Shown here: positions 1-39,782 of the stretch, piece after piece
How the letters are laid out: each line of letters opens with the position of its first letter
Numbering within the stretch: the stretch's first letter is position 1
NCBI GenBank assembly: GCA_963727625.1
Contig: CAVSHR010000010.1
Location: 1 to 39,782, forward strand
Source of the DNA: an uncultured delta proteobacterium
GTDB taxonomy: Bacteria > Desulfobacterota > Binatia > UBA9968
Length of the DNA: 39,782 nucleotides
Direction of reading: 5' to 3'
Position numbers and translations under genes: made by a program
Notes under the pieces: model-generated
The model's database searches: none
Seen by the model: only the letters and a program-made list of their open reading frames with translations
What the model was told of the DNA's origin: nothing

Positions 1-1
1 C

Positions 2-750
2 ACGTTGTCTTGCAATGAATACGATCGAACGCGCTTCTTGGTCGATGGTACCGTGCAAGCCGAAGGCGTCGAATTGAACGTGGTCGCTCTGCCGTCCGAA
101 GAACGCCACCGCCGGTTTTCCCGGGACCTGGAATTCGATGGGTGCAAGCTTTAAATGGGCGTGTTTCTCGTCTGGATCGGCCGCGGCGCGCCGTTTCGCG
201 ATCCCGGTATTTCCGCATCGCAAATTCTGTCATGGCAACGTACTGGTTCACTCCGCCAGCGGGATTCAAAAGGCCGAGGATCTTGCCGGGAAAACAATCG
301 GTATGCGGGCTCATTTCAATCCGGTATCGCTCTGGATGTGCGGCATTCTAGAGGAAAAATACGGCGTGCCGGCGCGTTCGCTGCGTATTCGCACCAATCA
401 GGAGGAACAGGTTCCCGGCTGGCGCGTGCCGGACTGGATGGAGATCAAGCGTTTGCCGGAGGGGAAAAAAATCGAGGATGTATTCCCCTCCGGCGAACTC
501 GACGCTTGCATGCTCCCGGAAATTACGCCGCAGCACCTGCGAATCCCGGGCGTACGCCGCTTGTGGCCGAATTATCGTGAGGTTGAAAGACAGTATTATC
601 TTGACACCCAGATCTTTCCGATCCGCCACGCGGTGGTTGTGAAAAATTCCATCCTCGAATCCCACCCGTGGGTAGCTCGAAGTCTCACGGAAGCTTTCAC
701 GATAGCCAAAGAGAAAGGCATCAAGCACGTGAACGACACCAGGCGATCTT
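2..750 (+). pseudogene. Disrupted 4,5-dihydroxyphthalate decarboxylase-like / periplasmic-binding-fold protein (5' end outside window)
   Basis: Frame 2 from nt 2 reads TLSCNEYDRTRFLVDGTVQAEGVEL...EFD, matching the N-terminus of the intact paralog at 20123 (TVACGDYDRTKPLQDGSVEPEGIKL). In-frame TAA at 152-154. Frameshift at ~200 into AIPVFPHRKF...IFPIRHAVVVK..HPWVARSL. Similarity stops at ~750 and the WPYG-containing C-terminus is absent. Confidence 0.85.
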
Positions 751-998
751 TAATACCTGCAAAGGACATCCCTGAACTGAACGACGCTACAGTTCGATTG
801 CAGCCAAATAAAAGCTGGACTCGACAGTTTCGATCCAATGTCAGCCAACGCACGCGCATCATTCATAGAAATTGCCGGTCAAAGTTTTACAACGATCAGA
901 TGAGTTTTTTTGCTTCTAGCAAAGTAATTACAGTCCCTGGGCTCAAGCTGACGTTTTTGATCGCTACCCTCCACGACCGGGATCAGCCTGGCAGCGAT

Positions 999-1094
999 GC
1001 CGATTTCGCTCTCCACCCATATTCTTCCCCCATGGAGCTCCACAAACTTCTTGGCCAAGGTTAACCCAAGTCCCGTGCCTTTCCTGGGTTTTCC
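999..1094 (-). pseudogene. Isolated C-terminal fragment of a histidine kinase HATPase_c domain (G2 box)
   Basis: Reads [27 protein letters not shown], nearly the same as [27 protein letters not shown] at the end of the kinase at 24140-24270. Flanking translation is unrelated. Confidence 0.8.
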
Positions 1095-1669
1095 GGAGCG
1101 GCTTGCAAGACAAGCCCCATGCCAGTAGGCAAAACTGGGCAATATCGGAAAATTATTGGAAGTTCTGTTGAAAGCAGTCCCCGGCCGAGATGCCGCATCC
1201 GTGACAAACCACCACGAATTTAGCCCAACTTTGCATCGAAAACGAACACGAATACTTTTTAATGAATCCCCTTTTATTGCACCAAATAAGTAATCCGTAA
1301 TAAACTTTGGATGATGGAGAGAATCCGCTAAATTGGGTGTCGTGCCGAAAATCTTCGGCATCCGGTAGCGGTGCTTAGTAAGCAAAGACTCTTGCTCCAG
1401 GAAAATTTCAGGAAACCGTAACCGTAGACTCGCGAGACCGCACATGTTGGCTTTGAAGAATTGATGGCCAAGCGGCGGGACTTTGAACGAGAGCGGTGGC
1501 TACCTCCCGTTCGAGTCATGTCCGAATGAGTGGTTAGGTTTGAAACTTGGCGGAGGCTTTCTCAATCGACCAGCGAAATAATAATTGCACCGCAGCATGG
1601 GGACGCAGCTCCGTGCAACGCGGTTGTATCCAAAAGCGATTTAGCTTCAGTCTCAGTTAAAGGATTGTC

Positions 1670-4600
1670 ATGACAGGTGCTTGGCAAACTAGCCAAACGG
1701 ATTATTGCCCATCCATCCCGCGGCTGCTTGAAAACCGCGCAACGGGAAGTTCCGGTCGTCCGGTAATAATCGCTCCGAAACCAGAGCCGCTTTCTTTCCG
1801 GCGGCTTTTTCTCCAAGCCCAAGAGGTGGTAAAGACGCTAAATGCTCTGGGCGTCGGTAGAAATGACAGGGTTGCAGCGGTACTCCCGAACGGCCCTGAG
1901 ATGGCGGCGGCGTTTCTGACGATCTCATCGGCTGCCGCTTTCGCCCCGCTCAATCCCAGCTATCGTGCCAACGAGTTTGACTTCTTCCTTTCTGATTTGA
2001 AGCCCGCTGCGCTGGTGGTTCAGTTAGGGACCGCTTCGCCTGGCATCTCGGTCGCCCGAGATCACTCGATTCCCATCATCGAACTAGTACCCATCGGAAA
2101 GAGGGAAGCGGGCTACTTTGCTCTCAGGGGGCAAGAACTATCGCGCTCGTCATACGCGGGTTTTGCTGAAGCAAACGATGTCGCCTTGATCCTGCACACG
2201 TCCGGCACGACCTCACGTCCCAAAATGGTTCCTTTAACCCATTCCAATTTGCTGGCGTCGGCGAGCAATATTGCCGCCGTCCTCGGACTGACGGAAGAGG
2301 ATCGTTGTCTCAATATCATGCCGCTGTTTCATATTCACGGGTTAATCGGAGCTGTGCTGTCCTCTGTCATTGCCGGGTCCAGTGTCATTTGCACGCCGGA
2401 GTTTAATGCATCTGAATTTCTCGATTTAGTGGAAAAGTTTCTTCCGACCTGGTACACGGCAGTTCCGACGATGCACCAGGCCGTCGTCGAGCGTGCCAAC
2501 GAAAATTCCCGAAAGATCGGTCGTTCGCTACGCTTGATCCGCTCTTGTTCCGCTCCGTTGCCGAGACAAGTCCTTATGGACTTGGAAGACCGATTCGAGA
2601 TTCCAGTCATTGAGGCTTACGGGATGACAGAAGCCTCCCATCAAATAGCAAGCAACCCCCTTCCTCCCAATCCGCGCAAGCAGGGCTCGGTTGGTAAGGC
2701 AACCGGAACAGAGATCGCGATCATGAGCGAATCGGGGGACTTCTTGCCGAGCAGGGAGACCGGAGAAATCGTCGTGCGCGGAAGCGGTCTCACCCGAGGC
2801 TATGAAAACGATCCCGCAGCCAATCTTAGCGCATTTGTCGACGGCTGGTTCCGGACCGGCGACCTCGGCTATCTCGATGAAGACAGATATCTTTTCATAA
2901 CGGGTCGGCTCAAGGAAATCATTAATCGCGGTGGAGAAAAAATCTCGCCGGCTGAAGTGGACAAAGTCCTGATGGATCATCCTGCCGTCGCTCAGGCGAC
3001 AACCTTTGGCATGCCACACGGCAAACTAGGCGAGGATGTCGCCGCGGCCGTTGTCCTTAGGACTGACGCTTCTGTTTCCGAGACGGATCTCCAAGAGTTT
3101 GCGGCGCTGCGCCTGGCCGAGTACAAAGTTCCGCGCCGCATCGTGATCGTCGATCAGATCCCGAAAAGTGCGACCGGCAAGCTCCAACGCCTCGGTCTTG
3201 CGGAGAAACTCGGCTTGACTGCTTCCGATCGGATCGAAGACGCTGCCAGGCATAAGTTTCTGGCACCACGCACTCCGGTCGAGGACGCGCTGGCGAAGAT
3301 CTGGGCGGAGGTGTTGGGCGTAGGCCCGATCGGAGTCCAGGATAATTTTTTCGATTTAGGAGGAGATTCCGTACTCGCCTCTCGGGTTATTTCTCGCGTA
3401 CGCGATGTTCTTGGGGCGGAGTTACGTTTTCTCACGTTTTTTTGCGCGCCTCGCCTCGTTGAAATGGCGGCAAGTATCCATGCGGGCGAGCGGAAAAATT
3501 TGAACCGAATGGCCCCGCCGCTGTTTCCAATTCCACGGGACGGCGAATTGCCTCTCTCGTCCGGCCAGCAACGGCTCTGGTTCCTCGATCAGTTGGAGCC
3601 GGGGAGTCCCGTCTACAATCGCGCGACATTCCTGCGTCTCAAGGGACGGCTCGATAGGGGAGCGCTGCAATATTCTCTCAACGAGATCGTTCGACGGCAC
3701 GAAGTTGTGAGGACGACCTTTCTATCGGTCGACGGCCGTCCACGCCAGGTAGTCAGGCCGCCGTCAAATCAAGCGCTGCCCGCTTTAGACTTGAGAGAAT
3801 TGCCTCAGGCAAACCGCGAGGGCGAGGCGAGGAGGCTGGCGATCGAGGAAAGCATGCGCTCGTTTGATTTGACTTCCGACCTTCTCTTGCGTGCCAAGGT
3901 CTTGCAGCTTGATGACCAGGAGAACCTGCTGATCCTGACAACGCACCACATTGCGTTCGACGATTGGTCGGACGGCATTCTGTTTTACGAGCTTTCGACA
4001 CTCTACAGAGCATATCTCGCAGGGCTGCCGTCCCCGCTTCCCGAACTACCGATTCAATACGCCGACTTTGCCGCATGGCAGACGACGTCCCTGCAAGCCT
4101 CTAGGGTGGAAGAGCATCTCGCTTACTGGAAGCAGCAGCTCGCCTCCGCTCCGTCCTTGCTACACCTCCCCACGGATCGGCCTCGGCCGCCGATCCGAAG
4201 TTTCCGTGGCGCGCGGTACATCATGCGTCTGCCGGAGAGTTTGGGCGAGCCGTTGAGGATTCTTAGCCGCCGGGAAGATGTCACGCTCTATATATTGCTC
4301 TCAGCGGTGTTCCAGGCGTTGCTTGTCCGTTACACTGGACAATACGACATCGTTATCGGCACACCCGTCGCGGGCCGCACTCATCTGGAAACTGAGAACC
4401 TCATCGGCGCTTTTTTCAACACTCTCGTTTTGCGCACTGACCTCTCTGGCAACCCGTCGTTCCGGAAACTCTTGCGCCGGGTGCGAGACGTCTTCTTGGC
4501 GGCGCACGCCCATTCGGATCTTCCGATTGAAAAGCTGGTCGAGGCGCTGCACCCCGAGCGTACCCTAAGCCGCAATCCGTTGTGCCAGGTAATCTTCCAA

Positions 4601-7600
4601 TTGAGAAACACGCCCAACCAGACCTTGGTATTACCTGGTCTAAGGGTAGAGGAGCTAGATTTCGACAGAGGCCTGGCAATGCTCGATTTGACGCTCGAGA
4701 TTGAAAAACGAGACCGGGGTTTGACCTGTTGGTACAACTACAATACGGACCTCTTCGACAGCGCAACCATTGCTAGTATGGCACACCGCTACCAAGAACT
4801 ATTGGAAGCGCTTGTCGCCAATCCAGAAAGACGTCTCCTTGACTCACCGCCGATTTTTGAGCCACCCCAAGCCACCAAATACCCTCCGCTTTTTGAGGTA
4901 CACACGGACGACGTTTATGAACGGTCAAACTTAACCAAGAGTCAGCTTCTTATCTGGGCAGGACAGAAACTGCAGCCTGAAACGCCTCTATATAACATGC
5001 CCATGGCGTTTTATTTAGGAGGAGAAATCGACCGGCGTCATTTTCAAAAAGCCTTTCAGACTCTCCTCGATTCCAGCGACGCTTTGCGCACAGTGATCCA
5101 GGAAATTGATGGAATCCCGCAACAAATTGTCCTGCCGAATTTCCCTTATAAAATCGAATTTCGTGACTTTTCAAGTTTTCCTGAGCCGGGCGCAGCCGTT
5201 CAAGCTTGGCTGAAAGCTCGCTGTCACGTTCTGTTTGATTTTCAGGGAGCCTTGTTCGATTGCGCTCTGGCAAAAATTTCCGACCAACAATTTATCTGGT
5301 TCTTGAATTTACACCACATCATCGGTGACGGCAGGTCGATCGAATTGGTTTTTCACCACGTAGCCCAATTTTACGAATGTTCCCTTACCGGGTGTTTGGA
5401 AAGAGCGGACCTGCCGGCATTTAAGGACTATATCGAGTACGAAAGAGAATATCGCCGCTCTCCCCGATCTCGGGAGGTCGAGAGGTACTGGAAGACGAAG
5501 CTTTCCGAACCAACCGAATCGCTCCGCTTCTATGGCAAACGTTCTGGCAAGAGAACGACCCGGATCAAAAAGATTTCATGTGAGCTGGGCGAGAACCGGA
5601 CGCAAAAGCTTAAGCAACTTGCCTGCTGGGACAAAATAGCGGTCAAGACCGAGTACGCTTCGCTGTTTAATATTTTTGCGGCGGTTCTGTTGGCTTATCT
5701 CTACCGCGTCACCGATAGTCGCGTTTTATCTGTCGGTACACCCTATCATAACCGCAGACTAAAAATGTTTCGCGGCACCATCGGATTGTTAATGGAGGTC
5801 CTTCCCCTGAGAGTGACCATCGAAGAAGATGAAACTTTTGTCTCGCTCATCCACAAGGTGGGATTGGAGGCGCACACAGCATTTCGCAATAGCCATTCCA
5901 TCGGGAACTCTCCGAGAAGTCGACTCTACGAGGTCCTTCTAAACTTTGACCGTCTATCGTTTCCTCAATTCCATGGTCTCCCGGTGCAGATGGAACGAGT
6001 GCATCCAGGTCACGAAAACGACAGTTTGGCGCTTCGCATACGAGATATTGCCGACCGCGCTGACTTTGTTATTGATTTTGAATTTCACCGCGATGTTTTC
6101 GATGAAAGTGAGAGCAGCCGCGCGGTTCAGCATTTCCTGCGGACACTGGATGAATTTTTGGAAAACCCAGAGCAAGTGCTGGACGAAGTAAATCTCTTGA
6201 CCGATGCAGAAAAAGAGCGGGTCCTGGCTGACTTTAGCCAGGGTCATTATGGCCGGCGCGACGATTTAGGTTTGCTGGAGATGTTCGAGGCTCAGGTTAG
6301 TAAAGCGCCGGATCGCCCGGCCGTCTGCTTTAAGGACCAGTCTCTCACCTTTGCGCAGTTGAATTCCCAGGCAAACCAATTGGCGCATTATTTACAGTCT
6401 TTAGGGGTGAAGCCCGGAACATTAGTGGGGATTTGTACCGAACGCTCTTTGGAAATGGTCGTTGGTTTAATGGGTATCTTAAAGGCAGGAGCCGCTTACG
6501 TGCCTATTGACCCATTTTACCCAAAGGAACGGCTTGCTCTCGTGCTAAGCGACACGCGCATGCCGGTGCTACTGTCTCAGGATCGCGTGGCGATGAATCT
6601 TCCGAAGCATGGAGCCAACATCGCTTGTTTGGACTCCCAGCGCGCGTGGATCTCTCAGATGAGCAACGAGAATCCGCTCCTCAAAGTGAGTTCCGATCAT
6701 CCGGCGTACGTCATTTACACGTCGGGCTCTACTGGTATACCAAAGGGCGTGGAAGTCACGCATGGAGCGCTTGTAAATTTCGTCACAACTGCAAGCGATT
6801 CGTTTGCGCTTCGCCCCGAGGATCGTGTGCTGCAATTTGCCTCTATTAGCTTCGACGCGGCGGCGGAGGAGATTTTCCCGTGCCTGATTCGAGGTGCAAC
6901 ACTGGTGCTGCGGACGGATTCGATGCTGGATTCCGTTTCGCTTTTCTTGGAAAAGTGTCGCGATTGGCAAATCACCGTTTTGGATCTGCCGACGGTTTAT
7001 TGGCATGAGATGGCTGAGTCACTTTATAGGCAAAAACTCTCTTTACCCGTGACGCTCCGTTTAGTGGTTATCGGTGGAGAGAGAGCCGATCCCGAACGGC
7101 TTCGTGAATGGCAGGCGTCGGTCGGCGATCGTGTCCGGCTCTTGAACACCTATGGCCCGACTGAGGCCACGGTGGTTTCTACGATTTCGGAACTCACCGG
7201 CTGCGAGTGCATTAACGCATCATTAGACGAGGTACCAATAGGGCGGCCAATTTCCAATGTCCAGACGTACATTTTAGACAAACGCCTGAATCCGACTCCC
7301 ATCGGGGTTTGCGGAGAGTTGCACATCGGCGGGGCGGGCTTGGCCCGGGGGTATCTCAACCGTCCTGAGGCCACGGCTGAAAAATTCCTTCCGAATCCCT
7401 TCATTGGCGAGTCGGGCGCACGCCTTTATAAAACCGGAGATTTGGCTCGATATCTTTCAAACGGCAACATTGAGTTCGTTGGGCGCATCGACCATCAGGT
7501 AAAAATCCGCGGTTTCCGCATTGAACCGGGTGAGATCGAGAGCATGTTGCTCCAACATCCGAGCGTACGTGACGCCGTCGTGGTGGCGCGGGAGGATAGT

Positions 7601-8134
7601 CCTGGGGAAAAACGGCTGGTGGGATATGTTGTAACCAGGGAAGCCGAAGAGGTCAGCGCCCTGCGCAATTTCCTGAAAGATAAGCTCCCCGATTATATGA
7701 TTCCATCTCTATTGATCCTTATGGATTCTCTCCCGCTCACGCCTAGCGGCAAGATCGACCGCAAAGCGTTGCCTGTGCCCGATGCAATCCGTCCGGAGTT
7801 GCAGAATGCTTTTCTGGCGCCCCGAACCTTTGTAGAAAAAAAGGTTGCCGCGGTATGGGCTGAGGTACTGAAGCTGGAAAAAGTCGGCGTTGACGATAAC
7901 TTCTTTGATTTGGGCGGCCATTCTCTTCTAGCCGTTCAGGTCATTTCACGGCTGCGACAGGCGCTTCGGGTGGAAATTCCGTTGCGCGAGCTTTTTGAGA
8001 ATCCGACTGTGGCGAGCCTCGCTGTCAGGATCGAGCAGATCCTGGAGAGCACCGTAGAACGAACGCGCAAGATCCTGGTCGATTTGGAATCACTCCCGGA
8101 CGAAGAGGTGGAGAGAACGTTTACTTCGAATTAG
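1670..8134 (+). CDS. Non-ribosomal peptide synthetase: A(acyl/oxalate-CoA-ligase-like)-T-C-C-A-T, no thioesterase
   Basis: A1 motifs HTSGTTSRPK, YGMTE, FRTGD, PKSATGK. T1 DLGGDS (Ser ~3368). C1 LSSGQQRLWF and HHIAFDD (~3944). C2 LTKSQLLIW and HHIIGDG (~5312). A2 YTSGSTGIPKG, NTYGPTE, YKTGD, LTPSGKIDR. T2 DLGGHS (Ser ~7922). Confidence 0.95.
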   Translation: MTGAWQTSQTDYCPSIPRLLENRATGSSGRPVIIAPKPEPLSFRRLFLQAQEVVKTLNALGVGRNDRVAAVLPNGPEMAAAFLTISSAAAFAPLNPSYRANEFDFFLSDLKPAALVVQLGTASPGISVARDHSIPIIELVPIGKREAGYFALRGQELSRSSYAGFAEANDVALILHTSGTTSRPKMVPLTHSNLLASASNIAAVLGLTEEDRCLNIMPLFHIHGLIGAVLSSVIAGSSVICTPEFNASEFLDLVEKFLPTWYTAVPTMHQAVVERANENSRKIGRSLRLIRSCSAPLPRQVLMDLEDRFEIPVIEAYGMTEASHQIASNPLPPNPRKQGSVGKATGTEIAIMSESGDFLPSRETGEIVVRGSGLTRGYENDPAANLSAFVDGWFRTGDLGYLDEDRYLFITGRLKEIINRGGEKISPAEVDKVLMDHPAVAQATTFGMPHGKLGEDVAAAVVLRTDASVSETDLQEFAALRLAEYKVPRRIVIVDQIPKSATGKLQRLGLAEKLGLTASDRIEDAARHKFLAPRTPVEDALAKIWAEVLGVGPIGVQDNFFDLGGDSVLASRVISRVRDVLGAELRFLTFFCAPRLVEMAASIHAGERKNLNRMAPPLFPIPRDGELPLSSGQQRLWFLDQLEPGSPVYNRATFLRLKGRLDRGALQYSLNEIVRRHEVVRTTFLSVDGRPRQVVRPPSNQALPALDLRELPQANREGEARRLAIEESMRSFDLTSDLLLRAKVLQLDDQENLLILTTHHIAFDDWSDGILFYELSTLYRAYLAGLPSPLPELPIQYADFAAWQTTSLQASRVEEHLAYWKQQLASAPSLLHLPTDRPRPPIRSFRGARYIMRLPESLGEPLRILSRREDVTLYILLSAVFQALLVRYTGQYDIVIGTPVAGRTHLETENLIGAFFNTLVLRTDLSGNPSFRKLLRRVRDVFLAAHAHSDLPIEKLVEALHPERTLSRNPLCQVIFQLRNTPNQTLVLPGLRVEELDFDRGLAMLDLTLEIEKRDRGLTCWYNYNTDLFDSATIASMAHRYQELLEALVANPERRLLDSPPIFEPPQATKYPPLFEVHTDDVYERSNLTKSQLLIWAGQKLQPETPLYNMPMAFYLGGEIDRRHFQKAFQTLLDSSDALRTVIQEIDGIPQQIVLPNFPYKIEFRDFSSFPEPGAAVQAWLKARCHVLFDFQGALFDCALAKISDQQFIWFLNLHHIIGDGRSIELVFHHVAQFYECSLTGCLERADLPAFKDYIEYEREYRRSPRSREVERYWKTKLSEPTESLRFYGKRSGKRTTRIKKISCELGENRTQKLKQLACWDKIAVKTEYASLFNIFAAVLLAYLYRVTDSRVLSVGTPYHNRRLKMFRGTIGLLMEVLPLRVTIEEDETFVSLIHKVGLEAHTAFRNSHSIGNSPRSRLYEVLLNFDRLSFPQFHGLPVQMERVHPGHENDSLALRIRDIADRADFVIDFEFHRDVFDESESSRAVQHFLRTLDEFLENPEQVLDEVNLLTDAEKERVLADFSQGHYGRRDDLGLLEMFEAQVSKAPDRPAVCFKDQSLTFAQLNSQANQLAHYLQSLGVKPGTLVGICTERSLEMVVGLMGILKAGAAYVPIDPFYPKERLALVLSDTRMPVLLSQDRVAMNLPKHGANIACLDSQRAWISQMSNENPLLKVSSDHPAYVIYTSGSTGIPKGVEVTHGALVNFVTTASDSFALRPEDRVLQFASISFDAAAEEIFPCLIRGATLVLRTDSMLDSVSLFLEKCRDWQITVLDLPTVYWHEMAESLYRQKLSLPVTLRLVVIGGERADPERLREWQASVGDRVRLLNTYGPTEATVVSTISELTGCECINASLDEVPIGRPISNVQTYILDKRLNPTPIGVCGELHIGGAGLARGYLNRPEATAEKFLPNPFIGESGARLYKTGDLARYLSNGNIEFVGRIDHQVKIRGFRIEPGEIESMLLQHPSVRDAVVVAREDSPGEKRLVGYVVTREAEEVSALRNFLKDKLPDYMIPSLLILMDSLPLTPSGKIDRKALPVPDAIRPELQNAFLAPRTFVEKKVAAVWAEVLKLEKVGVDDNFFDLGGHSLLAVQVISRLRQALRVEIPLRELFENPTVASLAVRIEQILESTVERTRKILVDLESLPDEEVERTFTSN

Positions 8135-8446
8135 TCAATAGATCAGGACATATCATTCCCAGATAACGGGGGCGCAATCTTCATGGAACGGCCCCAAAAC
8201 TTTGACCGGTTGCGGAGAATCCAGAAACTGGGAAAAGCTGGTATATGCTCGCACATCAGCCACGATATTGTGGGACGAGGATCCGCTGCTTTTTCTTGAC
8301 TGACGCAATTAAATTGGCGGGTCCATCCGAGTGGGCTTAAGACCGAACAATTCAGCGTTCGTTGACGTTTTGGGATGAACGCGGTGAGAGACGCTGCAAT
8401 GAGACGAAGTGCGACGGCCTACATCGGGTTGTTAACCGGCGCTAAC

Positions 8447-9439
8447 CTAGGGTGCCGAGGCGCCGTTCGCTTTGACATAGTTTGCCACCTGCTCGTGCGT
8501 GGCAAACCAAACACTTGGCTTTGATCTCATGTACGTAATCAGTCGGTCGAGCATTACGATACGCGATCGATGCCCAATAACGTGCGGATGCATCGTCAAA
8601 ACGTAGAGTCCGCCTTCTTCGTACGCTACATCGAATTCCGATTGGAAGGTCTGCAGAACTAGTTCGGCAGAGGGGAGCGAGCCGTTCGCCGTCGGACCAA
8701 AGTAGGAATTGTCGTCAAGTATCCACTCGACTGGTAGCTCGATGACACCAGTCGGTTGTTTGTTGAGCAAAATTTCATACGGATCATCACTGGCCATCAA
8801 ACTGCTGTCATAGAGGAACCCAGCTTCCTTGATCTGCTTCATTGTGTAGCGACTGAACGCCCAGGAAGGAGCGCGATACCCAACCGGCCGCTTCCCAATA
8901 GCTTTAGTGATGTAGTCGATCGACTGCGTGAGAAGCCGCTGCTCCTCGGCCTCAGTGTCGAGGACGGGAAGCTGTTCGTGGATCCAACCATGGACGCCGA
9001 TTTCATGGCGCTTCTTCGACAAGATATCCCTGATCATCTGAGGGTGAAGTGCCGCGGCAACGGCGGGAATAAAGAATGAGGCCGGGAGGTTGTGCTGGTC
9101 AAGCAGTCGCAGGATCCGCGGTAAACCGTCGATCGCACCGTACTCGCCACGTGAGAGGTTCTGCGCCCCGAGATCGCCACGAAATAGTGGAATAGTGGCG
9201 TTGTCCACATCAAAGCCCAGGGCCACCGCGACTCTGCTGTTGTTCGGCCATGAGCGGGGCTTCAGCCGGCGACCGGCGTTGACCTGAAAAAACTGCCGCT
9301 TTACTTGATCCAAAGAGAGCCTGGTCTCAGAAACGGGTTTCGTGCGGAACTGTCGCGCGGCGATCTTCATCGCTCGATCTCCCCACATGGCCAGCAAAAT
9401 CAACCCGAAGACGATTACCGCGTAAACGCCATACTTCAT
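8447..9439 (-). CDS. Polysaccharide deacetylase family (CE4, PuuE/PgdA-like) with N-terminal membrane anchor
   Basis: Motifs GFDVD, HGWIH, GYRAPSW, YDSS and LTMHPH. Hydrophobic N-terminus YAVIVFGLILLAMW. Confidence 0.9.
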   Translation of the reverse strand: MKYGVYAVIVFGLILLAMWGDRAMKIAARQFRTKPVSETRLSLDQVKRQFFQVNAGRRLKPRSWPNNSRVAVALGFDVDNATIPLFRGDLGAQNLSRGEYGAIDGLPRILRLLDQHNLPASFFIPAVAAALHPQMIRDILSKKRHEIGVHGWIHEQLPVLDTEAEEQRLLTQSIDYITKAIGKRPVGYRAPSWAFSRYTMKQIKEAGFLYDSSLMASDDPYEILLNKQPTGVIELPVEWILDDNSYFGPTANGSLPSAELVLQTFQSEFDVAYEEGGLYVLTMHPHVIGHRSRIVMLDRLITYMRSKPSVWFATHEQVANYVKANGASAP

Positions 9440-10003
9440 TCATCCCTCGCTGACATGATATTCAGTGCAGCTAACTTGCTAGCCAGTGTATGAGAGTTGT
9501 TTGTCATGATCCACAATATCCTGCCAGAGTTCCACCAACTCCTGCCCATCGACTCCTAAAATCGGCAGGTCTAGAAAACCTACCTTGAAGATTTAGCGGA
9601 CCGCAATGCTCGCTTTTCGCCTTTCGCCAAAGGAAAAGTTTATAATTGTGTCTCTCCTACGGGCCGCGCAAGGCGGGCAGGACAATTCCTCGTACTTTAA
9701 CGTTTTGCATCTGTAAGCGCCGAATTGAATTCTCCCGCCACGAGGATTGTTGATTCTCGTAGCACCTATAACCAGTAGAAAACAAAGAGGAATTTTATCG
9801 CTTTGCCATTACTTTGCCAGAAGAAAAAAACGAATAAATTCGAATCTGTTCACGTCTGACAGATCGAATACCCTCGATTTCCCACGCAAAATCCCGCACC
9901 ATCCGGTATAGTGTAGACTTAAGTGGCGCTGAAAGAGATTTGATTGTTTATCAGACAACGTGGCTTCGACGTGACCGACACCCGTGTCTGCGAATAGAGC
10001 AAT

Positions 10004-10526
10004 ATGGTACTTAGAGTCTGGCGCTTCATCACTCTCCTGCTCGCAGCACTCGCCCTGACCATGGAATCAGCTCATGTGCTGGAACTGCCGCAGAAAATGC
10101 AATACGACGCGCAGATGTACTCAGCGGTCAACACCACTTTGTACCGATACTTTGCCGTCGTCGGTGGCATGTACCAGGTGAGTTCCATCGTAGCAGCAGT
10201 CCTCCTAGTGTTTTTGGTCCACAAGCGCAAGCCGTCCTTCGGATGGACTCTGGCTGGCGCGCTCTGCCTCCTGCTGGCGTTTGGCATCTGGCTCGCGGTT
10301 GTCGCCCCCGTGAGCCGGGAGGTGACCGCAGCGTTTCCGCGCGGCACCGGCATCGGTGCCAGCGCTCTGGATGCGACTGCGCATCCGCTGGGAATACGGG
10401 CACGCTGTGGGCTTCATCGTGCAGTTCGCCGGACTCTGTGCACTTGTGCTCTCGGTGTTGGTAGAGACGCCGAAGGGACTTGCTGCGGGAGCCTGCAGCG
10501 TCAGGTCCCACAGGAACAGCGTTTAG
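10004..10526 (+). pseudogene. DUF1772-like multi-pass membrane protein, frameshifted at ~10335
   Basis: N-terminal AHVLELPQKM plus TM helices. After GCG-TTTC-CGC the +1 frame continues RAAPASVPALWMRLRIRWEYGHAVGFIVQFAGLCALVLSVL, a typical RWEYxH C-terminal helix, and ends at TAG 10524-10526. Confidence 0.75.
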
Positions 10527-10611
10527 CGGGTCGCGAAGGCTGCCTTTAACGGCGCTACAATCAACGCCACTCACAGGAAAAATCCTGCTTGATTTGCTAT
10601 ACTAAATTCAC

Positions 10612-10758
10612 ATGGCAGGCATACGCGGGAAATCCGGCCCACCCGGCAACCAAAACGCTTTCAGACATGGTTTGGCGGATGTCCGGAATCGTCGACCCAA
10701 CGGCCTCCTAACTCCGCACGAACCGACCATCCCGGATGGATATCCCGGTCGGGTTTAA
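10612..10758 (+). CDS. 48-aa ORF with GPPGNQNAFRHG motif (resembles the N-terminal motif of phage terminase-small-subunit-like proteins), probably truncated
   Basis: ATG 10612 to TAA 10758: MAGIRGKSGPPGNQNAFRHGLADVRNRR... An extended -10-like TGCTATACT lies just upstream. The ORF is too short for the supplied track. Confidence 0.45.
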   Translation: MAGIRGKSGPPGNQNAFRHGLADVRNRRPNGLLTPHEPTIPDGYPGRV

Positions 10759-10860
10759 CGGCAACGTTTTGCAATCGAACTTAAAACAAAACCTAAACGT
10801 TTTTTTTGGGGCGGATAGGACGCAGATTGAAAATTCTTAGCGCCGTATAGGATTGAAATG

Positions 10861-10933
<73 letters not shown>

Positions 10934-10996
10934 ATATGAGGGAAATGAGTAGAATCTGGAATATTGCGTAAAAGCGCGGGGGAGTCAAGTTTCCGG

Positions 10997-11965
10997 CTAG
11001 TTTCGCGCCAGAGATTCTACGCGCCGCTCGACGAATTCGACCACGCGGCTTTCCAAGCGAACACCGTTCAGAGCGTTGACTTCTTGAATTCCCGTCGGGC
11101 TGGTGACGTTCACTTCCGTGAGATAATTGCCGATCACGTCGAGACCGACAAAATATAACCCGTCCGCTCTAAGCGCAGGCGCCAGCGCGGCGCAAATCTC
11201 GCGGTCGCGCGGTGTCACCTCGGTCTTCACGCATTGGCCGCCGACGTGAATATTGCCGCGCGTCTCCGATTCCAGCGGCACGCGCAACACCGCTCCCAGC
11301 GGCTCGCCGTCGAGGACGATGATGCGCTTGTCACCCTGGCGGATCTCCGGCAAATAACGCTGCGCCATCACCAAGCGCCGGCCGTTGTCGGTGGCCGCTT
11401 CCAAAATGGAATTGGTGTTGCGGTCCTGAGTGCTTAGGTAAAAGACGCCGCTGCCACCGCAGCCGTCGAGCGGCTTGATGATCATTTCGCCACCCAGCTC
11501 GGCCATGAATGCTTTCACGCGCTCCATATCGCTGGCAACCAAGGTCTGAGGAACTTGCTCGGGAAAGCGCAGCGCATAGAGCTTTTCATTGGCCTCGCGC
11601 AGCCCGCGGGGATTGTTCAACAGAAAACACTTGCTCTCATCGATTAAGCTGAGCAGATGAGTCGCGAAGAAAAATTTCATATCGAAGGGCGGATCTTTGC
11701 GCATCCACACGCTGTCGAATTCATCCAGCGCGGTGGTTTTGGAATCGCTTAATCGATAGTGCGGATGGGCGCGCGCCAACTCCACCCGCCGGCAATGGCC
11801 GTGCGGAGTGCCGCCGCGCAGGAACAGATCATCCAGCTCCATGAAATAGACTTCATGGCCGCGTTGCTGCGCTTCCAAGATCAGGACAAAGGTCGTGTCT
11901 TTGTCGATATTGATCCGCTCGACGGGATCCATGACGACGCCGATTTTTAATTTTTCCATGATCAT
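10997..11965 (-). CDS. gshB: Glutathione synthetase (ATP-grasp)
   Basis: MDP..I...KDTTF, MRKDPPFD, NEKL, KPLDGCGG, GDKRI, RGNIHVGG, EVNVTSPTG. Confidence 0.96.
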   Translation of the reverse strand: MIMEKLKIGVVMDPVERINIDKDTTFVLILEAQQRGHEVYFMELDDLFLRGGTPHGHCRRVELARAHPHYRLSDSKTTALDEFDSVWMRKDPPFDMKFFFATHLLSLIDESKCFLLNNPRGLREANEKLYALRFPEQVPQTLVASDMERVKAFMAELGGEMIIKPLDGCGGSGVFYLSTQDRNTNSILEAATDNGRRLVMAQRYLPEIRQGDKRIIVLDGEPLGAVLRVPLESETRGNIHVGGQCVKTEVTPRDREICAALAPALRADGLYFVGLDVIGNYLTEVNVTSPTGIQEVNALNGVRLESRVVEFVERRVESLARN

Positions 11966-11980
11966 TTTAGTCCCTGGACT

Positions 11981-12673
11981 TCACTCCTCCCGAACCACCC
12001 AAGTGCGCGCTAGAAAATCATGCCAACCGCGTTTTTCTCGCTGCCATAAAATCCACAAAAACGCCAAGCCAAAGGACGCCATGCCCAAGCCCACGGTGCC
12101 GACCCAACGCAGCAACGCCCGTCGATAGCCTATCGGTTGTCGCTCGGCGCCGACCACGCGCAAACCGAGCATCGACTTGCCGATCGTCTTTCCATCCATG
12201 CCGTGAAACACGACGAAGTAAGCCGTCGTTAAGCCTATCCAAGCAAGCGTCAAAAACGATAAAAGCGGTCCCGCATTATGCCACCCAAGCAAACGGTGGT
12301 GGGCCGACAAGCCGACTTTGTAGCCGATATAGGCCATCACTCCCATCACCGCGCAAAGCAAAAAAACCATGAAGATGTCGATGAAACAAGCGAACAGACG
12401 GCGGAAAAAACCGCCCCAGCGCAGCTCCGTCACAACTTCCTTGGGTTTTGATTCCGCTGTCGCGCTGACTACGAATTCACTATGCGGCGGAAATTCCCAA
12501 TCGTCGGACTCAATGGGTTCCTCGATTTCGACCCGCGGCTCCTCGGCAGTCAAAATGAATTCTTCGACCTTAGGAGCTCCGAGAACGACCCTCTGGTGCA
12601 GCAGTTTCGCGCCGCATTTTCCGCAGCGTTCATCGGCCGTCAGCACCGGTGCATCGCAGTTTTGACAGTTCAT
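11981..12673 (-). CDS. RDD family membrane protein with N-terminal zinc ribbon
   Basis: CQNC...CGKCG, GFFRRLFACFID, GKTIGK.MLGLRVV, KRGWHDFLARTWVV. Confidence 0.9.
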   Translation of the reverse strand: MNCQNCDAPVLTADERCGKCGAKLLHQRVVLGAPKVEEFILTAEEPRVEIEEPIESDDWEFPPHSEFVVSATAESKPKEVVTELRWGGFFRRLFACFIDIFMVFLLCAVMGVMAYIGYKVGLSAHHRLLGWHNAGPLLSFLTLAWIGLTTAYFVVFHGMDGKTIGKSMLGLRVVGAERQPIGYRRALLRWVGTVGLGMASFGLAFLWILWQREKRGWHDFLARTWVVREE

Positions 12674-12737
12674 CAGGTCGCCGGTAAATCTAAGTTAGAT
12701 CATGCTAAAGAAAGCTCGTTATCGATTCAAGATTAGA

Positions 12738-13478
12738 TTATTTGAGATCGCCCCAGAGAAACTGCACCAAGCCGAGCGCGGTGACCGCCGCAGTCTCCGC
12801 GCGCAGAATACGCCGGCCCAGCCCGATCGGCTCAAACCCGTGCGTTTGGGCCGCCGCTACTTCTTGAGCGGCAAATCCGCCTTCCGGGCCGACGGCGAGC
12901 AGCAGCGACTTGGCTTCGGCGTGTTCGGCGTGGGCATCATAGAGCGATTGCTGCTGTTCTTTCTCCCAAAAAATCAGCTTCACCGCCTCCGGCCACGCGC
13001 CGCCCACCAGCGCGTCGAATGCGTACAGCGGCAAAATTTCCGGCAATCGGGTCCGGCCGCACTGTTTGACCGCGCTCAGGGCTATTTTCTCCCAGCGGGC
13101 GGTGCGCGCGGCGACTTTTTTTTCGTCCAATCGCGGCACCGCAAATTTTGATGTGAACGGTACGATCTTATGCACTCCGAGCTCGGTCGCTTTTTCGACG
13201 ATCCAGTCGATCTTTTCGCCTTTGGTCAACCCCACGGCGAGAGTGACCTGCAGCGGCGACTCCCGGCCGGCTTCGTAGGACCGCAGGATTTCGACTTCGC
13301 CCTGCTCCGCCGATAACTGACGAACCACCGCTTCATGCTCCCATCCGGCATCGTCGAATACCGTGATGCGGTCGCCGGGACCCAGCCGCAGCACTTTTTT
13401 TAGATGGGCCAATTCCTGACCTTGCACCCGGCCGCGATTTTCGTGGAGATTTTTTCTCGGCAAGAAGAAACGAGCCAT
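12738..13478 (-). CDS. rsmE: 16S rRNA m3U1498 methyltransferase
   Basis: HLKKVLRL, KATELGV, QCGR, VGPEGGF, LGRRILRAETA. Confidence 0.96.
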   Translation of the reverse strand: MARFFLPRKNLHENRGRVQGQELAHLKKVLRLGPGDRITVFDDAGWEHEAVVRQLSAEQGEVEILRSYEAGRESPLQVTLAVGLTKGEKIDWIVEKATELGVHKIVPFTSKFAVPRLDEKKVAARTARWEKIALSAVKQCGRTRLPEILPLYAFDALVGGAWPEAVKLIFWEKEQQQSLYDAHAEHAEAKSLLLAVGPEGGFAAQEVAAAQTHGFEPIGLGRRILRAETAAVTALGLVQFLWGDLK

Positions 13479-13484
13479 GGCAGG

Positions 13485-14351
13485 TTATTTTCGTTGCAGC
13501 AGCAGCGTCACCCATTCCCGCGAGCGCTTGCGTTGGAGCACCCGAAAGCGCCCGGCGAATCGAGTCGTAACGGCGCCGGCTTTTTGATGCAAGATTCCCG
13601 ACAGGATGAGAAAACCGTTCTTGGCAACTTTCTTTTCCAATGCGCCGGCCAGCTCTAAAATGGTCTCGGCCGTCAAATTGGCCACTACCACCTCAAAACG
13701 GCGCCGGAGCTCGCGCAGCGCCGCGCCGCTCAAATGGACTTTTCCTCCAACTCCATTGGCGCGCAAATTTTCCCGCGCCACTTGCAGCGCCACCGGATCG
13801 CTGTCGATGGCGTGAATAGGCTCTGCGCCCAGCAGCGCCAGGGCGATCGCGAGAATGCCGGAGCCCGTGCCGACATCGAGCGCGCTAAATTTCCCGCTGC
13901 CCAGCCGGTCGCGGGCCGCTTCGAGGTATTCCATACAACCGCGCGTCGTGGCATGGGTGCCGGTGCCAAAAGCCATGCCCGGTTCTATGGTGATGACTTT
14001 TCGCCGGCGAAACTTCGGCGGCTCGAGCCAAGGCGGGGTGATCCAGAAACTCCTGCCGACCCGCCGGGGTTTGATGAACCGCTTCCAGGAATTTTGCCAA
14101 TCCTCCGGCTTGATGACTTTCCAGACGAGCTTCCCTCGACGGCCGCGGGGCGAAAGCCGCGCCAACGCGTCGATATAGCGGTCGACCTCGCGCCGCAATG
14201 ACGGCTTCGCGGCCGACTTGAGAAAGAATGCCTCCACGCCGCGCTTTTTGAGAACAACCCCCGGCGAGCCCCTTTCGACGAGAAAATTCGCAAGCGCGTC
14301 GAGATTTGCCGCGCCGGCACGAATCGACAATTGCAACCAAGATTCCGCCAC
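13485..14351 (-). CDS. prmA: 50S ribosomal protein L11 methyltransferase
   Basis: EDW..SWK, IEPGMAFGTGTHATT, LDVGTGSGILAI, VVANL, LILSGIL. Lies directly upstream of rsmE. Confidence 0.95.
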   Translation of the reverse strand: MAESWLQLSIRAGAANLDALANFLVERGSPGVVLKKRGVEAFFLKSAAKPSLRREVDRYIDALARLSPRGRRGKLVWKVIKPEDWQNSWKRFIKPRRVGRSFWITPPWLEPPKFRRRKVITIEPGMAFGTGTHATTRGCMEYLEAARDRLGSGKFSALDVGTGSGILAIALALLGAEPIHAIDSDPVALQVARENLRANGVGGKVHLSGAALRELRRRFEVVVANLTAETILELAGALEKKVAKNGFLILSGILHQKAGAVTTRFAGRFRVLQRKRSREWVTLLLQRK

Positions 14352-14479
14352 AGTTTTTTATGCCATAGGGTCGACAAGCGATCAATTGACGATCCTTTCA
14401 TCGCGAATTCACGCTCGCCATCTTGTGAAAATTGCCGCTTCCAGATATTGAAAATGATTGGATCGAAAAGGAGTAAAGG

Positions 14480-15352
14480 ATGAAGTTAGCAACTATCAAA
14501 CCGAACCAATTGGCGATCGTAAAGAACGAGAAACTCATATCGATCGGCGACTTGTTACCGAAAGGCTCGACGATGATCGATTTGATTGCTGCCTACGACG
14601 GCATCAAAGCCCAGCTGGAAGCGCTCGCCGCCGCTGACAGCGGTGTGAGCCTCGATCCCAAGCAGCTCAAACCGCCGGTGGAAAAGCCGACGAAGATCTG
14701 GGCCGCGGCCGGCAATTATAAACGAGGAACCGGTGGCCTAGATGATGCCCGCGGCCGCGGCAACGCTTCCAAAGCTTCGCCGGAAGAGCTTCTGGAGAAC
14801 ATTTTTTTAAAGCCGCCGTCAGCGATTGCCGGCCCTGAAGACAATATTTTGATTCCGAAAAACGCCGACTCGATTTTTCCGGAGCTGGAGCTCTGCGTGG
14901 TCATCGGCAAACCGGCGCGCAACATCGGCAAAGAGCAGGTTGCCGACGTCATTTTCGGTTACACGATCATGCTCGACGTTACCGCCCGCGGCTACGGCTT
15001 GAGTAAAAACATGGCCGGAACCCGCAGCGTGCGCAAAGGCTTCGAAACCTTCGCCCCGATCGGCCCATGGATCACGACGAAAGACGAAATCGCCGATCCG
15101 CACAACCTTTGGATGAAACTTTGGATCAACGGCGAGCTCAAACAATCGGCCAAGACCGATGCCATGATCAACGACATCGCCACGCAGATAAGCTTTCTGT
15201 CGCAAGTGACGACGTTGTATCCCGGCGATCTGTTGACCACCGGCAATCCCGATTCGCCGGAATTTCAAGAGAAGCTGAAACCCGGCGATATTTTAAAGTC
15301 GGAGATCGAGGGCATCGGCGCCATGACTCTCGGCGTCGCTAAAGAATCGTAA
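14480..15352 (+). CDS. Fumarylacetoacetate hydrolase family protein
   Basis: FLKPPSA, PELELCVVIGK, GYTIMLDVTAR, KGFETFAPIGPWI, PGDLLTTG. RBS AAGGAG. Confidence 0.92.
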   Translation: MKLATIKPNQLAIVKNEKLISIGDLLPKGSTMIDLIAAYDGIKAQLEALAAADSGVSLDPKQLKPPVEKPTKIWAAAGNYKRGTGGLDDARGRGNASKASPEELLENIFLKPPSAIAGPEDNILIPKNADSIFPELELCVVIGKPARNIGKEQVADVIFGYTIMLDVTARGYGLSKNMAGTRSVRKGFETFAPIGPWITTKDEIADPHNLWMKLWINGELKQSAKTDAMINDIATQISFLSQVTTLYPGDLLTTGNPDSPEFQEKLKPGDILKSEIEGIGAMTLGVAKES

Positions 15353-15419
15353 TACAACTTGAGAAGCCCGCAGATTGCCGACGACGCGGCCTCCGGGCGA
15401 TAAATCGGAAGTAGAGAAT

Positions 15420-16748
15420 ATGGTACGCATCGCTCCATTTCGTGGAGTTTTTTATAATCCGAAGAAAATTCGCGACCTGGCGAAAGTGATCGCCCCGCCC
15501 TATGACGTGATTTCACAGGCGGAACAGGAACGGCTCTACAAAAAGTCGCCGTATAATTTCGTGCGCCTCGACTTGAGCCAGGAGGCCGAGCCTTACCAGG
15601 CAGTGGCGCAAATGTTGGCGGACTGGCAAGCCCAAGGTATCTTCGAGCGCGACGAGCAGCCGGCGATCTATTTTTTAACCCAGCGTTTCAAACTCAAGGA
15701 CGGCGAGGAAAAAATCCGCCGTGGGTTCGTTGCCCTCACCGAGCTGCAAGACTTCGGCGGCGATATTCGGCCGCACGAGAGGACCCACGACGCGCCTAAG
15801 TCAGACCGCTTGAAACTCATGCTCGCCTGCCACGCCCAGCTGAGCCCGATTTTTACTCTCTACGCGGAGCCGAAGCAGACCATCGACCGAATTCTCGCCG
15901 TTGCGGTCGAAGGCGTCGCGCCGATGCTCCAAGTCGAACAAGACAACGGCGATAAATGCCGGCTCTGGCGGATCACCGACCTGGCCGTGATCGAAAAAAT
16001 TCAAGGCGAGATGGCGGCGCAACAGCTGCTCATCGCCGATGGCCATCACCGCTACGAAGCGACGCTTAAATACCGCGAGCAGATGCGCCTGGAGCGAGGC
16101 CAGTGGACCGGCCGGGAAGCTTTCAATTACATCATGACCTACTGCGCCAACATGTGCGACGAAAACGTCGTCATCCTGCCGACCCACCGCCTGGTGCGGG
16201 GCTACGAGCATAAACCGTTTTTACAGCTCGAAGAGGCGCTGCAGACTTATTTTTACGTCGAACAGCATCCCAAGACGCCGGAGGGCAAAGTCTCTTTCCT
16301 CAAGGCGCTCAAGACCGCGGCGAAAAAACATCGCGTCATCGGCGCCAGCTTCAAACGCGACCCGCGCTATTTGATCTTGCGCCTGAAGAATAAGCGGATC
16401 ATGCAGCGTCTAGCCAAAGACTTGAGCGCGCCGCTGCGCGAGATCGACGTCACCACCCTGCACTTACTGGTCCTCGATCATATATTCGGCATGCCGCCCG
16501 AGCTCCAGGAACGCGGCGACACGATCCGCTACTCGCAAGATGAAGAGCTGGTGCTCCAGTCTTTAGAGAAAGAGGATTATCAAGCGGCGTTCTTATTGAA
16601 CCCGCCGAAAGCCGATGAGATCTTAGCCATCGCCAGCGGCGGCGAAAAGATGCCGCAGAAGTCCACCTACTTTTATCCCAAGCTGAGCTCCGGTTTAGTC
16701 ATCAACAAGATCGATCCTGAGGAGCAGATTGAAAGCTTGGCCAATTGA
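15420..16748 (+). CDS. DUF1015 family protein
   Basis: I.PFRG, APPYDVIS, PHERT, IADGHHRYE, MPQKSTYFYPK. ATG at 15420 preferred over the upstream TTG. Confidence 0.92.
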   Translation: MVRIAPFRGVFYNPKKIRDLAKVIAPPYDVISQAEQERLYKKSPYNFVRLDLSQEAEPYQAVAQMLADWQAQGIFERDEQPAIYFLTQRFKLKDGEEKIRRGFVALTELQDFGGDIRPHERTHDAPKSDRLKLMLACHAQLSPIFTLYAEPKQTIDRILAVAVEGVAPMLQVEQDNGDKCRLWRITDLAVIEKIQGEMAAQQLLIADGHHRYEATLKYREQMRLERGQWTGREAFNYIMTYCANMCDENVVILPTHRLVRGYEHKPFLQLEEALQTYFYVEQHPKTPEGKVSFLKALKTAAKKHRVIGASFKRDPRYLILRLKNKRIMQRLAKDLSAPLREIDVTTLHLLVLDHIFGMPPELQERGDTIRYSQDEELVLQSLEKEDYQAAFLLNPPKADEILAIASGGEKMPQKSTYFYPKLSSGLVINKIDPEEQIESLAN

Positions 16749-16806
16749 CGACTTAAGAAGGCCCCGCCAGGACCCGCGGTGCGACAAACTCTCTCGCAAA
16801 CGCGAT

Positions 16807-18273
16807 TCACGGTTTTTTTGAGCTTACTGGTTTGCTCATATCGATCTCCACAACCACAAACGACGTGGCGAAGATCAACCGTTCGACCGGAAGGACTTTT
16901 GCAATCCGACGATAGTCGATGGTTCGTATCAGCAGAGTCAGGCGTCCGAGAGCGGCTTCTTCTCTGGCCTTGTCCACCGTTATGAGGCGGATGGTGCGGC
17001 CGAAAAAGAAAAGCGACCGTGCCTTGTCAGCCGTGTAGCGCTGCGGGTTGTTGCCATCTCGAGTCTTCGAGGCAAGCAACGGGACGGGAGTTTTGGGCGG
17101 ATAACGATGGTCCAAGATCTGCGCGATTGCCGAATATTGTTCCTCTTCCCATTCGCGGGCGCCAATCGGATAGCTGATGAGCACCAGGGAACCAATCAAC
17201 GCGAGGATACCGGTGGCCCGCGGCAGCCAATCGAAGTATCGGTCGCCGACGAATCGAACTAATGCTACTGCGGCGACGATAGAGATGGCCGGAATGGCCA
17301 TTAGAACGTAGCGGATATACTGAACGTTTTTTAACGCACAGCTCGCGATCGTTATGCCGACCCAACCCAGCAATAAGCCCGCCGTGGCCCGCTCCGATCT
17401 TTGTTGTTCTGGGTCGAGGGCGACTCGAAAAGTGGACCACGTTCCGGCCACCGCAAATGGCAACCAGGGCCAATAGGTCCCGGTCAGTTGGACCACGTAG
17501 GCGCGCCAGAATTCCCTGATCCTGCTGCTGTCTACTTTGGTCCGCACCAGATCGTTGAACATAATGGTTAACGGCCGGTAACCGTCTGCCAGCAAGAGAT
17601 AGCCCCACCAGGCAAGCGGCACGAGCAGCAAAGGCGACCAAAGAAGCCAACGCACCAGTCTCTTCGTCAATGGAACCGGCGAGCCGCTCAATAGAGCGTG
17701 CAATGGCGCAAGAAAAAGCGGCAACACGCCAGGTGGTCCTTTGGCCAACACACCGACCGCGATCCCGGCATAAAAAACCGGCGGTCCCCAGCGCCGCTCG
17801 CCATTCAGATAACCGGCGATAGAAAGTAAAATTCCGAAGGTAAGCGCGGAGTCCATGCGAAAGGTAATCGACGGACTGAGAAAAATAAAACTGGTCGTAA
17901 GGATGAACGCGGCCGCCCACCCGACTTTATCATCATACAGCCGCCGGCCGAGCCAACCGGTCAGTAACACCGCGGCGAGTCCGAACATGCGCGAGAACAA
18001 CGTAACCGCAAAAGGATTGGGACCGAAGGCGTTTATGGCGAGCGCCGAGAGCCAGAAAAGCAGCGGCGGTTTGCGATAATACGGCTCGTCATCGAGCTTT
18101 AGCGAGCCAAAATCACCCGAGTCCGCCATGGTGCGGGCGATGGCGGAATAAAGCACGGGATCGCTGCTCAGCCTGAGATCATTGGCATAGGCAAAAAAAA
18201 GCAAAAACGAAGACAGAGCGAGCACAATCCAGCGGTTCTTCGCATCGCTCAGCAGTTGCAGAAAGCCTTTCAT
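16807..18273 (-). CDS. ArnT/PMT-like (GT39/GT83) membrane glycosyltransferase
   Basis: D..Y..IARTM, KPPLLFWL, RMD, LAKGP, multiple TM helices. Confidence 0.88.
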   Translation of the reverse strand: MKGFLQLLSDAKNRWIVLALSSFLLFFAYANDLRLSSDPVLYSAIARTMADSGDFGSLKLDDEPYYRKPPLLFWLSALAINAFGPNPFAVTLFSRMFGLAAVLLTGWLGRRLYDDKVGWAAAFILTTSFIFLSPSITFRMDSALTFGILLSIAGYLNGERRWGPPVFYAGIAVGVLAKGPPGVLPLFLAPLHALLSGSPVPLTKRLVRWLLWSPLLLVPLAWWGYLLLADGYRPLTIMFNDLVRTKVDSSRIREFWRAYVVQLTGTYWPWLPFAVAGTWSTFRVALDPEQQRSERATAGLLLGWVGITIASCALKNVQYIRYVLMAIPAISIVAAVALVRFVGDRYFDWLPRATGILALIGSLVLISYPIGAREWEEEQYSAIAQILDHRYPPKTPVPLLASKTRDGNNPQRYTADKARSLFFFGRTIRLITVDKAREEAALGRLTLLIRTIDYRRIAKVLPVERLIFATSFVVVEIDMSKPVSSKKP

Positions 18274-18424
18274 TGATTTTCGATCAATGGAAAATTCTTA
18301 CTCGCGTTTGGCGCGTGAAAGGCTGCCGCACCGTGGCACATTACGGCAAGCTTTTGAGGATAAGGATTCAAAGCCGTCAACAGGCCGTCCGGTTGCTCGT
18401 TCATGGGTAAGTCTATCGAAGCGC

Positions 18425-19807
18425 TCAGCGCAGCGGCTTCACCAAGCGCCCATCACCGGGTTTGCCGACGATTTTGCCGTTCTCCATGACCGTCTTGCCG
18501 CGCAGGATCGTGCGGATCGGCACCCCTTTGACTTTTCTGCCGTCATAGGGCGTCCAGCCGACTTTGGTGTATGTCGTCGCGTTGGCGATCACCGCTTCCT
18601 TGTTCATGTCGACAATCACCATGTCGGCGTCCGAGCCGGGCTGAATCGCGCCCTTCTGCGGGTAAACGTTGAAAATCTTTGCGGCGTTATAGGAGGAAAT
18701 TCTAACCAAGGTGTCGAGCGACAATTTGCCGTCGTTGACCGCAGTCAGAAATAAACTTAGATAATCCTGAATCTGCGGCTCGCCGCCCGGACAGCTCCAC
18801 ATGTCGTGCCAACCTTTGTCTTTCTCGTCTTTGGTGTGCGGCGCGTGATCCGTGCCGATGATGTCGACGGTGCCGTCGTTGATCGCTTCCCAGAGCGCGT
18901 CCACATGCGCCGGCGGCACCCAAAATCCCAAACAATAAGGCCCCAACCTTTCGACGTTCTCCCAGGTGCCGAGAAACATCGCCCAGGGATTGACCTCGCA
19001 GCTGCACGGCCGGCCCTCTTCCTTGGCGCGGCGCAACATGGCCAGCCCTTCCGGCGTGCTCATGTGGAGAATATGCAGCCTGGCGCCGAGCGCCTTCTGC
19101 ATGCGGAATAACGTCGCCATCGCGGTATCCCAGATGATGCCATCGTAGTCCCGGTAGGCCTTGGCGTAGGCTTGCGGGCTGCGGTCCTCGCGCTTCCAGT
19201 AGCGCCCTTCGATCTCGTCCATCAAATCTTGATCATGGGGATGAACCATCAAGGGCAAGCCCGTCTGTCCGACGGTCTCGAAGCATTTGAACAGCTCGCC
19301 GTTGTTGTTGATGCCGATGCCGGGCATATGCGGATAGTCGCGGCCGGTATCTTTGACCATAAAAATTTTAAACGCGAGCGGGCCCTCTTTAGCGAGCCCG
19401 GGAATTTCCTCGGGCACCGTGCCTGACGGATTGTGGTTAAAGTCGACAATCGCGTTTTTGCTGTGGTGCTCCACCAGCGCGCGGTAGCGTTCCACCGTCG
19501 TGGTCGGCGGCCTGACGTTGGGCATGCCGATGGAAAGCGTCACCCCGCCAGCCGCCGCGGCCATGGTGGCGGTGGTGATATCCTCTTTGTGCGTGAATCC
19601 CGGGTCGCGATGGTGGGTATGGGTATCGATCAATCCGGGAATGATTTTCTTTCCCTTGGCGTCGATCTCGGTGTTCGCGGTTTGCGGCAAGACCGCCGGC
19701 TGGCCGAGGGCGATGACCTTTCCGCCGCTGACGGCAATATCGGCGTTGACAAACCCGCCCGGCGTCCAGACCTCGCCGTTTCGAACCAACAACTCGACTT
19801 TGTCCAT
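18425..19807 (-). CDS. Dihydroorotase/allantoinase-family cyclic amidohydrolase
   Basis: PGLIDTHTHHRDPG, AAAGGVT, MPN, FKIFM, GTDHAPH, GSDAD. ATG 19807 with RBS GAAGGGAG. Confidence 0.9.
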   Translation of the reverse strand: MDKVELLVRNGEVWTPGGFVNADIAVSGGKVIALGQPAVLPQTANTEIDAKGKKIIPGLIDTHTHHRDPGFTHKEDITTATMAAAAGGVTLSIGMPNVRPPTTTVERYRALVEHHSKNAIVDFNHNPSGTVPEEIPGLAKEGPLAFKIFMVKDTGRDYPHMPGIGINNNGELFKCFETVGQTGLPLMVHPHDQDLMDEIEGRYWKREDRSPQAYAKAYRDYDGIIWDTAMATLFRMQKALGARLHILHMSTPEGLAMLRRAKEEGRPCSCEVNPWAMFLGTWENVERLGPYCLGFWVPPAHVDALWEAINDGTVDIIGTDHAPHTKDEKDKGWHDMWSCPGGEPQIQDYLSLFLTAVNDGKLSLDTLVRISSYNAAKIFNVYPQKGAIQPGSDADMVIVDMNKEAVIANATTYTKVGWTPYDGRKVKGVPIRTILRGKTVMENGKIVGKPGDGRLVKPLR

Positions 19808-19844
19808 GAAACTAAAATCTCCCTTCACACTGATTCAAAAAGTT

Positions 19845-19873
19845 TTTATATGATCGGCGCCTAAGAGTGTCAA
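19845..19873 (-). promoter_or_regulatory. sigma70-type promoter for the amidohydrolase
   Basis: TTGACA-N17-TATAAA on the minus strand, ~40 nt upstream of the start codon. Confidence 0.7.
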
Positions 19874-20060
19874 CCGATCTGACTAATCGCGTCCCATGAG
19901 AGCCAAACGTAACTTGACTCGTTAGGGCAAATCTATAACTATTCCCGGCGCTAATGAAATTGCACATTGGCCAGCAACCTGAGGAGACTTAATGGCCATG
20001 CATACCCGAACGTCGCGGACGATCCTTTGCGTTCCGCCTGGCTTTGCGCGATAAGAAACC

Positions 20061-20089
20061 CTTGAACGTTGAACCTTGAACTCTTGAAC
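20061..20089 (+). repeat. Tandem heptamer array (C/G)TTGAAC x4
   Basis: CTTGAAC GTTGAAC CTTGAAC T CTTGAAC. Confidence 0.8.
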
Positions 20090-20122
20090 GTTCCTTAGGA
20101 CATATTGTTAGGGAGGTTTATC

Positions 20123-21115
20123 ATGGAGAAATTGTTCTTAACCGTCGCCTGCGGCGACTACGATCGAACCAAGCCGCTGCAGGACGGCTCGGTGGAGCCG
20201 GAAGGGATCAAACTCAATTACGTCGCGATGCAGTCGGAAGAAATTTTTTGGCGCATGGGTCACTACCGAGAATTCGACGTCTCGGAAATGTCCTTGTCCA
20301 ACCATATCACCATGCTCGGACGCGGCGACTCCCCTTTTGTCGGCATCCCGATCTTCCCTTCTCGCTTTTTCAGACATTCGTCCGTCTACTACAACGTCGA
20401 CTCGGGCATAAAGAAGCCCGAGGACTTCAAGGGCAAAAAAGTCGGCACTCCGGAGTACGCGATGACCGCCGCCGTATGGATTCGCGGTTTTTTCAGCGAC
20501 GACTACGGCGTGCGCCCGCAAGACATGAAGTGGCATCTCGGCGGCCAGGAAGTACCGGGCCGGAAGGAACGGGTCAAGCTCGAACTGCCGTCGGAAATTT
20601 CCGTCCAATCGATTCCCGACGACCGGACTCTTAACAGCATGCTGGAATCCGGGGAAATCGATGCACTGATTTCGGCTCGCAGCCCCGCCGGTCTCGCCAA
20701 CGGCTCGGGAAAAATCCGGCGGCTATTTCCCAACTACAAGGAAGTGGAAGTCGAGTATTACCGGCGCTCCAAGATTTTTCCCATCATGCATATTCTGGTG
20801 ATTCGCAAGGACATGTATGAAAAGCACCCCTGGGTTGCGCGGAGCCTCTACAAGGCATTTTGTGAGGCCAAGAACCGCGCATTTCAAACCATGCATATTT
20901 CCAACGCTCATGCTTACGCGCTTCCCTGGCTCGCGTGGGAAAGAGAGCAGCTCAGAGAAATATTCGGCCCGGATTGGTGGCCCTACGGTATCGAGCCCAA
21001 CCGCCATGTGCTCGAAGCTCTGATCCGTTACATGGGAGAGCAGGGACTTTTGAAAAAACCGTTTAAAGTGGAAGAGATATTTGCGCCGAGCGCGGTGGGA
21101 GAATTTAAACTCTAG
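20123..21115 (+). CDS. 4,5-dihydroxyphthalate decarboxylase-like protein (periplasmic-binding-protein fold, no signal peptide)
   Basis: ACGDYDRT, EFDVSEMSLS, IFPSRFFRHS, PEYAMTAAVW.RG, IFPIMH, WWPYG..PNR. RBS GGAGG before ATG 20123. Confidence 0.88.
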   Translation: MEKLFLTVACGDYDRTKPLQDGSVEPEGIKLNYVAMQSEEIFWRMGHYREFDVSEMSLSNHITMLGRGDSPFVGIPIFPSRFFRHSSVYYNVDSGIKKPEDFKGKKVGTPEYAMTAAVWIRGFFSDDYGVRPQDMKWHLGGQEVPGRKERVKLELPSEISVQSIPDDRTLNSMLESGEIDALISARSPAGLANGSGKIRRLFPNYKEVEVEYYRRSKIFPIMHILVIRKDMYEKHPWVARSLYKAFCEAKNRAFQTMHISNAHAYALPWLAWEREQLREIFGPDWWPYGIEPNRHVLEALIRYMGEQGLLKKPFKVEEIFAPSAVGEFKL

Positions 21116-21117
21116 GA

Positions 21118-21192
21118 AGGCATTAGGCAATAGTAGGAACCCGCCATGCGACGTTTTGCCAATCTTTTACTTCTTGCTGTTGCCTAATGCCT
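21118..21192 (+). repeat. Intergenic inverted repeat, 22-bp stem built on AGGCA(T/A)T heptamers
   Basis: AGGCATTAGGCAATAGTAGGAA (21118-21139) pairs with TTCTTGCTGTTGCCTAATGCCT (21171-21192), with three G-U pairs on the + strand. Confidence 0.85.
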
Positions 21193-21642
21193 GTTGTGTC
21201 ACGCCTCACGCCTCGCGCCTCACGCCTTCCCCAGCGTGCCTCACGCCTGATCGGCTCCGCCCGCGTCGCCCATTTGGCGACGGCAGACAAAACTGGCCAG
21301 CCCCATGTCATCCCTATCTGCTTCGTCTTCGACGGCAAATGTTTCTATTCGCCCATCGACGAGAAACCCAAGCGCGCCGCGCCGCGCGAGCTCAAACGCC
21401 TGCGCAACATCAGAGAAAATCCGCAAGTCTCACTGGTGATCGATCACTACGATGAAAATTGGTCCAAACTTGCCTACGTTCTTATTTCCGGCAAGGCGGG
21501 GATTCTATCGAGTGGGAAAAAACACCAAGAGGCCATTCGTCGGTTGCGCCGGAAGTACCCGCATTATCGCCGCATGGCGCTGGAACAACGCCCCATGATC
21601 TGGGTCACAGCAACGAAAATTGTCACCTGGGGCGCAATTTGA
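21187..21642 (+). CDS. PPOX-class (pyridoxamine 5'-phosphate oxidase-like, putative F420-dependent, Rv0121-like) protein
   Basis: ARVAHLATAD..GQPHVIPICF, SPIDEKPK, LKRLRNI.ENPQVSLVIDHYDENWSKL, L.RKYP.Y. Start codon uncertain. Confidence 0.88.
   Translation: MPVVSRLTPRASRLPQRASRLIGSARVAHLATADKTGQPHVIPICFVFDGKCFYSPIDEKPKRAAPRELKRLRNIRENPQVSLVIDHYDENWSKLAYVLISGKAGILSSGKKHQEAIRRLRRKYPHYRRMALEQRPMIWVTATKIVTWGAI
21199..21247 (+). repeat. Tandem heptamer array TCACGCC in the 5' end of the PPOX gene
   Basis: TCACGCC TCACGCC TCGCGCC TCACGCC, two degenerate units, then TCACGCC in register at 21241. Confidence 0.8.
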
Positions 21643-21659
21643 AGTGAACTGCCGGCGGC

Positions 21660-23048
21660 TCAGTTGATCCCAAGAGTTTTAATTAACCGTAAAAAATATT
21701 TTTCGTGCAGTCCCAATATCTTGGCAGCTGCAGCCCGGTTGCCATGGGACTGAGCCAACGCCTGCACCGCTAGGTTTCGACGCGTTGATTCCATGGCCTC
21801 GCGATAGGAAAGATTTTGCAAGCTGGGCGATTGCGGTTGAGCGGCACCGATTCGCCCTGGCAGATCATCGATCGTCAAATGGGGACCGTTGCCAAGGACC
21901 ACGGCACGCTCGATGACGTTGGCGAGCTCACGGACGTTTCCCGGCCAGTGATAAGCTGTCAGTTTTGCCTGCAGGTCGTCCGCCAACTCGGTGAAATTCT
22001 TCTTCGACTCAGCGGCAAATCGCCGGAGAAAGTGCTGCGCCAACGGCCCGATGTCATCGGCTCTTTGGCGCAGGGGCGGCAACGTAATCGCAATCACGTT
22101 GAGCCGATGGTAGAGATCTTCGCGAAAGCGGTTTTCTTTGACGGCGCTCTCCAACTCCCGATTGGTCGCGGCGACGATTCTCACATCCACGCGGATCGAA
22201 TCGCGCCCGCCGACCCGGTCGAATTCCCGCTCCTGGAGAAAGCGCAAGAGCTTGGCCTGCAGCTCCGCCGACATATCGCCGATCTCGTCGAGAAAAACGG
22301 TGCCACCGTTGGCCAGCTCCATCTTGCCTTTCTTGAGCTGGTCGGCGCCGGTGAACGCGCCCTTTTCGTGGCCGAATAGCTCGCTTTCCAAGAGTTCTTT
22401 CGCCAAGCCGACGCAATTGATCGCCACGAAAGGCTGCTGCCTTCTCTCGCTCCAATTGTGAATAGCGCGGGCGAATATTTCTTTCCCCGTGCCGCTTTCT
22501 CCCAACAGCAATACCGTGGCAGTGCTCGCCGCCGCCTTACGCGCTGTATCCACTGCTTCGGCCATTGGTTGACTCTCGCCGACGATCAACCGATGGCGAT
22601 TGTCGGTTTCTTCCGAGAGCAATTCCCAACTCCGTTTCAGCGCCTCGCTTTCAAGGGCCTTGCGCACGACGATGTCGAAGTGACTGGCATCGAGAGGCTT
22701 GGTGATAAAATCAGATGCCCCTTCTTTCATCGCCTCCACCGCGCTTTCGATGGAACCGTGGGCGGTGATCACGACGACGGGAAATGAGGCCCTTGCCGCG
22801 CGCAAGCGGCGCAGCACCTCGATGCCGCCCATCTTGGGCATCTGCAGGTCCAGCAGCATCAACGCCGGCTCGTGCTTCTTGATCTCCGTCAGCGCTTCCT
22901 GGCCGTCGGCGGCCAATGCAACCTCGCACCCCAAAGCCCGCAGACGCACCTGCAACAGACGGCGCGCCGGCGCGTCATCGTCGACGATCAAAACTCTTAC
23001 ACCCGCGATTGTCATTTTCGGGAAAATTAAGTTTTCAGATTCAAACAA
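21660..23048 (-). CDS. sigma54-dependent NtrC/AtoC-family response regulator (REC-AAA+-HTH)
   Basis: LIVDDD and LDLQMP receiver, GESGTGKE, ESELFGHEKGAFTGA, FLDEIG, WPGNVREL, C-terminal HTH. True start may be ATG 23015. Confidence 0.95.
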   Translation of the reverse strand: MFESENLIFPKMTIAGVRVLIVDDDAPARRLLQVRLRALGCEVALAADGQEALTEIKKHEPALMLLDLQMPKMGGIEVLRRLRAARASFPVVVITAHGSIESAVEAMKEGASDFITKPLDASHFDIVVRKALESEALKRSWELLSEETDNRHRLIVGESQPMAEAVDTARKAAASTATVLLLGESGTGKEIFARAIHNWSERRQQPFVAINCVGLAKELLESELFGHEKGAFTGADQLKKGKMELANGGTVFLDEIGDMSAELQAKLLRFLQEREFDRVGGRDSIRVDVRIVAATNRELESAVKENRFREDLYHRLNVIAITLPPLRQRADDIGPLAQHFLRRFAAESKKNFTELADDLQAKLTAYHWPGNVRELANVIERAVVLGNGPHLTIDDLPGRIGAAQPQSPSLQNLSYREAMESTRRNLAVQALAQSHGNRAAAAKILGLHEKYFLRLIKTLGIN

Positions 23049-23074
23049 ATTGTTGCGCTAAGTCCGCTTTGAAC

Positions 23075-23230
23075 AAATGCGAAATCCTAATATCGAAATC
23101 CGAAACAAAGGGGCAGCCAAATAAATCCAAAAGCAGTGAAAACTCAAGATGCTGCCTGAGAACGGTCATGTTTGGAACAGTGAGAGTTCTGAACATTTGT
23201 ATTCGTTTCGAATTTCGTGCTTCGAAGTTT
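23075..23230. repeat. Imperfect heptamer-based inverted repeat without cargo gene
   Basis: Left arm AAATGCG AAATCCT AATATCG AAATCCG AAAC (23075-23106). Right arm G TTTCGAA TTTCGTG CTTCGAA GTTT (23205-23230). Confidence 0.7.
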
Positions 23231-23242
23231 TGTCCAGAGTCT

Positions 23243-23608
23243 TTACTTCAAATGACGGCCGATTTCGGCAAGAAAGATCGTCTTGTCGATGGGTTTGGTG
23301 ACATAGCCGCTGCAGCCGGCAGCCAGCGCCTTATCGCGGTCTCCCGCCATGGCGTACGAGGTCACGGCAATCACCGGGATTTCGGCCGTCGCCGGCTCGG
23401 CCCGCAGCTTGGTCGTGGCTTCCAATCCATCCATACCCGGCAGTTGGATATCCATCACGATAAGATCGAACGGCTCCGTCTTAAGGATCTCAAAAGCCTC
23501 CAGCGCGCTGGTCGCTTCGCGCACCTGATAGCCCTGCGAACGAAGCAGAAACATCGCCAGACGTCGATTCACCGGATTATCTTCAACGAGCAATATCTTC
23601 TTATCCAT
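23243..23608 (-). CDS. Single-domain response regulator (DivK/CheY-like)
   Basis: ILLVEDN, MDIQLPGMDG, AVTSYAM.GD, YVTKPID. Confidence 0.95.
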   Translation of the reverse strand: MDKKILLVEDNPVNRRLAMFLLRSQGYQVREATSALEAFEILKTEPFDLIVMDIQLPGMDGLEATTKLRAEPATAEIPVIAVTSYAMAGDRDKALAAGCSGYVTKPIDKTIFLAEIGRHLK

Positions 23609-23619
23609 CGCAACTCTCT

Positions 23620-23650
23620 ATTTTGGATTTTAGATTTTAGATTTTGGATT
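23620..23650. repeat. Heptamer array ATTTT(G/A)G x4.4, left arm of the inverted repeat around the four-helix-bundle gene
   Basis: ATTTTGG ATTTTAG ATTTTAG ATTTTGG ATT. Confidence 0.92.
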
Positions 23651-23668
23651 CAACGGACAATCGCGAGA

Positions 23669-24019
23669 TCATCGTCCTCGAAGGGTTTTTATGGATGCGA
23701 CTACCATTGCGACGATTTCGTTAGTTTCCTTCAATAACAATTTGACACGAGAGGGCTCGACAATTTTCGATTCTATGAGCAGCTCCAGCCAGTAGACGGT
23801 TTCATCTGCCTCTTCCTCAACGATCGCGAGTTTAGAGATGACGTCAGCTTTCGATTTTCCACGGCATGCTGCCCTGTAATTTGCGCCGATGGAGGTGCCC
23901 GAACGAAGTAGCTGCCTGCCAATTACATCTGCTGTTCGCCCTCTGGATAGCGATTCAACCAACCCTATAATTTCCAACGCCAATTGCCTTGTTCGGGCCT
24001 TAAATTGTTCTTCGTTCAT
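23669..24019 (-). CDS. Four-helix-bundle protein (23S rRNA IVS-protein family; Avd-like fold)
   Basis: QLLRSGTSIGANYRAA, D.ISKL.IVEEEADET.YWLELL, E..E...M..ASIKT. Confidence 0.93.
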   Translation of the reverse strand: MNEEQFKARTRQLALEIIGLVESLSRGRTADVIGRQLLRSGTSIGANYRAACRGKSKADVISKLAIVEEEADETVYWLELLIESKIVEPSRVKLLLKETNEIVAMVVASIKTLRGR

Positions 24020-24109
24020 CCTGTAATTGCGTAATTTAAAATCGAAAATCAGTCCCGAATATGGATTGTCAAGACTCCGCTAGTCATCACGTTCATTTTT
24101 CCTATCCCC

Positions 24110-24139
24110 AATCCAAAATCCAAAATCGAAAATCCAAAA

Positions 24140-24140
<1 letters not shown>
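24110..24140. repeat. Heptamer array AATC(C/G)AA x4.4, right arm of the inverted repeat
   Basis: AATCCAAAATCCAAAATCGAAAATCCAAAAT. Its reverse complement matches 23620-23650 at 29/31 positions. Confidence 0.92.
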
Positions 24141-32267
<8,127 letters not shown>

Positions 32268-32350
32268 TTCGGATCTCCCGAGGCCGGATAGTTGGGTTCT
32301 TTTGAGTTTACGGCCAACGAGCGCTCACCACAGAGACACAGAGTTCGTGT

Positions 32351-32412
32351 GTTTCGACAGGCTCACCATGAGCACGATCTCCACAGCCGCGCATCCTGAG
32401 CATAGTCAAAGG
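32351..32412. repeat. Degenerate REP-like palindrome (TTCGACAGGCTCA...TGAGCATAGTCAAA), preceded by CACAGAG repeats
   Basis: Imperfect arms at 32353-32365 and 32397-32410, upstream of the kinase start. Confidence 0.5.
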
Positions 32413-32788
32413 GTATTTCCCCAGCTTTTCCGCGGCCGTTTTCGTATGGTTCGAGAGCCTACTGACCTCGAACTTTTGTGTCAACATCATGTTTTGCTCG
32501 TGCCAGTTCTAGCACAACGTCGGCGCCTTCGCCTCGATCTGAACTCTCGCCTCCGGCTTGATCGCCCCGACGGTAGCGAGAAACTTCGGCTGGGTCATGC
32601 TGGTGCTGAGATACCTCCAACGCATACCCTCGATCAGCGTTTTAGTCATTGCCGTTCGTTCGTGGTTAGATTTTCTCACTGGCTAGTCCAAAACCGTCTA
32701 CATTGAGCTCGGCTTGGTGGACGACACTGGTCCCGCCTATTCCGTTATCTCCATAGGGTGCGAATTTTTTCTCGCCTCGCTTCACGGC

Positions 32789-33265
32789 CTAAGCCGCCAT
32801 GCCCGGATGGATCAGCAACACAGGCGACAGAGCCGGCCGCTTGAGAAGATCAGACAGCGAGTTGCGGCCGTTGAGAAAGCCTGCGATCCGCTGCGCTATA
32901 CCTGCGCGGGTCAAGATCAGATGAATATCGCCCTTCGCCGCATAATCATGAACAGCGTTCCGCAAGCTCCCGGCATAAAGATTCACCGTCACTTCGACCC
33001 CCTTGGCGGGCAGAATCTTCGAGGCTGGCTCGATTCGCTCCCGGGCTTTTTGCAGGTTGGCCTCCCAGGTGTAATAGCGGGCCAACCTTTTCCCCGCTTC
33101 GATCGCCCTACGGCCGAACTCCTCGTTGGACCAACACAGCCCTTCCACAGGATAGGGCACCATGAAGACCACCTTCATGCCGGGTCGAGCGACTTTCTCG
33201 ACGTAGGGAATCAAATCTTCCGCTCGATCGTTTCGCGTCATCGGCACCAATATTTGTTCGCTCAT
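32789..33265 (-). CDS. Universal stress protein (USP)-like protein
   Basis: N-terminal ILVP strand and C-terminal PVLLI strand, ~158 aa. RBS AAGGTGG before ATG 33265. Confidence 0.65.
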   Translation of the reverse strand: MSEQILVPMTRNDRAEDLIPYVEKVARPGMKVVFMVPYPVEGLCWSNEEFGRRAIEAGKRLARYYTWEANLQKARERIEPASKILPAKGVEVTVNLYAGSLRNAVHDYAAKGDIHLILTRAGIAQRIAGFLNGRNSLSDLLKRPALSPVLLIHPGMAA

Positions 33266-33303
33266 GGCTCGGTCCACCTTTCGTCTGTGTCAACCAGACC
33301 TAG

Positions 33304-33320
33304 AGCAACCAGCGCGCCAA
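33304..33320 (-). promoter_or_regulatory. sigma54 (-24/-12) promoter
   Basis: TTGGCGCGCTGGTTGCT has GG-N10-GC spacing and fits TGGCAC-N5-TTGCW. It lies ~40 nt upstream of the USP-like start. Confidence 0.75.
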
Positions 33321-33614
33321 CACCCAGGGACCTGCAGGCAATCAAGTAAACTTATTGAATTGACAAGGAAATTTCTTTTGGAGGATTCGGGCGATGAGCC
33401 AAGGACTCCGCAGAGGGAACCTTTATCTTACCTTCGGCGACCCGAGGGTCATAGAAAAGTTACGCCTTGCCAGCGTGGAGTCTACGAGGGGTGAAAAGAA
33501 GAATTAAGCCGTGTCTTTTACCGTGGCGAACACGAAAATATCAACCGGTGTATCCGCCAGATTCGAACTGATTCTACAGCGTGCAGAAGGCAGCTGAGAC
33601 CGGAAATCACAAGC

Positions 33615-33651
33615 TTGAGATGTATGCCTATATCATTTAATATGTATACAT
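33615..33651 (+). promoter_or_regulatory. TA operon promoter with palindromic operator
   Basis: TTGAGA-N17-TAATAT (33615-33643). Perfect palindrome ATGTATACAT 33642-33651 and degenerate copy ATGTATGCCT 33620-33629. Confidence 0.65.
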
Positions 33652-33679
33652 TATCGCCGGGGATTCGTGTGGAGGCAAA

Positions 33680-33883
33680 ATGCCAGAGAAAGCGAGATTG
33701 AAACGCAAATCCTATTTTGTCGATGAGCGCGCGCTTAACCGCGCCAAAAAAGCTCTTGGGGTAAAAACCGAGGCGGAGGTTATCCGCTTATCGGTCGAGC
33801 GTGTCGCCGAAATGGAGGAATTTTGGGAGTTTATGAAAAAAACTCGCCGGTCGCTCAAGCCTGGAAGCGTGGAGAAATCCTAA
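33680..33883 (+). CDS. Type II antitoxin, VapB-like (ribbon-helix-helix)
   Basis: KRKSYFVDERALNRAKKALGVKTEAEVIRLS. RBS GGAGG. Ends 1 nt before a PIN gene. Confidence 0.8.
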   Translation: MPEKARLKRKSYFVDERALNRAKKALGVKTEAEVIRLSVERVAEMEEFWEFMKKTRRSLKPGSVEKS

Positions 33884-33884
33884 G

Positions 33885-34301
33885 TTGGCCTTAGCCATTC
33901 TGGATACTAGTATTTATATCGATCACTGGGAACGCGGGTTATACCAGGACACACTGGAGAATCTCAGGCGAGCCTACATTATTCGCCATTCAGCAGTGGT
34001 CCTATCAGAGCTTCGGCGCGGAGCTCGCGGGCGTGACGCCGAGCGACTGGTCGCCAACCTTTTTGAATTGGCCACTGTCCGATGGCAACCTTCGGTGGCC
34101 GACTGGTGGGAGGCAGGCCGGCTTGTCCGAAACATCGGTGACAAGCAAAACTGGAACATAAACAAGCGGCGAGACTTCCAAAACGATGCTTTGATTGCAC
34201 TCACTGCGCGACGCCACGGAGCAACCGTGGTTACCGCCAATAGATCAGATTTCGAGTTGCTTCGATCGGCGCTGCGAATTTCAGTTCTCCTCGCTAGGTA
34301 A
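33885..34301 (+). CDS. PIN-domain toxin, VapC-like
   Basis: ILDTSIYI, VLSELRRG, NDALIA.TA, VTAN.SDF acidic PIN motif. Confidence 0.9.
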   Translation: MALAILDTSIYIDHWERGLYQDTLENLRRAYIIRHSAVVLSELRRGARGRDAERLVANLFELATVRWQPSVADWWEAGRLVRNIGDKQNWNINKRRDFQNDALIALTARRHGATVVTANRSDFELLRSALRISVLLAR

Positions 34302-34375
34302 AGACTCCACGACTCCCGGCAACGATAAGAGAAAGGTTGCTCGGGGCGACTTTCCTACGGTCGCACCGATTCGGG

Positions 34376-34570
34376 TCAATCCGTCGCCTTATCGGCGTTG
34401 GCCCGAATCCAGTCCTTAAGTCCTTTCTCTTCATCGTCCTTATGGGAGTGATGAACTTTGGCGTGGAGCCAGCCCAATTCGACGACTTCGTCCAAGCTGC
34501 CGGAAATAGTCACTGTGCAGCCCTGTTCGCTGGGGTGTTTTCTGCAGTCCACTTTGTATCGCTCGGCCAT
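34376..34570 (-). CDS. DUF1059-like small metal-binding protein
   Basis: VDCR..P....C...ISG...EV......HA...H. RBS GAGGAGG before ATG 34570. Confidence 0.8.
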   Translation of the reverse strand: MAERYKVDCRKHPSEQGCTVTISGSLDEVVELGWLHAKVHHSHKDDEEKGLKDWIRANADKATD

Positions 34571-34644
34571 AAATTGTCCTCCTCTTGGCAATAATACAAC
34601 TTACACGGCGTCTTAGACAGCTGTCGTTTTCGGACATGTATCTC

Positions 34645-35085
34645 TTACGAAACCTTCTCCCAGTAATCTATGAATAAGTCTTTTCCAGTCGCCTTGAGTT
34701 TGTCCCCGTCAAACTCCACGGTGATGGAAAGTGTCTTCTCGAAGGGCTGTGGTAGAGCGAAGCTGAGACGGGCTCCAAGGATTGGTATTGGGGATTTGGC
34801 CGTGTTGTTTGACAGGTCATAGCTGATTCCTTTGCCACTGATCTCGTCGTTCACGATCAAGTACTCTGGAGTCTCGGAGTACTCCTCATCGGTCAGCGTG
34901 TAGCGGGCAACCTAGCACTCCGAGTAAAACTTGCCGTTCTCTTTCCAGAGGACGCTGAAATTCCGGAATGTTTTGGTGTAAGTGATCATACCCTTCAGAG
35001 CCGGCGGAAACTGGACCGTGCCGCCGGGAAGCTCCCGGCGAACCAACTGGTAAGTGCCCTCGATGTTTGTTACGGCCATAACCAT
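34645..35085 (-). pseudogene. 146-codon lipocalin-like ORF interrupted by an in-frame TAG at codon 58
   Basis: RBS GGAGG, then MVMAVTNIEGTYQLVRRELPGG...KGMITYT...FYSEC*VARYTLTDEEYSETPEYLIVNDE...WEKVS in one frame. TAG at 34912-34914. Confidence 0.75.
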
Positions 35086-35269
35086 TTTCCTCCAAGAGTT
35101 GATTGCGACGTCGCGAGGATGTCTGTTGCGGCCCGATTGAATCAGTTTTTCGTAGTTCCGCCACAGATCAATTTCCCCGTCCGCTGGAGCACGAGCAGGT
35201 GCTGAAACCTAATACCCTTCACCTGACGCCTCGCTTTCATAGCTCCGCAGCGTGCTCATGATGAGTGCT

Positions 35270-35590
35270 TCAGGCACCCGGCGGGCGAAGGCCCTGGCTT
35301 TTTTGTGCCGCCTGGTCCATCTCTTCAGGCGTAACGAGAACCGTCGCTTTGACATGTACCGCCCCGGCGGCATTGGCAGCGAGTGACAGCGCGGCGGCGC
35401 TCACGTTATCCGGAAAATCCGCAACCGCGTAGACATCGGCGTCGCCAAACGCAAAATACAACGTCTCCAATTTACCGCCGACAGCGCCGAAGAGCTTGTC
35501 CACGGTTTGCCGCCGCTTGGTGCCTCCTTCACTGATAAGTCCCTTGATCCCGTCCCTGGTAAAAGACACCTGCATAAGAAACTTGGCCAT
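35270..35590 (-). CDS. GYD-domain protein
   Basis: SFT.DG.KGL, GGKLE..YFAFGDADVY, T.L.TPEEMD. RBS GGAGG. Confidence 0.88.
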   Translation of the reverse strand: MAKFLMQVSFTRDGIKGLISEGGTKRRQTVDKLFGAVGGKLETLYFAFGDADVYAVADFPDNVSAAALSLAANAAGAVHVKATVLVTPEEMDQAAQKSQGLRPPGA

Positions 35591-35713
35591 AAAGTCCTCC
35601 CTAGTTTCGATACTGTTTTTATTCGTCGCGTGGTCCCCGCTAGCGGGAACGGCGACACCCGGTTCGCTTGAAGTTGCTCGAAACGGTTCAGCTCGGTACC
35701 GGTCCAGCCAGCA

Positions 35714-35998
35714 TTAGACCATCTTGCGCATCTCTCCGATCGAGAAAGCGCGGACAAATTTCATTTTCACGTTGCCTAACGACTGGGTGCTCGCCATGAA
35801 TTTGTGAATTGGTTCAGGGCTCTCCGCTTCGACGACAATCGCGGCGTCGTGCGAGCCGCCCGGCGTATAAAAGAGGTCTTTGACCTGGACGCCCAGCTTC
35901 GCCGCTTCGGCCTTGGACGCCTCGGCTCGATTTGGCGAATCTTTGATCCCGCGCCGGCCTTGATCGGTATAGTCCACTAAAATAACTCCCCTAGGCAT
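35714..35998 (-). CDS. GYD-domain protein (second, divergent copy)
   Basis: YTDQG..GIKDSP.R, FYTPGGSHD, GNV.....RAF...EM. RBS AGGAGG. Confidence 0.85.
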   Translation of the reverse strand: MPRGVILVDYTDQGRRGIKDSPNRAEASKAEAAKLGVQVKDLFYTPGGSHDAAIVVEAESPEPIHKFMASTQSLGNVKMKFVRAFSIGEMRKMV

Positions 35999-36132
35999 AA
36001 AGCACCTCCTTCAAAAATTCTTAAGACACTCGTTCCCTTGCGAATGACCACGAAACCTATCTAGATTCGCAACGCAGCTCTTTTCAACTGAGGTCAAAAG
36101 AAGACCTGAGCTGCCCCGATTAAGACTTCCGG

Positions 36133-36182
36133 AAACAAAAAAGCCAGCGCACTCCGGCACCGGGTGACCAGAGCGGCTGGCT
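36133..36182 (-). terminator. Intrinsic terminator in the leader upstream of the GYD genes
   Basis: AGCCAGC-CGCTCTGG...CCGGAGTG-C-GCTGGCT stem, with G-U pairs valid only on the minus strand, followed by TTTTTGTTT. Confidence 0.8.
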
Positions 36183-36200
36183 CTAAACTCTTCCGCACAT
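36183..36200 (-). other. Candidate 5-aa leader peptide MCGRV
   Basis: GGAGG-N5-ATG TGC GGA AGA GTT TAG. The stop codon directly abuts the terminator stem. Confidence 0.5.
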
Positions 36201-36629
36201 TTCCCCCTCCGCAAAACGTTTCGCGTTGTTTCATGGGCCTCAAATCACTCGAGAAGCCTGCTCAATGATGGGGGAGGCTTTGACTCTGAGAGACCTATCA
36301 CACCGAAAAACTCAGTCAAGCGAGTTCTGATTTTCTTCCGCCCGGAATTTGTCTGCGGCTTTACTACCAACATAAACGGTTTCGCTGACCGAGCGATGGG
36401 TCAACAGAATGCACACTTGAGAGATTTAACCGCAGCTCGGACATGAAATCAGCTTAAGCGGCGTGCGTCCAATGGGTTTCAATAGACCCTTCTTGAACGC
36501 CAAGCGGGACACCCGCACCATAGAGCCATCGCGGAAACATCGCCTTTCGGTCCCATTTAAATCGTCATGCATCAGGCGTTGAAGTATCGACTTGTTTTTC
36601 GGCGTCGAGTTTTCTATAAGAGCCAAACC

Positions 36630-36953
36630 ATGAAAATCATGCGACTCTACTCCGGGTCAGATGGCCGGTCACATTTCGATGCGATCGACGTGGAGATCGA
36701 CAAACTTCATCTTGGCGAAGGCATCGTTTTCCGCCACGTTGCCGCCAATTATATCAATAGCTGGCATACCGCGCCGCGCCGACAATACGTCATCAACCTC
36801 TCGGGCCAGAGTGAAGTTGAGATCGGCGACGGAACCAAACGAAAGTTGGGTCCTGGGGATATCTATCTGGCGGACGATACCACCGGTCAGGGCCATATCT
36901 CGCGAGCCGTCGGCAACCAGCCGCGTGTCTTTGTGACGATCCCTTTGAAATAA
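36630..36953 (+). CDS. Cupin-like protein
   Basis: RLYSGSDGRSHF, WHTAPRRQYVI.LSG..E...GDG, DDTTGQGH.SR. Confidence 0.85.
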   Translation: MKIMRLYSGSDGRSHFDAIDVEIDKLHLGEGIVFRHVAANYINSWHTAPRRQYVINLSGQSEVEIGDGTKRKLGPGDIYLADDTTGQGHISRAVGNQPRVFVTIPLK

Positions 36954-37130
36954 TGGGAATCGCATTAGCCGAGAGCAGCGTCGACGAGGTCTACTAGGTC
37001 GAAGAAACTTAAAATTGATAACCAATACATCCGCAAGCCTCAGCCTTACCAGTGACACATATGCGGACGTTGGTGTTCAAGATGACGCCTTGGCGATACA
37101 CATCCAAGAACCGAGTCGATGGGTCAGTTC

Positions 37131-37922
37131 TCACGCGATCAGAAAACCGCCATCGACCACGATTGATTGGCCGGTGAGATAATCGCTTGCCGGCGCCGCA
37201 AGGAAAACGGCAGTTCCAACCAGGTCCGTTGGATAACCGCGCCGTGCCATCGGGACACGGCTGTGAAATGCGCTTGTGAATGTCGGATCATCGAACAGCG
37301 ACTTGGTCAGATCCGTTTCGATATAGCCGGGCTCAAGGCAATTCACGCAGATGCCGTCCGACGCCCACTCGACGGCCAGGGTGCGCGTTACTCCCTGCAC
37401 GCCGCTCTTGCTTGCGGTATAGGGCGCGCGGTGCCGGGAGCCCTTGTCGCCGGCGATACTGCCGATGTTAACGATCTTGCCCTTCCCTCGATTCGGCTCG
37501 GGAGCAAATCGGCGGGTCTCGATCCAGTATCGGCCGACCGCCTGGGAAGTAAAAAATAGACCCTTCAAATTCAGATCGAGCACGGCATCCCAATCTTCTT
37601 CGCTAATCTCCGCCGACGGTCCGCGGCGGTTGCCGCCCGCCACGTTGACCAAGATATCAATCTGCCCCATTCGGGCGAGGACTTCGCCCACGAGCGTCTG
37701 AATCTTTGCCACGCGCGATACATCGGCGGCGAACACTTCTGCGTGCGCTCCCTGGGCACGAATCCCATCGGCAACCTGAAGAAGGTCTGCCTCCGTACGG
37801 CTGGAGAGCGCAACGCTTGCACCCGCCTCCGCGAGCCCCTGAGCGATCGCGCGCCCTATCCCCCGCGAGGCCCCGACAACCAGCGCCACGCGCCCGGAAA
37901 GATCAAACAGACTGGATGCCAC
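37131..37922 (-). CDS. SDR family oxidoreductase (gluconate 5-dehydrogenase-like)
   Basis: GASRGIG, NVAG, NIGS, YTASK, PGYIETDL, TGQSIVVDGG. Confidence 0.93.
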   Translation of the reverse strand: MASSLFDLSGRVALVVGASRGIGRAIAQGLAEAGASVALSSRTEADLLQVADGIRAQGAHAEVFAADVSRVAKIQTLVGEVLARMGQIDILVNVAGGNRRGPSAEISEEDWDAVLDLNLKGLFFTSQAVGRYWIETRRFAPEPNRGKGKIVNIGSIAGDKGSRHRAPYTASKSGVQGVTRTLAVEWASDGICVNCLEPGYIETDLTKSLFDDPTFTSAFHSRVPMARRGYPTDLVGTAVFLAAPASDYLTGQSIVVDGGFLIA

Positions 37923-37980
37923 GATGAATCACTCGCCTCTAAGCCCTGCTGATCCTAAACACTCACTTCATTTGCTCGCT

Positions 37981-38328
37981 CTATCGTCGTCTTAACGTTC
38001 GTAGAGCCCGACTTCTAGCTGCATGCGGCAACTGTCTCAGTGGTATGAACAGCACAGGTATGCCGCCCGCGTAGCAGCACGGCGGGTATATCAGATACGG
38101 CTGATAGGGCTGCCGAAAGAGTTCGTAATGCACGACATGAAGGTCGTAGTAGGGATCATTTTGGCGCAAATAGTCTAGATACTGTTGCCACTGCTCGTAT
38201 TGCAAATATTGCTGATATTGAATATCCGCGTACTGAGAGGAGTAGGGAACGTATACCTGTGCCGGAAGGTTGCGTGCGGCCAGGAAAAGCAGACTAAAAA
38301 GTCCCATCGCCAAAATAGATGCTTTCAT
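37981..38328 (-). CDS. Hypothetical secreted Tyr/Gln/Pro-rich small protein
   Basis: Signal-peptide-like MKASILAMGLFSLLFLAA, RBS GGAGG, low-complexity QYQQYLQYEQWQQYLDY. Confidence 0.65.
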   Translation of the reverse strand: MKASILAMGLFSLLFLAARNLPAQVYVPYSSQYADIQYQQYLQYEQWQQYLDYLRQNDPYYDLHVVHYELFRQPYQPYLIYPPCCYAGGIPVLFIPLRQLPHAARSRALRTLRRR

Positions 38329-38519
38329 CGGCTAGCCCTCCCCAAAAGTCGGAATATCGACAGCGGAATAAATATAAGGACACAAGACATACGAGGTCAA
38401 GAGAGGGGTCAGGAAAGCGATGCGTATGGCTTTCCCCTTGTGCTGCATTTAATTTTTCCGCCCCTTGGCGCTCTTTGCGCCTTCGCGGGAGTCAGTTCGT
38501 TTTCCGATTCTGCTAACGC

Positions 38520-38857
38520 TTACCGAGCGCCCGGTCGTAAATAGGATAGATCGATATACTTCTCCACCCGGCGGGATTGGAAGATTAAGAAAACCCATCT
38601 CGGCGCGCAGTTCAAGTACGGACTGGACTCTGGGAAGATTCATCGCCGCTTGCGAATACATGCCGTAGTCTGAATCTAAAAGCACATCTAACGTCTCCGC
38701 CGCCGCTTTATCTTCAAAACCGTTGTGACTTTCAAGCAGCACCAAGCATGGGGCGCGATTGCTTACGTCGAAACGCCATAGCGTCGCCTCAATGTAAGCA
38801 CGAATGTAACTGACCAGCAGTTCGGGGTTCTTTTCCGCCCAGGAGCGCTGCGCAGCG
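38520..38857 (-). pseudogene. 3' fragment of an SsuA/NMT1-like ABC substrate-binding protein
   Basis: AAQRSWAEKNPELLVSYIRAYIEAT.W...VQSVLELRAEMG, then a frameshift at ~38568 into EKYIDLSY. No start codon or N-terminal half. Confidence 0.7.
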
Positions 38858-39038
38858 CAACGACACCATAGATCAAGGGATGGCTGATGCAGAAAATCGC
38901 CCGCTCGATAGCAATTTCCTCAGTTGGGAAATGAGGCGGAAAGCCGTGACGTTCGGCAACGCCTTTGAAGGCGTCGTAAATAATACGGCCGCAGCTCTCC
39001 GCGTCGACGGGAACGGCGGCGCGGATGACTATGTCCAT
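38858..39038 (-). pseudogene. 5' fragment of a GNAT-family acetyltransferase
   Basis: MDIVIRAA...DAESCGRIIYDAF..VAERHGFPP.FP...HP.IYGVVA, after which similarity ends abruptly. Confidence 0.7.
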
Positions 39039-39040
39039 GG

Positions 39041-39487
39041 CTAAACTCCGTGCTCTGAAGATTTCGCCACACCGAGCTCGATTAACATGCCCAACTCATC
39101 CCGGCTTACCCATTCCTCAACAATTTTCCCATCACGAAATCGAAATATAGCGATTGCCGACCAGGTGACTGTTTTTCCCGCCACGGCATGCCTACCCAGA
39201 CGACTGGTCCAGTCGCTACCGTTTAACGCCCGGTGGCTCAATCTACACACCACGCGATCTTTCTCGGCGATTAGATCGTGGATGGTTGTCGTGAACTCAC
39301 TATACACCTGGAGGATCTTTTCCAGTGCGTGCTTGAATGCATCTAGTCCCCGGATCGGCTCGGAGGCCTCAGGCCGGTGTATAACACAATCTGTCGCGAC
39401 GATTTGGCCAAGTACATCCAGGTTTCTCTTATCGAGCACTTCCTCAAAATAGCGACGGACAATTGCTTTCTGAGAAGCAATAGACAT
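39041..39487 (-). CDS. SnoaL-like ester cyclase / NTF2-fold protein
   Basis: KAIVRRYFEEV, IHDLIAE.DRVV.R, IFRFRDGKIVEEW..RD.LG. RBS GGAGGA before ATG 39487. Confidence 0.9.
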   Translation of the reverse strand: MSIASQKAIVRRYFEEVLDKRNLDVLGQIVATDCVIHRPEASEPIRGLDAFKHALEKILQVYSEFTTTIHDLIAEKDRVVCRLSHRALNGSDWTSRLGRHAVAGKTVTWSAIAIFRFRDGKIVEEWVSRDELGMLIELGVAKSSEHGV

Positions 39488-39519
39488 CTTATCCTCCGCT
39501 CGCGGCCCAACCCGCCTTA

Positions 39520-39620
39520 CTGACCCGGCGCCGCTGATCGGGTCGACAACGTCATTGGAGACAAAAAGATTGGCGTTGGCCCCATCGGCACTCAATGGAT
39601 CATAGCTGGGAAGATCCACA
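39520..39620 (-). pseudogene. C-terminal remnant of a molybdopterin oxidoreductase dinucleotide-binding domain
   Basis: LPSYDPLSADGANANLFVSNDVVDPISG resembles the G.N.N.L......DP.SG end motif. An in-frame TAG lies just upstream. Confidence 0.5.
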
Positions 39621-39782
39621 TCCTATTCGATCCATACCCAGATACAAGGCGGTGTTGGTAAAGGCATGTGTCGGGGGCGGCAACGGTGCGCTATTGTCGC
39701 GGATATTATCCCAGCACCCGCATCTGGCTGGAATTTTGTTCGACCGACCGGCGCCAATCGAATTGGCGCGCGCCGCGCCGAT

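Follow-up and report, generated by a model that had tools for sequence, protein, structure and literature searches.

Intervening sequences (IVSs) of 23S rRNA, as found in Coxiella and Leptospira, are among the described elements closest to the cassette analysed here, and their S23p/PF05635 proteins belong to the same family as the product of the cassette gene. The gene of an IVS lies in a loop between complementary ends, and IVSs are described as sporadic at a fixed site, suggesting lateral transfer (PMC4990558). Occurrence of the family outside rRNA is also on record, with 18 genes inside cas loci (PMC3936711), and family genes have been listed as strain-specific (PMC8700078). Avd of diversity-generating retroelements, which has the same fold, is described as a pentamer that binds RNA bases between its protomers; in the bound RNA stem-loop, bases are flipped out and lodge between protomers, where the same residues, contributed by different subunits, hold them (10.1101/2023.10.23.563531). 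Intergenic heptamer repeats are a further known oddity without an origin: GGGAATC in Xanthomonas and TAACTGA in Beggiatoaceae recur with a period of 7, near stops and starts and sometimes in convergent arrangement, and the main texts of the two reports make no mention of 'four helix' or 'intervening' (PMC4692102, PMC4679880). A search of main texts, mostly outside subscription journals, found no literature linking the TIGR02436/PF05635 family to heptamer arms. In REP/REPIN-RAYT and MITE systems, intergenic inverted-repeat copies that carry a gene are few and those without one are many.

The window, the whole stretch of 39,782 nucleotides analysed here, carries a 521-bp cassette that lies not within rRNA but between two protein-coding genes, a histidine kinase and a single-domain response regulator (the receiver). 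Like the IVS, it places its gene between complementary ends and is sporadic, the gene being present in 3 of 11 relatives; unlike the IVS, it is bounded by degenerate heptamer arrays that are tied to a stop and a start codon. In layout and patchiness it works like an ORF-bearing IVS, but its location sets it outside that class. The predicted model of its protein has the Avd fold (TM about 0.8, 14–16% identity), and the cassette has neither the adjacent reverse transcriptase (RT) gene nor the template and variable repeats of diversity-generating retroelements. In contrast with the GGGAATC and TAACTGA repeats, its arrays lie on both sides of a gene, and the repeat unit corresponds to the clade of that gene. 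From REP/REPIN-RAYT and MITE systems it differs in a protein without a transposase fold, in strong site fidelity and in that no target duplication is seen. The cassette is an old resident of its junction that has been lost, hollowed out or replaced in relatives, and its likeness between two species far exceeds that of the DNA around it. Our preferred reading, to which we give a probability of about 0.5, is that the element represents a widespread kind of cassette that does without a transposase and has clade-specific arms of 4–5 heptamers, being semi-selfish and cycling at tight junctions.

The arms occupy positions 23620–23650 and 24110–24140 on the minus strand, each 31 nt long, 94% complementary and separated by 459 nt. 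The outer 5′ arm (24110–24140) comprises 4.4 inward-reading heptamer units with the core GATT, and opens on the last base of the kinase stop codon (TAA, 24142–24140). The 3′ arm (23620–23650) is its reverse complement at 29 of 31 positions; the two differences fall at arm positions 13 and 20, both of them unit position 6, and appear on the mRNA strand as one C–U mismatch and one G–U pair. An 11-nt spacer containing GAGAG (23609–23619) then leads to the receiver ATG at 23608. A third, partial array of the 5′ type (24033–24050, 89%) lies inside. The arms, their two differences at unit position 6, their positions at the kinase stop and before the GAGAG of the receiver, and the third array had been described in an earlier note on this DNA and were confirmed. 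The inverted-repeat score of 26 was reached in none of 300 local shuffles of a 3.5-kb region (maximum 17.5), and the cassette has a GC content of 44% against 56–58% in the flanks. Profile searches and Foldseek found no transposase in the cassette, Rfam gave no match up to E 1, and a promoter and terminator scan stayed at chance level, with no sigma-70 promoter on the cassette's strand.

The front part of the cassette looks nested. Between the 5′ arm and the gene lies a 15-codon ORF (24049–24096, minus strand) with an AGGA motif upstream and a TGA that overlaps the third array, which begins in this stop codon. Within the ORF, at about 24070–24056, is a degenerate AATC-type array of the 3′ type, and this motif recurs in gene-less hairpins of the genome and in the copy of the cassette in relative G012. 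The ORF probably remains from a nested mini-hairpin without a gene. Neither this ORF nor the array within it, nor a second heptamer hairpin at 23082–23232, figures in the earlier note. As an alternative partner of the 3′ arm, the third array is weak (−9.7 against −34.4 kcal/mol for the outer arm).

The gene itself (23669–24019) is on the minus strand, as are both neighbours, and encodes a protein of 116 residues matching PF05635 (E 5e-17, 62.6 bits, cut-off 33.8) and TIGR02436 (E 3e-25, 88.5 bits, cut-off 24). The predicted model consists of four long helices (pLDDT 97.7), and Foldseek matches it to 2RLD (TM 0.85–0.92, 37–39% identity) and also to 2GSC, with no nuclease or transposase fold among its results. 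The 2RLD structure has five chains, and a Xanthomonas protein of the family is described as a homopentamer (PMC4990558); by analogy with these two, the cassette protein would be homopentameric, and by analogy with Avd it would bind its own repeat arrays. Against the G012 copy, dN is 0.05 and dS 0.34, and with a dN/dS of about 0.15 the gene is, on this comparison, under purifying selection. Its GC3 is 0.49, against 0.69–0.71 in the flanks.

The junction was compared in 60 relatives and 89 family genomes, of which 11 relative loci had a kinase end and a receiver that both matched the window best; eight of the 11 share a contig with the counterpart of the window's housekeeping block. The four-helix-bundle gene stands at the junction in three of them: G012 and G076 have the full cassette, and G041 has the gene and the 3′ arm without the 5′ arm. 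The other eight junctions hold hollowed arms, scars or other repeat-armed inserts. G003 retains both arms around an interior made of a 9-mer-repeat mini-element, G018 retains the 5′ arm only, and G029 has a 46-nt scar. In G017 there is a GxxExxY gene that has 9-mer arms, together with what is left of the 3′ arm; G025 and G014 carry gene-less hairpins of a third, outward-reading family, G021 a run of 9-mer elements, and G034 a 73-nt hexamer hairpin. A clean empty junction was seen in none of the 11, the shortest gaps being the 46-nt scar and the 73-nt hairpin, and in the absence of any plain short spacer a target duplication cannot be defined. The earlier note had taken the element for an insert in a kinase–regulator operon; it is indeed optional, but the uninterrupted form of the junction was not seen.

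The four gene copies at the kinase–receiver site form one clade (support 97/90) whose members span genus, family and order, which makes the cassette an old one there that has mostly been lost or replaced. Close homologues of the gene occur in 24 of 90 family genomes. A paralogous operon in the same genome has the order kinase, GxxExxY cassette, receiver, four-helix-bundle cassette, next regulator. GxxExxY genes are a second cargo family of the same design at the same sites: with 9-mer inverted arms they occur in the kinase–receiver loci L004, L023, L024 and L026 and at G000:C12:544377-544763, and in all of these except L024 the gene is placed at the junction. The query genome has about 46 intergenic 9-mer arrays but two GxxExxY genes.

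Between the window and G012, 22 of the gene's 87 synonymous sites differ (0.26); the corresponding values are 0.50–0.55 at the kinase end (Fisher p 1e-4 for gene against kinase end), 0.71 in the receiver and 0.64–0.71 in gshB, rsmE and prmA. The gene block has the lowest value of 47 blocks of 116 codons (next 0.43, median 0.64), a value also below all 204 other block comparisons across five relatives. The high likeness ends about 10–20 nt outside the arms, and the G012 copy has the same 11-nt spacer before the receiver, which places the spacer inside the exchanged tract. It is probable, on these divergence profiles, that the gene was exchanged whole and that the breakpoints lie close to the arms. 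Right after the cassette comes a second tract, window positions 21970–23590 (the receiver from codon 8 and ntrC codons 1–348, most of that gene), which is closest to G003 (0.34–0.41, against a genomic background of about 0.6); from about codon 8 on, the nearest relatives of the receiver are a different set (G003, G029, G014, G021). Judged by this divergence, the receiver–ntrC tract is a second lateral exchange. The locus may simply recombine often, since this neighbouring tract was exchanged as well.

The excess likeness of the gene at the kinase–receiver junction comes from the one species pair of window and G012. In four other site sets, usable flanks were available for 22 of 36, 1 of 66, 60 of 300 and 79 of 190 pairs, under a filter that also dropped the window–G012 pair. 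In these sets, pairs in which the gene was far closer than either flank numbered 2 of 60, 0 of 79 and 0 of 22 usable ones, and those in which it was far more distant 1 of 60, 2 of 79 and 10 of 22, so that a general rule of cassettes younger than their flanks found no support. Either the window or the G012 assembly could be a chimera joined at the arms; of the contigs from four DNA runs, none spans an arm. A joint between 23650 and 24109 in one DNA contig, with 30 letters on the short side, was rejected as a candidate: it fits any gene-less GATT-family hairpin.

A second clade of the protein family alternates between two unrelated sites, with eight changes on a tree of 72 distinct sequences, and monophyly by site is rejected (p-AU 1e-7). 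Judging from the motifs, we take one of these sites to follow a lexA-like gene and the other an imuB-like gene. The cassette is all that the two sites have in common, which indicates an exchange of interiors or of entire cassettes between them. Within the family, the query clade keeps to its sites, with three changes for four sites.

The likely route of movement is homologous recombination anchored on the conserved arms of about 30 bp, a length near the minimum for RecA recombination. Interiors would then be swapped between sites that are already armed, within and between genomes. The earlier note had observed neither transposase nor target duplication and had left the mechanism open; it is less open now, the divergence pattern pointing to arm-bounded recombination. 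A driven process, either homing or MITE-like transposition aided in trans by a nuclease (for example GxxExxY) or an RT, with the gene-less hairpins as non-autonomous copies, appears improbable. It would account for the end of the exchanged tract so close to the arms, for repeat families with one to three gene-bearing and about 5–45 gene-less arrays each, and for the use of the same junctions by GxxExxY cassettes. Avd is described as working with a reverse transcriptase (10.1101/2023.10.23.563531), and the genome has seven RT matches; none is on the cassette's contig, and none was found among 34 window ORFs scanned. Against such a process stand the site fidelity within the family, a protein with neither a nuclease nor a transposase fold, a viral collection with only three relatives of the protein, and the 11 junctions, where no target duplication was seen and a clean empty allele that would define it was missing. 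The pattern of a recent move into the cognate site, with co-conversion of short flanks, was seen for one pair and is not general elsewhere.

Coming back to the arm-bounded cassette, the repeat code was followed across a protein family that has no known function, occurs in many phyla and often has many copies. The genome has 11 TIGR02436 matches, seven of them with an inverted-repeat score of at least 17 between the flanks, and at most of these loci the repeat array starts at the upstream stop. A cross-phylum set was formed from the best 80 of 563 relatives, drawn from named genomes across many phyla; 77 of the 80 had enough flank. Period-7 inverted arms are present at 58 of the 77, and both arrays, in inward polarity only, at 45. 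The unit of the query clade, taken from pattern-free arm alignments, is GA(T/A)T followed by three variable bases, inward-reading in many phyla, with a mode of 4–5 cores per arm (53 of 77 loci for the 5′ arm, 57 of 77 for the 3′ arm). Mismatches between arms fall mostly at unit positions 5–7 (21–23%, against 4–8% at the core). Within a locus, the same unit variants tend to recur in both arms (0.69, against 0.40 when partners are shuffled, 0 of 1000 reaching the observed value).

Other clades of the family have other units. Throughout the second clade the unit is of GTTCAA type, with arms at 69 of 75 scorable loci (from 80 metagenome loci), and in the third clade it reads outward, often with whole hairpins on both sides of the gene. 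The three clades are separate on the protein tree, the rows having been chosen by likeness to three seeds. This comparison shows, at the level of sequence, a matching of clade and unit rather than co-evolution, and such matching also follows from plain co-inheritance. For a fourth clade and for the class-level C12 clade, the searches yielded too few close relatives. A four-helix-bundle paralogue at G000:C4:953901-954206 has arms with an apparent period of 8 bases, not 7.

With respect to the protein, it is somewhat more likely than not that it forms a ring of five subunits and binds the arrays one unit at a time. Such binding would keep the core fixed and leave the other three bases free. The opposite position, in which the heptamers are a neutral by-product of slippage around an ordinary gene and have no role, is largely refuted and can be given very little weight. 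Heptamer repeats are described as common near bacterial stops and starts (PMC4692102), which speaks for it, but core, inward polarity (the 45 of 77 loci) and copy number are fixed, and the units are clade-specific across phyla.

The arrays are pinned to the ends of the neighbouring genes. Among 52 cross-phylum loci with both arrays, the 5′ array lies within 14 nt of the upstream stop at 35 and a start codon lies within 60 nt of the 3′ array at 40, against 14 of 52 in the opposite-strand control of the same ORF test. At 17 of the 40 loci with a start, the array ends within 5 nt of the start codon without a Shine–Dalgarno (SD) motif, and an SD-like motif follows the 3′ arm at only nine of the 40. 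Co-oriented genes in the genome are separated by a median of 101 nt (rough gene calls). From these distances, cassettes sit at tight junctions, and the arrangement from stop to start is commoner than that from stop to ribosome-binding site. The joining of stop to ribosome-binding site proposed in the earlier note therefore holds for the pinning of both ends, and not for the SD motif as the usual endpoint. Coupling by reinitiation is reported to have almost disappeared once the gap reaches about 20 nt, except where long-range pairing assists it (PMC10666635).

The arms are predicted to pair, as had been supposed, with a stem of −34.4 kcal/mol and an arm-to-arm pairing probability of 0.95 in a 1-kb context; the 561-nt segment as a whole has no unusual folding stability (z −1.67). 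Selection on an RNA helix found no support in either of two tests: G–U pairs were not in excess over A–C mismatches in the arms of two clades (39:53 and 52:57), and unit variants were not matched in register at 24 loci (0.833, against 0.843 when permuted). Both tests have limited power, as tandem units pair in any register. On this evidence the arms look like binding-site arrays more than like a selected RNA helix, though pairing is expected. The simplest reading of the pattern is that each unit meets the consensus independently, as binding sites do.

The same results bear on whether the element is a true intervening sequence of the mRNA, in which RNase III would cut the stem, free the four-helix-bundle message and split the operon transcript without religation. 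The strength of the stem speaks for it, as do the RNase III encoded by the host genome and the excision by RNase III described for the Coxiella IVS with its same-family gene (PMC4990558). It is nevertheless unlikely: there is no G–U bias, no register matching and no Rfam match, none of 213 loci examined is in 23S rRNA, and an mRNA has no scaffold for cut pieces, so that cutting would presumably uncouple the genes. The likeness to rRNA IVSs that the earlier note had pointed out is borne out for the protein family and not by the two tests of the helix. For the cassette as a tolerated insert, a tentative suggestion is that the arms in the mRNA pair loosely, in any register, and bring the upstream stop beside the downstream start. 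A ribosome terminating at the stop would open the base of the stem, so that the operon would stay coupled and the insert would be tolerated. The null G–U and register tests give no positive support for this stop-to-start stem.

Strict GATT arrays number 18 in the genome, all with period 7 and 17 of them outside long genes, and the query cassette is the sole gene-bearing copy among them. Several repeat families have the same composition, as given above. In some gene-less GATT hairpins the loop contains an SD motif and ATG (G000:C2:164667-164817, C6:221338-221594, C2:172091-172590), and the 3′ arm is then read as the N-terminus of the next protein. These copies suit a regulator in the service of the host, whose protein would bind the scattered arrays of its clade and tune translation behind them, the cassette being a case of autoregulation. 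Purifying selection on the gene, its persistence at one site across an order, the frequent position of arms in place of an SD motif and the starts of next genes inside some gene-less hairpins would all be in keeping with this. Such a role seems improbable all the same, as close homologues are confined to 24 of 90 family genomes, the gene is missing at the site in eight of 11 relatives, where unrelated inserts replace it, and the target genes have no evident common function.

Taken to its full extent, the preferred reading of a semi-selfish cassette would define a mobile-element class of its own, which we regard as a doubtful extension. A pentameric ring would read its own 4–5 heptamers and promote arm-bounded homing into coupled junctions, where the arms would bridge stop and start and make the insert invisible to translation without splicing. 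Four-helix-bundle and GxxExxY cargos, each with its own code, would compete for these junctions, and their gene-less remains would explain much of the heptamer excess. If arm-anchored exchange is true, it is a transposase-free route for genes into operons that leaves coupling unbroken. The clade-specific repeat code offers a direct binding assay, and reporter tests could draw on the naturally occurring states of one junction that the locus provides, whether filled, hollowed or replaced.

Heptamer elements also occur elsewhere around the cassette. The histidine kinase (24140–31897, minus strand) has 14 GAF domains, HisKA and HATPase; its true start may be at 31783, and its GAF region is far less alike among relatives than the kinase core. 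Downstream, the receiver (23243–23608, minus strand, by profile match) is followed by a gene-less heptamer hairpin of the outward-reading TCGAAAT/TCCGAAA type (23082–23232, minus strand) and by a sigma-54 NtrC-type response regulator (21660–23048, minus strand, by profile match), the start of which is probably at 23015–23018. This hairpin belongs to the family that flanks the G000:C12 four-helix-bundle clade, has five similar places in the genome (BLAST) and has family members that fill the kinase–receiver junction in G025 and G014. Further heptamer arrays lie in or near intergenic DNA of the window at 9607–9630, 20058–20084 and 21196–21230, the second of them of the GTTCAA-clade type. At 1670–8134 the window contains a two-module NRPS-type gene with condensation, adenylation and carrier domains. 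Elsewhere, at G000:C6:211000-229000 and G000:C2:163000-173000, there are tandem paralogous genes that we take to resemble ABC substrate-binding proteins. In the gaps of these arrays lie various repeat hairpins, as well as orphan copies of the conserved last 60–120 bases of the genes, suggesting from sequence that the arrays grew by recombination at the 3′ end of the genes.

Follow-up and report, generated by a model that had tools for sequence, protein, structure and literature searches.

We find that the stretch upstream of two GYD-domain genes in the window (the whole stretch of DNA that was analysed, 39,782 nucleotides long) is the 5' leader of a GYD-GYD operon, and that it appears to be one copy of a large, undescribed, multi-copy family of ~160-nt leader RNAs. 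This leader probably lets the GYD genes be read only while a five-codon mini-ORF within it is translated. Across the family, we propose with moderate confidence that a sensor domain sequestering a Shine-Dalgarno (SD) sequence would gate translation of the mini-ORF, and that this translation would in turn block an intrinsic terminator, a mechanism drawn from sequence comparison and from analogy with known attenuators. The starting points for this proposal are the anatomy of the locus, the conservation of its parts, the extent of the family, the orientation of its copies, and the modular reuse of its 5' core, all of which were observed directly.

At the window locus, the promoter, the SD, a minigene encoding MCGRV, a zero-spaced stem with its U-tract, and the GYD genes, which an earlier note had picked out as a candidate attenuator, are all present on the minus strand (Table 1). 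A generic promoter scan missed the -10 element because position 6 of its hexamer is not T. Reading along the minus strand, AAGCCUCCCCC begins at 36280, and the 3' end of the organism's own 16S rRNA reads ...GATCACCTCCTTTCT.

Table 1. Features of the leader and its operon in the window (P1-P3, helices of the 5' domain).
Feature	Position	Strand	Basis and details
-35 box TTGACT	36314..36319	-	sequence
Extended -10 TG-a-TAGGTC	36292..36300	-	sequence; spacing to -35, 16 nt
Leader RNA element, full match to covariance model R1	36128..36290	-	148.8 bits, E 2e-37
C-rich anti-SD segment CCUCCCCC, 5' strand of predicted P1	36270..36277	-	MFE and centroid folds, consensus
P2 hairpin GGCUUC ... GAGGCC, loop with conserved GUGAU	36236..36258	-	consensus and folds
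P3 variable hairpin	36210..36225	-	single-sequence folds
Shine-Dalgarno GGAGGGGG, 3' strand of predicted P1	36203..36210	-	sequence; GGAGGGGG-N2-ATG
Mini-ORF ATG TGC GGA AGA GTT TAG (MCGRV*)	36183..36200	-	ATG 36200-36198, TAG 36185-36183
Intrinsic terminator	36137..36184	-	folding; 45-nt hairpin 36184-36140 and U6 36142-36137
GYD gene 1, 94 aa	35714..35998	-	PF08734, 68.8 bits (cut-off 31.4)
GYD gene 2, 106 aa	35270..35590	-	PF08734, 86.6 bits (cut-off 31.4)

The mini-ORF and the terminator share nucleotides, in that the A and G of the TAG stop codon are the first two paired bases of the terminator hairpin. On its own, this hairpin folds at -31.5 kcal/mol, compared with a shuffle mean of -17.0 (sd 2.3; z -6.2); none of 200 shuffles folds as well, and a consensus scan also reports a terminator-like site at this position. 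The T-tract lies 139 nt from the start of GYD gene 1 (35998). The upstream neighbour of the leader is a divergent, cupin-like ORF on the opposite strand, so the terminator does not mark the end of an upstream gene but separates a promoter from the genes expected to depend on it. Two ORFs of 49 and 67 aa overlap the element; neither shows conservation in the family alignments, and the Pfam scan returned no match for the 67-aa ORF. The GYD-GYD pair also lies downstream of the element in two other copies, L002 and L006.

A DNA search that used the 641-nt intergenic region of the window locus as query matched 11 of 41 genomes, or 10 of 40 when relatives alone are counted, and some of these genomes hold several copies. 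The matches fall on query positions 321-510, which is the flagged stretch itself, at 67-79% identity. A covariance model built from 13 copies (R1) finds three copies in the window's own genome and matches 48 of 123 genomes of the order, spread over 21 of 27 genera; by family, it matches 42 of 89 genomes in f1, all five in f2, and none of 28 in f3. Matches across the order amount to 150 listed and 32 more, with up to 23 copies per assembly. Outside the order, and under stricter filters, R1 matched 0 of 150 genomes of the phylum sampled from 75 families. The counts of 11/41 and 48/123, as well as the set of 102 matches used below, include the unpublished genomes G005, G076, and G079, and two G005 copies are rows of the R1 seed alignment; no conclusion rests on unpublished genomes alone. 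Because the arrangement recurs as a family, it is far beyond chance.

A scan for the exact pattern, with one genome per species, returned 15 stretches, all in metagenome-assembled genomes, of which nine are labelled Deltaproteobacteria bacterium, three Candidatus Binatia, and one each Ca. Udaeobacter sp., Verrucomicrobia bacterium, and Pyrinomonadaceae bacterium. The taxonomic labels of these 15 stretches disagree with one another.

The earlier note did not recognise the leader as a described one, and our searches agree. When the whole window is compared with Rfam 15 at gathering thresholds, tRNA alone passes, and at E values up to 10 over positions 35900-36700 (801 nt) the best hit, Bp2_287, scores 18.4 bits against a gathering threshold of 70. 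The literature searched yielded no description of the leader family, of a Binatia/Binatota riboswitch or structured RNA, or of a GYD RNA motif.

Nearly all copies are directly preceded by TTGACA, a 16-nt spacer, and TG-n-TAT (101 aligned upstream segments), and relatives conserve GTGATAT at the position of the extended -10; each copy, having its own promoter, thus begins a separate transcript. The longest open frame within 600 nt downstream lies on the strand of the element in 85 of 99 copies. GYD genes start 23-176 nt after the terminator and in several copies only 23-62 nt after it, a gap that leaves little room for another promoter.

Pfam places the 123 downstream ORFs in 76 families. GYD is the commonest (23), followed by POR_N (4), POR (4), ABM (4), tRNA_edit (3), and Glyoxalase (3); the families form no coherent pathway and so point to no ligand. 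The 25 most frequent families among these ORFs include no pyrimidine or resistance family. The cross-genome motif search to which the earlier note had pointed, with a list of downstream genes, thus brought out a family within the order with GYD at the head of that list. A general link between GYD genes and terminators was considered and rejected, as few of 27 GYD genes, one of them in the window's own genome and the other 26 elsewhere in the phylum in other families, carry a terminator-like hairpin within 130 nt upstream. The third GYD gene of the window genome has a promoter-leader-terminator unit of its own, which R1 does not find.

The consensus structure of the family consists of P1, formed by the C-run and the SD G-run; P2, formed by GGCUUC and GAGGCC; the variable P3; and the terminator. 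In the 102-row alignment, which was fitted to the model and so favours the model structure, 91.9% of 2777 cells are paired, versus 41-52% when the partners are slid by one to three columns; both partners have changed in 23 of 29 pairs, and none of 500 shuffles attains the observed values. Consensus pairing reaches 91.3% in helix 1 (P1) and 92.1% in helix 3 (P2). The two terminator helices are paired in 94.3% (helix 4) and 81.4% (helix 5) of cells, and 12 of their 17 pairs change on both sides; the lower part of the terminator stem keeps its sequence, including G-U pairs and a bulged U, and covariation marks the upper part. P3 varies in length and sequence with its complementarity kept, and is missing in many f2 copies.

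We take these data to indicate that the 5' region is a conserved, structured sensor domain with the covariation support looked for in a riboswitch, with the qualification that the alignment was model-fitted and that conservation outweighs covariation in P1 and P2. P1 shows little covariation, and several registers of the C-run and G-run fit about equally; the GAGG of P2 is invariant in 70 of 70 aligned cores. Two copies of one genome (L069 and L077 of G071) combine an anti-SD C-to-G change with a matching SD G-to-C change, and a third copy with the anti-SD C-to-G change has no compensating change in the SD. Single-sequence folds place P1 and P2 (plus P3) in five of five copies, with the SD buried. 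The 5' domain is not more stable than its shuffles in these folds (z +0.17, -2.0, -2.1, -0.3, and 0.0).

The pairing of the C-rich segment with the SD, present in the consensus and in all five folds, fits the "upstream switch" that the earlier note had listed among the possible controls. The hairpin it had drawn from AAGCCT (36280-36275) and AGGCTT (36259-36254) holds up only in part: the two arms do flank the C-run CCTCCCCC (36277-36270), but neither the consensus nor any of the five folds favours their pairing. The segments GCCUC, GGCUUC, and GAGGCC allow three mutually exclusive pairings across the family, namely AAGCCT/AGGCTT (77% of cells paired), GGCUUC/GAGGCC (82%), and GCCUC/GAGGC (77%), and this competition may reflect genuine switching or may simply follow from a GGCC-like palindrome. 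A candidate loop-junction pseudoknot between AUCAU and GUGAU is paired in 72% and lost in f2 copies. Neither the folds nor the consensus contain an antiterminator over the 5' arm of the terminator; by eye, weak alternatives of 5-6 bp can be drawn.

The set of 102 matches was collected from 100 stretches, and its two partial matches were left out of the mini-ORF classes, leaving 100 copies. Class A (42/100) has an SD and an ATG, three to five sense codons, and a stop that abuts the stem. In class B (27/100), the ATG behind the SD stands at about -13, and its frame, different from that of class A, enters the terminator; 14 of these frames close within +2 to +60, frequently at +29, inside the loop, and the remaining 13 continue past that range. 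Class C (6/100) has a 12-codon frame that begins inside P3 and ends at the class A stop, class D (6/100) has a near-cognate codon at -18 only, and class E (19/100) has no SD-ATG frame by the criteria used. Overall, 69 of 100 copies place an SD-ATG 9-21 nt ahead of the terminator stem, and the length variants, which start at -12, -15, -18, and -39, preserve the frame.

Within the 39 class-A copies that have their ATG at -18, the SD G-run is nearly invariant and the peptides are MKRRV (9), MNRRV (7), MHRRV (3), and relatives of these, giving the consensus M-[KNH]-R-R-V; the MCGRV of the window is unique. In codons 2, 3, and 5 the third positions are the least conserved, and class-A codons alternate between AGA and AGG and among GTT, GTC, and GTA. 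Conservation of the purine-rich AGAAGAG could reflect an RNA signal and not Arg codons. Immediately ahead of the stem stands TAG in 34 copies, TAA in 25, TGA in 12, TGG in three, and another triplet in 26. This variety is weak evidence for a stop codon, and no proof of one, because the purines of a U-purine-purine triplet also form the base of the stem.

What is robustly conserved is the SD-ATG at its distance from the terminator, with no particular peptide, as one would expect if translation as such were important. Conservation of the minigene together with the hairpin, which the earlier note had set as a check, is borne out for the stop that abuts the stem (class A) but not for MCGRV, which is not a conserved unit because 19 of 100 copies have no mini-ORF and 27 use another frame. 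The window copy alone carries the TGC codon (1 of 39 class-A mini-ORFs), which makes Cys supply, one of the signals it had offered, unlikely. Its reading of the locus as an attenuator therefore survives as a conserved, promoter-proximal leader with same-strand genes, an SD-ATG, and abutting stops, but without the Cys signal and the first hairpin. Two further candidates were rejected. The rare-codon idea met AGA and AGG codons that are only moderately rare (8.3% and 6.6% of Arg codons in the long ORFs of the window), and for mimicry of the 16S 3' end, the 10-mer TCGTAACAAG beside CCUCC is present in 7 of 100 copies and not in the window copy.

The 5' core also occurs apart from the mini-ORF and terminator. 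A profile of the core alone (R2), which is sequence-only and carries no base pairs, finds more copies than R1, with 43 in G033, 17 in G029, 11 in G031, and three each in G025 and G027. We distinguish four arrangements: the core with mini-ORF and terminator; the core with a direct SD-ATG, from which an LMWPc phosphatase (28.6 bits) or a GAF protein begins in some copies; the core with an overlapping uORF; and the core followed by a third conserved module, seen in four copies. The uORF, 19 codons long, overlaps the start of an alpha/beta hydrolase in one extra core copy, L019, which is one of the six class-D copies. A class-B ATG is likewise fused in frame to an Lcl_C protein (54.9 bits). Since the core sits directly on real gene starts, the domain would act at the ribosome-binding site. 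One putative sensor joined to several platforms is a hallmark of riboswitch-like control, and this is the arrangement that the copies suggest.

We infer a mechanism built from two modules. Module 1 would be the 5' domain, in which CCUCCCCC pairs with the SD G-run (P1) and closes a junction holding P2 and P3; because P1 closes this junction over the SD, the ribosome-binding site would be hidden by default. Module 2 would be the SD-AUG with a very short frame, whose stop lies inside the base of the terminator or which itself enters the terminator. With the SD hidden, no ribosome would load, the terminator would fold, and transcription would stop ~140 nt before the GYD start. Some trigger would then open P1, and the freed SD would let a ribosome translate the mini-ORF. 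A ribosome at a stop codon protects ~10 nt beyond its A site. In class A, where the spacing is zero, the ribosome would sit on the 5' arm of the terminator, and in class B the frame would carry it through that arm; the hairpin could not close, and RNA polymerase would read through into the GYD genes. Switching of the SD, translation of the mini-ORF, and read-through caused by that translation are the inferred steps of this scheme. Since only ~60 nt of transcription would be available for a ribosome to load, the scheme may call for a pause of the polymerase.

The same conservation might be explained by a switch made of RNA only, in which the 5' domain would bind a metabolite, an ion, a protein, or a small RNA, refolding alone would control the terminator or the ribosome-binding site, and the ATG and its frame would be by-products of a purine-rich, SD-like sequence. 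Such a switch would explain why the lower terminator stem and the AGAAGAGUUUAG in front of it are conserved beyond the needs of a plain terminator, and it would account for the 19 class-E copies, for classes A and B lying in different frames, and for a modular core that reaches 43 copies in one genome, as riboswitches for global signals do. We nevertheless regard it as unlikely, given that no antiterminator competes for the 5' arm of the terminator in folds or alignments, that a properly spaced SD-ATG is kept in the 69 copies across two frames with indels in frame, and that the equivalent SD-ATG is a real protein start in other copies.

Two other readings were weighed. The copies could be trans-acting small RNAs of ~150 nt that combine a promoter of their own with a C-rich seed against SDs and a terminator, or they could be terminated leaders with dual cis and trans roles. 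Each copy does carry its own promoter and a strong terminator, the C-rich motif complementary to SD sequences looks exposed, and the copy number per genome is high. Set against this, the longest downstream frame is mostly on the same strand, which is not the orientation independence of such RNAs, and gene starts lie as close as 23-62 nt; the C-run pairs with the RNA's own SD, and in some copies the core is fused directly to coding starts, so we hold this reading to be improbable. It is highly improbable, in our view, that the family is a dispersed, promoter-bearing repeat with no regulated decision, its hairpin a leaky terminator or stabiliser and its conservation the mark of recent spread. 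The 23-43 copies in one 3.2-Mb assembly and two identical copies in G029 would suit a repeat. Yet the copies are 20-35% divergent and keep their structure through compensatory changes, they occupy most genera of the order, and casual inspection noticed no terminal inverted repeats or transposase genes beside them; in addition, a hairpin of this stability followed by U6, placed between promoter and gene, would silence the gene unless overcome.

Returning to the translation-gated terminator that we prefer, we tentatively raise some further ideas. The 5' core GCCUCCCCC-AUCAUUGA-GGCUUC-GUGAU-GAGGCC might sense a global signal and represent a new riboswitch-like class, with ribosome access as its native output, turned into transcriptional control by way of the five-codon M-x-R-R-V frame with its stop in the terminator stem. 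The basic R-R-V with which this frame ends, itself conserved, might in addition delay release at the stop codon and so keep the terminator occluded for longer. The core count behind the global-signal reading is up to 43 copies in one 3.2-Mb genome. It is also conceivable, though we would not press the point, that the device of a stop within the terminator stem has not been described before as a natural, reusable module.

If our reading holds, the family would represent a large, regulon-scale system of RNA control in a poorly known, uncultured lineage, and it would give a first handle on the control of GYD-domain genes, whose function is unknown. The mini-ORF with its stop inside the terminator would, if true, be a natural and compact converter of a translational into a transcriptional signal, in a design small enough for synthetic biology. 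The family lends itself to the hunt for a ligand or trigger, since several output modules share one sensor, and the number and diversity of its copies open the model to direct reporter tests in a laboratory host.

By comparison with known systems, the leader appears to be a translation-coupled attenuator behind a conserved sensor domain, in a multi-copy family that belongs to none of the systems considered here, because it has no Rfam match, no 2:3 antiterminator in the folds or the consensus, no pathway-matched codon run, and no pyrimidine or resistance family among the 25 commonest downstream families. The trpL, hisL, and pheL leaders share with 69 of 100 copies the order of promoter, SD, short frame, and intrinsic terminator before the structural genes. 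Unlike in those leaders, no 1:2 / 2:3 / 3:4 set of alternative hairpins was found here, the two Arg codons precede genes unrelated to arginine rather than forming a pathway-matched run, and the presence of a ribosome, not its stalling upstream, would give read-through.

The erm, cat, and ABC-F stalling leaders likewise place a very short frame before a terminator, and the basic K/R-R-R content of the mini-peptide is reminiscent of macrolide stalling motifs. Stalling remodels the RNA in those leaders, whereas here occupancy at the stop would act directly, and the 25 commonest downstream families here include no resistance family. One example of such stalling leaders is that of yxjB in B. subtilis (PMC6851288). 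SD-sequestering riboswitches offer a structured 5' domain, a closing helix that holds the SD, and varied downstream platforms, all of which have their likeness here; the present family differs in having no coherent regulon and no entry in Rfam 15, and in that the terminator would be reached by way of the mini-ORF and not by an antiterminator helix.

Closer likenesses are found among leaders in which ribosome and terminator meet. In the ampC attenuator of E. coli, an SD, an AUG, and a stop abut a terminator-like hairpin under growth-rate control, and termination is proposed to be relieved when ribosomes are plentiful; this minimal ribosome-binding unit resembles ours, but the ampC attenuator is not known to have a conserved sensor domain or to form a multi-copy family. 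The pyrE attenuator has a leader frame whose stop lies just before the terminator hairpin. Class A resembles pyrE in this respect, and class B resembles pyrBI, with a frame that passes through the hairpin; leader frames that end at the terminator or run through it are found in 42 + 6 and 27 of 100 copies, respectively. The present family departs from pyrBI and pyrE in its frame of 3-5 (or 12-13) codons behind an SD that would be hidden by a conserved 5' domain; pyrimidine genes are absent from its 25 commonest downstream families, a UTP-sensitive pause is not evident, and the sequences are unrelated. In the pyrL attenuator, a trailing ribosome suppresses an intrinsic terminator (PMC5021804). 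A parallel to the spacing seen here comes from E. coli, where placing a translated stop 5 bp ahead of a terminator lowered termination from ~90% to <10%, an effect abolished when translation was removed (Li et al. 2016, PMC4824070). That construct was a synthetic reporter behind a full-length gene, whereas the window copy has a natural five-codon frame and a spacing of zero.

Besides the window's own leader copy, the genome to which the window belongs (G000) carries two further, diverged copies, L022 and L023, which were found by searching with R1, the covariance model of the full leader. The C-rich core is absent from L022, which has a 12-codon frame (M..RIV) whose stop abuts the terminator and a Haem_oxygenas_2/TENA-like gene as its downstream neighbor, and the reading frame has been lost in L023. 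The third GYD gene of the same genome is also preceded by a leader unit (stretch L156), one that the R1 search missed: its promoter is of the TTGACA type, its leader is ~135 nt long, and its terminator, a strong hairpin folding at -22.5 kcal/mol and followed by U7, stands 35 nt ahead of the GYD start and is similar to that of the leader family.

On contigs of genome G033 (L132, L133, L136, and L142), the mini-ORF and terminator are replaced by a different conserved stretch, GGGAAUUCUUGGGUUCUUG...GGC...CCAAAAG...AUUCUUAUCAUUAAA, which comes directly after the 5' core and may represent a third output module. In genome G031, a second, terminator-only module (L088:737-783, L089:678-790) lies ~190 nt past the first element and immediately precedes a GYD gene, a succession that suggests attenuators in tandem. 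Two contigs of the G029 assembly each bear one of a pair of leader copies, L014 and L017, that are identical to each other, flanking sequence included; the pair stems either from a segmental duplication that took place recently or from a repeat in the assembly.

In seven of the 100 classified copies (L024, L034, and L068 among them), the 10-mer TCGTAACAAG adjoins the CCUCC segment, just 5' of GCCUCC, and the 16S rRNA of the organism itself contains the same 10-mer a short distance upstream of the 16S CCUCC tail. We gave this resemblance no weight because the 10-mer is too rare among the copies and is missing from the window's leader copy.

Locations of further leader copies, the third GYD gene, and other features of the window
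Feature	Location	Strand	Support
Leader copy L014	G029:C6:3945-4109		identical to L017
Leader copy L017	G029:C5:458422-458586		identical to L014
Leader copy L022:1501-1667	G000:C5:307229-307395	+	R1, 51.5 bits
Leader copy L023:1501-1644	G000:C5:861318-861461	+	R1, 35.6 bits
Third GYD gene of G000	G000:C4, 846545-846811	-	leader unit upstream (L156)
tRNA gene	window 10861-10933	-	Rfam, 72.7 bits
67-aa ORF, then PIN-domain gene 1 nt later	window 33680-34301	+	PF01850, 35.9 bits
Cupin-like ORF, divergent from leader	window 36567-36953	+	Cupin_2, 22.2 bits (cut-off 27.2 not reached)

Across the whole window, the tRNA gene is the sole Rfam match at gathering thresholds. The cupin-like ORF shares an intergenic region of ~570-630 nt with the leader, and its translation contains another in-frame ATG 21 codons further on (MKIM...). 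The 67-aa ORF has an Imm35 match below threshold and no other, and its arrangement with the PIN-domain gene is the layout of a VapBC-type toxin-antitoxin pair.
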